Virus record (IMG/VR): IMGVR_UViG_3300033153_007854
Length of the DNA stretch: 64,000 nt
Source: an uncultured virus (IMG/VR IMGVR_UViG_3300033153_007854)
Lineage: Duplodnaviria > Heunggongvirae > Uroviricota > Caudoviricetes
Strand: one strand, 5' to 3'
Shown: in pieces, positions 1 through 64,000 of the stretch
How the letters are laid out: the number at the start of each line of letters is the position of its first letter
How positions within the stretch are numbered: the stretch's first letter is position 1
The notes under the pieces: model-generated
Seen by the model: the letters and a program-made list of their open reading frames with translations, nothing else
What the model was told of the DNA's origin: nothing
Database searches by the model: none
Made by a program: the position numbers and the translations under genes

Positions 1-178
1 CAATGTCGGCAGCGGATGGCCTGACCTGCCCGAAGACGCTGGATTGGATTCCCAGGTTGTTGTCAGCGGCCTGGTAGACCATCACGAGCCAGGTTGGGTT
101 CTCAGAGTTCGTTACTGGAATGGTCGTTAGTAGAAGGAGTCCTATTGCAAGCACACATACACACTTCGAGATTTTCAT
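1..178 (-). CDS. Clostripain (peptidase C11)-like secreted protein, N-terminal part, runs off the window
   Basis: ATG at 178 with GGTGA SD. Translates MKISKCVCVLAIGLLLLTT...WLVMVYQAADNNL: a signal peptide plus the WxxMVYxxADNNL motif typical of C11 N-termini. Confidence 0.65.
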   Translation of the reverse strand, partial: MKISKCVCVLAIGLLLLTTIPVTNSENPTWLVMVYQAADNNLGIQSSVFGQVRPSAADI

Positions 179-192
179 CTGAATCACCCGGT

Positions 193-732
193 CTAGCTAT
201 TATATGGGTCTTTCTCTTTCTTCCGCATTGCCATCAATAGGACGAAGGAAATGATGGCGATAATTACGATGACGAGGATGCCTATCAGCATTGAAGATGA
301 TGCCGTTTCCACCGGGGCCCTTGTCGGCCCTGCAACTCCGAGGACCATGTTGGTGTCGAGGTCGCCAGGTCGTGGATTCATCTGAGTGTCGTACCTCTGG
401 ACAGTAATCCATTTTGATGCCGTCAAGCCATCCTTAGTGGCAGTGACCTTGATTGTGTCGCCCTCATTGAACCCATTGCCCAGATTGATAAGCTCGGCGG
501 AATAGGTTCCGTTCACTCCAGACTTATCCTCAGAGAACGGCGATGTGAAGGTTTCGTCCGTTCTTTGGTTGAACAACGTTATCGTAGCTCCCTGGACTGG
601 GTTGCCTTCCTGGTCCGAGAGAATCCCTGCGATAACGTAGGGGTCTTGGCTTGCTGATACACTTCCGACTATCGTACTCATCATGAGTAGCGTCAATACG
701 ATGCAGAATAACCGCTTCATATGGTTCACCAA
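193..732 (-). CDS. Secreted/membrane-anchored protein with carboxypeptidase-regulatory-like (prealbumin-fold) domain
   Basis: Signal peptide, GILSDQEGNPVQGATITL motif, C-terminal TM helix; class B promoter at ~752-770. Confidence 0.7.
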   Translation of the reverse strand: MVNHMKRLFCIVLTLLMMSTIVGSVSASQDPYVIAGILSDQEGNPVQGATITLFNQRTDETFTSPFSEDKSGVNGTYSAELINLGNGFNEGDTIKVTATKDGLTASKWITVQRYDTQMNPRPGDLDTNMVLGVAGPTRAPVETASSSMLIGILVIVIIAIISFVLLMAMRKKEKDPYNS

Positions 733-770
733 TGTCCAAAACCATATAGATTATATAAATAGGTTTGGTT

Positions 771-1151
771 TCAATCCTCATCCATTCCTATGATGGTGAT
801 GTCCTCGGGGCCGACCACAATCTCCCCATAGAATACATCCACATTCTCAACACCCCTCTCAAGGACACCGGGTTTCAACCGGATGGATAGGATTCCCTCA
901 CATTCTCCAATCTCGTACTTTATACCCTCATCCTCATTCGCCATAATGCAATATTCTTCTGCCTCCCGTCTGTTATCTGTTATCCATATCCCTGGAACCG
1001 ATGGAGGAACTGAAAAACCGTTCTGCATTATATTTCTGGCCCTATTCGATGACGTTCCATGATAGTAGGTTTTCTCTGTATCGAGAGGGAATGTGCATTT
1101 CTGCCTATGAGGATTCCATACCATGTCTTCGGGACATTCCTTTGGTTCCAT
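771..1151 (-). CDS. ADP-ribosyltransferase-fold (Tpt1/PARP-like) small protein with N-terminal Cys tag
   Basis: True start MEPKECPED (TGATG overlap with the upstream gene); YYHGTS...IMQNGF...GIWIT...AEEY motif. Confidence 0.55.
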   Translation of the reverse strand: MEPKECPEDMVWNPHRQKCTFPLDTEKTYYHGTSSNRARNIMQNGFSVPPSVPGIWITDNRREAEEYCIMANEDEGIKYEIGECEGILSIRLKPGVLERGVENVDVFYGEIVVGPEDITIIGMDED

Positions 1152-1789
1152 CACTCCTCCAGCTCGTAGAAACAGAAGTCTTTGTTCGGCGGACACTTCC
1201 ATGAGGTGAGCAATCCCGTTATCGCCATCGCCGTAAGCATGAACTGTAGTCCGATTGAGATAGACCACCCGCTGATGTAATACTCTGTGTGGTTCGTCAA
1301 TATCAAGCCCTCCACAATGAAGTCTGCGACGAGTGCCAATACCCCAACAATCAGAGGAATCGAGGGCCGCTTTGATATTGAAACTCCCCAGATGCCCAGT
1401 ATTATCAGTCCTGGCAAAAGTGTTGACCTGTGCCAGATGCAGTAAATAAGTAGAATGATGCCAACCGATGGCAGAGCGACGTAATCCAGTGCCTTCTTTC
1501 TCTGTGGTTCGTCCGAAATGGCATAGAGGGTCATCAAGAGTGCGGTCAGGAGAAAGCCTGCGGTGAAGTAGCCCATCAATATCTCGATTGGAATATCGAA
1601 TACCATGAGCAAGCTCGTAACATCGTCGTAACTCCACGAGCCGTTCGATGTCCCCCATAATTCGATGGCGAGCCCGATGATGAATCCCACGATTCCCAGA
1701 AGCCAGCTCTCCTTTTTCTTTCGGATAAGGATTGTCACGGCGAATATGGTTACCATACAGGCTACAAAGAAGATTTGGTAAATCATCAA
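1151..1789 (-). CDS. Multi-pass membrane protein
   Basis: About 7 hydrophobic segments; class B promoter at ~1810-1830. Confidence 0.75.
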   Translation of the reverse strand: MMIYQIFFVACMVTIFAVTILIRKKKESWLLGIVGFIIGLAIELWGTSNGSWSYDDVTSLLMVFDIPIEILMGYFTAGFLLTALLMTLYAISDEPQRKKALDYVALPSVGIILLIYCIWHRSTLLPGLIILGIWGVSISKRPSIPLIVGVLALVADFIVEGLILTNHTEYYISGWSISIGLQFMLTAMAITGLLTSWKCPPNKDFCFYELEE

Positions 1790-1892
1790 GATAGAAAATC
1801 AGGTTAAATGTATATATAGATTTGTAATCAAATTTGAAATTAAAGAAAGAAATAATAAAAAAGGAAAATGGTTATTACGGGGGGTTCGAAGT

Positions 1893-2237
1893 CTAGTTAC
1901 AGTAATCCCGAACGTTCTCCTGCGCCTTCATCATCACCCATAGCGAGTAGATGATGAAGATGACACCGAGAGCGAGGATTATCCAGCCCACCCAGAAGAA
2001 GTAGAACCCTACTGTCTCCATGGTGATTGCGAGCTGTTCCGTTGCCTCGACTCCGACATCTGCGGCCCTGCTTGAGACTTCTGCCGTGGACCAGTTCATC
2101 ATGGCCCATCCGCCCCATACCAGTAGGACCGCTATTATCGTAATGAAAATAGCGGCCACAAGGTTCTGAATACTGTTGCCCCTGGTATTCTTGGCTATCT
2201 TGCAACTCTGTTTCTTATCGGATTCCAATGTGGTCAC
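1893..2237 (-). CDS. Two-TM membrane protein
   Basis: Two hydrophobic helices; class B promoter at 2262-2280. Confidence 0.7.
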   Translation of the reverse strand: MTTLESDKKQSCKIAKNTRGNSIQNLVAAIFITIIAVLLVWGGWAMMNWSTAEVSSRAADVGVEATEQLAITMETVGFYFFWVGWIILALGVIFIIYSLWVMMKAQENVRDYCN

Positions 2238-2332
2238 CTAATACTGAAAAATCGTAGAAAGTATAAATAGGTTTGTAATCAAAATTAATATGTCTTTGGA
2301 ACGTTTTCTTCGCACTGGGTCTTTTCTTTCTA

Positions 2333-2521
2333 CTATGGAACCCAAATCTCACATGGAACAGTTCGTGATGTTGTTGCCCTTGCATATTCGGATAGTGGAA
2401 TCTTGGTATCAACGACAATGGTGCGTTCCTCATCTTCTACTCGTATCCGTATCGTGTCTTCTCCTTTGCCCCCCTCAGCCAGAGAGATTGTAAGATGACC
2501 CTTCTTCCATTCTCTACTCAT
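2333..2521 (-). CDS. Hypothetical protein
   Basis: MSREWKKG..., last gene of an overlapping operon. Confidence 0.55.
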   Translation of the reverse strand: MSREWKKGHLTISLAEGGKGEDTIRIRVEDEERTIVVDTKIPLSEYARATTSRTVPCEIWVP

Positions 2522-2738
2522 CTGATTTTCCACCCTGTCCCTCAACGTTCTCCAGATTTGTCCAGCACCAATAGCTCCCTGTTCCAACCCAATGTACTTC
2601 TTCGCAATGTGGAAGTAGTGTATGATGGACCTTAACCCGTTGTCTGCGAGTAAGTGTATATTGTTTTCTGGATGGGTGCGTTGTATGAACTATCGCCCCC
2701 TTCTTGATTGTGATTTCGTCCCCTGGTTTGATGTTCAT
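2514..2738 (-). CDS. Hypothetical SH3/KOW-like small protein
   Basis: IKPGDEITIKKG; ATGA overlap with the neighbour. Confidence 0.6.
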   Translation of the reverse strand: MNIKPGDEITIKKGAIVHTTHPSRKQYTLTRRQRVKVHHTLLPHCEEVHWVGTGSYWCWTNLENVEGQGGKSDE

Positions 2739-2932
2739 TTTTCTTCCTCCTCAACGTCTTTCTTGGCCTTCTCGGACTGGTCAGCGTAATAAGAATAATC
2801 GCAATTCCAGCAGACATAATCTGAGACTGTTGGCGATAGTGGTATCCGTTCACACGGCTTACCGCAATGGGGACAGTTCCTTATCCCCTTCTCATTCTGA
2901 CCTTCCTTATCCGATGTTTCTGGCTTCATCAA
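2735..2932 (-). CDS. Zinc-ribbon protein
   Basis: CPHCG...CWNC; class A promoter at 2948-2959. Confidence 0.6.
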   Translation of the reverse strand: MMKPETSDKEGQNEKGIRNCPHCGKPCERIPLSPTVSDYVCWNCDYSYYADQSEKAKKDVEEEEK

Positions 2933-2964
2933 TTATCCATACTCCTTGGGACTTTATATGGTTT

Positions 2965-3450
2965 TCACTCCACATCTGCGGAATTACCGCAGTTCCGGCA
3001 GATGTCTTTCCTTCCCTTGGGCCTTCCTTTCGCATCGCACCTTCTCTTGCGTGTCTTCTTTGCCGGAATCGCCATCGAGATGTGACAGATGTTGCAGTGT
3101 AGGATGTCGGCCCCGCCGATGGGAAGCATCTCATACGGTTGCTTGCCGTAGTAATAGGGTCGTATCGTGTCTGCTGTAGCATCTATAGAATCCCCGCTTG
3201 CGGTGATTACTATTGATGCTTCAGAAACCTCAGTGACCTCGTAGGGAGTTCTACCCCATTCCTTGCCGTCGAACAGTTGAACAGCATCGCCGACTTTGAT
3301 GCAGAACTTCACCGTGATTTCTCTTCGCTTTATCTTCACCTCGAATGAGGACTTGATGCATTTCTTGGAGTGGTGATATTTTCCACACCAGTCGCATTCC
3401 TGCTTTCCGACTGGATGTGCCGAAGCTGGTTCTACCTTGGTTGCTTCCAT
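2965..3450 (-). CDS. Hypothetical Cys-rich protein
   Basis: GGTGA SD; several CxxC pairs. Confidence 0.65.
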   Translation of the reverse strand: MEATKVEPASAHPVGKQECDWCGKYHHSKKCIKSSFEVKIKRREITVKFCIKVGDAVQLFDGKEWGRTPYEVTEVSEASIVITASGDSIDATADTIRPYYYGKQPYEMLPIGGADILHCNICHISMAIPAKKTRKRRCDAKGRPKGRKDICRNCGNSADVE

Positions 3451-3462
3451 GGTATCACCCGC

Positions 3463-4182
3463 TCACAGCTTGGCCTGGCCCTTTCCGATGAGTTCTTCTA
3501 GCTCGGCCTCGGCCTGCTGTATCTTGATGTTCTTCTTGTCCTCCATCTCCTTCCACTTCAAGGCGTTCTTCTTTATCTTCTTGAGCCTCTTGGCTGTGGA
3601 CGCAGTATCGGATTGATGGTCCGGGTCGTCGTCAGGGACGGCCACTGGCGTTACCCCAATCTTTTCGAGGTATTCCTTGACTGTATCATCGAGGAATGAC
3701 TCGGGGACGATTATCTCTATCTTAGTCGGCTTGAAAGCATAGAAGATGCCTGGGCTGGACTCTTCCCCCTCACCCAACGCCTCTGGGTGGGCGAACATGG
3801 TCCAGGTTTCCTGTAGCTTGAGGTCGCCTGGAATGAACGGGAGCCTCTTTGATACACCCATCTCGCCGCACTCGACGGCGAATTCCTTTGGGGTGGGGTA
3901 GTGCTTCTTGCCGACCCACATGAGGCCGACCTGCTTCTCGGTCTTCATGGGGCAATCGGCCATCACCGGGCACTTCTTACAGTCCTTGGTCTTGAAGAAG
4001 CCGACGGGGTTGGTCATCCATGTCCATGTCCTGTTCTGGGTGTATCCCAGGCCGCAGGTGGGACAGTTGTGGAGTTCGTAAGGGATGTTGGGGCATTCGA
4101 AGTCCATGCCCCCGCCGATGAGATACAATCCGCCTATCTTCCTGTAGCCACAGCCTCTTGGTTCTTCAACTGCCATTTTCAT
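3463..4182 (-). CDS. Hypothetical virus-type protein (RGCGYRK...GGLYL)
   Basis: 239-aa ORF in operon, CxxC motifs. Confidence 0.7.
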   Translation of the reverse strand: MKMAVEEPRGCGYRKIGGLYLIGGGMDFECPNIPYELHNCPTCGLGYTQNRTWTWMTNPVGFFKTKDCKKCPVMADCPMKTEKQVGLMWVGKKHYPTPKEFAVECGEMGVSKRLPFIPGDLKLQETWTMFAHPEALGEGEESSPGIFYAFKPTKIEIIVPESFLDDTVKEYLEKIGVTPVAVPDDDPDHQSDTASTAKRLKKIKKNALKWKEMEDKKNIKIQQAEAELEELIGKGQAKL

Positions 4183-4340
4183 CCCTCCATATGGATTTCC
4201 TCGGTCACGACCACGGATGGCTCTCGCTTCTCAGGCATACCGTGATGCTTCAGAACTGTCTCTAGCTCCTTCACGATTGTCTTCACTTTGTCTTCATCGC
4301 AGTGCAACACTATCACGAGCCTCTTCTCTATCTTGACCAT
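4179..4340 (-). CDS. Hypothetical small protein
   Basis: MVKIEKRLVIVLHC...; SD AGGTGG; operon packing. Confidence 0.55.
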   Translation of the reverse strand: MVKIEKRLVIVLHCDEDKVKTIVKELETVLKHHGMPEKREPSVVVTEEIHMEG

Positions 4341-4341
4341 G

Positions 4342-5256
4342 TTATCCACCTTCCTTTTCTTCCGGTTCCCCGTATTTCTCCTTGAGGCGTTGGTATTCCG
4401 CCTGTTCTGCCTTTTCCTTCTGGAGTTCGGCTTCGACACGCCTTTCCTGCTTTCTCGCCTCCACTTTATCGTGATGTTCCGCAACCTTGGCCTTCCAATT
4501 TGACCAGAGCCATTCCAACGGAAATTCCACCGAGTCTTCGTCATGGCCGCCGAAGCTCCATGATTCCTCCCAATGAGATGAGATGATGCCGTCTGAGATT
4601 GTCCAGTTTTTATAACTACGATTATTGCCAGGTTCCAGAGCCTTTGAGATGCCGAATATCAGTTTGTTCAGCCTGATTTTTGATGCAAGTAGCTCCCGTA
4701 TCATTTCTTCCGTATAGGTTTCTGTCTCACCATCTGCCATCTGGTCCGGCCTGTTCGGACCAACGCTTTCGAATTTAGGCCATGTGACCAGGCCGAAACT
4801 TTTGTACGACCCATCTGATTCCTCTGGGAAGAACTTCCCTGTGATGATGTCGCCGTTCCGAGATAATTCGAAGGGGATTATCTTTCCGATGGTCCCTTTT
4901 GGGATGTAGTCATTCCCATCCTTGGTCAATCGTACCCGGAACGTCTTGGCCAATTTCTCCGCATAGGAAGTTGGTGTTCTCTTTGGGGGCTTTGGCTCCC
5001 ACTTGTCGAAGTCCACGCACTTGTCCTGAGACTTCCAGGCGCATTGCGCTCCGTGGGAACCCCTCTTGCACCCGGCACAGTTCTTCTCGTCATTAACTAT
5101 CTGTGTGAGGGTCTTCTCTAGCATTCCGGCATTGTCTAATGCCCATGCCAGGCAAACCGGGTTTTCAACATCACTATATCGGTCCAAATCGGCCCCAATT
5201 GCATTCAGTAGTAGATGAAGGGCCGATGTTGTTTCCTCATTCAAAACCATCTTCAT
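4342..5256 (-). CDS. Hypothetical protein
   Basis: About 304-aa ORF with ATGA overlap. Confidence 0.7.
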   Translation of the reverse strand: MKMVLNEETTSALHLLLNAIGADLDRYSDVENPVCLAWALDNAGMLEKTLTQIVNDEKNCAGCKRGSHGAQCAWKSQDKCVDFDKWEPKPPKRTPTSYAEKLAKTFRVRLTKDGNDYIPKGTIGKIIPFELSRNGDIITGKFFPEESDGSYKSFGLVTWPKFESVGPNRPDQMADGETETYTEEMIRELLASKIRLNKLIFGISKALEPGNNRSYKNWTISDGIISSHWEESWSFGGHDEDSVEFPLEWLWSNWKAKVAEHHDKVEARKQERRVEAELQKEKAEQAEYQRLKEKYGEPEEKEGG

Positions 5257-5531
5257 TCCTCCATGCCTATGCATACCCTCATGCCTTCAAGGTCCACCAG
5301 GACTTGAACGTATGAGAAGACGTATCCCTCGTTGGGATAGAACTTGTCTATGAGGTCTTGCATCTTGTCCATATCACGGTCTATCGTGTTATCCCCCGCC
5401 TCGGGGACCACATCGCTGATGAAAAGTTCCACGAACTCATGGAATCCCCAGTTGACGATTTCCTCGCCCCATTGTTCCTTCTTCACAAGCTTCCATAGAT
5501 AGGTCGTTTGTTCCGGCTTTACCTGTTCCAT
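5253..5531 (-). CDS. Hypothetical protein
   Basis: GGTGACACGATG start downstream of a class A promoter. Confidence 0.7.
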   Translation of the reverse strand: MEQVKPEQTTYLWKLVKKEQWGEEIVNWGFHEFVELFISDVVPEAGDNTIDRDMDKMQDLIDKFYPNEGYVFSYVQVLVDLEGMRVCIGMEE

Positions 5532-5724
5532 CGTGTCACCAATAGAACCATAGGATTTGGGGGTTTTTATAGTTTTCGTAGTTCTCGGGATATTATAGAC
5601 CGTTGCACCACACCCGAAAGACTGGCCTTGTATCGTCTATAGAGCCTATAGATGTGCAATAGTGCGAAACCTTACCTAGTTCATTGAATTGGCGGAGCCG
5701 ACATTGACTCCGCCGTGGGTAGCA

Positions 5725-6399
5725 TTATTCTTTGAACGTCCTCTTCATATGAGGCGGCAGTTTCAGGCTTGTCTCATGGACGGTGATGATGATAGATTCG
5801 TCTATCTCTATATATTGGTCAGGTGATTTCTCGGTTCCGTTGGTATTGTAGAATATTGATATTTTACCGTCGGATACCAAGTCCTTGACCGGGGGGGAGT
5901 TGGTGTCCTTGCTGGCTGACCAAGTTTGGTTCGAGAAGATGTTGGAACCCGTGTGTTCCGTGTTCATGATGGTGTACCAGGACGATTCTTTCCAGTCGTA
6001 GATTGAAATCGTCCCTCCTTGGTACGGAATCTCTCCATTTACATAACTGTATGCCCAATATGATGCGTTGGTCCTGAACTTCAGTTCCATGATGTTGTCA
6101 GGGACAGTGTAGTTGAGCACGACCCCGGTATTGTCGGGGCTACCCCAAACACTCAAAATGTTCCCATCTGTCCAGTTGGTGTCCCATAGCGAACCCGTAA
6201 TGGAGGGCCATGATTCGAACGGAACCCATCCCTCGCCCGCATAACTCACGACCTGATAGGAGAAGTGCCTTTCTTTCGGAAGGCGGAAGTTCCTCATATC
6301 CTGCCTGAGTGCCTCCTTGTTGACGAGGGCGGATGCTATGCTTGATGTCATTGCCAGTATCAGCACACATACCATGATTGTGGCCGTGATGCGCTTCAT
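5725..6399 (-). CDS. Secreted beta-rich protein
   Basis: True start MKRITATIMVC (signal peptide), promoter at 6425-6437. Confidence 0.7.
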   Translation of the reverse strand: MKRITATIMVCVLILAMTSSIASALVNKEALRQDMRNFRLPKERHFSYQVVSYAGEGWVPFESWPSITGSLWDTNWTDGNILSVWGSPDNTGVVLNYTVPDNIMELKFRTNASYWAYSYVNGEIPYQGGTISIYDWKESSWYTIMNTEHTGSNIFSNQTWSASKDTNSPPVKDLVSDGKISIFYNTNGTEKSPDQYIEIDESIIITVHETSLKLPPHMKRTFKE

Positions 6400-6628
6400 G
6401 CTATCCCAAAAACTTGATTTACTTGGGGCTTTATATAATTTTCTAAGGTTTGGGCGGGGCAGAAGATGGTCTTCGCCCCGCCCGGTGGGGGTTGGGGGGT
6501 TGGTGTATGTAGTTGGGGGGGGTTGGCTTTCCTTTTTTGAGGTAAAAACCAATATGTAGAATGCTCGGGGACTTTATATGCTTTTCTATTTCGCAAGGTT
6601 AAATAAACAGAACGTTATTAATATTACC

Positions 6629-6850
6629 ATGAACCGAGATGACTACCGGAGAAAACAGGAACGCAGACGGGCAGCCACGAAAAAGCACATTGAAAGGCGA
6701 GTCAGACTTGCTCGTTGGTTCGGCATTCCTGATGACTTCAAGTGGCTGAAGGAACCTCATCGGCTCCACAAGTACAATATGGTATGCTCGTGTTCGATTT
6801 GTAGTCAGCCCAGGCATAATCGTCATAAGTTTCAGAGAGAGGCTTGTTGA
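6629..6850 (+). CDS. Small Arg-rich protein with CSCxxC motif
   Basis: EPHRLHKYNMVCSCSICS; paralogue of 20636..21025. Confidence 0.65.
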   Translation: MNRDDYRRKQERRRAATKKHIERRVRLARWFGIPDDFKWLKEPHRLHKYNMVCSCSICSQPRHNRHKFQREAC

Positions 6851-6884
6851 AGAACCAGTAATGGCCTCTCTCTTTGATTCTGCC

Positions 6885-7433
6885 TTATATCAGGCTCGTG
6901 AACAGTCTGATGAATATTCCAAGTATGATTGCACCGACAGACAGCACGAGGATAATCGCCGCCACTATCTTGATTGGGGCGGGGATGACCAGGGCCACTA
7001 CGAAAGCGACCAGACTCATCAGCGTCAGTATTCCAGCGATGATGGTGAGTATCGGGAAGCCGGGGACGATGAACAGTATGAACGTCACGCCGCCGAGAAT
7101 AACCGATAACGCCAAGAGTGCGATTAGCACGAGTATCTTGCCGGGTGGTGGTACGAGTAGTATGGTAATAACGGCCCCGATAGCCCCGATGAAGCCGAGG
7201 ATTATCAGGATGATGGAGAAGTAGTTGATGAGCGTTCCGCCGCCGATGAAGCTCCTGGTGGTGGTGTCGTTATTGAGGACGTAGATGGCGAGAGCGACAA
7301 TCGCAAAGAGAGCGAACATTACTCCGAGCAGGAGGCCCTTTGCCCCAGAGCTTAACTTCTCTCTGGGTGTGCATTTGTTCTGTCTCGGATTGAAATCCAT
7401 GCCCTTCTTTTCGCAACTTTCCTTGGTAACCAT
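6885..7433 (-). CDS. Multi-pass membrane protein with N-terminal Cys tag
   Basis: MVTKESCEKKGMDFNPRQNKC followed by about 5 TM helices; class B promoter. Confidence 0.75.
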   Translation of the reverse strand: MVTKESCEKKGMDFNPRQNKCTPREKLSSGAKGLLLGVMFALFAIVALAIYVLNNDTTTRSFIGGGTLINYFSIILIILGFIGAIGAVITILLVPPPGKILVLIALLALSVILGGVTFILFIVPGFPILTIIAGILTLMSLVAFVVALVIPAPIKIVAAIILVLSVGAIILGIFIRLFTSLI

Positions 7434-7495
7434 GTTATCGGCTCCTATCAGCAACGAGTCTATTTCGGAGGAAATATATATAGGTTTGTAACCAA

Positions 7496-7849
7496 TTACC
7501 GCCAATGGTCGGGTCTTGCCCGTCTTATTTTCTTTGCCGTGTCTTTAACTGGGCACGAGGCAATGATTGTATTAACGTTGATGAACCGAACATCGCAATC
7601 CGTGTAGGTTTCGAGTTCATCTTTCAGAGCATTCAAATCCCGAGGGGCTCCTTCTGGTGTGAATCTTACCGTCACCGTATCTCCATCCCTCCAAAGCACG
7701 GCAGATTCTTCAGACACAATCTTTTCCATACCTTCTGGGAGTCCTTCGAAGCCGGACGGATTGACTATGAATAGTGCGGGGTCGCCTTTCAACGTGCCTT
7801 CCACATTGGTTGGTCTACGCACACCGAAGATGAATGGTTGTTCTGTCAT
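7496..7849 (-). CDS. Hypothetical protein
   Basis: Class B promoter at 7872-7890. Confidence 0.65.
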   Translation of the reverse strand: MTEQPFIFGVRRPTNVEGTLKGDPALFIVNPSGFEGLPEGMEKIVSEESAVLWRDGDTVTVRFTPEGAPRDLNALKDELETYTDCDVRFINVNTIIASCPVKDTAKKIRRARPDHWR

Positions 7850-7917
7850 TGGCACTAATTACATCAGATTGTATAAATACGTTTGTAACCAAAGTCACAC
7901 GCCTCTTAATGGAAAGA

Positions 7918-8067
7918 TGCTCCCGTCGGGATTCGAACCCAAGTCCCCGGCTATCTTTCGGGCGGTTGAACCTCAATCCAACCAAGAATGTGCGTCCACA
8001 TTCCACTGAACCGAATCAGTTTCCCGACGAAAGGCCGGAATGATTGTCCTGTCTACACTACGGGAGC
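7918..8067 (-). tRNA. tRNA-Glu(TTC) with 75-nt intron (7953-8027)
   Basis: GCTCCCG/CGGGAGC acceptor; CCGGC CT TTC G|intron|A GCCGG; perfect bulge-helix-bulge at 37/38. Confidence 0.93.
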
Positions 8068-8076
8068 ATATTATAG

Positions 8077-8148
8077 AGCCACCAGCCGGAGTCGAACCGA
8101 CACCTAATCCTTACCATGGACTTGTTCTGCCATTAGAACTATGGTGGC
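8077..8148 (-). tRNA. tRNA-Thr(GGT)
   Basis: Cloverleaf; AGTCC AT GGT AA GGATT. Confidence 0.9.
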
Positions 8149-8159
8149 AAAATTTATGT

Positions 8160-8408
8160 TCATTCGGTCTGCATCAACATCGTGAATATGTCTGCGGGCG
8201 TGAAATATTTGTGGGCGTACACGCCACACTTGGGGCATTTTGCCATTACGTCAACAACCGGGTCCGAATCCTCTTCATATGGCATGGACCCATTTACTGC
8301 GTTCCAGTCTGTGGTCTTGAACTTGAGATAGTCCCACTTATCATCATCATCGCTTTCGTCTTGCTTGACAAAGCAAGAGTCGCACTTGAATGGGAGTTCT
8401 TTGTTCAT
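8160..8408 (-). CDS. Zinc-ribbon protein
   Basis: CDSC...CPKCG. Confidence 0.6.
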   Translation of the reverse strand: MNKELPFKCDSCFVKQDESDDDDKWDYLKFKTTDWNAVNGSMPYEEDSDPVVDVMAKCPKCGVYAHKYFTPADIFTMLMQTE

Positions 8409-8785
8409 TATTTTTCCCCCTTCTGGCAGTTATTCGTGCATCGCCATGCCCTTCGTTGCCCTTCATCCATTGATAGTTCCATAGGACTTCCACATATTGG
8501 ACAGCAGTTATTCTCCCCATGCTTTATCTTCTGCCTGTCGTACATGATTTCTGAATCATGAAGAATCAATTTGATTCTATGCGATGGGATACTTGTCTGG
8601 GGTATTTGATTGATAACGATGAACGAGCCTTCTATCTTGGCTATCATCAAACCCTTGACCCTGGCTTCAGCTAATGGTGCTCCACGGCTGGTATAGACTA
8701 CTTCGACCTTATTAAAGTCGAAAGCATCGTCGTGCCACAGCCTATTGAGAACTGTGATTGGTGTCTTTTCCTTAATAGAGGTCAT
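8408..8785 (-). CDS. DUF504/MJ1316-like RNA-repair-associated domain plus Zn ribbon
   Basis: VLNRLWHD...YTSRGAP...IPSHRIKLI. Confidence 0.65.
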   Translation of the reverse strand: MTSIKEKTPITVLNRLWHDDAFDFNKVEVVYTSRGAPLAEARVKGLMIAKIEGSFIVINQIPQTSIPSHRIKLILHDSEIMYDRQKIKHGENNCCPICGSPMELSMDEGQRRAWRCTNNCQKGEK

Positions 8786-8832
8786 CGTGTCACCAGTAGA
8801 ACTATAGGATTGGGGGGTTTATATGGTTTGTT

Positions 8833-9423
8833 CTACGTTTCCTTGACCGGGTTCCATTCTTCTTCGGTCAGCCCGAAGGTCCAGGCGATGCCCGCCTTGC
8901 AGGTCTTTGTGGTCGGGGGTACTCGTAGAAGATACGTCTTGTCCGTGGATGCGTCCTTGACCTTGACAACTACGATAGGCTCCGAGAGCTTGGTCGCACT
9001 GATTCGGATGAGCTGGCTTTCGCCATCCTTGTGGAGAGTCCTTCCACCGACCCCACGGACGAACTTCTCGAAGCCATAGTTCTCTATCAGATACCTGCGT
9101 ATCTCCTGATTGTTACAGTTGAGGATTTCCCTGGCTTGAAGATTTCCCTCTGCGAGCTTGATGATGAGGAGGTAATCCCTGAGTGGTATGACTAATGCTC
9201 GATGTGTTGCCCTGGAGAGCTGTCTGTAAGGGCCTGTGAAGAATGTTGAATATTTGTAATCTTTCCATTTGGTTCGTTGCCAGAAATTACCACCAGCCCT
9301 TTTCTTCTTGGTGATGAGGTCTTCTCTCACTCTTATGAGGCCCCTGTGGAAGTAAATGTCGATTCCTGGGTATAGCTGGAGTCTCACAGGTAGAACGCTA
9401 CGGATTTGGTCGTAGTGGCCCAT
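8833..9423 (-). CDS. DUF6745-like protein
   Basis: N.EIRRYLIE.YG.EKF...DASTDKTYLLRVPP...AIAWTFGL.EEEW-type motifs. Confidence 0.65.
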   Translation of the reverse strand: MGHYDQIRSVLPVRLQLYPGIDIYFHRGLIRVREDLITKKKRAGGNFWQRTKWKDYKYSTFFTGPYRQLSRATHRALVIPLRDYLLIIKLAEGNLQAREILNCNNQEIRRYLIENYGFEKFVRGVGGRTLHKDGESQLIRISATKLSEPIVVVKVKDASTDKTYLLRVPPTTKTCKAGIAWTFGLTEEEWNPVKET

Positions 9424-9454
9424 TATATCCTTGATTGTGGACTTCAGATGTCCA

Positions 9455-9766
9455 TTAGTCTGCGACAGTTCTGCTCCCCCCGAGAGCGTATTCCTTCTGG
9501 CGAATGACTTCCCAGATGCCTTCGTCGAGTTCGACGGTCCCATGCTCCTCGTGGACTACCTCGGCATCATCGAAGACATGGACGAACATATCGTTCCCGA
9601 TTCCAGAGAGTAGGTCCGCATTGCCCTGGAGCCTGTGGGCGTGTCCGGTAGCTTCTCCTTCGACGATTATCTTGTCCTTCTTCGGACTCAGGTATCGCTT
9701 GGTGTCCACTGGGATGTGGTCCCTCTTGATGAACAGTACGTCACCCTGTCTCATGTGTTTGACCAT
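9455..9766 (-). CDS. RQGDV...GEATGHAH protein (usual partner of DUF6745 genes)
   Basis: MRQGDVLF...EGEATGHAHRL...HEEH motif. Confidence 0.7.
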   Translation of the reverse strand: MVKHMRQGDVLFIKRDHIPVDTKRYLSPKKDKIIVEGEATGHAHRLQGNADLLSGIGNDMFVHVFDDAEVVHEEHGTVELDEGIWEVIRQKEYALGGSRTVAD

Positions 9767-9767
9767 T

Positions 9768-9968
9768 TCAGTCGCCCCCTGTGGTGGACCTGCCAACCAA
9801 TATCCCAATTAGCAGAGGGGGCAGTATGAGGGCGAGCATGGCTGGCACGGCCTCCCACCCCATCGTTTCACCGGATGATTGCTGTCCGACCATGGAGATA
9901 GCGACCATCAACATGAATAGCAGATATATGACCATTATCACTATTGATATTATTCCAGAGACTTTCAT
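9768..9968 (-). CDS. Small two-TM protein
   Basis: GGTGACACGATG start; class A promoter. Confidence 0.7.
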   Translation of the reverse strand: MKVSGIISIVIMVIYLLFMLMVAISMVGQQSSGETMGWEAVPAMLALILPPLLIGILVGRSTTGGD

Positions 9969-10007
9969 CGTGTCACCGTGATATAGTAGCTATTGGGACT
10001 TTATATG
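9966..10007 (-). promoter_or_regulatory. Class A promoter exemplar: ATATAAAGTCCC-N~17-GGTGACACG-ATG (over 30 copies in window)
   Basis: Also at 2948, 5559, 6567, 8813, 10474, 10786, 12024, 12930, 13429, 13848, 20128, 26249, 30058, 33508, 36156, 36530, 38595(+), 43096, 48352, 53253, 56754, 57996, 63763. Confidence 0.85.
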
Positions 10008-10022
10008 ATTATTGGTTCTTAT

Positions 10023-10448
10023 TCATACAAGCCCGAGATACTCTGCTATATCTGCAAGCGACACGAATAGCAACAATCCTAATAGGCCACCTATGATTGC
10101 CCCCACATATATTAATAAACTTGATGGTTGAGTAAAGTAAGTGCCCAATCCAATGGACTCATATTCCTCTTGAGTGACCTCGTGTGTTTCTCCATCTATC
10201 GTTTTCACGACATATATCTGTGGCCCATTGACGAGGTAATATGTTTCATCCTCTATTCGGGTTCCATTGTCATCAACAAAAGTAACGTTGTAGATTTGAG
10301 TGTAGGTACTCTTCTCTATAACCTCTGATGTCGCAACCTCGCCTTCTTCAACCAGAGCACCGATGTATCCTCCGGCGATTGCACAGGCAACGATTAGGAA
10401 AACCAATACCGAGATAAAAGCTATTAGCCCTTTCTTTTCATCATCCAT
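10023..10448 (-). CDS. Two-TM membrane protein
   Basis: GGTGACACGATG start (MDDEKK). Confidence 0.7.
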   Translation of the reverse strand: MDDEKKGLIAFISVLVFLIVACAIAGGYIGALVEEGEVATSEVIEKSTYTQIYNVTFVDDNGTRIEDETYYLVNGPQIYVVKTIDGETHEVTQEEYESIGLGTYFTQPSSLLIYVGAIIGGLLGLLLFVSLADIAEYLGLV

Positions 10449-10506
10449 CGTGTCACCACTAATACATATTCCTTGGGGGTTTATAAGCTTTACCAAGTCC
10501 ACCAAT

Positions 10507-10755
10507 TTAGAATATGTTGTCTAATAATGTTTTTCCACAACTGGAACAACCCATTATCTTGCCATATCCATTACAATTGTTGCACCGCCCCTCCATCTGT
10601 TCAAATATTTCAATAATGTCATCCCAGGCGATAGTCGCATACCCGACGCCCGAACGATAAACTGATACCCCATCCTTCTTTTCCATATGAACTTCTTCTG
10701 TCCTGGCAATCCCATGCTCGTCCTTGGATTTTACCATCTTTTTCATGTCGCTCAC
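10507..10755 (-). CDS. Small Cys-rich protein
   Basis: CNNCNG...CSSCG; class A promoter at 10786. Confidence 0.6.
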   Translation of the reverse strand: MSDMKKMVKSKDEHGIARTEEVHMEKKDGVSVYRSGVGYATIAWDDIIEIFEQMEGRCNNCNGYGKIMGCSSCGKTLLDNIF

Positions 10756-10800
10756 CTTTGTAATATCAATAAGAACTAAATCTTTGGGACTTTATATGGT

Positions 10801-10965
10801 TTACCATGTTTCCCATCCCTCTGTGTTGAACCAAACCTCCGGCTCACGGCCTTTGGATATGAGAAACTTGTTCTTGTAGCGGAACTTCCGCCAGAGATAA
10901 CGTCTAACTTCCTTGCGCTCTTTACGATAGGGCCTCGGGTTGTCCCTTCTGTGTGTTCGTGTCAT
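10801..10965 (-). CDS. 54-aa Arg-rich protein not in ORF track
   Basis: MTRTHRRDNPRPYRKERKEVRRYLWRKFRYKNKFLISKGREPEVWFNTEGWETW. Confidence 0.6.
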   Translation of the reverse strand: MTRTHRRDNPRPYRKERKEVRRYLWRKFRYKNKFLISKGREPEVWFNTEGWETW

Positions 10966-11000
10966 TCTCACGACATTTTATGAGCCCCTGGAAAGTAAAG

Positions 11001-11073
11001 TAACAGGGACAGGATTTGAACCTGCATCTTCCGAGTCATGAGCCCGGCACTCATCCAATTGAGCTACCCTGTT
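11001..11073 (-). tRNA. tRNA-Met(CAT), initiator-like
   Basis: A1-U72 pair; CCGGG CT CAT GA CTCGG. Confidence 0.88.
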
Positions 11074-11074
11074 A

Positions 11075-11295
11075 TGGTACACCATCTGCGTGGCGTTGGA
11101 GCCAAAGGCGCACCCTTCACGGATGTAACCCCTGTTGCTCAGTGGCTCCCGACTCGGAAGGTATAGGTGTGATGCCTTCTGGTCTACGCCACACAGTTTT
11201 GGTTTTCCATGCCCGAAGGCGGCAAAGGAATGCCCGATGAATGGGTCTATCCTACTACCACTCTCGGCATTGACCAGTAAGTAGAGCATGGTATA
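11075..11295 (-). ncRNA. Candidate structured ncRNA ending in stem + CCA
   Basis: Terminal stem TATACCAT/ATGGTGTA-CCA and nested helices; lies between two tRNAs. Confidence 0.5.
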
Positions 11296-11307
11296 TAATC
11301 GTTATGA

Positions 11308-11382
11308 TGGGCCTGGGGCGATTCGAACACCCGGCTTCTGGATTAAGAGTCCAGTCCATTTACCTAGCTATGGTACAGGCCC
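11308..11382 (-). tRNA. tRNA-Lys(CTT)
   Basis: CTGGA CT CTT AA TCCAG. Confidence 0.92.
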
Positions 11383-11385
11383 ATG

Positions 11386-11444
11386 AAGGGATGCCGGGAC
11401 TCAAACCCAGTTGAACATGGCTCCTTCCAGTCGCCATCATCCCT
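11386..11444 (-). ncRNA. 59-nt anticodon-less tRNA-like RNA, copy 1
   Basis: 7-bp acceptor, 5-bp arm with GACTGGAAGGA loop, GTTCAA linker, T-arm; covaries with 27215..27273. Confidence 0.75.
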
Positions 11445-11463
11445 ATGGTATCCTAAAATGAGA

Positions 11464-11655
11464 TGCCTGGTTTTTGGTCAAGAGCCTGACGCACCGTTGT
11501 CTCCGGCTCTCAACTCCCCGACGGTGCTAGGTGCCCCGGCGCATCCCGTAGGGGTCAGGGCGTCGTCATCCGCACCGTACTCTTTGTCCGACGCACGAGC
11601 GTAACCAGGCAAGGTCAAGTGCGCCGCCGGAGGGGTCACGGTAGTTACCTCCGGT
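11464..11655 (-). ncRNA. Candidate GC-rich pseudoknotted ncRNA
   Basis: Own class A promoter (11675-11686), no credible ORF, at least 5 helices. Confidence 0.55.
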
Positions 11656-11694
11656 CCTATTAGCCGATATGGTTGGGACTTTAAATAGATTTGG

Positions 11695-11997
11695 TCAGTC
11701 TTCGAAGTGAGATATTACCTTCGGAGAGAGATGGTCTTTCTTCACCAATGCTATGACCATGATTTTCGCAGAGTGGAGCGGGGTCACGCTTTTGAGGTGT
11801 TTCTCTGCAATGGCCTCATCTGGCAGGAATACGTTGGTTTTGAGTTCGACTCCCTTGACTCCCTTTATCTTCTTCACGGTTATACTGACATCCCCGAGTT
11901 CGAGAATCAGTGGAATCCGGTCTTCTTCTTCTACTACGTTCATTGTCTTCTGTCCGAATTCATTCAACGCCTTATCCTTGTGAATTACCACAACCAT
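11695..11997 (-). CDS. Hypothetical protein
   Basis: GGTGACACGATG start; class A promoter. Confidence 0.75.
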   Translation of the reverse strand: MVVVIHKDKALNEFGQKTMNVVEEEDRIPLILELGDVSITVKKIKGVKGVELKTNVFLPDEAIAEKHLKSVTPLHSAKIMVIALVKKDHLSPKVISHFED

Positions 11998-12042
11998 CGT
12001 GTCACCTATGGAATGGTAGGAGGGGGGACTTTATATGGATTT

Positions 12043-12903
12043 CTATTGTTGGAGCTTTTCTGTGGGGTCGTCGGCCTTGCTCTCCACCCCACTCATAGCC
12101 TTCAATGCCCTGACGTACCAGACGTTGTTGATGTCCCCATCTGTTATCTCTCTGAGGGTTTCTTCGCTCTTTATTGCGCCCCACCAGCTCTCTCCGCCCC
12201 AGATTATCTTGTCGAATTCTGGAACGTAGATGGCCGGGTTGTTCGAGCCCATGATTGTGAGTGTGTCCTCGCCCTCGTGGTAGGGTAGGAGGTAGAGGCA
12301 GAATGAGCCCAGATAAAATCCCAGGTAAGTCTTGTTCCCATATTCCTTGGCACATGGCCTGATGCTCACAGGCGTAAGAGGTTTCGTCCGTCCAATCAGA
12401 CTCCCTTCTGGATTGAACGACAACCTGATGCCCGTTACAGGATGTTTGAGCTGGATGGTCTTGAGTTCCTTGAAGGCTTCATAGTCCTCCTTTGGTTCGG
12501 TGAGCATACGAGCGAACCTATCCACGTTTTTTGACTCAGAGAGAATAGTGGAGTTGGCTCTCTCGATTCGGCCTTTGAGCCAGTCATCGGGTGGCTGGTC
12601 TACCTTCTCGTATCCCCAATTATATCTTTCTTTAGTCCAGCCTTCCATATCACGGTAGGCCCAGTCTTTTGCCTCCCCCTTGATAACCTCATCTTCCTCA
12701 TCGGCAGGGAATTCCTTGTAGTCGTCCCGTGTCGTTTGCCCCACTCCCACAGACACCCAGAAGCGATACCACTGCGTACCTGTCTTCCTGAAAAGACCCT
12801 TTGGACAATTCTGTGGTCCGGTCTTGCAAGATTCCAGGTCGTCGCATTCCTCGCATTCATTCGGAATATTCGCCGTAAGATGTTCTGGAGTATTTCCGGT
12901 CAT
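12043..12903 (-). CDS. Hypothetical protein
   Basis: GGTGACACGATG start; class A promoter; 286 aa. Confidence 0.75.
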   Translation of the reverse strand: MTGNTPEHLTANIPNECEECDDLESCKTGPQNCPKGLFRKTGTQWYRFWVSVGVGQTTRDDYKEFPADEEDEVIKGEAKDWAYRDMEGWTKERYNWGYEKVDQPPDDWLKGRIERANSTILSESKNVDRFARMLTEPKEDYEAFKELKTIQLKHPVTGIRLSFNPEGSLIGRTKPLTPVSIRPCAKEYGNKTYLGFYLGSFCLYLLPYHEGEDTLTIMGSNNPAIYVPEFDKIIWGGESWWGAIKSEETLREITDGDINNVWYVRALKAMSGVESKADDPTEKLQQ

Positions 12904-12945
12904 CGTGTCACCTGTGGAATGGTAGGATGGGGGACTTTATATGGT

Positions 12946-13401
12946 TTACTCTTCTGCGATTTGATAATTGTGATGTTGGAACTCGTCAATAGTGCCGACG
13001 AATATCTCACCATTATTGTCTTTGAATATTTTCATGCCATAGAGGGCGAGAACCCATAATGCTGAGACAATACTGAAATACTCTATAGAGTTGCTGAAAT
13101 AGTGGTGCGAGAGTGTCATGTACTTGTGGTACTCTGTCCTCTGGGCCTGGGTCGGCCAGTCTTTTAATGATTTGGTGATGGTTTCTGCGAGGTTCCTGTT
13201 GATTTTTGCCAGCCTATCATAATCTATGAGAAGGGTTAGAGCTTCCGTATGATTTATGGGTGCGTTACGGTGGGTTTCATAATATTTCTTGATTCTGTCC
13301 TTGAGTTCCTCTTTGATATTATTGAATATGCCCCTATAACGTTCCAGATTATTTTCTGTAGGGGGGCGGAAATAGTTAATTCTCTCATTGAATGCGAACA
13401 T
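12946..13401 (-). CDS. Hypothetical protein
   Basis: GGTGA SD; class A promoter. Confidence 0.7.
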   Translation of the reverse strand: MFAFNERINYFRPPTENNLERYRGIFNNIKEELKDRIKKYYETHRNAPINHTEALTLLIDYDRLAKINRNLAETITKSLKDWPTQAQRTEYHKYMTLSHHYFSNSIEYFSIVSALWVLALYGMKIFKDNNGEIFVGTIDEFQHHNYQIAEE

Positions 13402-13454
13402 CTTGTCACCAAATAATCCTAATCCTTTGGGACTTTATATGGATTTCGATTTGT

Positions 13455-13829
13455 TCACTCCCGCTCAACCAAACACTTGGGAGCCTCGGTATTGACCTTC
13501 ATCCTTCTGATGCCCCTGAAGCCCTTCATCCGTATCGGGTCAATCTCGTGGAAAGGTCCACCCCTCTGGATGTAGAACCCTGCGGGCCAGTTCTGACCCG
13601 TGGAGAGGCACTTGAAGCCTTTCTTTTCCTCGACGACATCCACGACCTTCTGAAAGCCCTTGATTTCGCCGTCGTGTACTACGAAAACCCTGTCTCCAGG
13701 TTTGGCATTCGGCTTGTATCCGAGCCTGTAGTTGAGAACGATGTCGGGGTCTTTCGCCGCCGCATCGAGTTCTTCCTCATACTTCTCCCACGGTATTGAT
13801 TTCGGGATGGTGATTATCCAATCTTCCAT
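13455..13829 (-). CDS. ASCH/PUA-like domain protein
   Basis: KPGDRVFVVHDGEIKG...PIRMKGFRGIRR; class A promoter. Confidence 0.55.
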   Translation of the reverse strand: MEDWIITIPKSIPWEKYEEELDAAAKDPDIVLNYRLGYKPNAKPGDRVFVVHDGEIKGFQKVVDVVEEKKGFKCLSTGQNWPAGFYIQRGGPFHEIDPIRMKGFRGIRRMKVNTEAPKCLVERE

Positions 13830-13870
13830 GTGATTGAATGATAGAACGGGGGACTTTATATAGATTTCGA

Positions 13871-14009
13871 AGCCGCTGGCAGGATTCGAACCTGCAATCT
13901 GTCCCTGGCTTGTGTACGTCGGGTATGGCGGGAATTGAACCCACGGACCATCCTCCATACCCGCAATCCATTACAAGGGGACCGCTTTAACCATTGAAGC
14001 TACAACGGC
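13871..14009 (-). tRNA. tRNA-Thr(TGT) with 65-nt intron (13907-13971)
   Basis: GTCCC CT TGT A|intron|A GGGAC; BHB helix CTTG/CAAG. Confidence 0.9.
13920..13962 (-). ncRNA. tRNA minihelix (acceptor + T-arm) nested in the tRNA-Thr intron
   Basis: GGGTATG-GAGGATGGTCC-GTGGG TTCAATT CCCGC-CATACCC-G. Confidence 0.65.
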
Positions 14010-14091
14010 ATATTTATTGCGGCAGAACCACCTGATGATGATTCTGCCGCCCTGGTTTTCTCCTTTTCTATCTCGGCAATCACCTCCTGAG

Positions 14092-14165
14092 AGCCACCGA
14101 AGGGATTCGAACCCCCAGCCTACTGATTACGAGTCAGTCGCTCTATCCATTGGAGCTACAGTGGC
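14092..14165 (-). tRNA. tRNA-Thr(CGT)
   Basis: ACTGA CT CGT AA TCAGT. Confidence 0.92.
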
Positions 14166-14174
14166 ATAAAATAG

Positions 14175-14250
14175 CGGAAGGAGCCGGATTTGAACCGACG
14201 ATTGCTCGATTAACAGTCGAGTGCCTTGAACCAGACTTGGCCATCCTCCC
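14175..14250 (-). tRNA. tRNA-Asn(GTT)
   Basis: CTCGA CT GTT AA TCGAG; G73. Confidence 0.92.
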
Positions 14251-14275
14251 ATCTAGGATAATATGGAATGGAAAA

Positions 14276-14533
14276 TTATATGCATCTTGCGTCCCAGAAT
14301 TCCTGCTGCCTTTTATTTCTCTCGATTGTAAATACAACCCCGAGAAGACCAGTCTGAGCAGTTATCAGCATCATTGTTGTAATGGCTATCGTTTCCATGT
14401 TTGTCAAGCTGAAGATGATTGTGATTGTTCCAAATACGACCACTAATATCAAGGAGATGATTGCCATATACGCCATCTTCTCATATTTGGCTTTGAGGAC
14501 AGGACATAATCTTTCTCTCTCACTCTCTTTCAT
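14276..14533 (-). CDS. Two-TM membrane protein
   Basis: Class B promoter at 14566-14584. Confidence 0.65.
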   Translation of the reverse strand: MKESERERLCPVLKAKYEKMAYMAIISLILVVVFGTITIIFSLTNMETIAITTMMLITAQTGLLGVVFTIERNKRQQEFWDARCI

Positions 14534-14657
14534 GGGAATTCCCTTCAATCATCAAGCATTAAATCTATAAATAGATTTGTAATGAATAAGTTTTTAAACT
14601 CCCAATTCCTTTGTTCCTTCGAGTTCATTGTGACATGGGCTCGTAATCCATTGCGAG

Positions 14658-15857
14658 GTGGATAATATGATAGAGCAAGCAAAGCAACTACAAAAGCATA
14701 TTTTAGATAGAATTGAGGAAATAGCTCTGGCCGTCAGGAAAACGAGGTTCGTCCGAACATACCCGCTCAAGCTTGGGTCGGCCCATATCGCCGAACAATT
14801 CGCCACACTCGGCGTCGCATTGACCGGAGAGCTATTGGATTCGTACACCTTGAGCGTCCGTGACATGAAAATCGAGGTCCGAGGAAGCCGGGGCAGGAAA
14901 GATGAAAGTCACTCCTACTGGGAGGCGGAGCTGTACCGGGACGAGCGTTATACCAGCGAAAACCCCGGTGAGCTGAGTGAGTTCATGCGAGCCATCGTCC
15001 TCAATAATGAGGATGAAGTGGCTTTCTATCGTATGATGCGGTCAATCGTGCCCTCGGAAGGCCCCCCTTCGGTGTTCCACACATGGAGAAATGGATACAC
15101 CGTGAAGCCTTCGAATACCTACCATCCCAAAGACGAGAACGACAAGACTGGTGTTCTGATACAGCATCTTTCCACGCTCATCGTCGCTGCCGCTCTGCAA
15201 CTTCCGAACAGCCGCCGGACTGATGAGCACAAGTCCCTGGCTAGACAGCTTCTACAATTCCTTATAACTGGCAATGTCCCGCTCAACAAGCCCGAGCGGA
15301 TTGACATCTCTAAGCCGAGTTCATGGCCAAAGCCGCTCCTCGCACTCAGCGATTACGGGTCGGAGCTGGTCTGGAAGTTCGGAAGTTACTGCAAGGATTG
15401 TGGTAAGAAGCTCCGTGGGTGCTTTTGCGAGCCCACCAGTAAAGAGCCTTTCGATATGCACACCATGGTAGGGGACCGATGCTGGGAATGTACGGCGAAG
15501 TACATGAAGCATTATCTGGCACAGCAGTTCGACGACCAGTTCGATGAGAAGACCTGTGTGCGTCTTTTCGACAATCACACTGAAAACACCTGGGAGTGGA
15601 TTCTTGAAGACCTTCCTCACTATGATAATGATGTCGCTCGCAGAAAGAAAGCCCTACAGAAGTGGAAGAATGAGTACGGAGCCTACTTCACCAACCCCAA
15701 GAGAAACAAGGATGGCCAATATAAGACCAAGCTGAAGCTCCCCATGGATGATAAGACACTCGCAGGATTCTGGGACATCCTTGAGAATTGCTGGGCCGAG
15801 ATGGAGCCCGGTGACCCGGATGACGACTCCTGTTCCTGCCCTGCTTGGGAAGGTTAA
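14658..15857 (+). CDS. Hypothetical protein with CxxC motifs
   Basis: 399-aa ORF with GAGGTG SD; one of few plus-strand genes. Confidence 0.75.
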   Translation: MDNMIEQAKQLQKHILDRIEEIALAVRKTRFVRTYPLKLGSAHIAEQFATLGVALTGELLDSYTLSVRDMKIEVRGSRGRKDESHSYWEAELYRDERYTSENPGELSEFMRAIVLNNEDEVAFYRMMRSIVPSEGPPSVFHTWRNGYTVKPSNTYHPKDENDKTGVLIQHLSTLIVAAALQLPNSRRTDEHKSLARQLLQFLITGNVPLNKPERIDISKPSSWPKPLLALSDYGSELVWKFGSYCKDCGKKLRGCFCEPTSKEPFDMHTMVGDRCWECTAKYMKHYLAQQFDDQFDEKTCVRLFDNHTENTWEWILEDLPHYDNDVARRKKALQKWKNEYGAYFTNPKRNKDGQYKTKLKLPMDDKTLAGFWDILENCWAEMEPGDPDDDSCSCPAWEG

Positions 15858-15858
15858 G

Positions 15859-15932
15859 TGCTTCCGCCCGGATTCGAACCGGAGTCTCCTGGTCGAGAGC
15901 CAGGTGTGATTAACCGCCTACACTACGGAAGC
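15859..15932 (-). tRNA. tRNA-Glu(CTC)
   Basis: CCTGG CT CTC GA CCAGG. Confidence 0.92.
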
Positions 15933-15943
15933 ATGACGTACAA

Positions 15944-16016
15944 TAGTACGTTTAGTACGTTCCGGGCAAAAAGTACGTTAGGTACGTTTCGGACGAATAG
16001 TACGTTAGGTACGTTT
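15944..16016. repeat. Three pairs of 9-bp-spaced GTACGTT repeats
   Basis: tagtacgtt tagtacgtt / aagtacgtt aggtacgtt / tagtacgtt aggtacgtt. Confidence 0.75.
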
Positions 16017-16019
16017 TGA

Positions 16020-16090
16020 CAGCCCCACTCGGATTCGAACCGAGATTACCAGCTCCAAAGGCTGGTGAATTGCCATTATTCGATGGGGCT
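16020..16090 (-). tRNA. tRNA-Gln(TTG)
   Basis: CCAGC CT TTG GA GCTGG; A1-U72. Confidence 0.9.
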
Positions 16091-16098
16091 ATCGTGAT

Positions 16099-16518
16099 TT
16101 ATTTATCCAGCTTGAGTAATTTGACGAACTTCTTCCATATTCCAGACTCGACCTCTTTTTCATCGCCGTTGCAGTACGAGCCCGTGGGGACGAGTGCGAC
16201 CTCGAACATCATGCCGTCATACCATCTCTTATCGTAGAGAACTGCATGGCGGCCCTGGAGATTGCCCTTATCCAGAAGTTCCTTCAGGTCACGAAAGTCC
16301 ATCCACAACCTTTGGGGGGTGCTTATACCCGCATCGAGTATCACTTTCTTCTCTGTCTCAGAGAGGGTCTTATCGGGTTGCTTTCCTTTCAAGAACTCCA
16401 CAGGCTTCTGGGGGCTGAAAAAAGTTCCTCTCTTGGTTTCTTTCAGTGTGCCTTCGATTCTCTTCAATGTCTGCTTAGACACTACCATTACGTCACATGA
16501 TTTCTTGTCTGGGGTCAT
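16099..16518 (-). CDS. Hypothetical protein
   Basis: About 139-aa ORF between tRNAs. Confidence 0.6.
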   Translation of the reverse strand: MTPDKKSCDVMVVSKQTLKRIEGTLKETKRGTFFSPQKPVEFLKGKQPDKTLSETEKKVILDAGISTPQRLWMDFRDLKELLDKGNLQGRHAVLYDKRWYDGMMFEVALVPTGSYCNGDEKEVESGIWKKFVKLLKLDK

Positions 16519-16557
16519 ACTTAACCATATTAAGCATGACATTGATAAATCTTTCGA

Positions 16558-16631
16558 TGGGCCTGACAGGACTCGAACCTGTACTCGCCAGTATATCAGA
16601 CTGGGGCATTAACCAGTTATGCTACAAGCCC
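16558..16631 (-). tRNA. tRNA-Ile(GAT)
   Basis: CCAGT CT GAT AT ACTGG. Confidence 0.92.
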
Positions 16632-16632
16632 A

Positions 16633-16707
16633 TGGTAGTCCCGCCAGGATTTGAACCTGGACCAGTTGGCTCAGAACCAACGATGCTGCCAGTTACACTA
16701 CGGGACT
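16633..16707 (-). tRNA. tRNA-Gln(CTG), CCA encoded
   Basis: GTTGG TT CTG AG CCAAC. Confidence 0.92.
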
Positions 16708-17005
16708 ATTTCGGTAGAAGTGCAACTTGATATGAATCGAAATAGACGACCTGGGACCGCTTCGGATTCTTGCGTTGTTCTACACGGACCCAGAACCCCC
16801 TCGCTTCAGCCATCTTCGCCAGCTTTCTTCCGACCTTGTTCCATCCCCATTTGGTAAAATAGAATCTGGCTCGGGGATTGATGTTCTTCTTCTTTGGGGG
16901 ATTTAGGCCGAGGGCGGTCATCTGTTCGTTGAAGAAGTGGGCAACCTTGCCTTTCGTAGAGTTGTCGTCTGTGTATCCTTCCCGAAGGACCAGGCGGTAT
17001 ATCAT
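16706..17005 (-). CDS. Hypothetical basic protein
   Basis: NPRARFYFTKWGW...VVYFDSYQVAL; class A-like promoter. Confidence 0.7.
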   Translation of the reverse strand: MIYRLVLREGYTDDNSTKGKVAHFFNEQMTALGLNPPKKKNINPRARFYFTKWGWNKVGRKLAKMAEARGFWVRVEQRKNPKRSQVVYFDSYQVALLPK

Positions 17006-17147
17006 GATTGCTCGATGGCCTTGGAGGTTTATAAAATATAGGAAGCCCGTCCTGGGGAGTGGACGGGATTGTATAGGCCCGTTTCGGAATATCCGAATCC
17101 TATACTACTTGGCAATACATGATTGCCTTCCAGGTTAATATTAATTG

Positions 17148-17297
17148 TGGTGGGAACGACGGGATTCAAACCCGTTCTTCATCGCCTTTCTCCAACTTCT
17201 TGTACCCTAATCGGGCGGCGACTATATGCTTTACACACTCACCGAATATGCTTGCGGTTGTCTCGGCTACCTCCTTGCGGAGTTACATCACGTTCCC
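17148..17297 (-). ncRNA. Expanded tRNA-like RNA (anticodon not assignable)
   Basis: GGGAACG/CGTTCCC-ACCA acceptor, T-arm ACGGG TTTGAAT CCCGT, about 75 nt extra in the D/anticodon region. Confidence 0.6.
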
Positions 17298-17307
17298 ATG
17301 ACATTAG

Positions 17308-17381
17308 TGGGAGCAGTGGGATTCGAACCCGCACTTTCTCGCTCTGGAGGCGAGCGTGATACCTGATTACACTATGCTCCC
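17308..17381 (-). tRNA. tRNA-Trp(CCA)
   Basis: CTCGC CT CCA GA GCGAG. Confidence 0.92.
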
Positions 17382-17382
17382 A

Positions 17383-17456
17383 TGGCGGCCCGTGGGGGTG
17401 TCGAACCCCCGTCCACTCGCCGACAACGAGCGATGATTCCGTTACACCAACGAGCC
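17383..17456 (-). tRNA. tRNA-Asp(GTC), CCA encoded
   Basis: GCTCG TT GTC GG CGAGT; G73. Confidence 0.92.
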
Positions 17457-17459
17457 TTC

Positions 17460-17596
17460 TCATATCCAAGTCATATCCAAGTCATGACCTAAGAATGACC
17501 TAAGAATGACCTAAGAATGACCTAAGAATGACCTAAGAATGACCTAAGAATGACCTAAGAAATCATCCATTTGATGTCCATTTGATGTCCATTTGA
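17460..17596. repeat. Three adjacent 11-bp tandem arrays
   Basis: TCATATCCAAG x2, ATGACCTAAGA x7 (17484-17560), TCCATTTGATG x2.8 (17566-17596). Confidence 0.95.
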
Positions 17597-17670
17597 CCTT
17601 ACTGAGTTCAATCTGGAACAATACATATCTGACGGTCTATAGTATTGATGGAATCGCCTGAAATTAAAGA

Positions 17671-17743
17671 TGGACCTGACCGGACTCGAACCGATAGTCT
17701 TCTGCTTGCAAAACAGGTGCATTTCCAATTATGCTACAGGCCC
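17671..17743 (-). tRNA. tRNA-Ala(TGC)
   Basis: TT TGC AA loop; G3:U70. Confidence 0.92.
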
Positions 17744-17773
17744 TCGTGGGGCATTACGCCCCTGGTTTGTCGG

Positions 17774-18427
17774 CTACTGGTATCGGGACATCCTCATCAT
17801 CTCCCAAAGACCGTTCTCGTCCGTGTACCCGACGCTTCTTACGTCCGTTACCCGTTCCTGTAGTCATATGGGCAGGTCTTTGATGTATCTGTCCTTGGTC
17901 ATGCCGGGACCGCCGACAAGCAATCCCTGACCGTCCTTGAGGCAGGCTCGGGTCTGTTCCCCCACATGGCGGAGCCATTGGAGCAACGCTCTTTCCCTAT
18001 CCCTCTCGAACCTCCGCTGTGACTGTCCCCCGGCCTTGTGCTTCCGGGGAACCATGGAGGTTTCATGCCACAGGACTTGGATGTTCTCGCCGTCCGTCTG
18101 TCCTATGGTCGCTTTGTTCGCATCCACGACCACGAGCAACGTGGCCGGGACTTCGACAGGCCGTACCACTATGAACTGATTTCCGCAGTGGTAGATTCTC
18201 CTTTTTCCCTCGTAGGGCTCGACGGTTGCCTGCGACCCGTCTGCGAACACGGCGAGGCCCTGGTCCAATAGCTCGATGTCGCCGAGGATGTGCAGGATTC
18301 TCCTGAGTCCCGCCTCGACGCTCTTTCGAGTATGCTTAGACTTGATGTTCCGTGCCTCTGCCAGTTCTCTCTGGACGAATTGCTATGGCCGTCTACTGCC
18401 TTGGGGGAGGTATAGGCTTATTTTCAT
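17774..18427 (-). CDS. prf1: Class I peptide chain release factor aRF1/eRF1 homologue (N+M domains) with two in-frame stops
   Basis: ISLYLP, NIKS, YHCGNQF (YxCxxxF), KHKAGGQSQRRFER, VGGPGMTK, GYTDENGLWE all in one frame; TAG at 18383-18385 (codon 15) and TGA at 17864-17866 (codon 188). Confidence 0.9.
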
Positions 18428-18515
18428 TGTTCTCACCTCGATGGAAATTGATTATAGGACGAAATGATGGTTGTTCGTAATTATATGCGCATAAAAATCT
18501 TTATATATTATAGGG

Positions 18516-18579
18516 TGTGGCCACAAATGTATATATAATGGGTCGGTTGTGTGGCCACAATTCTATATTTGTGGCCACA
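18516..18579. promoter_or_regulatory. Three TGTGGCCACA palindromes upstream of aRF1
   Basis: Perfect 10-bp palindromes at 18516, 18550 and 18570. Confidence 0.6.
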
Positions 18580-18583
18580 AATT

Positions 18584-18943
18584 CTACTCCTCTATCTTGC
18601 AACTTCCCTTCTCGTTGTCCCACTTGCCGCCGTCACGCAAGCACTCGGCTTTCTTCCAATGCTTGATGCCGATACCCATAGAGATAATGATGAGTGGAAA
18701 GGAGACACCCATGAATAGGAATTCCATCGGCCATGAAACTGTCGGAGTGAGGAGAGTTCCTGGGGCTATGATGGATTGGATTATCAGTAAGACGACAAGC
18801 ACGGTTAATGCGAATATGAAGAAGTGGATTGTATGTTTGTGGTAGAGGTATCTTCCAAACAGATACGAAATTATTGGTAGGATTATCCAATATGCTAAGA
18901 CCAACTCGATTATAGCAACAGTTAGGCTCATGTGGTTAGACAT
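18584..18943 (-). CDS. Three-TM protein with C-terminal Cys tag
   Basis: Ends CLRDGGKWDNEKGSCKIEE; paralogue of the next gene; class B promoter. Confidence 0.8.
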   Translation of the reverse strand: MSNHMSLTVAIIELVLAYWIILPIISYLFGRYLYHKHTIHFFIFALTVLVVLLIIQSIIAPGTLLTPTVSWPMEFLFMGVSFPLIIISMGIGIKHWKKAECLRDGGKWDNEKGSCKIEE

Positions 18944-19033
18944 TAGGATGGGGGTATAAATATATTTGTAACCAAGAGATGGGGGTGGCCGTCTACTGCC
19001 TTGATTGGAATATATGCTTATGATGGTGGGAGG

Positions 19034-19381
19034 CTACTCCTCTATCTTGCAACTTCCCTTCTCGTTGTCCCACTTGCCCCCGTCACGGAGGCACTTGGCT
19101 TTATCTGCGTGTTTCACGCCGATTACGATGAAAGCGAAATAGAGTATGGCCCCAACACCAAATATTAGGAGTTCTATCGGCCATGGAATTGTTGAGATGA
19201 AGGGGGCTTCGGGGTCCAAGACGGATTTGACTATCACTAATATGACGATGAAAACTACTGTGAATATGAGGAAATGGATGGTGTAATCATGAAACAGGTA
19301 TCTGCCATACAAATATGCGGCGATTGACCCGAGTATCCAGACGGCAAAGACCAACGTTATTATATCTGTAACTTGGCTCAT
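19034..19381 (-). CDS. Three-TM protein with C-terminal Cys tag
   Basis: Identical C-terminal tail to 18584..18943. Confidence 0.8.
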   Translation of the reverse strand: MSQVTDIITLVFAVWILGSIAAYLYGRYLFHDYTIHFLIFTVVFIVILVIVKSVLDPEAPFISTIPWPIELLIFGVGAILYFAFIVIGVKHADKAKCLRDGGKWDNEKGSCKIEE

Positions 19382-19430
19382 CTGATTCGATATTGTGATT
19401 GGGATATAAATATGTTTGGAGTCAAAGATA

Positions 19431-19504
19431 TGGGCCTGCCCGGATTTGAACCGAAATCTCCGACTCCCAAAGACGGAAGGATAGCCAAGTTACCCCACAG
19501 GCCC
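19431..19504 (-). tRNA. tRNA-Pro(TGG)
   Basis: TT TGG GA loop; GGGCCTG/CAGGCCC. Confidence 0.9.
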
Positions 19505-19576
19505 ATAGAATTACTGTTTGTTGTAATTTCAGCAATTGGAATTACTGTTTTGAGAGATTAATAGTAATGTGTAGGA

Positions 19577-20101
19577 TTATTCGGCCCAATCCATGGAATG
19601 GGCCTTGTCTTCTTCTTTTTCTTCCTCGATAATCTGGAACATTTCATCGGCGTCTATAGTCGGGATGCCTTCCTTTAGCCAGTCCTTATCCTCAACCTCG
19701 ACAATCCGGTATTGACTGAACAGATAACAATACCCTTCATTTATTTCGAAGTCGTGGACGAAATGAACATAGTGAGGCATATCATCCTGATAGTAGTGTG
19801 GAGCCTTGAACATGAGAAGTGATATTTCAGCCCCTTCGTATTGTCCGGTTTCAATTACCCCCTGAATTATCGAATCTGCTTGCTGGAGGTGTTCTATCTC
19901 GCCAAGATTGATTAGACCATCTTTTCTGAACATCTTTATGAACTTGGGCGAGTCCATGAAATATTCCAGATACGTCCCATCTGGGAAGTTATCTTGAATG
20001 ATTCCGACACCAAAAGCGATTTCTTCTTTGATTCGCTGGTCTGGATGGTGAGACAATTTATCGAAATTGAACGTTTTCAATATTTCTGCTTCGTCAACCA
20101 T
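19577..20101 (-). CDS. Hypothetical acidic protein
   Basis: Class A promoter at 20128. Confidence 0.7.
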   Translation of the reverse strand: MVDEAEILKTFNFDKLSHHPDQRIKEEIAFGVGIIQDNFPDGTYLEYFMDSPKFIKMFRKDGLINLGEIEHLQQADSIIQGVIETGQYEGAEISLLMFKAPHYYQDDMPHYVHFVHDFEINEGYCYLFSQYRIVEVEDKDWLKEGIPTIDADEMFQIIEEEKEEDKAHSMDWAE

Positions 20102-20159
20102 GATGATACCATAGATAATGAATGACTGGGACTTTATATGCTTTATGGGAAAAAATAGT

Positions 20160-20471
20160 TTAGGCGGCGTTCCCCTCCATGATTCTGTCCAACATCATGA
20201 AGAATAGTGCGATGAGTTCGAGCAACGCCGCCATTGGAAGTTGGTTATCCCGTGCCTCGTATCGGTACATGGTCCTTTCCTGCTTGGTCGGCTTGAAGTC
20301 CATCGGCTTCATCGGCCTGTCGAACCTGTGGACCTCGTTGTGACACGCTCTGCACAGAACCTCGATGTTCTCGGGCTCGTCGCCCCCGCCGTCCCTCGTC
20401 GGGACGATGTGGTGTCTCGTCAGGTTCGTGTGCGGTGTCTTGCAGTTCGGGTTGGAACATCCCTTCTTCAT
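20160..20471 (-). CDS. HNH endonuclease
   Basis: LTRHHIVPTRDGGGDEPENIEVLCRACHNEVH. Confidence 0.85.
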   Translation of the reverse strand: MKKGCSNPNCKTPHTNLTRHHIVPTRDGGGDEPENIEVLCRACHNEVHRFDRPMKPMDFKPTKQERTMYRYEARDNQLPMAALLELIALFFMMLDRIMEGNAA

Positions 20472-20635
20472 CTTCGCCTTGATTTTTGGATGCTCCCTCC
20501 ATGCTCCCTTGGCTTGGCATCTTTCCCAGTAGTCTTCTGCTCCCGTTGTATCACCTCTGGAGATTGATTATGTATGAATACCTTTATTTATTAGATTGTT
20601 GATAGGAGTCTTATGGAATTTCTAATGTCCCCTCG

Positions 20636-21025
20636 ATGCCCGAAAGGTTAGCAAGGCGAGCTTGCGACCTTTGGGTGAGAATATTGAAGGACAAATCGTA
20701 TTATCGTAAACAGTGGGCCAAACGGCAACATAATTCTCGAAAGTATATTGCTCGTAGACTTCGTGTGAGGCAGCAGTGGGGTTTGTATGATTGGACCCTG
20801 GCTTACCCCGCTCTTTATGAGAGTGGTAGCCATCACCTGATAGAGAGGGATAATGGCTGGTGGAGGACGAGGCCAACACCTCATCGGTGGGATAAGAACA
20901 ACATGGCTCAGTGTTCGTGTCTTGCGTGTTCTAGTGAGAAGTTCAAATGTAAGGGCCTTAGCAAGCGGCGAAGACTTGAACTCCTCGGACAAATAAGAAT
21001 AATTTATAATGTGGTGTATGATTAA
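20636..21025 (+). CDS. Arg-rich protein with CSCxxC motif
   Basis: TPHRWDKNNMAQCSCLACS; start uncertain. Confidence 0.6.
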   Translation: MPERLARRACDLWVRILKDKSYYRKQWAKRQHNSRKYIARRLRVRQQWGLYDWTLAYPALYESGSHHLIERDNGWWRTRPTPHRWDKNNMAQCSCLACSSEKFKCKGLSKRRRLELLGQIRIIYNVVYD

Positions 21026-21354
21026 ATACTGACTGGTTGAAAATCGAGCATTGAAACTCTTACATCACGACCTAGAGCCTCTGTAAGAATAATATTCAAA
21101 TCAATCGAGTCGAATGTGACTTTGCGGCCCCTGACCTCTCTTGCGGGTACAACGCATAGATGGGTAGCTTTTCCCGCCGTTTCCCCAATATCTGGAGTCT
21201 TATTGAGACTTGGCTTGAAACATTTCGTGCCTGGGGCTATTTCCGAAAGACTATTCTCTATCTTAGAGATGGACTCTTTAGTGTCCTCGTCATTCATAAT
21301 TATGGGATACCTAATTTCGAACAGACTCTCGCCCGGATTAAGTGCTTTATCCAT
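21022..21354 (-). CDS. Hypothetical protein
   Basis: Class B promoter at 21378-21396. Confidence 0.65.
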   Translation of the reverse strand: MDKALNPGESLFEIRYPIIMNDEDTKESISKIENSLSEIAPGTKCFKPSLNKTPDIGETAGKATHLCVVPAREVRGRKVTFDSIDLNIILTEALGRDVRVSMLDFQPVSI

Positions 21355-21405
21355 CCAATTAGTGATTTCATAGGAATTATAAATACGTTTGTATTCAAAA
21401 TTAAA

Positions 21406-21606
21406 TGGCGTGGGGAAGGAGATTTGAACTCCCGTGGCAAATTAATGCCCACCCGATTTCCAGATGGTTCTGACCAAACTCGATTCCCGTGAAACGGGAG
21501 CCGAATAGCGTTCCCGTGAACAGGAAACCTTTCCGTTCCCGTGATACGGGGGGTCCAGTCCCGAAATTCAAGTCGGGGGCGATTGACCAGGCTCCGCCAT
21601 CCCCAC
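21406..21606 (-). tRNA. tRNA-Ser(TGA) with ~109-nt intron (21458-21566)
   Basis: CCCGA CT TGA A|...|A TCGGG, long variable arm, G73, CCA encoded. Confidence 0.82.
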
Positions 21607-21616
21607 ATTTAAAATA

Positions 21617-22003
21617 TTAAAGGTTGATTTTCCGGCAGACTTCTGATGTTCTTCCATCAGTGGTGACTGTCTCACATTTCTGAATGGAGAACTTCTCAAC
21701 CTTTGCCGTCACAGTCAACGAAATGATGCTCAGGATGACCAGGATTAAATCCAATCCCTGAACCACGGCCCAACCATGCTTGAGGCCAACCACGATGATA
21801 TAGCAAATTGTGAGGACTATGAATACTGCCAGGACCAGCGTGATAATCAGGCCGATATACGCTGAGGCAAAGCTTCCGGTGTAATAGCCAATGACCATAG
21901 TGAGTATGAGCGTTATAGTGATTCCGAGCAGAAGTAGCCCTAAGAACCAAGTGATGTCCAGCGCACCGATGTTCGGGTAGTCGAATATCCAGAGAGGCTC
22001 CAT
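21617..22003 (-). CDS. Three-TM protein with C-terminal C-x12-C tail
   Basis: Class B promoter at 22032-22050. Confidence 0.75.
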   Translation of the reverse strand: MEPLWIFDYPNIGALDITWFLGLLLLGITITLILTMVIGYYTGSFASAYIGLIITLVLAVFIVLTICYIIVVGLKHGWAVVQGLDLILVILSIISLTVTAKVEKFSIQKCETVTTDGRTSEVCRKINL

Positions 22004-22078
22004 GGTATCAGTAGGTCTATCCTGTCGGCCCTATATATAGGTTTGTAACCAGTTTAGCAAGGACACTTGCCGTATCCG

Positions 22079-22357
22079 TTATAATCGGATGTGGTCATCC
22101 CAATACTTCTTGTGTCTGATTGTGTTCTTTATATCTTCCAGACTCGGGACAACAGCAGTAACGAATACGTCATTATCTTTTTTGAGAATATCGAAACACG
22201 AATCGTTTTGGGATATGAGCGAATTAATATCGCCGATAACTTCGTTGGCTAATTTCTCATCGCTACATGATATTTTGAACCACTCCCCTTCTGGTCCACC
22301 AAAATAAGCATGACCGATGCCCTTGCTCGTTATCCTACAGCTTCCATTTTCCGGCAT
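22079..22357 (-). CDS. Hypothetical protein
   Basis: Class B promoter at 22386-22404. Confidence 0.7.
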   Translation of the reverse strand: MPENGSCRITSKGIGHAYFGGPEGEWFKISCSDEKLANEVIGDINSLISQNDSCFDILKKDNDVFVTAVVPSLEDIKNTIRHKKYWDDHIRL

Positions 22358-22435
22358 TGTATCGAATTTGATGATGTTGTGGCAATATATATATGTTTGT
22401 AATCAGGAGTGCGCCGTCAGGGACTTAGAATCTTG

Positions 22436-22729
22436 TTACTTTGAACGCATCCTTTCACAGTCCGCATCACCCCAACATGGGGGTCGATGAGGCCAACCAC
22501 TTGAATCTTTGGCCGCCTTTCTGACTTTCTTTTTGATTTTACGGCGGTCAGTTCCAAACATAGATTTGGTAATCACAAGTGTATTGCTCTTTTCGACCTG
22601 CCAGGCTGAGTCCGATAGGTCACCTTTCAATAATTTTTCTAAATGACGAGCCTCGTCTTCGGTAGAACAGGCTGTGATTATCTTGTGGTCCCCTTCTTTG
22701 GTGATGTCCTCAAGGATTTTACAGGTCAT
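22436..22729 (-). CDS. Hypothetical protein
   Basis: Class B-like promoter; flanked by a 13-bp tRNA-Gly 3' duplication. Confidence 0.7.
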   Translation of the reverse strand: MTCKILEDITKEGDHKIITACSTEDEARHLEKLLKGDLSDSAWQVEKSNTLVITKSMFGTDRRKIKKKVRKAAKDSSGWPHRPPCWGDADCERMRSK

Positions 22730-22779
22730 GTTATCAATAATATCGAATTGCTTGTACCTTTATATAAGTTTGTTTTCAG

Positions 22780-22851
22780 TGCGCCGTCAGCGAGTCGAAC
22801 GCTGTCCTACTGGTTGGAAGCCAGTTATGCTACCAGTTACACCTACGGCGC
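22780..22851 (-). tRNA. tRNA-Gly(TCC)
   Basis: ACTGG CT TCC AA CCAGT. Confidence 0.92.
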
Positions 22852-22852
22852 A

Positions 22853-22931
22853 TGGTGAGCCCGTTCAGATTCGAACTGAAGAATAGATGGTTTGCGGCCA
22901 AATGCATTAGACCTGGCTCTGCCACGGGCTC
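22853..22931 (-). tRNA. tRNA-Cys(GCA), atypical
   Basis: CC GCA AA loop; only 3 pairs in the anticodon stem; A73. Confidence 0.7.
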
Positions 22932-22946
22932 TTGAGATACTGACGA

Positions 22947-23234
22947 TTATCCATTATGTTCTGATAGCCATTTGGAGTATGCATTCGAGAAGACCCGATG
23001 ATAGTAGAATGGATATAAGGAAATCCCGAGTAGTATGAACCCACCAATTAAGCAAGCCCATGCCATCTCTATTGAATTGGTCCTATATGCAATAATCGCA
23101 CCGATGAATACAGCCATGGATGATATGAGAGCCATCATAGTGAATATGAAATATTCATTTCTATTGCTTCGTACTTCTGAATATGAGTAGCATTTACCCA
23201 AGATGTCTATAGATTTAGAATCACAGCCGTCCAT
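22947..23234 (-). CDS. Two-TM membrane protein
   Basis: Hydrophobic helices. Confidence 0.65.
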   Translation of the reverse strand: MDGCDSKSIDILGKCYSYSEVRSNRNEYFIFTMMALISSMAVFIGAIIAYRTNSIEMAWACLIGGFILLGISLYPFYYHRVFSNAYSKWLSEHNG

Positions 23235-23280
23235 GATTCTTTGTATATATTTGGGGCTATTTAATGTTTATGTTTTGCTC

Positions 23281-24054
23281 TTATTGGATAGTTATGTTCA
23301 CGGAATATGTGAAGTCCGTTTCTGGAGGAGGTAACCGCATTTCTCCTATGAACGAGCCGCCGTCCAGAGATACGACAACGTTTGATTTCGCATCGTGGTC
23401 ACCTATGACATTAATCTGGTATTCTGTCTCCTTGAGTTTGGAGTATAGGTCATGACGGCCAGATAATCCAATGGTTTTGAAACCCGCTACTTTATAGGCG
23501 GATTTGAATATCTTGATGTCACAATCGCAGGTGCAATAATTCTGTGAGGTTGTTATCAGGATTACGACGTTGGCACTCGACGCTTTCTCTTTGATAATCG
23601 GTATGTACTTTTTGGTGAAATGCGATGTGGCATCGAGACATAAGACCTGTACTGGTTTATCGTCCATGCTCTCAATAAGAGCGGTGGGGTTATCTGACAT
23701 CGGAGTATTCACGAACTCCGTCGTGACTTTACCATAGAAGGGACTTTCTTCATCATCCCAATACTTGTTCCCATAGCCCCTTACTATCATGTCCACGAGC
23801 GTTTTCATAGTGGTCGTATTTCCACTTCCGGCTTTTCCAAAGATGTGGATACGAACTATTCTGAGCTTCCCCTCGGTGATGTCGGGCGTGATGGCTTCTT
23901 GTAATAGATAATGTGGGCTGTGTTTTGGCTTATTCTTCGGATACACCAATACAAGGCATTCGTGGCCTTCATATTTCTTGAGGCCGTAGACGGCTCCGTT
24001 TTGATTTATGACTCCTCTGCTCGTGTCCAGAACGTCATGCTCCGTTATGTCCAT
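23281..24054 (-). CDS. DUF2080-like N-domain fused to a degenerate P-loop domain
   Basis: GAVYGLKKYEGHECLVLV; IHIFGKAGSGNTT (Walker A Lys replaced by Asn). Confidence 0.55.
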   Translation of the reverse strand: MDITEHDVLDTSRGVINQNGAVYGLKKYEGHECLVLVYPKNKPKHSPHYLLQEAITPDITEGKLRIVRIHIFGKAGSGNTTTMKTLVDMIVRGYGNKYWDDEESPFYGKVTTEFVNTPMSDNPTALIESMDDKPVQVLCLDATSHFTKKYIPIIKEKASSANVVILITTSQNYCTCDCDIKIFKSAYKVAGFKTIGLSGRHDLYSKLKETEYQINVIGDHDAKSNVVVSLDGGSFIGEMRLPPPETDFTYSVNITIQ

Positions 24055-24113
24055 CTACCATCACCTTATCCCGATAAGGCGGTGTGTTATACTTAATGGT
24101 TTCTAAGGATTGA

Positions 24114-24554
24114 TTATGTCTTGCTCGTGCGGGCTATCTGCAAGCCGTTCTTCGTCATATGTGTCTTGCACTCATTCGACCCTTCGTTGAGTCCCCACGG
24201 ACAATCGGCGCAATAGTACATCTCCTTTTTCTTGAGAGAGAGACAGCCCGGTTCATCCTCGTGCGGAAACCAAGCGGTTTTGCCGTTCTCCATCTTGAAC
24301 AGTGTGCCGGGAACTCCCGAGTCTGTCGCACCATAGGGGCAATCCTCTATCTCCTTGACGGGGCATCCGAATTGCTCTATGACGGCTTTGGCGATGGCCG
24401 CTTTGTTCTCCGAGGTCATCGGGACGAATGCCTTCTTAGGGAAGATTAGAACCATGCATTCGTGTCCGGCGTACTTCTTGAAGCCGCTGATGGTCCCGTT
24501 GTATCCTACTTCCTTCCGTCCGGTGTCTAATACATTATCTTGTTCTACTTTCAT
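24114..24554 (-). CDS. DUF2080-like N-domain protein
   Basis: GTISGFKKYAGHECMVLI, paralogous to the previous gene. Confidence 0.6.
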   Translation of the reverse strand: MKVEQDNVLDTGRKEVGYNGTISGFKKYAGHECMVLIFPKKAFVPMTSENKAAIAKAVIEQFGCPVKEIEDCPYGATDSGVPGTLFKMENGKTAWFPHEDEPGCLSLKKKEMYYCADCPWGLNEGSNECKTHMTKNGLQIARTSKT

Positions 24555-24608
24555 CTTATCACATCTTATATCTTGTATATCTCATGTGATATTTAAGGCT
24601 TTTGAAAG

Positions 24609-24680
24609 TGCGGAATCAGGGACTCGAACCCCGTTCTCATCGCAGGCAACGATGTATCTTACCCGGTAGACCAATTCCGC
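24609..24680 (-). tRNA. tRNA-Gly(GCC)
   Basis: CATCG TT GCC TG CGATG. Confidence 0.9.
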
Positions 24681-24682
24681 AT

Positions 24683-24709
24683 ATGTCCGTCAATGTCCGT
24701 CAATGTCCG
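24683..24709. repeat. 10-bp tandem repeat ATGTCCGTCA x2.7
   Basis: Directly 5' of tRNA-Gly(GCC). Confidence 0.8.
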
Positions 24710-24789
24710 ACGCTACCCCATAACGTTCTCATCCCCTCTCCTCATGAGACTCGTATCATAAGTGGGCCGTGTGAAACCCGTATACCTTC

Positions 24790-24932
24790 GGAAAGTCTTG
24801 GGAAAGTCTTGGGAAAGTCTTGGGAAAGTCTTGGGAAAGTCTTGGGGAATACTGTACTGGCTGGACTGTTAATCCTATGTTAATCCTATGTTAATCCTAT
24901 GTTAATCCTATGTTAATCTTATGTTAATCCTA
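24790..24932. repeat. Two 11-bp tandem arrays
   Basis: GGAAAGTCTTG x5 (24790-24844); TGTTAATCCTA x6 (24867-24932, one mismatch). Confidence 0.95.
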
Positions 24933-25051
24933 TGTCAACCACCCATCGGTTGACTAAGAACGTCACGATTTGGGAAGAGGCGACATCTAGGCGACTGGTA
25001 TTTTCTTCTGTCTATAGTTTCATGCCTGGTGCCCGATATTATAGATTGAAG

Positions 25052-25126
25052 TGGGCCAGGTAGGATTTGAACCTACGCAAAACTCCTTGTAAGGGAGCCA
25101 ACAACACCGGACTTGATTACTGGCCC
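25052..25126 (-). tRNA. tRNA-Val(TAC)
   Basis: GCTCC CT TAC AA GGAGT. Confidence 0.88.
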
Positions 25127-25127
25127 A

Positions 25128-25202
25128 TGGTGGGTACGAAGGGAGTCGAACCCCTGTCTGCGGCTTAGAAGGCCGCTATGCTATCCACTACACTACATAC
25201 CC
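25128..25202 (-). tRNA. tRNA-Arg(TCT), CCA encoded
   Basis: GCGGC CT TCT AA GCCGC. Confidence 0.92.
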
Positions 25203-25248
25203 GTGATGTATTCAGATGTGTTACAAACGAATACGATTGAAGATGAGG

Positions 25249-25400
25249 TGGGCCAGGTTGGATTTGAACCAACATCCACCCGTCGGTTAAGCTTCTCAGG
25301 CCAAATCCGCAAAAGCAGAACAGAGAAGCACCAGCCCCGAATCCATCGGGAAATGGGAATTGAACCCATGGCCGAAGCCTTCCAGATTAGCCACTGGCCC
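25249..25400 (-). ncRNA. Expanded tRNA-like RNA with two T-arms
   Basis: GGGCCAG/CTGGCCC-A acceptor; T-arms ATGGG TTCAATT CCCAT and GTTGG TTCAAAT CCAAC. Confidence 0.6.
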
Positions 25401-25407
25401 ATCTACC

Positions 25408-26223
25408 TTAGACATACTCGAACTTGACAGCACCGTGAAGTTCTTGCCACTTCACCAATCGTTCTCGTTGCGCCGCAGTAATTAAACTGTCTTTCAGGGC
25501 GTACCATTTCTTATTCGTACACTTGAGCCAGCCCTTGGCCTCAAGGATTTGTTCACTGTCGCCAGTTTCGTATGGGTATAACTCTCTGGCAATCAACTTA
25601 GACCTCTCGATATGCTGGCCGTGGGCGCACTTGTAGAAATACCCAAGAGGGGATAGCCATCCGCTATCGGTTAGCTCATCATCATGATATTTGTTCTCGA
25701 ACTCCTTGATGTTCTGCTCGATTACGACAGGTTCCAAGGTCTTTTTAAGATTGGTCCACTTGCGCTTGTACTTGCTTAATTCTCCCACGGTGATTTGCTT
25801 TATCTCGAAACTGATATTTGTCTCGTCTATTATCAGTCGGATGTTGTATTTCTTGCACAACTTGACGATGGTTTTGACATTCATACGCAGGCCGAATCTG
25901 CTGTGGTCCAAACCATAGAACATGATGCCCTCCTCGACTGTGAGATATTCCTTATACTCTTTCCTGTAGTAATACATCAATTGGGCGATTATTTCCCTGT
26001 CCTTGTATGGGATGTCATGGTCCGATTGATTTAGGTCCAGATATGTCCCTTTATCGAATATCTTGATGCACTCAACCGAATAAGACCCAGATATAGACTG
26101 TGGATGTTTTCGTATGAAGTTGTATACGAATTGTTTTATATTTTGTGTGTATCGCAGTAATCCATCAATGTCTTTGATTGCCTTTTGGAAGTCGTCTTTT
26201 GTCTTCGGCACTGTTCTTGCCAT
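25408..26223 (-). CDS. Hypothetical protein (GWLSPxG motif)
   Basis: GGTGACACGATG start; class A promoter. Confidence 0.75.
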   Translation of the reverse strand: MARTVPKTKDDFQKAIKDIDGLLRYTQNIKQFVYNFIRKHPQSISGSYSVECIKIFDKGTYLDLNQSDHDIPYKDREIIAQLMYYYRKEYKEYLTVEEGIMFYGLDHSRFGLRMNVKTIVKLCKKYNIRLIIDETNISFEIKQITVGELSKYKRKWTNLKKTLEPVVIEQNIKEFENKYHDDELTDSGWLSPLGYFYKCAHGQHIERSKLIARELYPYETGDSEQILEAKGWLKCTNKKWYALKDSLITAAQRERLVKWQELHGAVKFEYV

Positions 26224-26277
26224 CGTGTCACCATCATATGATATGATTGGGGACTTTATATCCTTTTTGAGTCGAAG

Positions 26278-26352
26278 CGGGCACAACAGGATTCGAACCT
26301 GTGAATTCTGAGTTAGGAACTCAGAGCATTATCCAAGCTGTGCCATGTGCCC
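26278..26352 (-). tRNA. tRNA-Arg(CCT)
   Basis: CTGAG TT CCT AA CTCAG. Confidence 0.92.
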
Positions 26353-26388
26353 ATAGAATGTTCTTCAAACCGTTGAAGAAGAAAGTAT

Positions 26389-26820
26389 TTATTGGTTAAG
26401 CAAACAGTCGAGTATGCTCAGATTTTCCTGGGCGTGAAGAACGTCCTCATCTGTTACTTTAATGAATTTGCAATATCCCGCCAACTTTTCCGGGTCAATA
26501 TGCTTCCAACCCTTTTCCGGCGTCCCACAGGCGGCAATTAAATCTTGATGTCGGCGGATGTGTTCTAAAATGCGCATATCGGTATCTAGGTATGAGATGT
26601 CATGGCGGCTCTTGAAGGTGCGTCCATCGTCCATATCAACTACAACGTCTGTCTTGTCAACCCCTATTTTGGGAGCAGACCTGGCTATTTCTTTAAGCCT
26701 GTTATTTGCCAACTGGAGCGCATTAGGTCCAGTGAATTCCCATTCACCAGTTAATTCTATAGGCCCTTCTCCTCTGACCACCTTGATATTCGTGATAGAT
26801 ACCGCACATTTTCCAGCCAT
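26389..26820 (-). CDS. Hypothetical protein
   Basis: Class B promoter at 26844-26862. Confidence 0.7.
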   Translation of the reverse strand: MAGKCAVSITNIKVVRGEGPIELTGEWEFTGPNALQLANNRLKEIARSAPKIGVDKTDVVVDMDDGRTFKSRHDISYLDTDMRILEHIRRHQDLIAACGTPEKGWKHIDPEKLAGYCKFIKVTDEDVLHAQENLSILDCLLNQ

Positions 26821-26867
26821 TGACTGTCAAAGCTCATAGTTAATATATATAAGTTTGTAATCAGAAG

Positions 26868-26942
26868 CGGGCGTGGCAGGATTCGAACCCACGAACTGCG
26901 ACTCCGAAGGCCGCCGCACTATCCAGGCTATGCCACACGCCC
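26868..26942 (-). tRNA. tRNA-Arg(TCG)
   Basis: GCGGC CT TCG GA GTCGC. Confidence 0.9.
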
Positions 26943-26995
26943 ATGTGCTATCATTTTAGATAAAGTATATAAAGTCCCTGAACTTTCTGAAATCT

Positions 26996-27130
26996 ATGAA
27001 CTTTCAATATGTTGTATGGATGGACCCCTTGGATAATGTTTGGAAAGATTATATTCCTACTGGGGCAGCCAGAACGTTACTAGATAATATCAATGAGACT
27101 GATGGGTGTTTTCTGATACTATTGATGTGA
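26996..27130 (+). CDS. 44-aa hypothetical protein
   Basis: Plus-strand class A promoter TATATAAAGTCCC at ~26966, then MNFQYVVWMDPLDNVWK... Confidence 0.45.
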   Translation: MNFQYVVWMDPLDNVWKDYIPTGAARTLLDNINETDGCFLILLM

Positions 27131-27132
27131 AG

Positions 27133-27204
27133 TCTGGGGAGAGAGAGTCGAACTCCCGAGGAATGGGTCTACAATCCACCGCCATACCACTTGGCTATCC
27201 CCAG
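27133..27204 (-). tRNA. tRNA-Tyr(GTA)
   Basis: C1-G72 (archaeal/eukaryal Tyr identity), short variable loop, TT GTA GA. Confidence 0.88.
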
Positions 27205-27214
27205 ATTGAATAGG

Positions 27215-27273
27215 AAAGCGTGTCGGGAATCAAACCCGATTGAACAGGGCTCATTCCAGTCACCCTCACGCTT
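27215..27273 (-). ncRNA. 59-nt anticodon-less tRNA-like RNA, copy 2
   Basis: AAGCGTG AGGGT GACTGGAATGA GCCCT GTTCAA TCGGG TTTGATT CCCGA CACGCTT T. Confidence 0.75.
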
Positions 27274-27307
27274 ATGTTATATACTATTTGTTACCAGATT
27301 TGGAAAG

Positions 27308-27381
27308 TGGAGGAGGGGAGATTTGAACTCCCGACATTTCAATTTTCAGTCGAACGGACCCCCAGGCTGTCCTACTCCTCC
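27308..27381 (-). tRNA. tRNA-Phe(GAA)
   Basis: TTCGA CT GAA AA TTGAA. Confidence 0.9.
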
Positions 27382-27391
27382 GTGATATTGA

Positions 27392-27466
27392 TGAGCCCGG
27401 AGGGATTCGAACCCCCGACACCTGGATTAAAAGTCCAGTGCATTATCCTAGCTATACTACGGGCCC
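27392..27466 (-). tRNA. tRNA-Lys(TTT)
   Basis: CTGGA CT TTT AA TCCAG. Confidence 0.92.
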
Positions 27467-27469
27467 ACA

Positions 27470-27805
27470 TTATGCATAGGCTGGGTCGGATTCTTTAGCT
27501 CCATCCCATTTTTCCTCATTTGCGAGGATTATCTCGTATGTGGTATCGCCAACTTCAGCCTCGAAAACGTGCCCATAACTGTCTTTGAAACCTAGCATTA
27601 GGTCAGCAGTGAGTCGGCAGAACAATATCTGTGAACCTTTCTCAATGGATTCGGCCTGTGCAATAGCCACTTCACGGGTTATAATTGGGTTGGCAATGAT
27701 GACATAAATTGGCCCTTCTGGTGTCCTATGCTTAGACACATACATTCCAGCGGGTGGCTGTAGAAGATGCATGAGCCTGGCTGGAAATCTGATTAAGAGC
27801 TTCAA
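27470..27805 (-). CDS. Hypothetical protein
   Basis: Overlapping operon gene. Confidence 0.55.
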   Translation of the reverse strand: MKLLIRFPARLMHLLQPPAGMYVSKHRTPEGPIYVIIANPIITREVAIAQAESIEKGSQILFCRLTADLMLGFKDSYGHVFEAEVGDTTYEIILANEEKWDGAKESDPAYA

Positions 27806-28260
27806 TTGGCTCGCCTCAATGCCGTATCAGTGATGATGTGTTCGCATCCCCCGCAGATGTAGTACCTGCTGGACCATCTTTCCACCTTGCCTTGTTCTGA
27901 ACATCTTGGGCAGACGAGCTTCCCGTATATGTTGATGCCTTTCTTCTTAGCCGCCAGTTCCTTTATCTTCCAACGTGGAAGGGTGGAAATATTGAGAAGG
28001 CCGACCAATACGCCGATTATTATGAGCGCACATATGAGTAGGTTCAACCCCGAATGTTTAAGCAGGGTTCCGTCCTGCCAGCATATGAGTGTGCCCAGAG
28101 CCAGGAATATTAGCGAAACTACGCACATGACTATCCCAAAGCCGATGGCAAGGGCCTTCATTCCAGCTTCCGCCCCCAACATGGGACTGTCGAATTCCTC
28201 GCCGACCTTACCTGCGACTTCGGCGGCAAATCCAGCGGGTCCGCCTGATTTTAACGGCAT
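27802..28260 (-). CDS. Two-TM protein with C-terminal Zn ribbon
   Basis: CPRC...CGGC. Confidence 0.7.
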   Translation of the reverse strand: MPLKSGGPAGFAAEVAGKVGEEFDSPMLGAEAGMKALAIGFGIVMCVVSLIFLALGTLICWQDGTLLKHSGLNLLICALIIIGVLVGLLNISTLPRWKIKELAAKKKGINIYGKLVCPRCSEQGKVERWSSRYYICGGCEHIITDTALRRAN

Positions 28261-28275
28261 CCTGTCATCTCCTGC

Positions 28276-30030
28276 CTAAGTATCGTGTTCCATCTCTACT
28301 ATGATGTTGACATCCTGGTTGTAGGATGATGACCCCGTTGCGAACATGATAAGGACGAAATCTCCCACCTCGTAGGCATACGGCCTTGAATTCGCATAGG
28401 CGTAGAATGTGAAATGCTGGTGCAAGGTGCGTTGGACCACCACGGTCATGTTCAGTGTGGCATTGTATTCCGTATCATTTATAGTTACAGTGAAATCGAG
28501 CTTGATTTCCCATTCGGTAGTGCCATTGACGACGTAGTTATACATTGATGTTATGGTCCCATTGATGGCGCACAGTGTCTCATTAGTCACACTGCCTGGG
28601 AGAGATGAGCCATTTATGAGTTCTATGTATTCTGGAAGGACATCGGCGAGTGTTTCGCCCATTACCACCGTTGAGGATACGTCGTCGGCCCTGAGTAGGC
28701 TGACCCTCTGTAGGATGTTGTTTTCAGATAGTATGGGGCAGAACCATGTCTCCACGCCGTCTATGATTAGGAACATGGGCTGTGTAGCGTACCAACCGTC
28801 GAAGTTCTTTATTTTCGATGTGGCGACCTCTATGGCCCCGTCGCCATTCGCCATGCCCTCGACGTTGTAGAAGCTCATCTGACCCGTCTTGGTATCGGTC
28901 AGCATATATCCGACCATGGATTTGTCCGAACCTGACGGACTCGTGAAATCTGTGAACCAGTAGGTACGGCCATCATTGGCGACAATCATGAATACGTCGC
29001 TCTCCTTGATTGAGTCATCCCCTTCGGAATTGGTGGCTCTTTTTGTTGGTATCTTCACATCGTCCTCCGATAAGACGGTGTTCCAGTAGCCGTGAACATA
29101 TTTGCCCCACCATTGACAGTAATCCTCGGTCAGTTCCTCGGGGAACGCATTGTCAATCCATCCTGGCTGTGAGCCGATATTATATTCTGCTATGCTTAGA
29201 TTGACCGGGGAAACCACCAATATCTTCGATACCACATCACCATCGTAAGTGACGGTAGGGGTGCAAAGAGTCACGATGACCCATGGCTGACCTGATTCAT
29301 CTATCTCGAATGTCCAGTATTGATGATATTGAGAATAATCCCGGTATATTATCCTACCCATGTATTCTCCGAAGTATTCTCCATCATAGGCATAGTCAAT
29401 AGAGTATTCGTTGACGAGTACGGCATCCGCATTGGGGTCTTCGGCATCCACGAGGACGTAACCACCCGTCACATGATACTCCCTGGCTTTCCAGAAGCCA
29501 CGATGTACTAACGGACCCAACCACGTTAATGTGCCGTTATACATGATTATTTCCATCTCCCCTATCTCGACACGGTTTCCGAGAGAACCGATTACCTTGT
29601 CTGCCTTCCAGCGGGCGTATTCATAGTTGACCTGGCGGAGATGCGTAGTGTCAATCCCGTTGGGCTGGTCCTCGTATGTGCTCACATTCGGGATTCCGTA
29701 TAATCTGGATGTGACGAAAATCGGAGAGAATAACCCGACGAGTAGAATCACCACGCACAGGATTCCGATTATTACTCTGGCTACGTCTTCGGAATCGTTT
29801 GCACTTGAGCCACAGAATATGATGCCAAGAAATACACCTAGCACGGCTGTCATCACCATCGAGAAAGCGTATGTATTGAACATCATCAGGTAGTTCACGA
29901 TTGCTATTATTACGAAGAATGTCATGGCCATGAGCAGGCCCCATACTACTTTCACCTTTGTTCTTCCCAATAATGCGATTGTTATCAGGATTGCCACCGC
30001 ACATATGATAGGTATTATCCAACCGGACAT
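28276..30030 (-). CDS. Large membrane-anchored extracellular protein
   Basis: Four N-terminal TM helices and a ~470-aa soluble domain; class A promoter. Confidence 0.8.
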   Translation of the reverse strand: MSGWIIPIICAVAILITIALLGRTKVKVVWGLLMAMTFFVIIAIVNYLMMFNTYAFSMVMTAVLGVFLGIIFCGSSANDSEDVARVIIGILCVVILLVGLFSPIFVTSRLYGIPNVSTYEDQPNGIDTTHLRQVNYEYARWKADKVIGSLGNRVEIGEMEIIMYNGTLTWLGPLVHRGFWKAREYHVTGGYVLVDAEDPNADAVLVNEYSIDYAYDGEYFGEYMGRIIYRDYSQYHQYWTFEIDESGQPWVIVTLCTPTVTYDGDVVSKILVVSPVNLSIAEYNIGSQPGWIDNAFPEELTEDYCQWWGKYVHGYWNTVLSEDDVKIPTKRATNSEGDDSIKESDVFMIVANDGRTYWFTDFTSPSGSDKSMVGYMLTDTKTGQMSFYNVEGMANGDGAIEVATSKIKNFDGWYATQPMFLIIDGVETWFCPILSENNILQRVSLLRADDVSSTVVMGETLADVLPEYIELINGSSLPGSVTNETLCAINGTITSMYNYVVNGTTEWEIKLDFTVTINDTEYNATLNMTVVVQRTLHQHFTFYAYANSRPYAYEVGDFVLIMFATGSSSYNQDVNIIVEMEHDT

Positions 30031-30085
30031 TTGTTCACCTAAGTCTTTCTAATATCCGGGGACTTTATATGCTTTTTGAAAGGAA

Positions 30086-30174
30086 TGGTGCTGGAGGGAA
30101 GATTCGAACTTCCGACGTTGCCTATGTAGTGATTCCTAAGACCACCGCATTCGACCTGGCTCTGCTACTCCAGC
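30086..30174 (-). tRNA. tRNA-Leu(TAG), CCA encoded
   Basis: GTGGT CT TAG GA ATCAC, long variable region. Confidence 0.9.
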
Positions 30175-30176
30175 TT

Positions 30177-30695
30177 TTAATGTGTGTCGTTATATTCCTG
30201 ACACCAGTTGATGATGGTTTCCTCAGTCCATTTGAAATGACGATTCTTCCGTATGTTTCGAGATTGAATCTTTCCGACAAGCTCTGCCCGCTTCTTCATA
30301 TCAACCATGTCGTAACCCATATATTGATTTCGTCTTCCAATTGGCCCCATTGAAATGTATTCGAGCATAACCCCGATATGTGGTTTTTTTATTACTGAGT
30401 AGGGAGATATTGTAGTTAATAATTTCTTTAATGATGGTCTTGCATAAATGCTTATTTCTGCCATTTTGCATCCTGTTCCGTAAGTACGAAATCGGGTATT
30501 GTAATTGAGGCCCAGGTCATCAAATATATGTTTAATGGTTTGGAACCATTTTCCTTCGGACATAGCGATGCTAAACGAGGGGGTGATGGCTATCCGATTC
30601 CCAAATTTTCTTTTTGATTTTCGTGTGATGACGTTGAAATAAATTGAGCCTTCGCCATCAATCAATCCCGCCATCCAAGCTATTGTGGTAGACAT
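30177..30695 (-). CDS. Free-standing LAGLIDADG homing endonuclease
   Basis: IAWMAGLIDGEGSI...LLTTISPYSVIKK; own promoter at ~30725. Confidence 0.85.
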   Translation of the reverse strand: MSTTIAWMAGLIDGEGSIYFNVITRKSKRKFGNRIAITPSFSIAMSEGKWFQTIKHIFDDLGLNYNTRFRTYGTGCKMAEISIYARPSLKKLLTTISPYSVIKKPHIGVMLEYISMGPIGRRNQYMGYDMVDMKKRAELVGKIQSRNIRKNRHFKWTEETIINWCQEYNDTH

Positions 30696-30747
30696 TGTTA
30701 TACACCTATGATATTATGATATTGTGGGTTTATATGGTTTATCATGA

Positions 30748-30821
30748 TGAGGGTGACAAAATTCGAACCTGGGGTCACTCGGTTATGAGCCCACCGCATT
30801 ACCGGGCTCTGCTACGCCAGC
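30748..30821 (-). pseudogene. Chimeric pseudo-tRNA (Leu-type 5' half + CAT-type 3' half)
   Basis: Acceptor strands do not pair; the 5' half is near-identical to the adjacent tRNA-Leu. Confidence 0.65.
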
Positions 30822-31377
30822 ATTTACCTATAAAGAAGTTGATGATAATATCAATCTTCCAGTTGATGAGGGTTCCTAAAGTCGGCCTGAAGATTTTCAA
30901 TACGCTTGGGGGTATCGTTCCAGAGGGTTTGACCTGAACCGATGGGATACCCCGGAACAAGCCAACGTCCACACCATTGATGCTGACCGGGAATGTTGGT
31001 TCTTTATCCTCTGCCTTGATGTTCGCATCTGGTTCTATTGTGCAGCCTTCTTTCAATAGGGTTTCCGCCTCGCATGATACTATCAACACTTTCCCCAGGA
31101 CTCTTAGACCCCACCAGTTGTGTCTACTTTTCTTGACCCGCATCTCACCCCAGGCATATGCTATATTTTCTTTGGTCGTGAAATACAGCATATCTTCTTC
31201 CGATTCTGCTTTCCAGGTCTTATCGACCCCCGGACGCATCCCTTCCCTGGCTATCTTAAGGGCCGTTTTCTTATCAGTGCCATGGTACAATGTGGTTGGC
31301 GTGTTGTTCGCCAGCCATGCGGTAAGCTCTGGAAGGCTTCTGTTCGGGGCAATCACATTTAATGGTATCGGCGTCAT
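30799..31377 (-). CDS. Tpt1/KptA-like ADP-ribosyltransferase-fold protein
   Basis: TLYHGTDKKTALKIAREGMRPG...LYFTT...AYAWG...IPPSVL. Confidence 0.6.
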   Translation of the reverse strand: MTPIPLNVIAPNRSLPELTAWLANNTPTTLYHGTDKKTALKIAREGMRPGVDKTWKAESEEDMLYFTTKENIAYAWGEMRVKKSRHNWWGLRVLGKVLIVSCEAETLLKEGCTIEPDANIKAEDKEPTFPVSINGVDVGLFRGIPSVQVKPSGTIPPSVLKIFRPTLGTLINWKIDIIINFFIGKCWRSRAR

Positions 31378-31385
31378 TTGCTCAC

Positions 31386-31601
31386 CTATTGACCTCTCGT
31401 TCCTGGCGTCCTCTTGTAGCCATGGTGTTTATCGTGACAATCCCTACAGAGAATCCTCCAGTTGGATGGAGTGTCCTCGCCACCTTTGGATAAAGGCTTG
31501 ATATGATGAATGGATAGGTTATTTTCAGCTCCGCACTTTGAGCATATCCCTACACGGAGCATTCTGCGGCGTTGCCTGTTAATGTAATTGATGTGACTCA
31601 C
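31386..31601 (-). CDS. Minimal HNH endonuclease
   Basis: CSKCG...HHIKPLSKGGEDTPSNWRILCRDCHDKHH. Confidence 0.85.
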   Translation of the reverse strand: MSHINYINRQRRRMLRVGICSKCGAENNLSIHHIKPLSKGGEDTPSNWRILCRDCHDKHHGYKRTPGTRGQ

Positions 31602-32269
31602 GCCATCACCACGTTGAATCGGGGAGTTCTGCCCGTCCAATGTGATTCTTCAGCCAAGTCGTCCAAGAACTCCTGAACGACGAGCTTGCCGAACTGCTTG
31701 ACCGTATCGGCCTTCACGACGATGCCTTCCATGTTGGCCACGGTGGAGAATGCCGACCTCTTGTTCTCACAGAGGGGAAGCAGGTCATCGAACTTGACCT
31801 TCCCCCTGAACATCACGGGAGCTGTCGTGAATCCGAGCCCGTTGAGGATTTTTATCTTGCGGTCCTGAGAGATGATGCGGCCAATACCTTCTTCGATAAT
31901 GTCGAAGGCGATGAACCTGTCTGGAAGCCTGTCATACACGATATTGTGCTGAACGTGCGCCCACTCGCCGACGACCCTGGTGTGCCTCGGTATTCCCTCG
32001 ACCTTTTCGATGTTCGTCCATACCCAAGGCCACGCTCCTTTGAACTGGGTGCATTTGTCATATTCGGATAAATGCCTGTTCCGAGTGTAGATGACTGGCT
32101 TGCCGTTCTTGAAAGCAATAGACATCTGGGAGCCGTCAATCTTCTCCTCAATTCTGGTATCCCCCTTCAGTAACCTCTTGACCTCACTGGGGTTGAGATA
32201 ACGCTTATCGTGCCTTGCGGATATGGCGGAATGAGGTATTCTCAGTGGTTTAGGATACTTCAGTTGCAT
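31598..32269 (-). CDS. ATP-dependent RNA ligase (nucleotidyltransferase domain)
   Basis: YPKPLRIP, motif I EEKIDGSQ, GEW, FIAFDI, EGIVVK, GKLV. Confidence 0.85.
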   Translation of the reverse strand: MQLKYPKPLRIPHSAISARHDKRYLNPSEVKRLLKGDTRIEEKIDGSQMSIAFKNGKPVIYTRNRHLSEYDKCTQFKGAWPWVWTNIEKVEGIPRHTRVVGEWAHVQHNIVYDRLPDRFIAFDIIEEGIGRIISQDRKIKILNGLGFTTAPVMFRGKVKFDDLLPLCENKRSAFSTVANMEGIVVKADTVKQFGKLVVQEFLDDLAEESHWTGRTPRFNVVMA

Positions 32270-32810
32270 TGTCTTCCTCTCTGAACTCTTTGAGCTTTAA
32301 AAGCACGGCGAGTTCCGTTTCAGTCGTTTTGATGGAGTTATCCAGGTGAGTTCGGTTTCTCCTCATGCGGAAGTACCATTTCAACTGTTTTAAATCACCC
32401 TCACTGCCACTCAATTCGATGAGAATGGCGATTAATGCCATTCCAACAACCATGAGTCGTCCTATAGCTGGTGTGAAATTTGCCTGAAATGTCCAGGTGG
32501 ACATGAAGATTACCAGGCTAATGTATGAGGTTAAAATGAGGACTGGACATCCGAATAGAAAGCCTGAAAGACTCAACTCCAGATAATGGTCATAATCGAC
32601 CCGTGCATACTTTACTTGGTCTTCTGCACCACAACTACCGGAGTCTGGTGTCACGACGAACTTTATCTCGGACTCTGGTATGTATCTTCTATAAGCCACC
32701 CAATGTCCAAGCTCGTGGACGATGGTATTCAATATCATTCCAAGGAGGTATGTCCCTGTTATTGCCATCAAGACCAAGAGTTCGTGTGTGCCTTCTGTCA
32801 TATTATTCAC
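32250..32810 (-). CDS. M50-like membrane zinc metalloprotease
   Basis: VHELGH in a TM helix; GSEGD near the C-terminus. Confidence 0.6.
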   Translation of the reverse strand: MNNMTEGTHELLVLMAITGTYLLGMILNTIVHELGHWVAYRRYIPESEIKFVVTPDSGSCGAEDQVKYARVDYDHYLELSLSGFLFGCPVLILTSYISLVIFMSTWTFQANFTPAIGRLMVVGMALIAILIELSGSEGDLKQLKWYFRMRRNRTHLDNSIKTTETELAVLLKLKEFREEDNATEVS

Positions 32811-32820
32811 CTGAATGTGA

Positions 32821-32895
32821 TGGGACCAGACGGATTCGAACCGACGACTACCCGGTTATGAGCCGGATGCTCTGACCAGACTAAACTATGGTCCC
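32821..32895 (-). tRNA. tRNA with CAT anticodon (Ile2 or elongator Met)
   Basis: TCCGG CT CAT AA CCGGG; GGG-starting acceptor resembles Ile. Confidence 0.88.
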
Positions 32896-33471
32896 CTAAG
32901 TTGGTGGGGAAAACTCCCCGATTACAGGACCGTAGTAGTCCCCTATTGTTTTCATACCGCCATCATCAGTGGATTGCGTGTCTCCTATAGCGTGTAGAGA
33001 GGTGAACAATGATACCCATTTGGCACTGTAATTCGTTTCATAATCCAGTGTGGCCCCATTCCAGCAAAAATTGGTCAGGTCATAACTTCCACCCGGAACA
33101 GCCGGGAAGCCTTTTATTGATTCGATTACTGTGCCATCGTCAAAGGTCGTCATTATGACAATCCTCTCAACACTCCGATTCTCTATTCGCTCTTTTACTA
33201 ATTGAGAATCGTTTACGAAGTATTGGAGCCTATATCTCCAGCCCCCTTCTAGTTCCATGCCCATTACATTCAGGTTCACTATCTCTGTGGAACAGTTGGC
33301 GTAGATGATTTTCCCCATTCCCTCATTTGTGGGGGTGATGATGAGTTCGGGCTGTTCTTCCGCCTCATTCGTCGTATGCTCATAGACGAATAGCCCGTAT
33401 GTCGTTGCCATCCCCATGATGAATACACACATGAGAGCAATGCCCACCGTGATTCTTTCCTTGCCTTTCAT
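32896..33471 (-). CDS. Membrane-anchored secreted protein
   Basis: N-terminal TM helix; class A promoter at 33508. Confidence 0.7.
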   Translation of the reverse strand: MKGKERITVGIALMCVFIMGMATTYGLFVYEHTTNEAEEQPELIITPTNEGMGKIIYANCSTEIVNLNVMGMELEGGWRYRLQYFVNDSQLVKERIENRSVERIVIMTTFDDGTVIESIKGFPAVPGGSYDLTNFCWNGATLDYETNYSAKWVSLFTSLHAIGDTQSTDDGGMKTIGDYYGPVIGEFSPPT

Positions 33472-33528
33472 TTTATCAACCTCTTTCGTGTAAGATTGAC
33501 TAAGGCCGGGGACTTTATATGGTTTTAG

Positions 33529-33600
33529 GGGAAAGAGCGGGAGTCGAACCCACACTTACAGGGCCACGGTCTGTGGTGCTACCATTACACTATCTTTCCC
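33529..33600 (-). tRNA. tRNA-His(GTG)
   Basis: Encoded G-1:C73; CC GTG GC loop. Confidence 0.85.
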
Positions 33601-33645
33601 ATAGTAATAACGTATTTATATTGATTCATCCATTATGTAGGCTCA

Positions 33646-33810
33646 ATGGCATTTCCTGAACCCGTACCAGTCCTTACCGGAGAGCAAGCCGAGGAGTTCG
33701 CCCGAAGACTTCGTGATTTCAAGTTGACCGATGAGCAGAAGGCGTTTTACAGAGAGGCCATGCAGATTCATAGACGACATAAAGATGATGGAAAAAAATA
33801 CATAAGATGA
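33646..33810 (+). CDS. 54-aa protein, antitoxin-like PVLxGxxAxxF motif
   Basis: MAFPEPVPVLTGEQAEEFARRLRDF...; not in ORF track. Confidence 0.5.
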   Translation: MAFPEPVPVLTGEQAEEFARRLRDFKLTDEQKAFYREAMQIHRRHKDDGKKYIR

Positions 33811-34075
33811 TTCATTCCTCTACTACCGTTTCATTCATTTCATCTCGCAGCCATTCGACGAATTCCTCGTCGGTTCGATTCTCGACGAACTTGGCGTAGA
33901 TTGCTTTGGCGAGATTTTCTCTCGGCTTCGTGTAGCAGAGGTTTCCGAACGGGTATCCGCTCTTTCCTCCTGGTTGGCGACCTTCTCGTGCTATCTCATC
34001 GGTGAAGGCGTAGCCATTCCAGAACGTCCTTTGGACTATTCATGGCTGTTCACCTCGTTTGTTTTAAAGTGATGA

Positions 34076-34353
34076 TGCCGGGAGCAGGATTTGAACCTGC
34101 GATGTTTACCCTACGGTACAGATTTCCCAGAAACAAGACCATTTGAGTTTGCTCCTCTTTTAAGTTCAAGCCCCAGAGAGCATGGGCCGCACTTTGGTCC
34201 GGCCCGGCTATAAAGTTGTCCCTCGGTCCTCTACTCGATTCATAGAGGGGGTTGTCTCCATAGTCCCCAGGAGTTTACTTGCTTCCGCCTGAGTGCGGCG
34301 GAGTCCATGCTCTACTCGGTCTGCTCCAATCGACCTGGCTCTGGCATCCCGGC
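34076..34353 (-). tRNA. tRNA-Leu(GAG) with ~190-nt insertion/intron (34124-34313)
   Basis: GCCGGGA/TCCCGGC-A, Leu-type D-arm and variable arm; GCAGA CC GAG...A TCTGT. Confidence 0.75.
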
Positions 34354-34793
34354 ATAAATTAAGAGGCGTGTGACCAACCTGAAGGGGTCCACCCTCATAT
34401 CATAAGGTGCTAACTTCAGGTCAGGCCAAAAGAGTCCTCTGTCGCACAGAAGCCGAAACAACGAAACACGGTGACGATATGTTGAAAACAACCCCGGCAC
34501 AACAAGGAGCCCTTCTAGCAGGCAATTATTGGTGTTTCCACCAATGAATTCCTAGTATGGATAAAGGAACTCCCGGCGAGATAACGCTTACCCTCGACAG
34601 GGCGTTTCGTAAACGCCGAGGGCATTCGTCTATCCCATTGTGCCAGTTTCATGTTCCTCATCTCCGAGGTATTCTGTGGTATGTCGTGGGGGTTTAAAAA
34701 GATTTCGACAGTCATGCAAACTGTCTTCATCTCGCCTTAAACGTCACTCTCTTTCTTCTTCCAGTATCATGGTCTTTAACGTAAAATGTGACG

Positions 34794-35255
34794 CTACGGT
34801 GTTTCTTCATCATTTATGACCGCCACCCTGAACTTCCCCCCACTGGCTATCCATTCTTGTAGGATTTCCTTTGAGAGTTCGTCGTAGTAGGTTTCCCGCT
34901 CTACGACTATCTCTTGAATCCCCGCCTCTATGAGTTCCAGCATACAGTCTTTGCATGGGACACCCATAGCGGAGTAAAGAATAGCCCCATGGGTGCATCC
35001 GCTACCTATTGCTGTGACCAATAAGACTTTTCGTTCTGCGTGAAGGGCTCGACAATCCGCATGACCCGCCCAGTCTTTCTTCGTTCTACGACAGCTCTCA
35101 CAGGGTTTTAGCGGAAGCGGTGGGCCGTTCCAGCCTGGGATAAGTCTCCCACTTCGTAGTTCGAGAACGCACCCCAAATGTTTCTTTTTACAAGTTGAAT
35201 TCTTGGAAGCGTTCCTGGCTATTGCCATCCGATTAGCATCAGTTCTCCCCGTCAT
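34794..35255 (-). CDS. dCMP deaminase family protein
   Basis: STCKKKHLGC...GWNGPP...LHAE...PCKDC...AGI. Confidence 0.88.
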   Translation of the reverse strand: MTGRTDANRMAIARNASKNSTCKKKHLGCVLELRSGRLIPGWNGPPLPLKPCESCRRTKKDWAGHADCRALHAERKVLLVTAIGSGCTHGAILYSAMGVPCKDCMLELIEAGIQEIVVERETYYDELSKEILQEWIASGGKFRVAVINDEETP

Positions 35256-35301
35256 GCTTTGGTATTATCTTTGGAGGTTTATATGAATTTCGGGTTGATT
35301 T

Positions 35302-35505
35302 TCAGCATCCTTTGGGCGGCGGGGAAACTTCGATAGACAAATCACAGACGAATAACCCTTGGTCATTCGCTACAACGGAGCAACCCGCCCCCGTCACTGT
35401 TGCATTAGGGCCTAATCCATCCTCAAATTCATTTCTGAAGCCGTATGCTTCATCCAAAGTTTTTCCTGAAACATGAACCCGGATTTGGGACGTTCCATTT
35501 GCCAT
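35302..35505 (-). CDS. Small hypothetical protein
   Basis: Class B promoter at 35526-35545. Confidence 0.65.
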   Translation of the reverse strand: MANGTSQIRVHVSGKTLDEAYGFRNEFEDGLGPNATVTGAGCSVVANDQGLFVCDLSIEVSPPPKGC

Positions 35506-35553
35506 GCTAATTGATTGATGTAGTTATATAAATACGTTTGTAATCAAAATCAA

Positions 35554-35683
35554 TGGTGCTCCCGAGGTGATGGCTTGCTTATCTTCTGGCATTTAGCAAG
35601 TCTGCCCTCTGGGTGCTTCACAAGATGCTTGGTAGCTATTCCCCAGATGCAGTTATCTTCTTCCTTGAACCTGCACCCGGAGC
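35554..35683 (-). ncRNA. Candidate cloverleaf-like ncRNA ending in ACCA
   Basis: GCTCC/GGAGC-ACCA closing stem and three internal hairpins. Confidence 0.5.
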
Positions 35684-35718
35684 AGTTCTTGGTCAGATAG
35701 ATGGGGAATCCGTCCCAT

Positions 35719-36132
35719 CTACTCAACTTGGGTGACCTCCCCCGTGGTACTGTTTATCTCAAAGGTCATTTTCGTTGTGAACCAACCGGGGTTAGGTTCG
35801 GCCTCGTAGATAACCTCGTACCAGTCCCAGAACCATGTATGAGAGTCCCAACCGCAATATTTCACGTTGTATGTCCCATTGACCTCCAGTTTCGACCACA
35901 CGTTCCGGTCTATGGCGTGTTGTCCCTTCATGTGTACGTTATCCACCTCGAAGACACGGCCATCCTCTGTGACGAGCATATAGAAGCTCTCATCGCCGTT
36001 GTTGTCTATGTACTTCTCCTTCACGGTCAGCGTGGTCGTTTCCGTATGATACCATGACGCCGATATTGATATTGCGGCGATTATCACCAGAGCCACCACG
36101 ATTATGATTCCGATAGTCTTTTTTTCCATCAT
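35719..36132 (-). CDS. Membrane-anchored OB-like protein (DUF1523-like)
   Basis: TM helix, then TVKEKY...YMLVTEDGRVFE...GTYNVKYCGW. Confidence 0.65.
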   Translation of the reverse strand: MMEKKTIGIIIVVALVIIAAISISASWYHTETTTLTVKEKYIDNNGDESFYMLVTEDGRVFEVDNVHMKGQHAIDRNVWSKLEVNGTYNVKYCGWDSHTWFWDWYEVIYEAEPNPGWFTTKMTFEINSTTGEVTQVE

Positions 36133-36162
36133 GTCACCGATGGTACTGTAGGTTCGGGGACT

Positions 36163-36513
36163 TTATATTGGTATCGTTCCGCTTTCGACATCGGCGATAA
36201 TTTCACTGATTTTATCGTGCATCTGCTTAATTAGTTCTCGCCGCTCCTTGAATGTCAAAGACTGAACAACCGAACCGCCGCCTGAGAATATAGCATAATG
36301 TACCCTTTCATCACCATTGACCAGGAATGTGAATGAAATATCCTTCCCGAGCTTTGTGTCGAACCTAACTTCTGAGAGGCTTTCGTCAACACATCGGATG
36401 CATATGTCTGCAAAACCCATCTCACGATTAGTGAGTTCGTAGGTGGGTGGAAACAGGCCACCCCATGTTCCCATCAATGCACCGCATCTCTGACAAAGGA
36501 CCGTGACGCTCAT
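36163..36513 (-). CDS. Hypothetical Zn-binding protein
   Basis: CQRCG...CIRC; class A promoter. Confidence 0.65.
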   Translation of the reverse strand: MSVTVLCQRCGALMGTWGGLFPPTYELTNREMGFADICIRCVDESLSEVRFDTKLGKDISFTFLVNGDERVHYAIFSGGGSVVQSLTFKERRELIKQMHDKISEIIADVESGTIPI

Positions 36514-36537
36514 GATAATGCTTAGGTATTGGGGACT

Positions 36538-37473
36538 TTATAAGGATTTCCTCATCTCGTATACTCTCTTAATGAGTTCCCCGTCACCCTTGATGAACGG
36601 GAAGACCCAGATGGCTTCTCCTTGCTTGTTCTTGTAATAGTCACTGGTTAGGTGTCTCCAATGTCCCCGGACCCAGAAGGCGTGTGATGGGGAACTTCTC
36701 TTAGTAATCGCCGCAACAGCATCTAAATAGCACTTTGTTTTTCCCGTTACTGTGATTTTCATTCTGGACGGCATGATGGGTTTTCCCTTCTTTATTCGCT
36801 TTTCATTTGATTCTGCCCTTGGTCTACGGGTGCGGACCTCGACATCGGGATGATTCAAATAATCCACAGAATTCCAGAACAATCGGTCCATATTCCTTAC
36901 CAGCACTCGATAGTTTTTCCTTGTTTTCACTTCTTCAAATGCGGGGTCATATTTGCATATATGGCCATGAGGTGAGTACGCTCTTATTTCGAGAAGTTGT
37001 CCGACATCTCTTTCTGATAGTGAGAATAATGCAACCTGTGGCATATAATCTACTTTATTTTCTTCAATATATTCTCTAACTTTATCCCTATATCGTCTAT
37101 CATTTTCAGATTCCGTTACAATGTGATATTCAACTGATGCCAGTCCACTGAGCCAATTGCCATTATATCCGAGCTTTAATGGCATATACATGAATCGGAA
37201 AGGGGTTGGTCTTGCAAAATGTTTATTATCCGTTAGGGAAAGCAATTTTAATATGTCAGGTCGAGGTGAGAAAGTATGGTATGAGCTGGATGTCGAAGAA
37301 GCGTCATTATATATCATCTGGGTAATCGCTTCTTCCGGTGTCTCTGCACTGAGGACTTCTTCTTCAAACCTCGGGTCATTAAAGCTCTTTTTCAATAATT
37401 TGGTTATGATGGCTAGGTTTTTAGCGGCCTCACCTGGATTCATGACCTCTACATGAATGTCGTCGGGGTTCAT
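36538..37473 (-). CDS. Hypothetical virus-type protein (HxxRGHWR...IWVxP motif)
   Basis: HAFWVRGHWRH...IWVFPFIKG. Confidence 0.75.
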   Translation of the reverse strand: MNPDDIHVEVMNPGEAAKNLAIITKLLKKSFNDPRFEEEVLSAETPEEAITQMIYNDASSTSSSYHTFSPRPDILKLLSLTDNKHFARPTPFRFMYMPLKLGYNGNWLSGLASVEYHIVTESENDRRYRDKVREYIEENKVDYMPQVALFSLSERDVGQLLEIRAYSPHGHICKYDPAFEEVKTRKNYRVLVRNMDRLFWNSVDYLNHPDVEVRTRRPRAESNEKRIKKGKPIMPSRMKITVTGKTKCYLDAVAAITKRSSPSHAFWVRGHWRHLTSDYYKNKQGEAIWVFPFIKGDGELIKRVYEMRKSL

Positions 37474-37520
37474 CGAATATAAGAAGAGGTTGCGGCTTTA
37501 TATGGGTTTCTGAGAATTGT

Positions 37521-37700
37521 TCAGGTGTATGGTAGAAAAGTCGAGTCGTTCTTGCTATCGGGCATGGGGTGGCTTCCGAACTCCTCCTCTTCACCTTCAT
37601 CCTCCATCATCATGGTGAGAATGAAATTCACAGCGTTACGCATATCTTTGACTTCTCGCTTGAGTTCTTTGACCTGCTTGAGTAGTTCCCCATCGCTCAT
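37521..37700 (-). CDS. 59-aa coiled-coil/acidic protein
   Basis: MSDGELLKQVKELKREVKDMRNAVNFILTMMM...; promoter at ~37720. Confidence 0.55.
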   Translation of the reverse strand: MSDGELLKQVKELKREVKDMRNAVNFILTMMMEDEGEEEEFGSHPMPDSKNDSTFLPYT

Positions 37701-37773
37701 AGGATTGGCTATGTCATGGTGGGTTTATATCCGTTTCTATAACTTCGAGAGGAAATGTAGTCAGATTGAGTCC

Positions 37774-38097
37774 TTATAGGTTAATAAGGGCCCCGAAGTA
37801 TATTATCGCCAATCCTATCCCCATGATGATTCCACCGCCGATGATTCCTTTGATTCCCAATGGTGGTAGAATCGGTATGAAGATGATTAGCCCGAGGAGG
37901 AAGAGGCCGAGGCCGAATAGAAGAATCCAGAATTCGGCGTACTCATAACTCACACGGGTTTCCTCAGCTTCACGCACTGAGGAATTGTATATGAGCATAC
38001 TCATAGATATGACGAGTATGACTAATAAGACCGCCATTACTGCGATAACCCTGTTGCTCGTCCTGCAATCGCATTTATCGCCCTTTTTTTCAGGCAT
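37774..38097 (-). CDS. Three-TM membrane protein
   Basis: Hydrophobic helices; operon with the next gene. Confidence 0.7.
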   Translation of the reverse strand: MPEKKGDKCDCRTSNRVIAVMAVLLVILVISMSMLIYNSSVREAEETRVSYEYAEFWILLFGLGLFLLGLIIFIPILPPLGIKGIIGGGIIMGIGLAIIYFGALINL

Positions 38098-38103
38098 CGT
38101 TGT

Positions 38104-38529
38104 CTACTCCGGTGTCTTGGGCTTCTTCTCGCAGATTATGGGGGCTGTCTTGCAGATTTCCGGGTTGACGGCCTCTATCGCCCTGAGATGTACGATGGCG
38201 GCAACGATGCAGAAGATTGTCACCGGAATCAGGATGATTGTGAGTATGTAGATGAGGCTCCCGAAGGCACTGACAATCCAGAATGCGACGAGAAGATATA
38301 CGGCAAGCCTACTCCGCTTCCATGCAAAGAATAGAATGACGGCGAACAGGAGGGTCAGGAGAGCCAGCCCGAATACGAAGACCCAGAGGACCATACCGAA
38401 AGGTATGCCAACTATTGTGACGTTCAGTAACAGTCCGAGAACAAAGCCCAGTATCATGACTCCTACTGATGCGATGATTGCGAAAACGTCCATCACTAGG
38501 GCCATCTTGAATGCGGTTTCCGACTTCAT
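38104..38529 (-). CDS. Multi-pass membrane protein
   Basis: Class B promoter at 38558-38576. Confidence 0.75.
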   Translation of the reverse strand: MKSETAFKMALVMDVFAIIASVGVMILGFVLGLLLNVTIVGIPFGMVLWVFVFGLALLTLLFAVILFFAWKRSRLAVYLLVAFWIVSAFGSLIYILTIILIPVTIFCIVAAIVHLRAIEAVNPEICKTAPIICEKKPKTPE

Positions 38530-38633
38530 GTTATCAAATCTCCAATTTCATAGAAGGTATATATATGTTTGTAATCAATTATGGCATCGAAGGTCTTATA
38601 AAGCCCCAAATGTCTTTATTAATTGGTGACACG

Positions 38634-38993
38634 ATGGAAATGATAGGTCTATTAATCCTGGGGCATTTGGTCGGCGACTATCTGTTTCAGAACAAGCGCA
38701 TGGCTGAGGCAAAAGGTTTTTTCACCCTAAGTGGCTGGTTCTGGTGCGGCCTGCATTCGGCAATCTATTCCATGACCATCTGTTTCTTCTTGTGGAATTT
38801 CAATCCCTGGCTGTTCGTGCTGATATTCCTAACACACTTTCCGATAGACAAGTTTTCAGTAGCCAGTTGGCTTTTCAAGTTGAAATATCGTGAGAGGGTC
38901 GATTTCGATAAGCCAGGACATCTCTTCATCTATGCGGCCAACGATAATGCGCTTCATCTACTGTTGATGTGGGCTGTCGTGGTGGTGATGTAA
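38634..38993 (+). CDS. DUF3307-like membrane protein
   Basis: GHLVGDYLFQ...HSAIY...HFPID...DNALH; GGTGACACGATG start. Confidence 0.8.
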   Translation: MEMIGLLILGHLVGDYLFQNKRMAEAKGFFTLSGWFWCGLHSAIYSMTICFFLWNFNPWLFVLIFLTHFPIDKFSVASWLFKLKYRERVDFDKPGHLFIYAANDNALHLLLMWAVVVVM

Positions 38994-39475
38994 TGAAGAC
39001 AGCAATCTTTCCAGGGACTTTCGACCCATTTACAATCGGACATTTGCATTTGCTTGAGTTCGGTCTTCAGATGTTCGATGAGGTCGTCATCGCTATCTTG
39101 GCCAATCCGGGTAAGAAGTCCCGATTCTACATCAAGGACCGTGTTTCTATGATTTCCGCCGTCATTGAGAAGAACAATTGGCAGAACGTAGAAATCCATG
39201 TAAGCAACAAATTGCTCGTGGAAGTGGCCGAGCAATATGGAGCTGATGCCATACTCCGTGGCGTTCGTGGTGCTGAAGACTGCATGATAGAGATTGAAAT
39301 GGCCCGTGTGAATGCATTACTTAAGCCCGGTTTGAAGACCGTCCTAATCCCTGCTGATATATCTATCATCAATGTCAGCTCATCCCTTGTACGACTTCTA
39401 CTTAAGGCAAAGAGATATGCTGATGCTACAGCTCTTGTCCCCACTCCCGTGCGTCCCTACCTCAAAATGGGGTGA
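38993..39475 (+). CDS. coaD: Phosphopantetheine adenylyltransferase, bacterial type
   Basis: MKTAIFPGTFDPFTIGH...NPGKKSRF...ILRGVR...VSSSLVR. Confidence 0.88.
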   Translation: MKTAIFPGTFDPFTIGHLHLLEFGLQMFDEVVIAILANPGKKSRFYIKDRVSMISAVIEKNNWQNVEIHVSNKLLVEVAEQYGADAILRGVRGAEDCMIEIEMARVNALLKPGLKTVLIPADISIINVSSSLVRLLLKAKRYADATALVPTPVRPYLKMG

Positions 39476-39600
39476 TGGGCCGCCAGGGTGATGGGAGGAC
39501 GATATGGCCCCGGCGACCCTGCCTTTGGAACCGTTGAGAGGGTTGTCGTAGGACCGCCCACCCCAGGCGATTGGTTATCCCATGCCGTCCTGTGTAGTTA

Positions 39601-41418
39601 TTAGCGTTTGCAGACTTTATTCCTGCCATCCCAAGTTCCGCCGTTCCTCTCGCACTTTGCTTTGGGGTCTTTGGTCGCAGGAACGCAGGCTTCGTTGGCT
39701 TGGTCGAAGTATTCACCCTCGGGGCACATCATTGCGTCAGCCTTCGACTTCTTGAGGAACCAGTATATCAGGAATATGACGATAAAGACGGCGATTACGG
39801 CGACGACTAGGATGACCCAACCGTATGTGCCTAATGAGGCTAGGATGCCCTCTGATGGGGCCCTCGTCCCGGCCTCGGCGATGTCGAGGTCTGGTACGGA
39901 GTCGTACAGAAGTACGCCATCTCCGGCCCCTGTGAAGCCTTCCTCGTGGAACTTCACATACAGGGAGAAGGTGGCGGGGTTCGTAACCGTAGCGTCGATG
40001 GAAATCGCCTGGAGGATGACGCTTATCCCTGCGAAATCCCTCAATTGATGAGTGAACCATTCGGCTACCTCGAAGTCTTCCTCGCCGAATATCTGTATCG
40101 CACCGGAACCGTTTGAATACAAGACGTACTTCATGTCTCCGTAAGCGTGAGTGGAGTCGTATACGAGGATGCTGTCAACCGAGATGCGGAATCTGTAATC
40201 GTCGAGTGCGGAATGCAGAATCTTAGTGCCAATGATGCATCTGAGCCCATTGTTATCCATGATTGCTGTTCGTGAGGAGCCATTGATGAGTGTGTCGGAC
40301 CTGTTCTCGCCGATTGCGAAATATTCAACCGCCACAGGCTCGCTCGTGGTCCATTGGAAGTTATCTTCCAACTCGCCCGTCACACGCTCTGTGAATATCA
40401 GGCTTGCATACCAGTTCTCTTCGCCGTCCTCCACTACATGGTCCGTCGGCGTTGAGATGCTCTCATAGTCCCAGTTATCGAATGTGTTCGCTACTGAGGC
40501 GGTGATGTTGATGTCCGCATCCACGAAGACGTTGTTGCGGGCCGTCATTATCGAGTAGACCGTCAGGTTCAGGTCTTCCGCCAGGTAACTCCTGTTCTCA
40601 TAATCCGAGGCGTTCATCAGGAACTCCGTGTGGTTGATGTCTAGGTACATCCATGGAATCTCGATGATTGCGGTGTAGTTGTCCACGGACCAGTTCAAAA
40701 GTGCATAATCGGTTGCGTCTTCCGGGTCAGTGACGATTTCGCCAGTGGCGTTGTGAGAGGCGTACACGATGGCATATATCGTCGTGGTGCTGTCTTCCTC
40801 GGCGTAATCCATGAAGTCCAGGTAGAGGCCGGACTCGTTCTCGAAGAAGAAAAGCTCCATGTGGTAGTTCACGCCAAATGTGAAGTTCTCTGTCTGCCTC
40901 GTAACTGGTAGGAAGAAGCCAGCATCAGCGTATGTGGTCATGGTGATGACGTAGTTCTCCGTCACGTTATCGGCAAAGACCCGCACTCTCTTGATGTCGA
41001 TGTCCTGGGCGGTGACATTGTATTCGTAGTTAGCCCACTTGTAGTGCAGGTTGTCCTCGTCACTGGCGTTGTTCTCGTTGGTGCGGGAGTCTTCCACCTG
41101 GATATAATTCACATCATCATAGCTATCAATGAGAGACTGGTTGGCAAATAGGGTAGTGTTCTCAAGTGCGTCCAGGGTGAGGTTGGCAGGGTCTTCGAAG
41201 TCCGTGGTGTTGGCGATGTCCTGGTCATCTATTCCGCTGAGTGTGTCATTGTAGTCCTCGTCTAGCGTGTCGTTCACGAAATCGTCGGTCCAGTCGAAGT
41301 CATGGAATTCTTCTTGGGTTTCGGCGGCGATTCCGTCTTCGATACAGCCAGTTAATGCAACAATCATCAGCAACAGTACGGCCAGGATGCTAAATATCTT
41401 CTTGAGCATGGAGTTCAC
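39601..41418 (-). CDS. Acidic surface (lipo)protein with C-terminal TM and tandem Cys tags
   Basis: ALTGC lipobox, many N-x-S/T sequons; tail CPEGEYFDQANEAC...CERNGGTWDGRNKVC; class B promoter. Confidence 0.8.
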   Translation of the reverse strand: MNSMLKKIFSILAVLLLMIVALTGCIEDGIAAETQEEFHDFDWTDDFVNDTLDEDYNDTLSGIDDQDIANTTDFEDPANLTLDALENTTLFANQSLIDSYDDVNYIQVEDSRTNENNASDEDNLHYKWANYEYNVTAQDIDIKRVRVFADNVTENYVITMTTYADAGFFLPVTRQTENFTFGVNYHMELFFFENESGLYLDFMDYAEEDSTTTIYAIVYASHNATGEIVTDPEDATDYALLNWSVDNYTAIIEIPWMYLDINHTEFLMNASDYENRSYLAEDLNLTVYSIMTARNNVFVDADINITASVANTFDNWDYESISTPTDHVVEDGEENWYASLIFTERVTGELEDNFQWTTSEPVAVEYFAIGENRSDTLINGSSRTAIMDNNGLRCIIGTKILHSALDDYRFRISVDSILVYDSTHAYGDMKYVLYSNGSGAIQIFGEEDFEVAEWFTHQLRDFAGISVILQAISIDATVTNPATFSLYVKFHEEGFTGAGDGVLLYDSVPDLDIAEAGTRAPSEGILASLGTYGWVILVVAVIAVFIVIFLIYWFLKKSKADAMMCPEGEYFDQANEACVPATKDPKAKCERNGGTWDGRNKVCKR

Positions 41419-41452
41419 TCCTTGTAATATATTTATGCGAAGATTTTAGAAT

Positions 41453-41472
41453 GTATAAATAGGTTTGTAATC
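41453..41472 (-). promoter_or_regulatory. Class B promoter exemplar: G(A/G)TTACAAAC-N-TAT(A/T)TATA (about 18 copies)
   Basis: Also at 1810, 2262, 7474, 7872, 14566, 18955, 21378, 22032, 22386, 26844, 35526, 38558, 44542(+), 60177, 62695. Confidence 0.85.
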
Positions 41473-41501
41473 AATTCGAAGGAGTTCTCGTATCGCTTCA
41501 T

Positions 41502-41927
41502 CTATGCTGGAGGCTTTGGAGTTGTAGCCCCACAGTCCCGACATTTTATCTCGGTGAACACATCATTGACCTTCTCGCCAGTGTGTTCAACTTCATTCGA
41601 CCCGCACTCTCCACATATGCTTTTCTTTACCATGTCGTCTGGCTTTGGTTCTTCTGACACTTCCCCAGGAGGTATCTGTGACTGGTCTGGCTTATCGAGT
41701 ATATGGTCTGAATAGCTAATGCTCATGCCATCTTTGTGAACCACAGCACCATCGAGGCCAGCCATGTGTTCAATTATCCTATTAAGAGGACAACACTCGA
41801 TACAATTCATCCCATGGTTGTCGTTCTTGTGGGGGCATTTTTTACACAACTCCTTTCTCTTAGCGTTCAGTTCTCCGAGTGCATACTGTTGAAATTCATA
41901 TCTGTTCATCTTCAATCCTCCTGTCAT
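41502..41927 (-). CDS. Cys-rich hypothetical protein
   Basis: Multiple CxxC motifs. Confidence 0.65.
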   Translation of the reverse strand: MTGGLKMNRYEFQQYALGELNAKRKELCKKCPHKNDNHGMNCIECCPLNRIIEHMAGLDGAVVHKDGMSISYSDHILDKPDQSQIPPGEVSEEPKPDDMVKKSICGECGSNEVEHTGEKVNDVFTEIKCRDCGATTPKPPA

Positions 41928-42243
41928 CTTCCCTCGTTGACTGTGCTTCGATTTCTTTATATTCCCATAACTGATGACCGTTTACCCAGAACTGGTAAGT
42001 GTGGTTTATCTTGATGTTGTGATTGATGCCGACAAGTTGAAACACGGTTCCATCATCTAACTGGATAGTTGTTCGGTCTTGCCAATGGTAATCCAGCTCC
42101 ATGTCCATCACCATACCCTCATATGTAGGACACCCACTCATTTCGTCTTCGGCCTCATCAAATATTATGAATATTCCAGCGAACCATAGAATACCGCACA
42201 ATACAATACCTATCAATATAGGGGTTATATCATCCATCTTCAA
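41896..42243 (-). CDS. Single-TM hypothetical protein
   Basis: Operon packing. Confidence 0.65.
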   Translation of the reverse strand: MKMDDITPILIGIVLCGILWFAGIFIIFDEAEDEMSGCPTYEGMVMDMELDYHWQDRTTIQLDDGTVFQLVGINHNIKINHTYQFWVNGHQLWEYKEIEAQSTREDDRRIEDEQI

Positions 42244-42527
42244 TCCTCCTTCTTGTTCATACTGGGTTGGTTTCTGACCATGACTTCGTTAGCGTATCTC
42301 ATGTAATCTTGAATCTGCGTTGCCCTGCGGGAAATCTCACGTTCTATATATTTTAAGAACTCCTTAGAATCAAATGTCGGATTAACACACTCGCAGAATA
42401 GGCATTTCCCCCTCTTGGGTGGTTGAGTGGTATCGTGAGTTATCTTCCCCGTCGTGCTATCACAGTGATACTCCTGATGGTCTTCCATCCCATGCCCACA
42501 AATACATAATTCGTGCTTGATTACCAT
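42240..42527 (-). CDS. Cys/His-rich hypothetical protein
   Basis: CICGH...H...CLFCEC. Confidence 0.65.
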   Translation of the reverse strand: MVIKHELCICGHGMEDHQEYHCDSTTGKITHDTTQPPKRGKCLFCECVNPTFDSKEFLKYIEREISRRATQIQDYMRYANEVMVRNQPSMNKKED

Positions 42528-43076
42528 CTATCCACGCTCCTTAATGTCGCCTTTGCTCGCAGACCTCGCTTTATCGGACACGCTCCGAAACATTCTGAGT
42601 TCAATATCGCCATTCAGATAGAGAGGATGCTTTGGTCGTCCAGTCTTATTGTGTCCAAGGCAATAAACCTCGCCAAGAATGTTCAACACTTCCATGTCAC
42701 GCCCGAGCAGTTCACCATCATTTCCCCAGCACACCACGACCTTTTCAACCTGATGAAGTGACGCCTGAATCCACCAATCGTTATCTGGCCCTACCGGGTC
42801 TTTAACAGTTCGAAGCCGTTCTCGCTTTGTGGAGCGGTAGGCGAATAGATTGAGCATGACCAGGCCGCCGAATCCCCAGCTTTGTGCGAACGAGATGCAA
42901 CGCTTGATTGTTGGGTCGTCTACGACTTCATCGGCAGTGCTGGGGTTAAGACCCACAAAAGCCACCAATGGCTTTTCCGAGTCCCATACTCGCTCCAGGG
43001 TGTATCTGTAGAGCTTGTCCTTGCTGAAAGTCGCAGAGGCCGCCTTAGCCCCTCCGAGAAGTGTCTGAGGGTTCAT
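42528..43076 (-). CDS. DUF1643 family protein
   Basis: YRYTLERVW...FVGLNPSTAD...DDPTIKRC...NLFAYRST...PKHPLY. Confidence 0.88.
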   Translation of the reverse strand: MNPQTLLGGAKAASATFSKDKLYRYTLERVWDSEKPLVAFVGLNPSTADEVVDDPTIKRCISFAQSWGFGGLVMLNLFAYRSTKRERLRTVKDPVGPDNDWWIQASLHQVEKVVVCWGNDGELLGRDMEVLNILGEVYCLGHNKTGRPKHPLYLNGDIELRMFRSVSDKARSASKGDIKERG

Positions 43077-43116
43077 CGTACCTCATAAAACGTTTGGGAC
43101 TTTAAGTGCTTTTGGT

Positions 43117-44496
43117 TCATTCGAATAATTCTTTCCATGTGACCTTTTTACTGTAGTCCCTTGGTGGTTTGATGTCTATTATGACTGGAACCGTGTCCGT
43201 GACCTTGATTATTTGTTTTCCCTTCTTGGCAAACACGCCTTTGTCTGTTATCATGAATGAGCCTCCTTTTGTCTTGGCCTTGGTCAGCTCTGGGATGATG
43301 TTTGGCTCCATAGTGATTATCCACCGACGACCATCTTTCAGTTTCCAGGCGAACCCGCCATAAACCGAGAAAGAGTATTTCTCCCCAGAGTAATATGTCT
43401 CTTTGAGATTGTCGCTGTATGCATTCTGGATGTCGTTCTCTTGAAATTCACAGAAGCCGATGTCGCCAGGATATTTATCAATGAGCTTGAGAACTTTTAG
43501 GTCGGTGGTGTTCCTCGCTAACAGGAAGTGGATTTCTGCTACCTTTCCTGCCTTGAATCTCAATGCACGACCTATCATTTGGATTAGGTAGTCTTCCGTG
43601 AGTGCTGTGGAGATGATGACGACGGCATCAGTATCCACATCATCGAAGCCCATCTTGAGCATATTCACTGATGACATTACCTTGATGTTTCCCTTCTTGT
43701 AATCATCCATACCCTCGATGTTCTCGTAATGGCACACTCCGCACCCGACCCCCTGGCTTTGGAGCTTTGCCCGAACCGTATTCGCCTGCTCTACCCTCCT
43801 GCTGATAAGCAATATTTTACGACCTTTGGAAATGAGCGTTTTTATTATTTCCATAGATTTGTCGATTCTGTTCACAGCGGAGTAGACTACTCCCCTCCTC
43901 TTGTATAAAATGGCTTTCTTGATTTGCTGGAGTTCTTTTTCTGGTATGTCGCCATTGTTCCTGCACAACGATTTGAGTTGTCCCGTAAGTTCTTCATATT
44001 CGTGTCTCTCGACTGAATTTAACGAGATGCCGTGGAAATGAAGCCCGAATGGGCAGACCTTTGCTTCATCGTAGTCAATTTCGATGAATGGTTCACCACA
44101 ATACTCGATAGATAGGTTGTTTGGCGTTGCGCTGAGTCCGAGAATCATCTTGTACTTGACCTTCTCGTATAGGGTCTTGAACACAGGTGATACGGACAGA
44201 TGGCACTCGTCCACAATTAGGATGTCGGTTTCGTACTCGATGTCCTTTGTTCCAACATCATAGAACGTCCTTACATCCCAGTATGGGATGTCCGAGTCGG
44301 GCAGTATTGCTTTCCATTGGTTCTGCAACGTCACAGAATTCGTTAGTATAAGGGCTGATTGGACCCCTTTTGATTCGGCAATGCCAATTGCTGATAATGT
44401 CTTCCCTGCCCCCGTAACGGCCTTGATGATGCCTTTACCATCATATTTTTCAATGGCATCCAATTGCCATTCGTAGCCTTCGCCGCCTATTTCCAT
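43117..44496 (-). CDS. Superfamily 2 helicase (XPB/Rad25/ResIII-like)
   Basis: TGAGKT, DECH, LGLSAT, QMIGRALR. Confidence 0.88.
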   Translation of the reverse strand: MEIGGEGYEWQLDAIEKYDGKGIIKAVTGAGKTLSAIGIAESKGVQSALILTNSVTLQNQWKAILPDSDIPYWDVRTFYDVGTKDIEYETDILIVDECHLSVSPVFKTLYEKVKYKMILGLSATPNNLSIEYCGEPFIEIDYDEAKVCPFGLHFHGISLNSVERHEYEELTGQLKSLCRNNGDIPEKELQQIKKAILYKRRGVVYSAVNRIDKSMEIIKTLISKGRKILLISRRVEQANTVRAKLQSQGVGCGVCHYENIEGMDDYKKGNIKVMSSVNMLKMGFDDVDTDAVVIISTALTEDYLIQMIGRALRFKAGKVAEIHFLLARNTTDLKVLKLIDKYPGDIGFCEFQENDIQNAYSDNLKETYYSGEKYSFSVYGGFAWKLKDGRRWIITMEPNIIPELTKAKTKGGSFMITDKGVFAKKGKQIIKVTDTVPVIIDIKPPRDYSKKVTWKELFE

Positions 44497-44584
44497 CGTG
44501 TCACCGAATAACCATAGGGTTTGGGGCTATAAATAGATTTTTGGTTATAAACATATTTATACTTCCTCGGTAATTTTGAGTTGC

Positions 44585-44680
44585 ATGGCAAAAAGGAAGT
44601 CAGCCAAAAGGAAGAAGTGCCCACGAGGAAAGAGGAAGGACGGGAAGTGCAAGAGAAAGCCTGGGCCAAAGCGGAAGTAG
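44585..44680 (+). CDS. 31-aa protamine-like basic peptide
   Basis: MAKRKSAKRKKCPRGKRKDGKCKRKPGPKRK; class B promoter upstream, T-rich terminator downstream. Confidence 0.7.
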   Translation: MAKRKSAKRKKCPRGKRKDGKCKRKPGPKRK

Positions 44681-44801
44681 ATACCATCACGATTCATTCT
44701 TGATTTTTCTACTTCCTTTTTTTCATTTTTTTATCATCTATAGTAATTTGAAAAAGAATGAAAATATAAAAAAAATAGAAAGGAGGGGGTTATCGGGATG
44801 T

Positions 44802-45869
44802 TTATTCCTTGTCTTCGTCATCTTCCTCTTCGTCCTCATCATCGTCATCGCCAGAGTCGTCGTCCCCGTCATCATCCGGGGCTTCATCTCCTTCTTCGTG
44901 TCCGTCCTCGGGGCCATCCTCTTCTTCCTCATCCTCGCCCATCGGGTTCGGACTCTCGCCGTGGACGTATTCCGTCACGGTGTCCTCCGAGATGTCCTTG
45001 GTCGGCGTGATGGACAGTACGAAGGCGTCCCCGGCGTTCACCATGATGGTCGGCATATCGCCGATGGGGTGGACGCCGTAGAGCATCAGCTTTCCGTCCT
45101 TGGCGACGACACGACCATTCTCGATGTCATCGAGGAGGGGGCCTGCGGGGACTCCTTCCTCGACCTCGATGGCGATGATGCTGTTGTTGAGTAGACTGGC
45201 GTATTCCTCCATGTAGTCCTTCTGGAACTCGTCCAGGGGCATGGGGAGCTTCGCCTGTATCTCATCGCACTTGGTCTTCTTCTCGACCTCTGCCTTCAGC
45301 TTCTCGGCGTACTTGGTAACGTAGTCGTCCAAGTAGGATTGGCTGATTCCTTGGCCGTTCAGGTGGTAGTTTCCACCGCCTGTCCTGCGAGTCACCACGA
45401 GGCCGCTTCCCATCGGGTGGCCTATCTGGTGTCCATCGTCCTTGTCGTAGACGGTGAGTGCATCCATGGGGAACATACCCCGGATGAGCTTGGCATTGCG
45501 GAGCCCGATGAGAACTATCGCCATCTTGTCCTTGTAGCCGATGACGGTCCCGTACCTTCCATGCTCGGAGGTGGAATAGCTCTTGTTGAGCGGGGTCACC
45601 ACGTTCTTCCCGATGCCGGGGAGTCCTCTTGGGTGATGCGGTTCGCCCTTGGGTATCTTGATTCGGACCTCAGTGCCTCCCCGTAGGAACGTCAGCAGTG
45701 AGGCGTTCTGGTTCAGCCCCTTTTCCTTGAGTTCTCCGCCCAGGAGTGAGAGGTTGTCACTCAGCAGAGCCGGGGAAATCCCTTCTGCCAGCCTCGCCTC
45801 GAAACCCTTTCCTTTCTCCACCAGAGCGGATACAAAGCCCACTATTGCCAGATATATGTCAGTGTCCAT
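44802..45869 (-). CDS. Hypothetical protein with long acidic tail
   Basis: GGTGACACGATG start; about 45-aa D/E tail. Confidence 0.8.
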   Translation of the reverse strand: MDTDIYLAIVGFVSALVEKGKGFEARLAEGISPALLSDNLSLLGGELKEKGLNQNASLLTFLRGGTEVRIKIPKGEPHHPRGLPGIGKNVVTPLNKSYSTSEHGRYGTVIGYKDKMAIVLIGLRNAKLIRGMFPMDALTVYDKDDGHQIGHPMGSGLVVTRRTGGGNYHLNGQGISQSYLDDYVTKYAEKLKAEVEKKTKCDEIQAKLPMPLDEFQKDYMEEYASLLNNSIIAIEVEEGVPAGPLLDDIENGRVVAKDGKLMLYGVHPIGDMPTIMVNAGDAFVLSITPTKDISEDTVTEYVHGESPNPMGEDEEEEDGPEDGHEEGDEAPDDDGDDDSGDDDDEDEEEDDEDKE

Positions 45870-45944
45870 CGTGTCACCAAAATTACCTAATAGCTTGGGG
45901 GTTTAAGTACATTTTGTTTGTTATCTATTTTGAGGCGAGGGGGA

Positions 45945-46295
45945 ATGGACGAATATGACCCATGCCCTAACGGGTTTGAACTCGATGAAAGCCTAAATAA
46001 ATGTGTGAAGAAGGTTCCAGGTGGTGCTTCTGATGGAAATGCGGTCCAATCTTATCAAGGGGAGCCATATCTGGGTGGAACAAAGAATGGGCATAAACCA
46101 CAATATCTGAGAATCTCTGTTTCCATCGCATTCTTCTTATTTGGTGTATTCTCAGTTTTAGCAACGAGAACATACCCGAATATTCAAAAAGATTTGTTTA
46201 CGTTCATCACGTTTCTTATTTATTCAGCCATTTCAGTCATAATGATATGTTGGTTGTTTTGGACTTGGATGAGATGTAGCAGGCAATCTCGCTAA
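45945..46295 (+). CDS. Two-TM protein with N-terminal Cys tag
   Basis: MDEYDPCPNGFELDESLNKCVKK. Confidence 0.7.
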   Translation: MDEYDPCPNGFELDESLNKCVKKVPGGASDGNAVQSYQGEPYLGGTKNGHKPQYLRISVSIAFFLFGVFSVLATRTYPNIQKDLFTFITFLIYSAISVIMICWLFWTWMRCSRQSR

Positions 46296-46587
46296 ACCAT
46301 CCATTTCTGCATAAGAAGATACAGTATTTCACCTGTAAATACTCCTAAAGCGGTAATAAGCATTATTTTGCCAATATATCTCCATGTCATTTCACAAGTC
46401 ATAAACTATCCTCCATACTGATTGGGGGGTGGGTTGGTCACAACATGGTAGAATCATGTTCCCACCCCCTTGGTGTTAATAGATTCCTGTGATTGGTGAA
46501 ATCCGGGCCATGGTCGCCCCAAATGGTCATCCTTATATAGCTGGTCAATTGGCACTTAGTCAATTAGCTACCCCCGTAGCATTGTAA

Positions 46588-46944
46588 TCACTTCCCCTTA
46601 TCGTCCTTGACGTAGAGCGGCCTGCTTCCGTTCTCTGACTGAGCCCAGCATGACGGGCAAAGCACTGCTGTTCCCACGAACATCCGTTGCGCCGTACAAT
46701 CCTTATTGGGGCAGCTATCCGTGAACTCTTGACACTCTTTTACCTCCCGCTCGAATCTGGATTGTGTTTGTGACTCGTATTGTTCCAGTGGATATACATT
46801 GTATTCCCACCGCATTTTCCCCCAGTATATCACAATGACCTCATTATCCACCTGGACGGCGTGGGTGAAAAGGTCGTTTGGATGATTGTCATTGTATTTG
46901 CTTATCATCTCGCCGAATATCTCTTCTGCCTTGTCTTTATCCAT
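46588..46944 (-). CDS. Hypothetical protein with Zn ribbon
   Basis: GGAGGT SD; CPNKDC...CPSC. Confidence 0.65.
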   Translation of the reverse strand: MDKDKAEEIFGEMISKYNDNHPNDLFTHAVQVDNEVIVIYWGKMRWEYNVYPLEQYESQTQSRFEREVKECQEFTDSCPNKDCTAQRMFVGTAVLCPSCWAQSENGSRPLYVKDDKGK

Positions 46945-47401
46945 TTGGCTTACCTCCCTGGTCATCTTGATTGTGAGTTTGTGCCACTTGGTCGTAACCG
47001 TCCTTATAGTTCCGAGAGCAAAGAGCACACCCATGAGGAAGTGATTCGGCTCCTGGTCCGAGGTGCTTCTCTCTTAGTTCGTGTAGCTTGCATCCATCAC
47101 AGTCAACTATGGGCCTATCGCCGCCAACATAGCTCACCCAGAGTACACGGTTAATGTATTCGTAGAACTCCCAGGTCATAGTCAACCCAGATGCGCCACC
47201 TTCAATGTGCCCCTCTTCCCGAAGGATTTGCAGTATCCGACGCTCATCTTTTGATACCCTGTTGATTTCGAGCTTCTGGCTATTCTTCATAGTGAAATCC
47301 AGATAGGGATATAATCGCAATTCTCTGACATTTATACCTCTACCTAGAAATTCCTTCGCCATCTCACGAACTGTATCTGTAATCTCACCTCTACCCATCA
47401 T
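46937..47401 (-). CDS. Hypothetical virus-type protein
   Basis: RELRLYPYLDF...; operon packing. Confidence 0.7.
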   Translation of the reverse strand: MMGRGEITDTVREMAKEFLGRGINVRELRLYPYLDFTMKNSQKLEINRVSKDERRILQILREEGHIEGGASGLTMTWEFYEYINRVLWVSYVGGDRPIVDCDGCKLHELREKHLGPGAESLPHGCALCSRNYKDGYDQVAQTHNQDDQGGKPNG

Positions 47402-47582
47402 TTATCCCTCCTTTTTAGTATTTGGTTCCAAACGATTATAGCGCATTATGAACCACCTTCCAGCATTAATGGTAATAAGAATATTGGAAGCACCATCAGA
47501 GTTGCCAGTAACCATGCTATGAACTCCTGTTCTGGTGTTAATTCGTCCCTGCGTCTTTGACAAGGCATTGGTCCTCTTGTCA

Positions 47583-48329
47583 TTATCCAGAGCCCCCATC
47601 AATCAGGCCGAGGGCCGCAAGTGCGTCATACAACGCCGCTGTCATGTTCAGGTCGTTGAGGTTATATTTCTTCAACGCAGCCCAATCCTTCCTTCTAACC
47701 ATTTCAGCCACCATCGAGCCATCTACGAATCCGTAGGGTTCGATGTGGGGCTTCCCCCCAATGCCGAAGAAATGGCATATCGAGTCCAGGGATGCGCTTG
47801 GTAGGGACCAGACGGATTTGTACTTGTTCACGGGATAGAACAGGTCCATTGCCCTCTGTCGTCTGAAACGCTCTATGAACGGCTTGTAGGCGATGCCGTG
47901 GACCATCATGCGGGATAGGATGAACGGGATGTCGAAGTGGTCGCCATTGTAAGAGATGAGCTTGGCGGCAATATGTTCCTTGGCCTCCAACATTTCCCCA
48001 AATGATTGTAGAATCTCGACTTCATTACTACCGAAGAACTGGGAGATTTCCATGTGGTGGCTTTCATCCCTCAGTCCTAAGCCAATCATCACAACATTGT
48101 CTCCACCGATGGCCTTCTTTGCGAAGGTTCTTGACCGGATAGGATGAAATGGTTTTGGTAATGCTGGCTGTTTCTTTGCCTTGATGCCTTTTGGGTTGTG
48201 TTCGCATGGACCCCTGATTTTACATTCCTTCCTATTACAGAGATTGAATGCTGGTTCTGGTATTGGAGGCGGATTGGCAGGGTCCAGAATCGTTTCAATG
48301 TCAAGGAATATCAGGTCGGCATCCATCAT
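47583..48329 (-). CDS. DEDD 3'-5' exonuclease (RNase H-like, PolB-related)
   Basis: LDIET, SYNGDHFDIPFI, SLDSIC, YNLNDL. Confidence 0.85.
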   Translation of the reverse strand: MMDADLIFLDIETILDPANPPPIPEPAFNLCNRKECKIRGPCEHNPKGIKAKKQPALPKPFHPIRSRTFAKKAIGGDNVVMIGLGLRDESHHMEISQFFGSNEVEILQSFGEMLEAKEHIAAKLISYNGDHFDIPFILSRMMVHGIAYKPFIERFRRQRAMDLFYPVNKYKSVWSLPSASLDSICHFFGIGGKPHIEPYGFVDGSMVAEMVRRKDWAALKKYNLNDLNMTAALYDALAALGLIDGGSG

Positions 48330-48372
48330 GTCACCGTTAGAACATAAGATTTGGGGGGTTTATATGGTTTTC

Positions 48373-48690
48373 TCAAACGATTTCATTTTGAAACTTCGCC
48401 TGAACGCTCTCCCGACGTTCCTTGACGATTTCAGGGCAGGTCTTGTGAACGTGCATACCTTCCATCTTCTCGAAATATGCTCGGCAACTCTGGCATAGCC
48501 ATCGACCCCACATATCTGAGAAGGACATCCAGTTGAAGAAGCACAGGGGGTTGTCACAGAGAAATATGGCGTATGGTGTATAATGCTCTCCGCAGGCTTC
48601 ACAGGTGCGTAGAGGCTCTGGTGATTGAATATCTGGCTGTAATTGGGGTAATGGGTGCTTATAGCCAGTCACGATTCCTTTGTCACCCAT
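48373..48690 (-). CDS. Cys-rich small protein
   Basis: Multiple CxxC motifs. Confidence 0.6.
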   Translation of the reverse strand: MGDKGIVTGYKHPLPQLQPDIQSPEPLRTCEACGEHYTPYAIFLCDNPLCFFNWMSFSDMWGRWLCQSCRAYFEKMEGMHVHKTCPEIVKERRESVQAKFQNEIV

Positions 48691-48700
48691 CGTTTTGGCC

Positions 48701-48991
48701 TCATTTCTTCTTTATGTTCCAGCCTTTGACGATGCCGATGTTCTTCAATACTCCCTCTAAATCGTCAGCATTTCTGCGATATTCCGGCACTGCGTTGTTT
48801 ATTGCTTGCACGACCTCATCGAGTTTGATGCAGTTCGGGCAGAGTTTCAGATGGTAGGGATTTGTACCTATCCCCTTGCATATCAAGCAATATTCCTTCC
48901 CACAAACGACGCACTTCTGTAGATATTTGTCCCCTCCTTTGCAGAAGTCGCATATCTCAATTTCTTTCTCTGGAACTGTTATCGTTGCCAT
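48701..48991 (-). CDS. Cys-rich (AN1-like) small protein
   Basis: CDFC..CVVCGKEYCLIC..CPNC; GGAGGT SD. Confidence 0.65.
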   Translation of the reverse strand: MATITVPEKEIEICDFCKGGDKYLQKCVVCGKEYCLICKGIGTNPYHLKLCPNCIKLDEVVQAINNAVPEYRRNADDLEGVLKNIGIVKGWNIKKK

Positions 48992-49229
48992 CTTAATACC
49001 TCCATTTGCCTATGAATTCTTTACAGTGTACCCTGGATTCCTTTCCATGAATATCTTGAGATTGGTATGGAATATTTGACCTCTTTCTTTTTTCTTGTTA
49101 TAGCATCCACAACCAATATTCTGACCAGCTCCACAGGTAAGGCAATATGCTGGATTATCATCATGCCAGAATGCGAAAATTGTATGCCTTGATAATGTAT
49201 CGGGGCCAGATATGATTTCAATGCGTGAT

Positions 49230-49547
49230 TTATCCAGAGTTGGGCCCCCATATTTCTCTGATTTCATCCTCAAGGTTCTTGAGGAGGTCTATGGCATCAA
49301 TGTCATCGTATTCCAGATAGATGCCCCTGGAATCTGAGGCATCTGACGTTACACCGATTATCGTTTTCAGTCCCTCGCTACGGCACTTATCGTTCAGCTC
49401 TTTAAGATGGTTCATAGGCTTGCTGGTGGTGCTGGTCATCTGATATGTCTTGCCAGTAATTGGGTCTTTGAATATCTGTAACTCGGTATCTTTGAAGTGT
49501 AAGGTTCCGCACAGCTTGAGTCGTATTATGTTGTCCTTATCCGGCAT
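49230..49547 (-). CDS. Hypothetical protein
   Basis: Operon packing. Confidence 0.55.
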   Translation of the reverse strand: MPDKDNIIRLKLCGTLHFKDTELQIFKDPITGKTYQMTSTTSKPMNHLKELNDKCRSEGLKTIIGVTSDASDSRGIYLEYDDIDAIDLLKNLEDEIREIWGPNSG

Positions 49548-49791
49548 TTTGCAACAACTCCTTGGTCTTCTGGATGTGCCTGTCCCTCTCTTGACCCATT
49601 GGGATTATCCGTGTCCTCTCATAGTCTTTTGCGAGAAGACGCTTGATTCTCTCAAATCCACTGATGATTCGAAACTGGATATTGCCATCTGTGACATTTA
49701 TGACCTCCATCATCAACACTCCAGCCTTCACTACTTGTCCTGGCTTTGGTTTGAAGGAGTACACCTTGACAACAGCTTTTGACATATCCAT
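49537..49791 (-). CDS. Hypothetical protein
   Basis: GGTGATACGATG start; class A promoter. Confidence 0.7.
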   Translation of the reverse strand: MDMSKAVVKVYSFKPKPGQVVKAGVLMMEVINVTDGNIQFRIISGFERIKRLLAKDYERTRIIPMGQERDRHIQKTKELLQNAG

Positions 49792-49823
49792 CGTATCACC
49801 ATTGTTTGATAGTCTTTGGGGGT

Positions 49824-50123
49824 TTAAGTAGATTTCTGCAAATCCTGACATTTGAAGTAGAATAGCTCGTCACCTTTGACGTAGGTTCCGTATTTCTCTG
49901 GGAGGTCAGAACTGGCTATCGTTCCCTTTTCTACAACTGTGACCCGATGGACCTCTGTGTTGCCGATGAGGAATACTCCCTCGCACGGGACTTTGAGGTT
50001 GTTGAAGCGTGTTATCCAGAAATCTTTCTTTTCTTTGTATTCGAGGAAGAAGCCCTGCTCTTTGAGGTCTTCCATCTTCATCTCCCAGGCTATTTGTTTT
50101 ATAGTTGTTGTGAATGGCATCAT
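49824..50123 (-). CDS. Hypothetical (ASCH-like?) protein
   Basis: EYKEKKDFWITRF; GGAGGT SD. Confidence 0.6.
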   Translation of the reverse strand: MMPFTTTIKQIAWEMKMEDLKEQGFFLEYKEKKDFWITRFNNLKVPCEGVFLIGNTEVHRVTVVEKGTIASSDLPEKYGTYVKGDELFYFKCQDLQKST

Positions 50124-50153
50124 TTAACCTCCTTCTTTAGTCCCTCTTAGGCG

Positions 50154-51698
50154 TCATTCTGCCTGTTTCCGTGCCAGCTCGTAATCTCTCATTATGTTCT
50201 GCCATTTCTTTAATTCGTCCGGGTCGGCTTCGCAGAATCTCGAATGGTTGCCCTCCCCGAAATCCTTACACAAATGCCTTCCGGCTTCACACGATTCTAT
50301 TTTCATCTCGGCATCGTCTATTTCGTCTTGTATGAGTTCTCGGATGGCCTCATCTAATTCGGGTGTGAGTTCAATCATCATCCCTGACCATCCCCTGCCT
50401 GTTTCTGCGCCAATATCTCAGCCTCTTCCTCCGATATGCAATCATAAACAGACAATCTCCGAACGCAGTTGCGACAGTGCCTTTCATCGTTACGTCCATC
50501 GTGAGGGCCACCATAAAAGGTGCGCTCTGTCTTATTACCGCACTCCGGGCAATATTCACCGAAAGGAATCCTTCGCTTCATCCCCTATCCCCGGCGTCGT
50601 CTACCCTATCATCTGCCCGTTCATGTGCCAACTCCCGCTCCGACCTATTATCGCCCTCTATTGTCTCGGTGTATGTCTCATGGCAGTTCGGGCACGACCA
50701 ATTGCGCTTAGTATGGTCTATTACGTTCTCGAAAACAAAATGTAAGGATGGACTTGTACCGTACCATAACTGTTGCCATTTTGTCTGGGGGCCTCGTTCG
50801 GCCTTCCACATCGCCGTTATCTCCTTTCCGCTTCGCTCCCTGAGTCCTTCGTTACGCAGAGGGGTTTCACATTTCTGGCAACGATATTTAGGTTTGTCCA
50901 TTTCTAACGACATCTACTCCACCTCCGAGCGTTCTTCTTCCCCGGACTTTGATAATTTCTCAAAATATGGACAGCCAGGGCCGTTTCTCTCCTGGCAGCG
51001 TGAACAGATAGAAAGCCATTCGTTCGCACCCTTACCATTGATTTTATCACAAAGTTGCTCGAAGTCCAAATCTATGTCCTCTGGCTCGTTTGGAGATACC
51101 GTCAGGCAGGTTTCGATGTGCCCCTTGTCATACATAGCGATTAATGCCGCTCGGAGCGAGTCAATGACCTTGGCCATAGACTCGTCTGAATCAGTCTCTA
51201 CCATCCCGCTCCACTTGTGAACTTTCAGCCCACCCCCATAGATATTGATAATCATCACTGGCCCCTTCATAATATATCGCCTCCACCAGCTTCTTTCCCT
51301 TGCCTAATCCCCCATTCCACAATGCAAGATGCACAATTGACGAATGAAACCATTCCAGTAACGTGTTCATAGTCTGGAAATGTGAGCCCGCACTCGGTAT
51401 ACACCTGTCCTTTCTCCTCCTTCCAGAACTTGTGTACCTTCTCGCCCATATATATTCACCAGCCAAAGAGGATTGGGCCATGTTCCTTATGGACGTTCAG
51501 CCATTCAGACAGACTGGCTACGTCCAGAGCCTCTGTTGTATCATCCTCTGATGCGTTCGTGAAGCCGACATCGAGAGAAATCGTGCTGTCGTCATCTGGT
51601 ATCTCATCTATCTTCTTACCCCCGTGTTCGTCCCAAAAATCGTCGTGGCACTTCTTACACTTTACCTGATAGTCAAAGCTCATCTCATTCACCTCCAC
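50154..51698 (-). other. Run of six small overlapping hypothetical genes (50154-50381, 50378-50581, 50578-50913, 50914-51270, 51267-51449, 51456-51698), mostly CxxC-containing
   Basis: ATGA-type overlaps and SD motifs; virus-like accessory operon. Confidence 0.6.
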
Positions 51699-52257
51699 TC
51701 GCTTCTGGTGGCCTCCAGCCCGTCAGATTGCAGTATCTCCACAGTATAACGTCAATGGTTCCGATGCGCCAGTTAGTTCTCTCGACGAGCCATTGGCAGA
51801 GTTCGTGCGGATTGTTGAAATTGAAGTATTCGGCGAGCCGGACCATGTGACGGTCTGGCTTGACGACATCGAGGCCGACGTTCCTGGCTAGATGATACTT
51901 GGTTATCGGACCTATCCATGGGAGGGTTTGAAGATATTCGACCTTATCCTCTGCTTTTTTGAGAGCCATGTACCAGTGCATAAATTTCCGCTTGGCCTGG
52001 GCTATTGCTTTACGCTTCCCTGGATGACCTATCTTAGTCAGGTTTTGACCGCTCTGAAAGTACCTATCGTAGATACCTTGCGCCACCTGATTCTTCATGC
52101 CAGAGTTTACGATTACCCAGACATAATCAAGGTAGAAATTATGGGCGGTGAGCTGGTCGAACGTCCTTCTCTCTACGGTATTGATTTCGTCCTCATAGCC
52201 CATATCCTTAACTACGGAGAGAGCCTTTATGTAGAACTTCATCAGGTCTTCCGGCAT
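51685..52257 (-). CDS. Helix-hairpin-helix DNA glycosylase-like protein
   Basis: LQTLPWIGPITKYHLARNVGLDVVKPDRHMVRLA...IDVILWRY. Confidence 0.7.
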   Translation of the reverse strand: MPEDLMKFYIKALSVVKDMGYEDEINTVERRTFDQLTAHNFYLDYVWVIVNSGMKNQVAQGIYDRYFQSGQNLTKIGHPGKRKAIAQAKRKFMHWYMALKKAEDKVEYLQTLPWIGPITKYHLARNVGLDVVKPDRHMVRLAEYFNFNNPHELCQWLVERTNWRIGTIDVILWRYCNLTGWRPPEASGGE

Positions 52258-52742
52258 TAGCGGTACACCTCTTTTACTGTGCCTCCGTTCGCTGGCTGGA
52301 ACTGCTTGCAGAGTGAACCCGATTCCGTGCATCTTCCCTTCCATGCCACTCCACGATGGTCCCACCTCAGCTTACCGCAGATGCATGGTTCTTTCAATGG
52401 GCACATGACGCATAGGTGGAGGCAAGGGGTTCTCTCCTCCTTGAACGGGCATCCATATATCCTCTCGTGTTCCCATGTGCCATAGTTTGGCTCCATGTGC
52501 TTCTTGACCCTCTCCCACTTCTCTGTGGTTGTGTGTCCGTCCCAACATGGTTCTGTCTTGCGTAGATGATGAGTATCGAAGTCGGGCGGTACATGAAATG
52601 TTAATTGACCCTCTGGAATGTCGATTACCAAGACCTTCCAGCCGTTTTCCGGGTCAATGTAGTACCTATTGGCAAGCATAAGGGCCAGCATATTCCGTTC
52701 CAAGAACGCCTCGTCCAATGTCTCCTTGTCTCCCATCTTCAA
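52257..52742 (-). CDS. WDGH-motif hypothetical protein
   Basis: GQLTFHVP...WDGHTT. Confidence 0.65.
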   Translation of the reverse strand: MKMGDKETLDEAFLERNMLALMLANRYYIDPENGWKVLVIDIPEGQLTFHVPPDFDTHHLRKTEPCWDGHTTTEKWERVKKHMEPNYGTWEHERIYGCPFKEERTPCLHLCVMCPLKEPCICGKLRWDHRGVAWKGRCTESGSLCKQFQPANGGTVKEVYR

Positions 52743-52747
52743 TCCTC

Positions 52748-52933
52748 CTAGATGAAATATTGTTCCTCTTCAGGGAATATAGTGCCACCGAGTTCTTCGA
52801 TAGTCATCTTGACCATGTTTAGGGACACAGTGCAACTTCCATCACAATGTTCTTTGTGATGTTTAACGAGATTCTTGAGATTTCTCACCATAGCTTCTCG
52901 ATTTGTGATGCGCTGTCCCTGTTTTTCTACCAT
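52748..52933 (-). CDS. Small hypothetical protein
   Basis: Operon packing. Confidence 0.55.
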   Translation of the reverse strand: MVEKQGQRITNREAMVRNLKNLVKHHKEHCDGSCTVSLNMVKMTIEELGGTIFPEEEQYFI

Positions 52934-52935
52934 CT

Positions 52936-53226
52936 TCAGTCCTCATCATCGTTTTCGTTGGGCCAGGACATCATCCCCTCAGAGCATTTTCCCTGGTGAT
53001 TCCCCTTATGATAATCTTCGAGTCCGCACTCTGCCAGGATAATGCCTTCTCCATCCCGGTTTATCTTGTCACACCGCATGGCAAATTCGGCTATCGGCCT
53101 CCCACAACCGGGGCAGAACTTGAAGTGGTCGTAGATTGACTCGGAACCGCATTCAGGGCACTCATAATATGTCTCACACATATCATCCGTACCCGCCGAG
53201 AGAACTTTTATTCCGTTCGCAACCAT
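52936..53226 (-). CDS. Zn-ribbon protein
   Basis: CPECG...FCPGCG; GGTGACACGATG start. Confidence 0.7.
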   Translation of the reverse strand: MVANGIKVLSAGTDDMCETYYECPECGSESIYDHFKFCPGCGRPIAEFAMRCDKINRDGEGIILAECGLEDYHKGNHQGKCSEGMMSWPNENDDED

Positions 53227-53273
53227 CGTGTCACCGAGGTATGATAGCTATTGGGACTTTATATGTATTTCTA

Positions 53274-53885
53274 TTACTCTTTTGGCGTTCCTTCCCTCGG
53301 AAGCCCACAGCAAGTGCAGTAGAGGCCGTTCTCGGAGGTCAGTAGGGTGGACCCGCACTCTTCGCAGTTCTTGGATTTGGGGCAGGCTCCGTGGTCGATG
53401 TTGCATCGGCAATGGTTTAACTCCTGCTCCTTGCACATTCCGGTTTCCGTATAGCACTCCGGGTATTGGATGTCATCGAAATGGCTCTGCATGAACTCCT
53501 TGATGTCGCCCTCGTGACCGCAGGAGCATTTGAATTGGTCTGGTTCTGTCTCCTCGATGTCGTCGATTCTATCGCACTCTGGGCACTTTAATCCTTTGTT
53601 GGTCATCTTCTTTCCTCCGTTATCCTGTATGTCTTCTGAGTTCTCCCAGTCGCCCCAAATCATGATGAAACCGCAATCGTCGATGATGTGCTGGATGGCG
53701 GAACGGCACTCCTCTGCATCCCACTCACCGTTCTTGAACTTCTTCAGGACGAATTCGAGATAATGCGTATCCTTCCGATGAGGATGTCCCATGAGGGTAT
53801 CCGTGGCATCCAGTTCCTCATGTACTTTATCGAATGATTTGCCGAATAGAATCATATCCTGAGCGATGTGGTCTTCGATTTTCAT
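53274..53885 (-). CDS. His/Cys-rich hypothetical protein
   Basis: 203-aa ORF. Confidence 0.7.
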   Translation of the reverse strand: MKIEDHIAQDMILFGKSFDKVHEELDATDTLMGHPHRKDTHYLEFVLKKFKNGEWDAEECRSAIQHIIDDCGFIMIWGDWENSEDIQDNGGKKMTNKGLKCPECDRIDDIEETEPDQFKCSCGHEGDIKEFMQSHFDDIQYPECYTETGMCKEQELNHCRCNIDHGACPKSKNCEECGSTLLTSENGLYCTCCGLPREGTPKE

Positions 53886-53894
53886 GTTCTTCCC

Positions 53895-54140
53895 CTACGA
53901 TTTCGATGATGCCCAGTATATCATCACTCCCACGAACACGCCCATGAACAGAAAGACCGCCCATAGCCAGTCTGGGAGGGATAATGCGTCAGAAACTCTC
54001 TGATAAAAGCCTGTAATGTAGGGTAGAAGTAGAACTATGGATGTCCAGGTTATTATCATCCCGATTGCCATCCCTAGAGAGTTCTTCGAGGTCTGCTTGA
54101 TTTCCTCGAACTGCTTGTTCTTCTTCTTCCTCTTTGCCAT
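53895..54140 (-). CDS. Two-TM protein
   Basis: Basic N-terminus plus two TM helices. Confidence 0.65.
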   Translation of the reverse strand: MAKRKKKNKQFEEIKQTSKNSLGMAIGMIITWTSIVLLLPYITGFYQRVSDALSLPDWLWAVFLFMGVFVGVMIYWASSKS

Positions 54141-54180
54141 CTTCTATACCCCACAGCTCGGGCAGTTGAGTGTCTCCTTT

Positions 54181-54381
54181 TCACCCATATGATGCCTCCG
54201 GTGTCTTATGACGTATAGCGAATCTCAGGAGGGCTACTATGAGGCAGTGGAAGCCACCTATATAGAGGAAGAGGGCCATCCGCTGGTCCCCGTGCCCAAT
54301 AAGCATACCAATGACTCCAACGACGATGATGAGGCATCCCAATATCATAGGGTCGGTGAAGTTGGTGTCGTCATTCTTCAT
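54181..54381 (-). CDS. Two-TM small protein
   Basis: Hydrophobic; overlaps the upstream gene. Confidence 0.55.
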   Translation of the reverse strand: MKNDDTNFTDPMILGCLIIVVGVIGMLIGHGDQRMALFLYIGGFHCLIVALLRFAIRHKTPEASYG

Positions 54382-55297
54382 TCGTTTCTTCCTCCGGCTT
54401 CTTAGGTATCTCAGGCTCCCACGGTTCCGGCTCCTCGCCCTTGAGTATCTTCTCGGTCCCCTCGACCATGGCTTCTATGGCCTGTTCTACGAGGGGCTTC
54501 GGGGGGGGCATCAGTGAGGGTGTCGGAACACCATCCGGCCATGGGTCGCAGGTCCGACAATTCCCGCCGCCCGCCTCCGCACAGTCCGGGCATATGAGCT
54601 GTTCTTCTTTGGGGTTTGGATGCTTGTATATCAACTTGATTGGTGTCCCATTTGTCGCTCTGGTATTAACGCTCCCGGTTTCTGTCAGGACTTGAATCTT
54701 GATGGCATCGACCTCAGCCTCGCAATAGTTCGCTGGGAGATTGAAATGGGTTTGGCAATTGGGACATTCCTCCACTTCCTCCGTGAGCAGTGTCTCGCAG
54801 ATAGGGCAGTGGCATGGGAAGCCCTCCTGCATCTTACGAGGCAGCTCCACGGCTCTTTTTCCCTTCCGCACTTGTTCGGCCTCCCTCTGTCGCTCCGCCA
54901 CCAGCTCGGGTTGCATATTGGGGTCTGCCGGGTCGCATCCCTCCGGCGGTTGGCTTTGTTTTTCCGCCAGTACGTCCCCATAACGGGGGTCTGCACTGGT
55001 GCAGTTCCCCATCGAGTCGAACGGGCAGGGCTTACCATCGTGCTTGCATACGGACTCCTTCGTGTTGTAGTATTGGCAATCGTCCTGGGGAACGTCATGC
55101 TTGGGCTTTTCCCGGCAGTAACAGCACTTTCCCGCTTCGATGCTCTCCGGCCCTATCAGCGTCCGACCGCAATCCGAACAGTTCTCGGGTTCGGTAGGAG
55201 TGGGTTTGTAGATAATTGTTTTCTCGTCCGCCGCTCCGTGCGTGATTATGAACCTGTTTTCCTTGTCCTCTATCTTGCTCGCTATTATCTCATTCAT
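54371..55297 (-). CDS. Multi-Zn-finger hypothetical protein
   Basis: At least 8 CxxC-type pairs. Confidence 0.7.
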   Translation of the reverse strand: MNEIIASKIEDKENRFIITHGAADEKTIIYKPTPTEPENCSDCGRTLIGPESIEAGKCCYCREKPKHDVPQDDCQYYNTKESVCKHDGKPCPFDSMGNCTSADPRYGDVLAEKQSQPPEGCDPADPNMQPELVAERQREAEQVRKGKRAVELPRKMQEGFPCHCPICETLLTEEVEECPNCQTHFNLPANYCEAEVDAIKIQVLTETGSVNTRATNGTPIKLIYKHPNPKEEQLICPDCAEAGGGNCRTCDPWPDGVPTPSLMPPPKPLVEQAIEAMVEGTEKILKGEEPEPWEPEIPKKPEEETNEE

Positions 55298-55342
55298 CGG
55301 GCTTGTCCACCTTCTTGTAACTTCTTGCCATTGTGCTTCATC

Positions 55343-55882
55343 TCAGATTATCCGTTGAGCTATCCAGACATCGCCTTCCTTGAACTTCATCTTTCGTATG
55401 AGGGGCATGATGTCCTCTTCGAAGTCCTTGGGGTATATGATGCTATAACAGCTCTTTTCCCAGCCCTCTCGATTTGAACATTCGCATTGGATTTGACCGC
55501 ATCCCTTGTGGATGGCTTTGATGAGGGCTATGTATCCCTTCATAGCCCTCTTCTTATCGAGCCCCCAGGATATTAGGAGGATGTACTCGCCGCCCCTATA
55601 TTTTCCCCGTGGGGTGCTTATCTCAGGGAGGTAGTAGAACCCGTCTGTATCCGTTCGGTAGAAGTTGCGCTTCCGTGGGATGGTTGTATCGGTGAAGAAT
55701 TCATAAATTCTCTTTCCGTCAGTCACTATGATTGTCTGTTGGTATTTACCATGGCCACAGCAACAAGCCAGGGTCTTGATTTCATGCTCATTGAGGTCCA
55801 ATATGAGGTCTTTCATGCATCCGTCAACACGGATATTGCGCCCCTGGATGGATATTCGGCGGGAATTTCTTGAGGAACACAT
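55343..55882 (-). CDS. Hypothetical protein (VDxCM...TLACCCGHG motif)
   Basis: TGATG overlap; CCCGHGK. Confidence 0.7.
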   Translation of the reverse strand: MCSSRNSRRISIQGRNIRVDGCMKDLILDLNEHEIKTLACCCGHGKYQQTIIVTDGKRIYEFFTDTTIPRKRNFYRTDTDGFYYLPEISTPRGKYRGGEYILLISWGLDKKRAMKGYIALIKAIHKGCGQIQCECSNREGWEKSCYSIIYPKDFEEDIMPLIRKMKFKEGDVWIAQRII

Positions 55883-56247
55883 CAGGCAACACTCCGCTTT
55901 CCAAAATTGGGGAACATCCCTGGTATCTGGTCCGGTGTGACCCATTCCATATGCTCCCGAATACCTTTGTTCAGGGTCTTCATTATCTTCTCCGCCTCGT
56001 AAGCGCACCCGAGAGCGGTGGCGAAGTACCTTTCATTGTGATGGCGCACTGTTCTCAGCTTGTTTTCAAGGTCTTTGAACGCCTTGGCCTTCTCGCTTCT
56101 GGATATTTGCCTTCTGTCGAAGACACGCTTGAAGCCACGGCCCCTCATCGTGTTGAAGATAGCCCGCTGAAGCCATGGGTTGTCGTCCTCCGGCGGGACC
56201 ATGATGAGAAGGAATGCTGGTAATTCCGGCTTGGTAGACTCTTTCAT
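55882..56247 (-). CDS. Hypothetical protein
   Basis: ATGA overlap. Confidence 0.65.
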   Translation of the reverse strand: MKESTKPELPAFLLIMVPPEDDNPWLQRAIFNTMRGRGFKRVFDRRQISRSEKAKAFKDLENKLRTVRHHNERYFATALGCAYEAEKIMKTLNKGIREHMEWVTPDQIPGMFPNFGKRSVA

Positions 56248-56726
56248 GGTTCCACCATGCCCGTATCCCTCATATCTTTTTCCACCATCTTATTGATTCT
56301 TTCCTGTGCCTCTTGCCAGTCCTCATAGGTCGTATAAACTGGAACGTCGTGAATGATGTGGGTGGCGTCGGGGTATTCTTCCTTGTTTATAGGGTCTTCC
56401 GCTTCGGCGAACCTGAGAGCTTCCTCCCTGGATGAGAACGTGACACCTGAGCTTTGATGAACTTTCATCCTGGGCTCTCCACGGGTCTTCAGAAGCCATA
56501 GGTCGTGTGCGGCGAGGGCGATGAATGTGATTCCCATCATGACCATCGTAAGAGCTAATACGAGTGGCACGTTCGTCACATTGTATCCAAGTAGGGCTGG
56601 GAATATGAATATCCCGAAGAATAGCAGAAATATTCCTTCGGCTAAAACGTTTGTTATCGCCTGCTTTTTCCCGCCCAGTAATGCTTCTTTACCATCAGGC
56701 CAAACATATCGGTTTTTTTCTACCAT
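56244..56726 (-). CDS. Two-TM protein
   Basis: Class A promoter; GGTGGCACGATG start. Confidence 0.7.
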   Translation of the reverse strand: MVEKNRYVWPDGKEALLGGKKQAITNVLAEGIFLLFFGIFIFPALLGYNVTNVPLVLALTMVMMGITFIALAAHDLWLLKTRGEPRMKVHQSSGVTFSSREEALRFAEAEDPINKEEYPDATHIIHDVPVYTTYEDWQEAQERINKMVEKDMRDTGMVEP

Positions 56727-56779
56727 CGTGCCACCGATAGTATGATAGTAACTGGGACTTTATATGCTTTTAGGCGAGA

Positions 56780-57085
56780 TTATGCAAAAGTTATTTCGTG
56801 GATTTGCCCACAGCTCGTACAGAGGATTGTATGTCCTCCTTTGACATTCTCATAACACATCATTGTGATTTTGCAGGTCGAACAGGTCGGCAATTCCATC
56901 TGGGGCTCCATTTCCATCTTGAGGTAAGGATATATAACCGCCCCATCCTTCATCCTATCCCGCAATATTCTTGCTAGGAAATTCGAGGGGGCTTCGCCTT
57001 CCTCGCTGACGTATTTCTTATCGACATACCCAGGCGGTGACTTGAACTCGAAGACAATGCTTCCTGCTAGCCATGGCTGTCCCAC
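56780..57085 (-). CDS. Zn-ribbon protein
   Basis: CSTC...CTSCG. Confidence 0.6.
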   Translation of the reverse strand: MGQPWLAGSIVFEFKSPPGYVDKKYVSEEGEAPSNFLARILRDRMKDGAVIYPYLKMEMEPQMELPTCSTCKITMMCYENVKGGHTILCTSCGQIHEITFA

Positions 57086-57097
57086 TTAAATCACCCC

Positions 57098-57970
57098 TTA
57101 TTTGCTCTCAATGCGAGGGGCGAGCAGATACGTCCCCGTCACTCCTTCTGGTGTCTTCCATGTCAGTTTCACGGGATAATCCTTCCCGATGTGGAGATTA
57201 CCCTCATCTGTTTGGTATTGGAGGACTTTGAAGAAGCTATGTAGGTAATCTGCGGGGAATAGAGAGTATATCTCCTGGTCGTCCTTGAACGGGTCGCCTG
57301 TGGGGACGAAATCTGTCTCCAGCTCTGCCACCGTAGGACGCCGCTTCTCTGCCATATCGGTCAGGAGAGCTGTTGCTACCCTTGCATTTCTTGGTTTCGC
57401 AATGATGTAGGTGTGGTCCTGACAGGAATATCCCCTCTTGGTGGCTGTGTGGAAGTTGACCGCCAATATCTTGAGCGTGTCCCTGATTGGAAGTCCCTTG
57501 ATTACCGCTGGTAAGTTCAGAGTGGGTATCTTCGGGTCGTGTAACCCGGCGTCGTCTGGAAGGTTGAACCTGCGTATGATTGTGGACTGGTCGAGCTTAT
57601 ATCTAACTATGAGTTCGTTGTCAGTGAAAGCGAATTCGATGGCCTTTCCGTTGGGGAATACCTTCTTCATAGCAAAATATTTCAGCAAGCTCTTTATGTC
57701 GAGAGCGAAGCTATCCCCGAGCTTTGCCTTGAACGTACCGCCGAAAATGGATGCTGGAATCTCCAATTGGACCATGCAAACGTGCGACGGGTCCACGGTC
57801 TTGATTATGATATGTTTCTTCCTCTTTGTGCCTTTTATCCTGAGCATCACTTCTTCTTGGAGGGCCCGTACAGGTCCAAAAATTGTCCTGAGCTGGCCCG
57901 CCGTCAATGTGAAGGTCATATTCGGGTTCTTTGGCATCTTCATCAGCATTTCCGTCTTGGTAAGGTCCAT
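57098..57970 (-). CDS. pcn: DNA polymerase sliding clamp PCNA (divergent)
   Basis: TVDPSHVCMVQL, FPADYL, IGKDYPVKL, TYLLAPRIE. Confidence 0.85.
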   Translation of the reverse strand: MDLTKTEMLMKMPKNPNMTFTLTAGQLRTIFGPVRALQEEVMLRIKGTKRKKHIIIKTVDPSHVCMVQLEIPASIFGGTFKAKLGDSFALDIKSLLKYFAMKKVFPNGKAIEFAFTDNELIVRYKLDQSTIIRRFNLPDDAGLHDPKIPTLNLPAVIKGLPIRDTLKILAVNFHTATKRGYSCQDHTYIIAKPRNARVATALLTDMAEKRRPTVAELETDFVPTGDPFKDDQEIYSLFPADYLHSFFKVLQYQTDEGNLHIGKDYPVKLTWKTPEGVTGTYLLAPRIESK

Positions 57971-58140
57971 CGTATCACCATAGAACAGTAGCTATTGGGA
58001 CTTTATATCCTTTGCTGTAGACCTATAGCCTGCGACCCCCCGGAACATCTCTGCATATTTATGCGGTTATGTCTCATGAGGGCTGCCTCGTCCTTATGAT
58101 ATGTTTCAATAGCTCCGAATAGGTGCTATGAATATTATAT

Positions 58141-58268
58141 GGAATGAATCCCCCCCTCCCCCCAGTCAGAATATCCAGAGGGCAAGTTATTTTCTACGAG
58201 TGCGGGGGGTGATGAGTGCGGGCATGAGGCTGCGGGGACAAGGAGGGGAGAAGGGGGGGATTCATTCC
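58141..58268. repeat. Perfect 17-bp inverted repeat in a ~950-bp non-coding region
   Basis: GGAATGAATCCCCCCCT (58141-58157) / AGGGGGGGATTCATTCC (58252-58268). Confidence 0.85.
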
Positions 58269-58973
58269 GTTTGAATAATTCTAAAGCGGATGTCTCTTAG
58301 CAGGCGTACCCGTATGCGTAAGCGTATGGGACACGATGTTAGCGGTACGTTGATTCGTCCTATCCTGTTTTCCGAGGAGCTATCGTAGACTCCCCCTTTC
58401 CACCCGGTATAATCAACGGCCTATAGTTTCGTTGCAGGTTGCCGTTTTATAATCGGGGGTATTGTAGGTCGTAGATAGATGGTTCGGTGTCGGGGGGTTT
58501 GAGTAGGGGTTGATGCATCTATGATTCAAAGGAATAATGCATATTCCATATTCCATCAGAATATTTTAGAGGGCCTAATAATAGTAGTATCTGTATAGTG
58601 TATAGGGAGGGAGAGGTCGGTATTCTCGAATATTCCATTTTATTCCGTCGTCACTTTTTTGAATCGCTGGTTTATCGCCTATTCATGCGGTCTAAGTGCT
58701 GTATTTAACCAGTATAGGTCGTCTATAGCTTCTATACTCATATAAAAGCTATCCCCCTTTGGTAGTGCCACTCAAATCGGTTAAGTTGTCGTTAAGTTCT
58801 TATATTGAAATGACGTTACGGGTATCTATGACGGTGAATATCAAGGATGGAGACATTCCATGCTCGTTAAAGAGCAAGCTTACCAAGCAGACAGTGAAGG
58901 GTCATTTACGGTTGACTCGACGAGGAGCTATTTTCCTACCGACGAACCCCCTCGAACTCCTTAGCCCATCGGA

Positions 58974-59330
58974 GTGAGTGTAGAGCCTCGACGCTACTAC
59001 ACCTATCAACGGCTCCGAGCGAGCTATCGTGAGTCAATAGGTCATTGTGAGTCATGTGGTGTTACGGAGAACCTCACGATTCATCATATTCATCCACGTT
59101 CCAAAGGGGGAATGGACGTAATAGAGAACTATCGTGTACTATGCAGGCGTTGTCACACTGATGTTCACAGGGTTATTCGACCTGTGGACGTAGAAACCTT
59201 GGATTTGAGGGTTGTTTTCCCGGCAGACCCCTCTACCTGGAAGTATCGAGAGAAAAAGAAGCATCTGAAGTATAGTAGAAAAGGGAAAAATAAGAGAAAA
59301 ATGGCAGTAGAGCGTGGTTATTTCTTCTGA
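58974..59330 (+). CDS. HNH endonuclease
   Basis: CESCG...LTIHHIHPRSKGG...NYRVLCRRCHTDVH. Confidence 0.85.
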   Translation: MSVEPRRYYTYQRLRASYRESIGHCESCGVTENLTIHHIHPRSKGGMDVIENYRVLCRRCHTDVHRVIRPVDVETLDLRVVFPADPSTWKYREKKKHLKYSRKGKNKRKMAVERGYFF

Positions 59331-59686
59331 CAGGTGTTGTCTTCCCACTTGCCACCGTCGTTTTCACACTTCTGGCGTTCCTTCTTGAACATCCAGCCGA
59401 TGATGAAGATGACCAGGATTGCTATGATGGTCACGATGGCAGCCACGATGGTCAGTCCAATCCAACCCTCACCCCATTCGAGAACGGGGGCGAGCATCGC
59501 CATCACAGCGTCCTTCCAGACGAGTGCGGCTATGAAGCCAAAGGCGGCGACAATGAGGGTGGCGAACTGCTTCTTGACTTCTCCGATGCTCTCACCTTCG
59601 GCGGGACTTCGCCCTGGCTCTACGCCCCCTAACGGGCCTTCGCTTCTTCCTTCGGTCATTCCGGCATCTTCCGGTTCCCCGGTCAC
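59318..59686 (-). CDS. DUF5654-like two-TM protein with C-terminal Cys tag
   Basis: LIVAAFGFIAALVWKDAV; tail CENDGGKWEDNTCQKK. Confidence 0.75.
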   Translation of the reverse strand: MTGEPEDAGMTEGRSEGPLGGVEPGRSPAEGESIGEVKKQFATLIVAAFGFIAALVWKDAVMAMLAPVLEWGEGWIGLTIVAAIVTIIAILVIFIIGWMFKKERQKCENDGGKWEDNTCQKK

Positions 59687-59734
59687 GCACCTTTCCTCTA
59701 GGGCACTTTGGCTTTCCTGGTCTTGTTACTGGCA

Positions 59735-60154
59735 TTATGCTGTCTCCCAATCTTTTATTGTCCAAATCCCCGTTGTGTATCCATCTTCATCTGTGGGGAT
59801 GTAAACGTGAAGTATGACCTTATCGCCATCTTGGGCATCTACGAGTGTCGGAATGGGCTGTACCCATGGGGTTTCCTCGTATTCTGGAATTGTGTCGGTG
59901 TAATAGATGAAAGGTAGGATGTTGTCGAGCTGGATAATGTTGCTGTGGTCGTCTTCGTTCTCCAGCCGATTGACTGTGACGATACCCTTGACCTTATAGA
60001 CAGTTTCATCTGAGCTGAGGTACAGGTTCTCCGACTCGTTCTTGTCGAGGAACTCCTGAGCTGTCATTGTGTCATTGGTCACGGAGGTACAGCCTGCGGC
60101 GAATACGACTATGGAGAGCGTTAAGGCCATCAGAGCCAATATTCTGGTTCTCAT
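59735..60154 (-). CDS. Lipoprotein (OB-like)
   Basis: FAAGC lipobox; class B promoter. Confidence 0.75.
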   Translation of the reverse strand: MRTRILALMALTLSIVVFAAGCTSVTNDTMTAQEFLDKNESENLYLSSDETVYKVKGIVTVNRLENEDDHSNIIQLDNILPFIYYTDTIPEYEETPWVQPIPTLVDAQDGDKVILHVYIPTDEDGYTTGIWTIKDWETA

Positions 60155-60195
60155 CGGCAGTTACAATCTTCGAGTTTATATATATACGTTTGTAA

Positions 60196-60579
60196 TCAAT
60201 CAGGCATCCTTCTCATTACCGGGAGCCATACCTCGTCTACGTCCTGTCTTCCGACTTCCAGTTCCCACTCCTCTGTCTTGAAGCCATGGCGTTCGTAGAA
60301 TGCGGTGAGCCTATCGAGATGTTCTAGCTTGTTGGGATGAGCGGTCAGAACGATTGGCTTGGCCTCTTTTCCGGTGAAATCAATGATACACTCCAGAATC
60401 TTTGTTCCCCTTCCTGTTCCCTGGTCCTTAACGTTGAATGTTTTTATCAGGAACTCCTCAGAGAATCGTTGAACGAGTGCGCCGTCTATGCCATAATTGC
60501 CCCCGAACTCGACGAACTGGCCTTTATCCCTGACCTGGACGCCGTTTCTGATGCATACATCCGTGGTCATATCAATCAT
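60196..60579 (-). CDS. GNAT acetyltransferase
   Basis: QGTGRGTKIL...LTAFYERHGF. Confidence 0.8.
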   Translation of the reverse strand: MIDMTTDVCIRNGVQVRDKGQFVEFGGNYGIDGALVQRFSEEFLIKTFNVKDQGTGRGTKILECIIDFTGKEAKPIVLTAHPNKLEHLDRLTAFYERHGFKTEEWELEVGRQDVDEVWLPVMRRMPD

Positions 60580-61103
60580 TTCTTTAGGAATATGGCTGGT
60601 ATCAGAATGATTGCTCCGCCCCAGATTAGGAAGAAACCTATGGCGGGGGCCATGATGAGAGATAGACCGCTATCTGATACTGCTTGCGGGAATATTGAGA
60701 GGAACAGATATGAGAAGATGAGAACCTCGATGAATAGCGGTATGAACGCTCCGATGATTCCCTTTCTCCCTTTGGAAAGCGAGGCGACGATGACGACGAG
60801 AGCCGTCAGGATGAAGACGATTCCGAAGAATGAGATGAGAGTCTGCCCGCCATCTGGTAGAACGAACGTCTGGTCCTGGTAGGTGATGCCGTTGATGCCC
60901 ATGCTGGCTGTTGCCTCTGAAACACCATCGGCATTGCCGTCGATGCTGATGTAGAACCATGGCGTGAGTGCGCCGATGATGACCAGGAGGCCAGCCAGGA
61001 TGCATAGGATTAGTCCGATGTCGAGCTTGGTGCATTTCTTGGTATCCCCGTCCATCGCCCTTCCTATTGGACACGCTTCCTGTTTCTTCGCCTTCTTGGT
61101 CAT
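60576..61103 (-). CDS. Four-TM protein with N-terminal Cys tag
   Basis: CPIGRAMDGDTKKC, then TM helices; LTPWFY. Confidence 0.75.
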   Translation of the reverse strand: MTKKAKKQEACPIGRAMDGDTKKCTKLDIGLILCILAGLLVIIGALTPWFYISIDGNADGVSEATASMGINGITYQDQTFVLPDGGQTLISFFGIVFILTALVVIVASLSKGRKGIIGAFIPLFIEVLIFSYLFLSIFPQAVSDSGLSLIMAPAIGFFLIWGGAIILIPAIFLKK

Positions 61104-61457
61104 GGAAATCAGTACCCTTTAGGGGTTTATAAACATTTTGAAGTGGAGGTTGCCCCGGTTCCTATTGACTTCCTTCATAGGACAGCCAGTACATCTACAA
61201 TTTAGAGATTAGTGTGGCCCCATATCATTTTAATAGATATGGTCCGATAGCGACTTATTCCTTGCGGAACCGGGGCGAGAGTTCGTCGGTAGCCGCATCC
61301 GCTTCCCTCCCACATCCATGGATGATGTTTTCCTTTTTTTATGTAAGGATTGGGATGCGGGGGTGCTTGGATGTGGTGTAACGCACCCCCTTGGTGTGTG
61401 TAGTATTTCAGTGGGTATGTGGTAAGATAGCCTATTGCTTGGGGGCTTTATAAGCTT

Positions 61458-62672
61458 TTAGCTTATCGAGGCTGCCATTAGGTCTTTCCAAACGTCCTTC
61501 CAGTCCTTCTGCTGCTCGAATAGCTCTGGGCAATGGGTTTTGATGGCTTCATCTATGTCGATTTCATCGCCATTCTCGTCGGCGAAAAATGGGTGCTTGG
61601 GGACTATCCATTTATAACCATCTATCTCCCATAAGTGGAAAGTGCTTTCTTTCGTAATCGTCTTGTCCCATGAGCCTTTCCATGGGAACACCTTCACTTT
61701 CTCCATTATTTTATATTGGTTCTCCTCATATTTCTTTACCCTTGTAATGGAGCATTGTTTTGTGATATTTGAGTTCAGAATGAGGGCTTTATAGTTAGGG
61801 TGGCCTTCTTCTACTGATAGTAGATTGAACTGAGCCACGACCTTGAACTGTCCCAGGTTGAGATTTAAGTTGTCCAGTTCTTGGAATGGGAATTCGCCCA
61901 TCGCAATCTTGCTGTTCATCTCCGGGCATCTCTTCTTGATTTCTCCCACGATGCCTATCTTATTACCGGATGCGTCCATCCAGTGTTCTGTGGCTATGGT
62001 CATCGTATGGCCTACAACTATTTTGTCTGACCACTCTTTCGGGTGATTCAATTCGTAGACCGGGGCGAAAGCGTGTGGTATGATTTGGATTTCTCCATTT
62101 TTCAACTTCCGATAGAGCCCCCGCTTGCATCTCTTTGACCCTGGATGCCAAAAGATGACGTTGATGAAGTGTTGGATATTTTCTGGGTTGCCGACCCCAT
62201 CACCCAATCCCCACGCTATGAGGTTCGCCATATCCTTGTCCAGTAAAACGTTATGCGGTATGAGTTCTTCGAGGGAGAAGTCATAATCTGGTTCCGTCCA
62301 GCATTCGGCCTTTAAAAGCTTGTTGATGTCTTGGACGACCCCACTCTTGTTCATCCAGGGGCCATCGTATGCCGCAAGATGTTTTTGGCTTAATAACTGG
62401 TTAATGTCAGCTATGGTTGGATTAGTTGTTAATTCCATAGGCCAATCGTCTTCAGCCCCCCATATTTTTATGGATTCATCATTTGGGAAATCCATATACG
62501 TCATTCCCACGAACTGGCATTTACCAGCTTTGTCTTTGAAAATGAGAGGAGCGTGATTGAGATTTTTTATCTTCGACTCTTCCTTTACTAACGCTACGAT
62601 GTCCTTCTTCTTGACTCCCTTGAATATCCCCGGATAGGCTTTCTTGACCTTTGACCATGGGTAGGTAGGCAT
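61458..62672 (-). CDS. Hypothetical protein
   Basis: 404-aa ORF; class B promoter at 62695-62714. Confidence 0.8.
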   Translation of the reverse strand: MPTYPWSKVKKAYPGIFKGVKKKDIVALVKEESKIKNLNHAPLIFKDKAGKCQFVGMTYMDFPNDESIKIWGAEDDWPMELTTNPTIADINQLLSQKHLAAYDGPWMNKSGVVQDINKLLKAECWTEPDYDFSLEELIPHNVLLDKDMANLIAWGLGDGVGNPENIQHFINVIFWHPGSKRCKRGLYRKLKNGEIQIIPHAFAPVYELNHPKEWSDKIVVGHTMTIATEHWMDASGNKIGIVGEIKKRCPEMNSKIAMGEFPFQELDNLNLNLGQFKVVAQFNLLSVEEGHPNYKALILNSNITKQCSITRVKKYEENQYKIMEKVKVFPWKGSWDKTITKESTFHLWEIDGYKWIVPKHPFFADENGDEIDIDEAIKTHCPELFEQQKDWKDVWKDLMAASIS

Positions 62673-62712
62673 TAAGAATCCTATCAGGCTCTATTTATAT
62701 ATAGATTTGTAA

Positions 62713-63603
62713 TCAATCCCCATCCCCACCTACCGGGGCGAGGCGAATCTGGACCTTTGGTACGAATTGGCCATCCTCGCCGAGAATCAGGGTATGTATC
62801 CGGGCCTGGACTATGAATGGGATGTCGCTGATTTCTTGGTCATCCTCATCCTTTAGGTCTGATAATATTATGATGTCTCCTGTTATCGGGACCATTTCCA
62901 ATTCATCGGTGTTGAGAGGAATTATTCTTGAGGCCGCCATTATGAAGATGTTGTAGCCTGATAGGTCCATCTCGCCGCCCAGGTCATTACTGATGGGCTT
63001 TCCGAAAAGCCTGAGTTCGCACTTCAGTCCAGACTCGGTTTGGATAATGTAATACGCTTTCACGATGAGGCCGATTGGATTGGACAGTAGTTCCTTGTCC
63101 TCTTCTGTCTTTAGGTCTTGGAACGTGATGATGTCGCCCCTCTGTGGGATTGTGATTATTTCGTCCGGTGGAATGGGGACGAGCCTTTTGAAGTCCACGT
63201 TCAGCGTGATGTTCTGGTCTTGGTTTTCTAGGTAGGGCTGGTAATTGTCAAGTAGCATTTCTTGAAGTTGTTTGTCGTCGCCACATTCTCCCGCCAGGGA
63301 TACTGCGATGTCGGGGTTTTCCTCTGATAATCCCACGAATGCTTCCTTCCCAGTAATCATCACTGGTGCTTCGGGGGCAATTTGGTCACCGAATCCGATG
63401 AATACGATGGCATCCGTTATCTGTGGGATTGACGGGAAGATGCTGACAGGTAATTTGATGTTCATGTCATCAACTTGGAGTGCGATGTGGTCGGTGTTCT
63501 CCTCTTGTTCTGGCTCCGGTTCGGGTTCGGGCTGTTCCTCAGTTGGTTCTGGAGCGTCCTCCAGGCTGACCTGCCCGGTATCCTCTGGCACTCTATTCAC
63601 CAT
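62713..63603 (-). CDS. Acidic protein with internally repeated domain
   Basis: PQITDAIVF / PQRGDIITFQDLKTEEDKEL / PITGDIIILSDLKDEDDQEI. Confidence 0.7.
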   Translation of the reverse strand: MVNRVPEDTGQVSLEDAPEPTEEQPEPEPEPEQEENTDHIALQVDDMNIKLPVSIFPSIPQITDAIVFIGFGDQIAPEAPVMITGKEAFVGLSEENPDIAVSLAGECGDDKQLQEMLLDNYQPYLENQDQNITLNVDFKRLVPIPPDEIITIPQRGDIITFQDLKTEEDKELLSNPIGLIVKAYYIIQTESGLKCELRLFGKPISNDLGGEMDLSGYNIFIMAASRIIPLNTDELEMVPITGDIIILSDLKDEDDQEISDIPFIVQARIHTLILGEDGQFVPKVQIRLAPVGGDGD

Positions 63604-63737
63604 CCAGAATCTTGAACTTCTTGTGGCCGCCGAGTTCACTGGGTTCTTCCAGTTCTTCGGCTTTCTTGCCCGCCATCTCGATTATGGCCATGAAATGCCC
63701 TTTCATTTCCCTTTGCACATGGACTATGAATTCCATC
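63593..63737 (-). CDS. 47-aa hypothetical protein
   Basis: GGTGATACGATG start; class A promoter at 63763. Confidence 0.55.
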
Positions 63738-63782
63738 GTATCACCATTACACTCTATAGCTTGGGGGTTTATATGATTTCCG

Positions 63783-64000
63783 CTACTTGTGATTGTGATA
63801 GCAGCCCCCACAGTAGAGCGGGCCGCTCCCCTTTGGCTCGAATGGAACGGTTGCTTCTTCCCCACAGTCGGCGCATATGATTGGATATTGCTTCTTACCC
63901 CATTTCTGCTTTGGCTTCTCCTCTGACGGGTCCACATCGTCAAAGTCAAAGTCGGCCTTTGCTATCGGTTTCTTTGGCGGCTCGTATTTGACCCATAGGG
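63783..64000 (-). CDS. C-terminal CxxC-x17-CxxC zinc-ribbon domain (partial gene)
   Basis: IICADCGEEATVPFEPKGSGPLYCGGCY*. Confidence 0.7.
   Translation of the reverse strand, partial: LWVKYEPPKKPIAKADFDFDDVDPSEEKPKQKWGKKQYPIICADCGEEATVPFEPKGSGPLYCGGCYHNHK

Follow-up and report, generated by a model that had tools for sequence, protein, structure and literature searches.

The tRNA Array and Its Genomic Setting

The window, that is, the whole 64,000-nt stretch of DNA analyzed here, carries an array of approximately 31 tRNA genes lying on the same strand as two short tRNA-like elements that are found among them. In its default mode ARAGORN recognizes 26 tRNA genes, located between 8076 and 33599 and all on the minus strand, while its intron mode (-i) adds five whose anticodon loops are interrupted by introns of 65-190 nt (Table 1). 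Both of the class-II genes among these five have odd anticodon loops with C33. Two of the spacers within the array have features of their own: that at 11074-11305 (minus strand), 232 nt between tRNA-Lys(CUU) and an initiator-type tRNA-Met, folds at -87 kcal/mol (z -3.67), with none of 200 shuffles folding as well, and may be a further structured RNA, while the region at 17460-17600 (minus strand), between tRNA-Ala and tRNA-Asp, holds several short tandem repeat blocks, such as an 11-nt unit repeated approximately eight times.

Judged by their sequences, the array tRNAs are archaeal in type: the initiator tRNA-Met has an A1:U72 pair, tRNA-His encodes a G-1 facing C73, and the five interrupted genes have their introns in the anticodon loop. 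In addition, a 584-aa protein encoded next to the second element has approximately 16 homologues at 45-51% identity, some of which lie on contigs assigned to MAGs of the Thermoplasmata or Methanomassiliicoccales; the protein of the window itself is on record on a contig of up to 135 kb. The archaeal-type tRNAs and the Thermoplasmata-linked relatives together lead the window to be read as representing a large archaeal virus, or an extrachromosomal element of another kind, with a Thermoplasmata host, in keeping with what a preliminary description of this DNA had guessed from the sequence. Neither a capsid gene nor a terminase gene was seen in the window, and the word virus is therefore used provisionally.

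Coding is dense, proceeds mostly on the strand of the array and mostly involves proteins without known families; the genes that could be identified encode a helicase, a PolB-type exonuclease, an RNA ligase, a dCMP deaminase, and HNH/LAGLIDADG endonucleases. Several of these are interspersed with the tRNA genes, as is a stand-alone protein corresponding to domain 2 of eRF1 (Table 1). Together, the RNA ligase and the GGQ domain would be compatible with a virus that manipulates or repairs the tRNA and translation apparatus.

Location and Anatomy of the Two Elements

The two elements, hereafter copies 1 and 2, are paralogues of 59 nt each that align without a gap and are identical at 45 of 59 columns, leaving 14 differences. 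A pattern of their shared positions, allowing up to three mismatches, occurs at exactly two sites in the window, where 100 shuffles give an expectation of 0.00, and these are also the only sites recovered within the window by nhmmer and by R1, a covariance model built from the two sequences, for which E-values are rough. Similarity between the two sites ends within approximately 7 nt of the elements, which identifies each as a small discrete unit rather than a piece of a larger duplication. The positions assigned to them in the preliminary description were accurate; the elements lie on the minus strand, and the strings given there are the reverse complements of the window sequence at those positions.

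Both copies share one fold, in which a 7-bp acceptor encloses a 5-bp hairpin whose loop has 11 nt, then a 6-nt linker, then a 5-bp T stem closing a loop of 7 nt. The acceptor, the T stem, and a 7-nt T loop containing U54, U55, and A58 are those of a tRNA, but only a single hairpin is present between the acceptor and the T arm in either copy, where a tRNA would have separate D and anticodon arms. A standard anticodon arm is absent from both elements.

Table 1. Positions of the two elements, their parts, and neighboring features in the window
Feature	Position	Strand	Remarks
Copy 1	11386-11444	minus	59 nt; R1 score 89.1 bits
Copy 1 acceptor	5' strand 11444-11438; 3' strand 11393-11387	minus	
Copy 1 middle stem	5' 11437-11433; 3' 11421-11417	minus	
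Copy 1 loop	11432-11422	minus	11 nt
Copy 1 linker	11416-11411	minus	GUUCAA
Copy 1 T stem	5' 11410-11406; 3' 11398-11394	minus	
Copy 1 T loop	11405-11399	minus	UUUGAGU
Copy 1 discriminator	11386	minus	U
Copy 2	27215-27273	minus	59 nt; same register as copy 1; R1 score 89.5 bits
Copy 2 acceptor	5' strand 27273-27267; 3' strand 27222-27216	minus	
Copy 2 middle stem	5' 27266-27262; 3' 27250-27246	minus	
Copy 2 loop	27261-27251	minus	
Copy 2 linker	27245-27240	minus	
Copy 2 T stem	5' 27239-27235; 3' 27227-27223	minus	
Copy 2 T loop	27234-27228	minus	UUUGAUU
Copy 2 discriminator	27215	minus	U
Co-changing loop columns 21/45	11424/11400 (copy 1); 27253/27229 (copy 2)		D-like loop and T-loop position 59
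Common 5' leader	11445-11451 (copy 1); 27274-27280 (copy 2)	minus	AUACCAU (copy 1); AUAACAU (copy 2)
tRNA-Lys(CUU)	11306-11383	minus	directly downstream of copy 1, 3 nt away
Setting of copy 2	27132-27381	minus	tRNA-Phe 27381-27307, 33-nt spacer, copy 2, 10-nt spacer, tRNA-Tyr 27204-27132
tRNA-Glu(UUC), intron-bearing	7916-8068	minus	ARAGORN -i
tRNA-Thr(UGU), intron-bearing	13871-14009	minus	ARAGORN -i
tRNA-Ser(UGA), intron-bearing	21406-21606	minus	ARAGORN -i
Class-II gene, intron-bearing	25247-25400	minus	ARAGORN -i
Class-II gene, intron-bearing	34074-34354	minus	ARAGORN -i; called 'Ser(GGA)'
tRNA-like RNA, 146 nt	17152-17297	minus	leader ending CAU; 7-bp acceptor GGGAACG/CGUUCCC; A73; encoded CCA
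Stand-alone eRF1 domain-2 protein, 134 aa	17864-18268	minus	PF03464, E 4e-18; GGQ intact; beside tRNA-Ala in the array
HNH and LAGLIDADG-type homing endonuclease genes and RNA ligase among tRNA genes	20160-20471, 30177-30695, 31386-31640, 31598-32269	minus	
RNA ligase	31598-32269	minus	

Each element is embedded in the array much as a tRNA gene would be, and the earlier placement of both inside tRNA operons holds, with copy 1 just upstream of tRNA-Lys(CUU) and copy 2 between tRNA-Phe and tRNA-Tyr. In the array, tandem tRNA pairs are joined by N73-CCA-U; the spacer between copy 1 and its neighbor reads CAU after the discriminator, so that copy 1 and tRNA-Lys are arranged as such a pair. The leaders of both copies end in A-2 U-1, the dinucleotide that precedes most array tRNAs. 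Among the 31 tRNAs, A is found at -2 in 27, T at -1 in 23, and C at 74 in 21, and both elements carry A-2, T-1, and C74, the flank signature of the array tRNAs.

Pairing, Covariation, and Selection on the Fold

Comparison of the two copies provides strong evidence, though from two sequences, that the three-helix fold is under selection. All 17 bp are standard pairs in each copy (34 of 34 cells), and the pairs that differ between the copies comprise five with two-sided compensatory changes and two with one-sided changes, none being broken. When the 3' partners are slid by 1-3 columns, only 32-56% of the cells pair and no compensatory pair is found. In simulations in which 12 random substitutions were placed in the stems, all 17 pairs were kept in 5 of 2,000,000 trials (approximately 2.5e-6), and with 14 random substitutions placed anywhere in 479 of 2,000,000. 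The preliminary description had proposed two covarying copies of equal length whose fold is under selection, and each part of that proposal is borne out by these comparisons.

RNAalifold applied to both copies yields exactly the three-helix structure, at -24.1 kcal/mol, while in single-sequence folding this structure lies 2.2 kcal/mol above the minimum free energy in each copy (-21.7 vs. -23.9 kcal/mol, z -2.17, for copy 1; -20.5 vs. -22.7 kcal/mol, z -2.89, for copy 2), and by thermodynamic folding alone the inner helices reach an ensemble probability of only 0.15-0.32. The competing fold of copy 2 breaks three cells across the pair of sequences and, outside the acceptor stem, lacks compensatory changes.

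The differences between the copies are concentrated in the stems, affecting 12 of 34 paired but only 2 of 25 unpaired positions (35% vs. 8%; Fisher p 0.028), in line with the original remark that the stems vary yet pair around near-invariant loops and linker. Such a pattern, in which loops diverge less than stems, would be expected if the loops of an RNA are important. The sole two loop differences, at columns 21 and 45, change together, from G/G in copy 1 to U/U in copy 2, and may reflect a tertiary contact or chance. Taken as a feature of this genome, the elements are genuine, selected, and unannotated.

Relation to Known RNA Families

For the comparison with known families a tRNA was defined as a four-arm cloverleaf scoring at least 29 bits with RF00005. 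At gathering thresholds, Rfam places no family on either element anywhere in the scan of the window, and in searches of 351 nt and 381 nt at E<=10 no family matches either element, RF00005 included, whereas the adjoining tRNAs score 54-65 bits with RF00005 in the same searches; the Rfam comparison proposed alongside the first description thus yielded no family for either copy. Neither copy is called by ARAGORN in its default, intron (-i), or mitochondrial (-mt) modes.

The tRNA-like domain of tmRNA is composed of an acceptor stem, a T arm, and a D-loop analogue, with no anticodon arm, and the elements resemble it in all of these respects. They differ from it in having G3:C70 rather than G3:U70 in both copies and in being 59 nt long, with neither an mRNA-like domain nor a coding insert. 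No tmRNA is called by ARAGORN within the window, the permuted-tmRNA model of Rfam does no more than clip the 5' end of copy 2 (12.1 bits, E 2.2, against a gathering score of 47), and tmRNA is not known from archaea. Further non-decoding tRNA mimics with which the elements can be compared are mascRNA/menRNA (RF01684), the tRNA-like domain of YrlA (RF02553), and the tRNA-like RNAs of gammaherpesviruses, all of which are matured by tRNA enzymes. These RNAs have a four-arm or extended fold and come from eukaryotes, their viruses, or bacteria. RF01684 and RF02553 do not match either element at E<=10, and their weak matches (23.5 and 14-21 bits, far below gathering) sit on true tRNAs.

The closest known kind is that of the t-elements, which are tRNA-like processing signals. 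The t-elements do not decode; their tRNA-like folds are non-canonical and comprise a T arm and an acceptor-like stem (PMC1920247; PMC4326828; PMC3296008; PMC4946936), and the present elements share such a fold. The t-elements are described in two of these sources as substrates of RNase P and RNase Z that set the ends of mRNAs and rRNAs, in plant mitochondria and upstream of the Haloferax 5S rRNA, and that once released can bear non-encoded C/A tails (PMC1920247; PMC4326828). The element upstream of the Haloferax volcanii 5S rRNA is compared here as a tRNA-like processing substrate. In contrast to t-elements, which are located at the termini of the mRNA or rRNA whose maturation they assist, copies 1 and 2 are sandwiched between true tRNAs, and they differ further in being covarying paralogues with conserved loops in a virus-like genome.

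Search for Homologues

Homologues of the elements were not found where they were searched for, which is distinct from their being absent. The scans of sequence collections were exact pattern matches and the genome sets were samples, and the lineage itself is thinly sampled, the closest known relatives being approximately 48% identical in protein. In IMG/VR, an exact pattern of T arm plus linker matched no locus, as did an exact pattern of loops plus linker in which the stems and the central triplet were left free; an exact loop pattern matched 33 loci, none of which had the linker or the T arm. The same pattern of loops plus linker with free stems and central triplet matched seven loci among JGI metagenome contigs, none with pairing stems. 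Protein-guided scans of IMG/VR, based on two neighboring proteins and a 17-sequence alignment, returned no relatives, and a 700-bp blastn query found no match among 50,697 phage records.

Searches with R1 gave a similar outcome. None of the four MAGs holding relatives of this genome contained a match. Weak matches of 21-26 bits occurred in six of 151 class-level genomes and were all rejected on inspection, four being ordinary tRNAs, one a coding region, and one a tandem repeat lacking a T arm, while the single match among 22 order-level genomes was a tRNA already counted at class level. The nearest relative contig examined (120.8 kb) carries four tRNAs and no short acceptor/T-arm element. Comparison with HGTV-1, an archaeal virus reported in a reanalysis to have 34 tRNA genes, three putative pseudogenes among them (PMC13532342), was made over its tRNA-array region (bases 1-62,000), where an acceptor/T-arm heuristic detected no independent short element. 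In a search for mimicry of host acceptor stems, acceptor-stem patterns with up to one mismatch gave 11-17 and 1-4 matches per genome in the four related MAGs, which may not be the host, and none of the matches listed was tRNA-like by eye. Since no homologue was found in the collections searched, the 'RNA family' of the preliminary description comes down to two paralogues in one genome, an outcome that the description itself had counted against its claim, albeit in a lineage sampled as thinly as this one.

Other sequences bear a partial resemblance to the elements. At one contig end of a Thermoplasmata MAG (L049, positions 1-180; G050:C38), tandem repeats of approximately 64 nt contain GATGGCGAGTGGAATGAGCCATG, which is identical to the middle hairpin of copy 1 at 21 of 23 positions and is accompanied by neither a T arm nor an acceptor. 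Within the window, the next matches of R1 and nhmmer after the two copies were rejected, that at 45937-45980 (plus strand) because it is not tRNA-like and that at 13920-13962 because it is an intron minihelix. The latter, at 13921-13962 on the minus strand in the intron of tRNA-Thr(UGU), is a 42-nt acceptor/T-arm minihelix with a 7-bp stem and the T loop UUCAAUU that matches the tmRNA model and R1 weakly (19.4 bits with R1). The 5' part of one of the odd class-II genes (25338-25400, minus strand) may be a third, degenerate module: it contains a hairpin, UGGC-[..CUGGAAGG..]-GCCA, that has an 8-mer in common with the loop of copy 1 and is followed by a T-like hairpin with the loop UUCAAUU, and a possible second 5' acceptor strand, GGGCUGG, starts from 25337.

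A Proposed Non-decoding Mimic of the tRNA Top Half

The elements keep the acceptor end and the elbow of a tRNA and have no codon-reading arm, so that they are probably working tRNA mimics rather than decoders. Quite possibly, if far from certainly, they represent a non-decoding mimic of the tRNA top half that is derived from tRNA, matured by the tRNA-processing enzymes, CCA-tailed, and active in trans. In such a model, the two genes would be paralogues encoding a tRNA-derived small RNA devoid of an anticodon arm, which would be transcribed together with the adjoining tRNAs, released through RNase P cleavage at its 5' end and tRNase Z cleavage after U73, and then extended by CCA into a 62-nt tRNA top half. 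RNase P, tRNase Z, and CCA-adding enzymes recognize acceptor/T-arm substrates and tailing is documented for t-elements, and excision and CCA-tailing to 62 nt would therefore naturally be expected. The resulting RNA would be incapable of codon reading and would instead act in trans by occupying or titrating a protein that recognizes the acceptor-elbow half of tRNA; candidate targets are a host enzyme of tRNA-directed defense or turnover and an enzyme drawing on (aminoacyl-)tRNA away from the ribosome. The roles put forward in the preliminary description, as a decoy, an aminoacyl carrier, or an RNP scaffold, are likewise candidates. A tertiary core or a protein-contact surface would be formed by the near-invariant loops and linker, while the stems would drift as long as they stay paired.

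An alternative, unlikely but still reasonable and especially so for copy 1, is that the elements act in cis as t-elements, recruiting RNase P and tRNase Z to cut the array transcript, with the released RNA a by-product. RNase P and RNase Z are known to act on t-elements with non-canonical cloverleafs (PMC1920247; PMC4326828), and since copy 1 is preceded by a 250-nt untranslated stretch after the ORF at 11695-11997, cleavage at its 5' end could set the 3' end of that ORF's mRNA. Copy 2, conversely, lies between two tRNAs and has no mRNA end to set, and because true tRNAs flank each copy within 3-33 nt and would yield the same cuts, a cis processing role looks redundant. A cleavage signal also needs the acceptor and T arm alone, and yet it is the loop and linker that are best conserved, the unpaired positions being identical at 23 of 25. 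The conservation of loops and linker above that of the stems and the redundancy of a cis role between true tRNAs are the strongest arguments for a mimic acting in trans.

D Arm or Anticodon Arm: The Middle Hairpin and U56

Reading the middle hairpin as a D arm rather than an anticodon arm is favored by sequence comparison but not proven. The length of its 11-nt loop falls within the range of the array D loops (7-11 nt), 6 of 31 of which have 11 nt, while all 29 of the anticodon loops parsed in the array have 7 nt and none has 11. Mean local similarity scores of the loop are 7.8 to D loops vs. 5.6 to anticodon loops, and its ACUGG recurs in the D loops of tRNA-Ile, tRNA-Gln(CUG), and tRNA-Gly(UCC). 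Taking a 17-nt anticodon stem-loop out of a 76-nt tRNA leaves the length of the element, and the 6-nt linker would match position 26 plus a variable loop of 5 nt. The 'D-like arm' of the preliminary description is thus upheld by loop length and similarity but is not the only reading, in that the center of the loop also allows an anticodon-loop reading, C-U-GGA-A-K (K being G in copy 1 and U in copy 2), between tandem G.A pairs.

This second reading would make the elements decoding tRNA-Ser(GGA) without a D arm, in which the middle hairpin is an anticodon arm of five Watson-Crick pairs extended by tandem G.A/A.G, and which would resemble the D-armless mitochondrial tRNA-Ser in having three helices and approximately 60 nt. 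The loop would then run C32-U33-G34-G35-A36-A37-K38, which in either copy conforms to Y32-U33-NNN-R37, with the flanking GA/GA able to make tandem sheared pairs. An earlier form of the argument, in which serine was the sole amino acid missing from the array and the elements supplied its D-armless tRNA, was dropped, as tRNA-Ser(UGA) exists, being among the five intron-bearing tRNAs found by ARAGORN with introns, a result that weakens the missing-serine argument. The 'Ser(GGA)' call of ARAGORN at 34074-34354 is in turn more likely Leu(GAG), having A73 and a D loop identical to that of tRNA-Leu(UAG), and the array therefore still has no Ser(GGA) decoder. Many other G34 anticodons are missing from the array as well, however, so that the GGA gap is not special. 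Several structural features also speak against the decoding reading: the mitochondrial mode of ARAGORN, made for D-armless tRNAs, calls neither copy; no connector separates the acceptor from the middle stem; and the loop has 11 nt rather than the 7 nt of every parsed anticodon loop. The setting is archaeal or viral, where the dedicated SerRS of D-armless tRNA-Ser is not known, and A1:U72, U73, and the missing long variable arm would be a poor fit to the identity rules of archaeal SerRS. Isodecoders that differ at three of seven acceptor pairs and two of five 'anticodon-stem' pairs would, moreover, be unusual. Altogether, a decoding tRNA-Ser(GGA) is considered very unlikely.

Position 56 of the T loop complicates both readings. 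It is U in both copies vs. C in all 31 tRNAs, and fits neither the D-arm nor the anticodon-arm reading cleanly. U56 would weaken the canonical G19-C56 elbow pair implied by a D arm, and the loss of C56 in both copies is what might be expected of a tRNA lacking a D loop as pairing partner. Elsewhere in the window, a U56 T loop occurs only in the 146-nt tRNA-like RNA listed in Table 1, and the restriction of U56 to non-canonical RNAs suggests that a distinct non-decoding class exists in the array. The 146-nt RNA has the T loop UUUGAAU and approximately 115 nt between its acceptor and T arm, and has no match in Rfam.

A bolder version of the mimic, and one that is doubtful, is that the elements found a class of virus-encoded 'top-half tRNA' that would be CCA-tailed, possibly aminoacylated, and held off the decoding pathway, serving as a decoy or as an entrant in ribosome rescue. 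As a decoy, the top-half tRNA would disarm a host immune enzyme that recognizes the tRNA acceptor-elbow. In rescue, it would enter stalled ribosomes in the manner of the tmRNA tRNA-like domain, together with the GGQ protein and the 146-nt RNA.

That the elements are merely decaying tRNA pseudogenes, which lost the anticodon arm by deletion, were then duplicated, and have no present function, is scarcely credible and already disfavored: viral tRNA arrays do contain pseudogenes, as the reanalysis of HGTV-1 illustrates (three putative among 34; PMC13532342), and no homologue of the elements is known from the collections searched, but 17 of 17 pairs are intact after 24% divergence by way of five compensatory double changes, the loops are near-invariant, and length and flank signatures are retained. 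Neutral decay would break pairs, which were all retained in just 5 of 2,000,000 simulations, and gene conversion confined to paired columns is implausible.

Implications for Archaeal Viruses

Non-decoding tRNA mimics are known from eukaryotes and their viruses, from bacteria, and from organelles. In the open-access literature searched, there was no report of a free-standing, duplicated tRNA gene without an anticodon arm in the tRNA array of an archaeal virus. Should the elements prove to be merely processing punctuation, they would be a modest addition to the t-element class. If the RNAs are made and tailed, they would signify that a virus invests in the non-decoding half of tRNA and would point to a reader of the acceptor-elbow alone, whether in host defense, at a checkpoint of tRNA maturation, in an aminoacyl-transfer enzyme, or in ribosome rescue; they would also offer archaeal RNase P, tRNase Z, and CCA-adding enzymes a minimal substrate that is natural and compact. 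If the top-half tRNA reading were true, the elements would represent a translation-rescue or counter-defense module new to archaea and their viruses.

What the first reader, a model, noticed from the sequence alone, without database searches (positions are those of the whole stretch)
17774..18427. Release factor aRF1 gene gated by two different in-frame stop codons, each in a classic leaky context
Seen: one frame runs from an SD-preceded ATG (18427) through ISLYLP, TAG (codon 15), NIKS, YxCxxxF, GGQ, GGPG, TGA (codon 188), GYTDENGLWE and a final TAG (217 codons). There is no frameshift and every catalytic motif is intact. The stop contexts are TAG-CAA-TT and TGA-CTA. Established: UAG-CAR-YYA (TMV) and UGA-CUA (alphavirus, vertebrate) are the best-known read-through signals. 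Release factors are known to autoregulate by recoding (bacterial prfB frameshift; Mimiviridae eRF1). Inference: an archaeal mobile element makes its own C-domain-less RF only when host termination at both UAG and UGA is weak. That is a dual-codon termination sensor embedded in a tRNA array. The ORF track splits this gene and misses it.
Basis: partly seen in the sequence, partly recalled or inferred. Interest (0 to 1): 0.92.

Follow-up and report, generated by a model that had tools for sequence, protein, structure and literature searches.

The report
Stop-gated mini release factor in archaeal virus
A large virus that most likely infects archaea carries, inside its tRNA gene cluster, a cut-down copy of the protein that ends translation, and this gene, like nearly all its relatives in other viruses, is interrupted by stop codons that ribosomes probably have to read through, which suggests the virus ties production of the factor to how well stop codons are being obeyed.

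Summary
Window 18427→17774 (minus strand) is one 217-codon frame with a Shine-Dalgarno site and ATG, TAG at codon 15, NIKS, YxCxxxF, GGQ, TGA at codon 188 and a final TAG. The product is an aRF1/eRF1 N+M-domain protein with no C domain and no N-terminal helix or GTS loop.

The stops are not a one-off defect. Of 11 genes of this short viral RF clade for which I had DNA, all in tRNA-rich viral or metagenome contigs:
- 7 carry in-frame stops (8 stops: 4 TAG, 4 TGA, 0 TAA), with no frameshifts in those 7;
- 2 carry the Mimivirus/prfB-type +1 shift site CUU-UAG-C;
- 2 are uninterrupted.

A stop at codon 188 recurs in 7 of 30 members, including a clade only 51–60% identical. The segments before, between and after the window's stops are equally conserved (53%, 50%, 60%). 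The base after the in-frame stops is C in 5 of 8 cases, against 7 of 73 ordinary TAG/TGA gene ends (p=0.0014). I found no genome-wide recoding, no suppressor tRNA and no downstream RNA structure.

Best reading: programmed, termination-sensitive recoding that gates a viral minimal release factor. This is a new variant of the prfB/Mimivirus R726 principle and would be the first near-cognate read-through case in an archaeal system. No expression data exist. TAG15 is unique to this window and could be a young nonsense allele.

The parts
17774..18427 (-). Whole short aRF1-like gene: 217 codons including two in-frame stops, plus the final TAG (17776-17774)
   Evidence: frame; aRF1/eRF1 homology; AF2 model with mean pLDDT 82; best Foldseek matches are ribosome-bound eRF1 and aRF1 4af1
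18433..18439 (-). Shine-Dalgarno-like GAGGTGA, 5 nt upstream of the ATG at 18427
   Evidence: SD-like 5-mers lie upstream of 29 of 100 minus-strand ORFs against 4.2±1.9 at random positions
18383..18385 (-). In-frame TAG, codon 15 (context cca TAG caa ttc). Homologues have R or K in 11 of 15 sequences covering this column; the stop is unique to the window
18338..18349 (-). NIKS stop-codon recognition motif (residues 27-30)
   Evidence: aligned to NIKS of aRF1 4af1
18173..18193 (-). YxCxxxF motif (YHCGNQF, residues 79-85)
18023..18031 (-). GGQ peptidyl-tRNA hydrolysis motif (residues 133-135), invariant in the family alignment
17864..17866 (-). In-frame TGA, codon 188 (context ata TGA cta cag). 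This is the family hot spot: a stop here in 7 of 30 members
17777..17863 (-). Post-TGA segment (residues 189-217) with the conserved GYTDENGLWE…SRY motif and no start codon of its own; 60% identical to the family (394 of 659 positions)
18499..18579 (-). Putative dedicated promoter/operator: three exact copies of the palindrome TGTGGCCACA (18516-18525, 18550-18559, 18570-18579) and a TATA-like TATAATATATAAAG (18512-18499)
   Evidence: the exact copies occur nowhere else in the 64 kb; 0 of 100 shuffles reach 6 matches at ≤1 mismatch
17671..17743 (-). tRNA-Ala(TGC), starting 30 nt after the RF stop. It is part of the array of 26 same-strand tRNAs (8076-33599) in which the gene is embedded
17307..17381 (-). 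tRNA-Trp(CCA), near-cognate for UGA; normal 5-bp anticodon stem

Best explanation
The gene encodes a virus-made minimal class-I release factor. It keeps the stop-codon-reading N domain (minus its first helix and GTS loop) and the GGQ-bearing M domain, but has no C domain, so it presumably acts without the aEF1α-type delivery GTPase.

Its synthesis is gated by programmed recoding. Ribosomes start at the SD-preceded ATG and must read through UAG-C at codon 15 and UGA-C at codon 188, most likely with near-cognate tRNAs (Trp at UGA; Lys, Gln or Tyr at UAG), to make the 217-residue protein. Because read-through competes with release-factor action at those codons, output falls when termination activity (host aRF1 plus the viral factor itself) is high and rises when it is low. 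This is a feedback or sensing loop of the same logic as bacterial prfB and Mimivirus R726.

Shown here: the gene's anatomy, its homology and fold, the recurrence and partial conservation of the stops in relatives, protein-level constraint on all three segments, weak-context enrichment, and the absence of genome-wide recoding.

Inferred: that read-through happens, which amino acids are inserted, that the factor is active, and that it feeds back on its own gene.
For: 1. Recurrence at DNA level. Of 11 genes of the short viral RF clade, 7 have in-frame stops: the window (2 stops), L001, L009, L010, L011, L012 and L174. That is 8 stops in all (4 TAG, 4 TGA, 0 TAA), and those 7 genes have no frameshifts. 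Two more genes (L004, L006) change frame at UAU CUU UAG CAC. Two (L002, L014) are uninterrupted.

2. The shift site. CUU-UAG-C is the Mimivirus R726 shift site and the analogue of prfB's CUU-UGA-C (Jeudy 2012, section 8 read).

3. The codon-188 stop. It is present in 7 of 30 members covering that column: the window and L009 at DNA level (TGA-CTA, TGA-CTC), and P0006, P0007, P0025, P0029 and P0031, which end exactly at residue 187 on contigs of 8-117 kb, several in more than one assembly. The clade {L009, P0006, P0025, P0029} all carry it at 51-60% pairwise identity. On the tree the state needs at least 4 changes, and only 7 of 500 label shuffles are as clustered.

4. Constraint on every segment. 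Window identity to the family is 53% (81/152) before the TAG, 50% (2041/4078) between the stops and 60% (394/659) after the TGA. Neither downstream segment has a nearby start codon.

5. Position 188 tolerates any residue. Sense members have Y7, E3, D3, S3, W2, Q2, N, R and T. P0299, a cluster mate more than 90% identical to the stop-bearing P0031 and P0300, has W there and continues with the conserved tail.

6. Weak context. The base after the stop is C at 5 of 8 in-frame stops and at both shift sites, against 7 of 73 ordinary TAG/TGA gene ends in the window and the 61-kb relative (Fisher p=0.0014). TAA is 0 of 8 in-frame stops against 64 of 137 ordinary ends (p=0.009).

7. Gene-specific, not genome-wide. 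The standard code gives 83% (window) and 89% (relative G001) ORF coverage. Freeing TAG or TGA helps no more than freeing TAA as a control. All three stops end ordinary genes. Pfam-recognised genes in the window, and the 853-2691-aa structural ORFs of the relative, are intact.

8. Conserved setting. The gene lies inside tRNA arrays in the window (26 tRNAs), L001 (22), L009 (15), L011 (12), L174 (25), L006 (17) and L004 (13).

9. Fold. The model matches accommodated eRF1 on the ribosome (5lzu and others, E about 1e-13) and aRF1 4af1.
Against: - There is no RNA-seq, proteomic or read-level evidence.
- TAG15 is unique to this window. It replaces a mostly conserved R/K, so it could be a young nonsense mutation rather than a programmed site.
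- Sense and stop alleles at codon 188 coexist in near-identical strains (P0299 against P0031/P0300), so the stop is not obligatory.
- Two uninterrupted full-length members (P0004, P0026) and two uninterrupted short-form genes (L002, L014) exist.
- No stimulatory RNA structure follows any in-frame stop (z between -1.1 and +1.0), and the contexts beyond +4 are not conserved.
- Near-cognate read-through has not been demonstrated in Archaea, according to passages of the 2021 review PMC8211752.
- For five of the seven stop-188 members I saw only called proteins, not DNA.
- The terminator controls come from two genomes and from a mechanical ORF call.
- The protein lacks the GTS loop and the C domain, so activity as a release factor is itself an inference.
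Confidence: 0.6

Rival explanations
1. Two-product gene. The stops work mainly as real terminators, and the 187-residue protein (or, in other members, other truncated forms) is the main functional product. The full-length form is a minor isoform or a remnant.
For: A natural subgroup of about 160 residues ends soon after the GGQ helix (L002, L014, P0034, P0036, P0042, P0065). The region beyond about residue 160 is therefore dispensable in some lineages. Sense and stop alleles coexist at 188.
Against: The 29 codons after the TGA are the best-conserved part of the window gene (60%, and 24 of 29 identical to P0010) and carry the family's GYTDENGLWE motif. In the model they form a strand and a helix of the M domain at high confidence (pLDDT block means 95-96 for residues 181-210). 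This idea cannot explain TAG15, the early stops in L011 and L174, or the stops at positions 66 and 97 in L001 and L012, which would remove GGQ.
Confidence: 0.14
2. Decay. The window gene, or at least its TAG15, is a recent nonsense allele of a dispensable accessory gene, and the family is simply prone to pseudogenisation.
For: TAG15 is found in no other member. Stop/sense polymorphism exists between near-identical strains. One stop-188 lineage (P0029 and its cluster) has GGM instead of GGQ.
Against: The 7 genes with in-frame stops carry 8 nonsense codons but no indels, and the only frame changes in the clade are at a canonical CUU-stop-C shift site. TAA is never used. The +4 C bias is the opposite of ordinary gene ends. 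The stop at 188 persists across a clade only 51-60% identical. All segments remain under protein-level constraint.
Confidence: 0.12
3. Dedicated decoding. The TAG and/or TGA are read efficiently as sense, either by a suppressor tRNA encoded in the unseen part of the genome, by host pyrrolysine or selenocysteine machinery, or by a stage-specific code change as in stop-recoded phages.
For: Only 64 kb of a contig of at least 135 kb was seen. The nearest cellular aRF1s, at 33-37% identity, are mostly Thermoplasmata and Methanomassiliicoccales, a group I recall as including pyrrolysine users. Stop-recoded phages are known (search listing of the Borges et al. preprint).
Against: No tRNA with a CTA or TCA anticodon was found among 26 in the window (ARAGORN; Rfam found 24 of these and no extra). 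None was found in 21 tRNAs across the whole 61-kb relative, nor in the arrays of L009, L011, L012, L174, L004 and L006. TAG and TGA end 40 of 73 ordinary window ORFs. No alternative code improves ORF coverage beyond the TAA control. Structural genes of the relative are intact under the standard code. The stop positions align with variable or R/K/E/L residues, not Cys, and both stop types occur in one gene. tRNA-Trp has a normal 5-bp anticodon stem.
Confidence: 0.08
4. Assembly or sequencing error created the two stops.
For: It is a metagenome-derived contig, and reads could not be examined.
Against: The 128-aa fragment ending at the TGA was recorded on 2 contigs. The same codon-188 stop is present in independent assemblies of six other lineages, and in-frame stops occur in six other genes with DNA. 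Both are substitutions in an otherwise intact frame.
Confidence: 0.02

Closest known systems
Mimivirus R726 / Megavirus mg280 class-I release factor gene (Jeudy et al. 2012, PLoS Genet, PMC3521657; abstract and sections 6, 8, 9 read)
   Same: It is a virus-encoded aRF1/eRF1-type factor with NIKS, YxCxxxF and GGQ. Its own ORF is interrupted by stop codons that must be recoded, in weak stop-plus-C contexts. The stops are kept between orthologues about 47% identical. It sits in a virus that also carries tRNAs. Two relatives of the window gene (L004, L006) have the same CUU UAG C shift site.
   Different: R726 is a near full-length factor that keeps a C-terminal domain (with a deletion). It uses one UGA read-through plus one +1 frameshift at fixed 5' positions, and its host is a eukaryote (Acanthamoeba). 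The window gene has only N+M domains (217 aa). It uses two read-through stops (UAG and UGA) and no frameshift. Stop positions vary across its family. Its carrier looks like a tailed virus of archaea. Read-through and frameshifting of R726 were shown experimentally; here nothing has been.
Bacterial prfB (RF2) autoregulatory +1 frameshift at CUU UGA C (as summarised in Jeudy 2012 section 8; otherwise recalled)
   Same: It is a release-factor gene gated by an in-frame stop that the factor itself can recognise. This gives negative feedback on termination capacity, and C follows the stop.
   Different: prfB needs a frameshift with an SD-like stimulator at a fixed codon, and RF2 is unrelated in fold to aRF1. 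The window gene stays in frame and needs a tRNA to decode the stop.
Cellular archaeal aRF1 (TIGR03676; PDB 4af1, 3agk)
   Same: N and M domains are homologous, at no more than 41% identity. The NIKS, YxCxxxF and GGQ motifs are present, and the predicted fold matches.
   Different: The window protein lacks about 30 N-terminal residues (helix α1 and the GTS loop) and the whole C domain that binds aEF1α. It scores below the NCBIfam cut-off. It forms a separate, well-supported clade (SH-aLRT 98) with other viral or metagenomic short forms. Cellular aRF1 genes in the 18 loci I translated had no in-frame stops.
Leaky-stop read-through signals of eukaryotic viruses (TMV UAG-CAR-YYA; alphavirus/vertebrate UGA-CUA) (recalled; a 2026 review, PMC13517186, was seen in a search listing only)
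   Same: The window contexts are UAG-CAA-UUC and UGA-CUA. C at +4 is enriched across the family's in-frame stops.
   Different: The hexanucleotide motifs are not conserved in homologues, and no downstream structure is present. Those signals were defined on eukaryotic ribosomes with eRF1/eRF3, and their effect on archaeal ribosomes is unknown.

Membership tests
Archaeal/eukaryotic class-I release factor (aRF1/eRF1) | NIKS loop, YxCxxxF motif (stop-codon recognition) and GGQ (peptidyl-tRNA hydrolysis) | tested here: met
   NIKS at 27-30, YHCGNQF at 79-85, GGQ at 133-135. They align to the same motifs of aRF1 4af1. GGQ is invariant in the family alignment
Archaeal/eukaryotic class-I release factor (aRF1/eRF1) | Complete N domain including N-terminal helix and GTS loop | tested here: not met
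   The alignment starts at position 23 of the TIGR03676 model and at residue 33-36 of PDB aRF1 chains. The protein begins with the strand that follows the GTS loop. The role of the GTS loop is recalled, not tested
Archaeal/eukaryotic class-I release factor (aRF1/eRF1) | C domain (Pfam eRF1_3) that binds aEF1α/eRF3 | tested here: not met
   No PF03465 hit. The match ends at model position 259 of 403 and the final stop follows directly. The 'longer' search found only cellular aRF1 at ≤41% identity
Archaeal/eukaryotic class-I release factor (aRF1/eRF1) | Score above the curated NCBIfam equivalog cut-off | tested here: not met
   138 bits against a cut-off of 234.7. The Pfam M-domain model eRF1_2 is passed (74.9 against 27.1)
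Archaeal/eukaryotic class-I release factor (aRF1/eRF1) | N+M fold as in solved eRF1/aRF1 | tested here: met
   AF2 mean pLDDT 82. Foldseek top hits are eRF1 in termination complexes (E 5e-14 to 1e-11, TM-score on the query about 0.63) and aRF1 4af1
Recoding-gated release-factor genes (prfB, Mimivirus R726 type) | In-frame stop inside the factor's own ORF with conserved coding sequence downstream and no restart codon | tested here: met
Recoding-gated release-factor genes (prfB, Mimivirus R726 type) | Recoding stop kept among diverged orthologues | tested here: met
   Met for codon 188: 7 of 30 members, including a clade at 51-60% identity. Not met for codon 15, which is unique to the window
Recoding-gated release-factor genes (prfB, Mimivirus R726 type) | Weak termination context (C after the stop) that is rare at ordinary gene ends | tested here: met
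   Both window stops are followed by C. Family-wide it is 5 of 8 against 7 of 73 ordinary TAG/TGA ends, p=0.0014
Recoding-gated release-factor genes (prfB, Mimivirus R726 type) | CUU-stop-C +1 shift site | tested here: not met
   Absent from the window gene, which stays in frame. Present in relatives L004 and L006
Recoding-gated release-factor genes (prfB, Mimivirus R726 type) | Recoding efficiency responds to release-factor level | not testable with these tools
   Needs reporter assays with titrated aRF1 or viral factor
Context-programmed stop read-through (TMV/alphavirus type) | Conserved 3' hexanucleotide (CAR-YYA after UAG; CUA after UGA) and/or a downstream structure | tested here: inconclusive
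   The window has CAA-UUC (5 of 6) and CUA. Homologues differ (CCA, AUG, CUC after UAG; CUC, AAU, AAG after UGA). There is no stable structure in the 75 nt downstream (z -1.1 to +1.0)
Genome-wide or stage-specific stop-codon reassignment | ORF coverage rises under the alternative code; a suppressor tRNA is present; in-frame stops occur in many genes | tested here: not met
   no gain beyond the TAA control; no CTA or TCA anticodon; other genes intact. The rest of the ≥135-kb genome was not seen

The most novel reading that the evidence does not exclude
The family is a virus-specific, GTPase-independent 'mini release factor'. Losing the GTS loop and the C domain has changed its stop-codon specificity, for example to UAA only or UAA-preferring, so it cannot terminate at its own in-frame UAG/UGA. 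The gates would then measure the host's aRF1 activity rather than the viral factor's own level. The virus would switch on its private terminator, together with its private tRNA set, exactly when host termination collapses during infection or under a host defence that targets translation. This would be a third, independent origin of stop-gated RF genes (bacteria, giant viruses, archaeal viruses). It would also be the first programmed near-cognate read-through in an archaeal system.
Probability: 0.2. Interest if true: 0.9.

Novelty: new variant of a known kind. Interest (0 to 1): 0.8.

Why it matters
Release-factor genes gated by their own stop codons are a textbook feedback device in bacteria (prfB). 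They have one published viral counterpart, Mimivirus R726.

This locus and its relatives suggest the same principle evolved again, in a different form. The factor is a minimal two-domain protein carried in the tRNA arrays of tailed viruses that appear to infect archaea, and it uses in-frame UAG/UGA read-through, with the CUU-UAG-C shift in some relatives.

If confirmed, three things follow:
- It would be the first case of near-cognate programmed read-through in an archaeal translation system. Passages of the 2021 review PMC8211752 describe read-through there only for selenocysteine and pyrrolysine.
- It would give a natural, compact test object for how aRF1 reads stop codons without the GTS loop and without aEF1α.
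- It would show that gene callers systematically split and mis-annotate this family. Database entries are fragments of 86-200 aa.

Tried and rejected
- Read-level check: the look-up of sequencing runs listed no run for window 17500-18700. None was listed, no RNA holder was listed, and read laying was therefore not used.
- Whole genome: none is held for the window.
- Phage records: tblastn of the read-through protein found no match.
- Viral-contig scan with the single middle segment: it found nothing. Alignment-seeded scans did find relatives.
- Metagenome scan: it returned mostly cellular aRF1, and only L009-L012 and L014 were family members. Its cap then prevented fetching DNA for P0003, P0006, P0007, P0025, P0029, P0031 and P0299.
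- Genome-collection scan: it returned only cellular aRF1. No family member is binned with a host, so the host remains unidentified.
- Genome-wide recoding: rejected.
- Suppressor tRNAs and a 4-bp-stem tRNA-Trp: not found.
- Downstream stimulatory RNA structure: not found.
- dN/dS: not attempted. All DNA-level pairs are about 35-60% identical in protein, so synonymous sites are saturated. I used per-segment amino-acid identity instead.
- Same-frame neighbouring ORFs elsewhere in the window: by my reading of a long listing, these mostly have an ATG soon after the stop and look like ordinary adjacent genes. This was not a formal test.
- Earlier scan notes: nothing was held for this genome or sequence. 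A word search returned only giant-virus read-through notes from other genomes, which did not affect this reading.
- Literature: searches found no paper describing an archaeal-virus aRF1 with in-frame stops. Targeted look-ups in PMC8651126, PMC7824862, 10.1101/2025.02.15.638363 and PMC6514570 found none either. Subscription journals are outside that library.
Full report
**Observation.** On the minus strand, window 18427→17774 is a single 217-codon frame. GAGGTGA lies 5 nt upstream of the ATG. Codon 15 is TAG (18385-18383, followed by CAA TTC). NIKS is at residues 27-30, YHCGNQF at 79-85, GGQ at 133-135 and GGPG at 172-175. Codon 188 is TGA (17866-17864, followed by CTA CAG). GYTDENGLWE follows at 200-209, and the frame ends with TAG (17776-17774). 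There is no frameshift.

**What the protein is.** I read it through with X at both stops (P0001).
- It matches Pfam eRF1_2 (E 1e-20).
- It matches NCBIfam aRF1 TIGR03676 over model positions 23-259 of 403, at 138 bits, below the 234.7 cut-off.
- It matches solved aRF1/eRF1 chains, starting at their residue 33-36 and ending near 270.
- It therefore has the N domain without its first helix and GTS loop, and the M domain, but no C domain.
- An AlphaFold2 model built on the family alignment has mean pLDDT 82.
- Its best Foldseek matches are eRF1 accommodated on the ribosome and aRF1 4af1.
- A search among longer proteins found only ordinary cellular aRF1 of about 410 aa at no more than 41% identity. 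No close relative keeps a C domain.

**What carries it.**
- The window holds 26 tRNA genes, all on the gene's strand (ARAGORN). Rfam confirms 24 of them and finds no extra tRNA.
- Recognisable genes include an RNA ligase, a dCMP deaminase, a helicase, a PolB-type exonuclease and a homing endonuclease. Most other ORFs are orphans.
- No whole genome is held. The database fragment of this gene lies on a 135,265-bp contig.
- SD-like motifs precede 29 of 100 minus-strand ORFs, against 4.2±1.9 at random positions.
- A TATA-type motif, TAAAGTCCC, occurs 20 times against 0.5 expected. In the one example I read (36532-36540), it sits about 20 nt upstream of the ATG.
- A 61-kb relative (G001, from IMG/VR) encodes a large terminase subunit, a portal protein and a tape-measure protein.
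- From these points and the aRF1 ancestry I infer a tailed virus of an archaeon. The host lineage is open. The nearest cellular aRF1s are mostly Thermoplasmata and Methanomassiliicoccales, but only at 33-37% identity, and no family member was binned with a host.

**The stops are specific to this gene.**
- The standard code gives 83-85% ORF coverage of the window, and all three stops end ordinary genes.
- Freeing TAG or TGA raises coverage no more than freeing TAA as a control, in the window and in G001.
- Genes with Pfam domains are intact, and so are the 853-2691-aa structural ORFs of G001.
- No tRNA with a stop anticodon was found in the window, in all of G001, or in the arrays around seven relatives.
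- The tRNA-Trp gene about 400 bp from the RF gene has a normal 5-bp anticodon stem.

**The family.** Protein searches found a set of short aRF1-like proteins. On a tree they form one clade (SH-aLRT 98), separate from 18 cellular aRF1 N+M regions. I obtained DNA for 11 genes of this clade.
- In the core group, all 6 of 6 genes are interrupted by in-frame stops in an otherwise intact frame:
  - the window: TAG15 and TGA188;
  - L001: TAG at the position of window residue 70;
  - L009: TGA at exactly residue 188, context TGA-CTC;
  - L010: TAG at residue 209;
  - L011: TGA at about residue 46;
  - L012: TAG at residue 97.
- In the shorter subgroup of about 160 residues, L174 has a TGA at about residue 42. 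L002 and L014 are uninterrupted.
- Two further relatives, L004 and L006, change to the +1 frame at the identical sequence UAU CUU UAG CAC, at about residue 49.
- Jeudy et al. report CUU UAG C as the Mimivirus R726 shift site, CUU UAA C in Megavirus and CUU UGA C in bacterial RF2 (section 8).
- In total, 9 of 11 genes carry a stop-based recoding signal. There are 8 in-frame stops (4 TAG, 4 TGA, 0 TAA), and the 7 genes that carry them have no indels.
- All the longer loci place the gene inside a tRNA array: 22, 15, 12, 25, 17 and 13 tRNAs in L001, L009, L011, L174, L006 and L004.
- Apart from this gene and one dCMP-deaminase gene, the window shares no detectable genes with these loci. The tRNA-plus-RF module is what is conserved between deeply diverged viruses.

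**Codon 188 is a hot spot.**
- Of 30 members covering that column, 7 have a stop there. Two are DNA-verified (the window and L009). Five are called proteins that end exactly at residue 187: P0006, P0007, P0025, P0029 and P0031.
- Those five lie on contigs of 8-117 kb, several in more than one assembly, so these are not contig ends.
- L009, P0006, P0025 and P0029 form a clade (SH-aLRT 90) in which every member has the stop, at 51-60% pairwise identity. The window, P0007 and P0031 lie elsewhere.
- The state needs at least 4 changes on the tree (2 forced by well-supported branches). Only 7 of 500 label shuffles are as clustered.
- The 23 sense members have Y7, E3, D3, S3, W2, Q2, N, R and T at this position, so it tolerates almost anything.
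- P0299 is a cluster mate more than 90% identical to the stop-bearing P0031 and P0300. It has W at 188 and runs on into the conserved tail. This fits a one-base TGG/TGA toggle, and Trp as the residue a near-cognate tRNA would insert.

**Constraint and context.**
- The window's three segments are 53% (81/152), 50% (2041/4078) and 60% (394/659) identical to the family. The parts that would be lost by termination are as constrained as the middle.
- Neither downstream segment has a nearby start codon.
- The base after the in-frame stop is C in 5 of 8 cases and at both shift sites. At ordinary TAG/TGA gene ends of the window and G001 it is C in 7 of 73 cases (Fisher p=0.0014; p=8e-5 with the shift sites included).
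- TAA makes up 64 of 137 ordinary gene ends but 0 of 8 in-frame stops (p=0.009).
- Caveats on these controls: they rest on mechanically called ORFs from two genomes, and the in-frame stops come from seven genomes.
- No stable RNA structure follows any in-frame stop (z from -1.1 to +1.0 over 75 nt).

**Interpretation.**
- *What the data argue against.* Intact frames, stop positions limited to permissive sites, a stop held through deep divergence, weak contexts, TAG/TGA only and canonical shift sites in sister genes are together hard to reconcile with decay, assembly error or a changed code.
- *What they fit.* They fit programmed recoding of a release-factor gene. The known function of that arrangement is to couple factor synthesis to termination efficiency (prfB; Mimivirus R726).
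- *Proposed mechanism.* I therefore read the window gene as a stop-gated viral mini release factor. Translation starts at 18427. A fraction of ribosomes decode UAG15 and UGA188 with near-cognate tRNAs, several of which the virus encodes: Lys-CUU, Gln-CUG, Tyr, Trp, Cys and Arg-UCG. The yield of full-length factor falls as termination activity rises.
- *What is inferred.* That the factor is active without the GTS loop and C domain, and whether it recognises UAG and UGA itself, is inference.

**Reservations.**
- TAG15 is unique to this window and replaces a mostly conserved R/K. It may be a young nonsense allele, not a second programmed gate.
The P0029 cluster, whose gene calls in five assemblies all start at family residue 37, may also have a second upstream stop, but I could not see its DNA.
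- Stop and sense alleles coexist at codon 188. Uninterrupted members exist: P0004, P0026, L002 and L014.
- No reads, RNA or peptides could be examined.
- Five of the seven stop-188 members are known to me only as proteins.

**Novelty.**
- Literature searches found no description of an archaeal-virus aRF1 or of in-frame stops in one. Look-ups in four candidate papers found none either.
- Passages of a 2021 review say read-through in Archaea has been shown only for selenocysteine and pyrrolysine.
- The principle of recoding-gated RF genes is known. New here are the minimal two-domain factor, the pure read-through form with movable stop positions, the codon-188 hot spot and the archaeal-virus setting.
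- I rate it a new variant of a known kind, with high interest.

Noticed in passing
window 18516-18525, 18550-18559, 18570-18579 and 18499-18512: Three exact copies of the 10-bp palindrome TGTGGCCACA lie just upstream of a TATA-like TATAATATATAAAG in front of the RF gene. Exact copies occur nowhere else in the 64 kb. This looks like a dedicated operator/promoter, so the gene may also be regulated at the transcription level.
   Followed up: partly
window, 20 sites, e.g. 36532-36540, 36157-36165, 56754-56762, 30059-30067 (19 on the minus strand): The motif TAAAGTCCC occurs 20 times against 0.5 expected. In the one example I read (36532-36540) it lies about 20 nt upstream of the ATG. It is probably the virus's common TATA-box promoter element, implying leaderless or short-leader transcripts. 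The RF gene does not have it.
   Followed up: partly
L004 2546-2560 and L006 5970-5984: Two short RF genes in tRNA arrays of viral contigs (one labelled a giant-virus MAG) change to the +1 frame at the identical sequence TAT CTT TAG CAC. This is the Mimivirus R726 / prfB-type shift site. The called proteins P0019 and P0020 start right after this point and are probably of the same type.
   Followed up: partly
L174 4121-4123: A member of the subgroup of about 160 residues, which ends soon after the GGQ helix, carries an in-frame TGA (…VVEGL*KIRANL…). It sits in the middle of a 25-tRNA array on a 44-kb viral contig.
   Followed up: partly
L010 174-203: Upstream of the conserved KISLFIP strand, L010 has no ATG at the usual place (ACG instead). 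There is an in-frame ATG-CTA-TAG-CTC nine codons earlier. This could be a second, very early in-frame TAG followed by C, or the true start may be the ATG at family residue 15.
   Followed up: no
proteins P0029, P0295-P0298: This stop-188 lineage has GGM instead of GGQ at the catalytic motif in five assemblies. That suggests a hydrolysis-dead variant, or decay, in one branch of the family.
   Followed up: no
window 30086-30695 and 31598-32269: A LAGLIDADG/HNH-type homing endonuclease ORF (30177-30695) directly abuts tRNA-Leu (30086-30174). An Rnl-type RNA ligase (31598-32269) lies within the tRNA array. Together they suggest tRNA repair and mobile-intron-like activity.
   Followed up: no
window 8076-33599: The 26 tRNAs cover Thr, Met (2), Lys (2), Asn, Glu, Gln (2), Ile, Trp, Asp, Ala, Pro, Gly (2), Cys, Val, Arg (3), Tyr, Phe, Leu and His. 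There is no Ser tRNA and only one Leu in this window. The rest of the set may lie outside the window.
   Followed up: no
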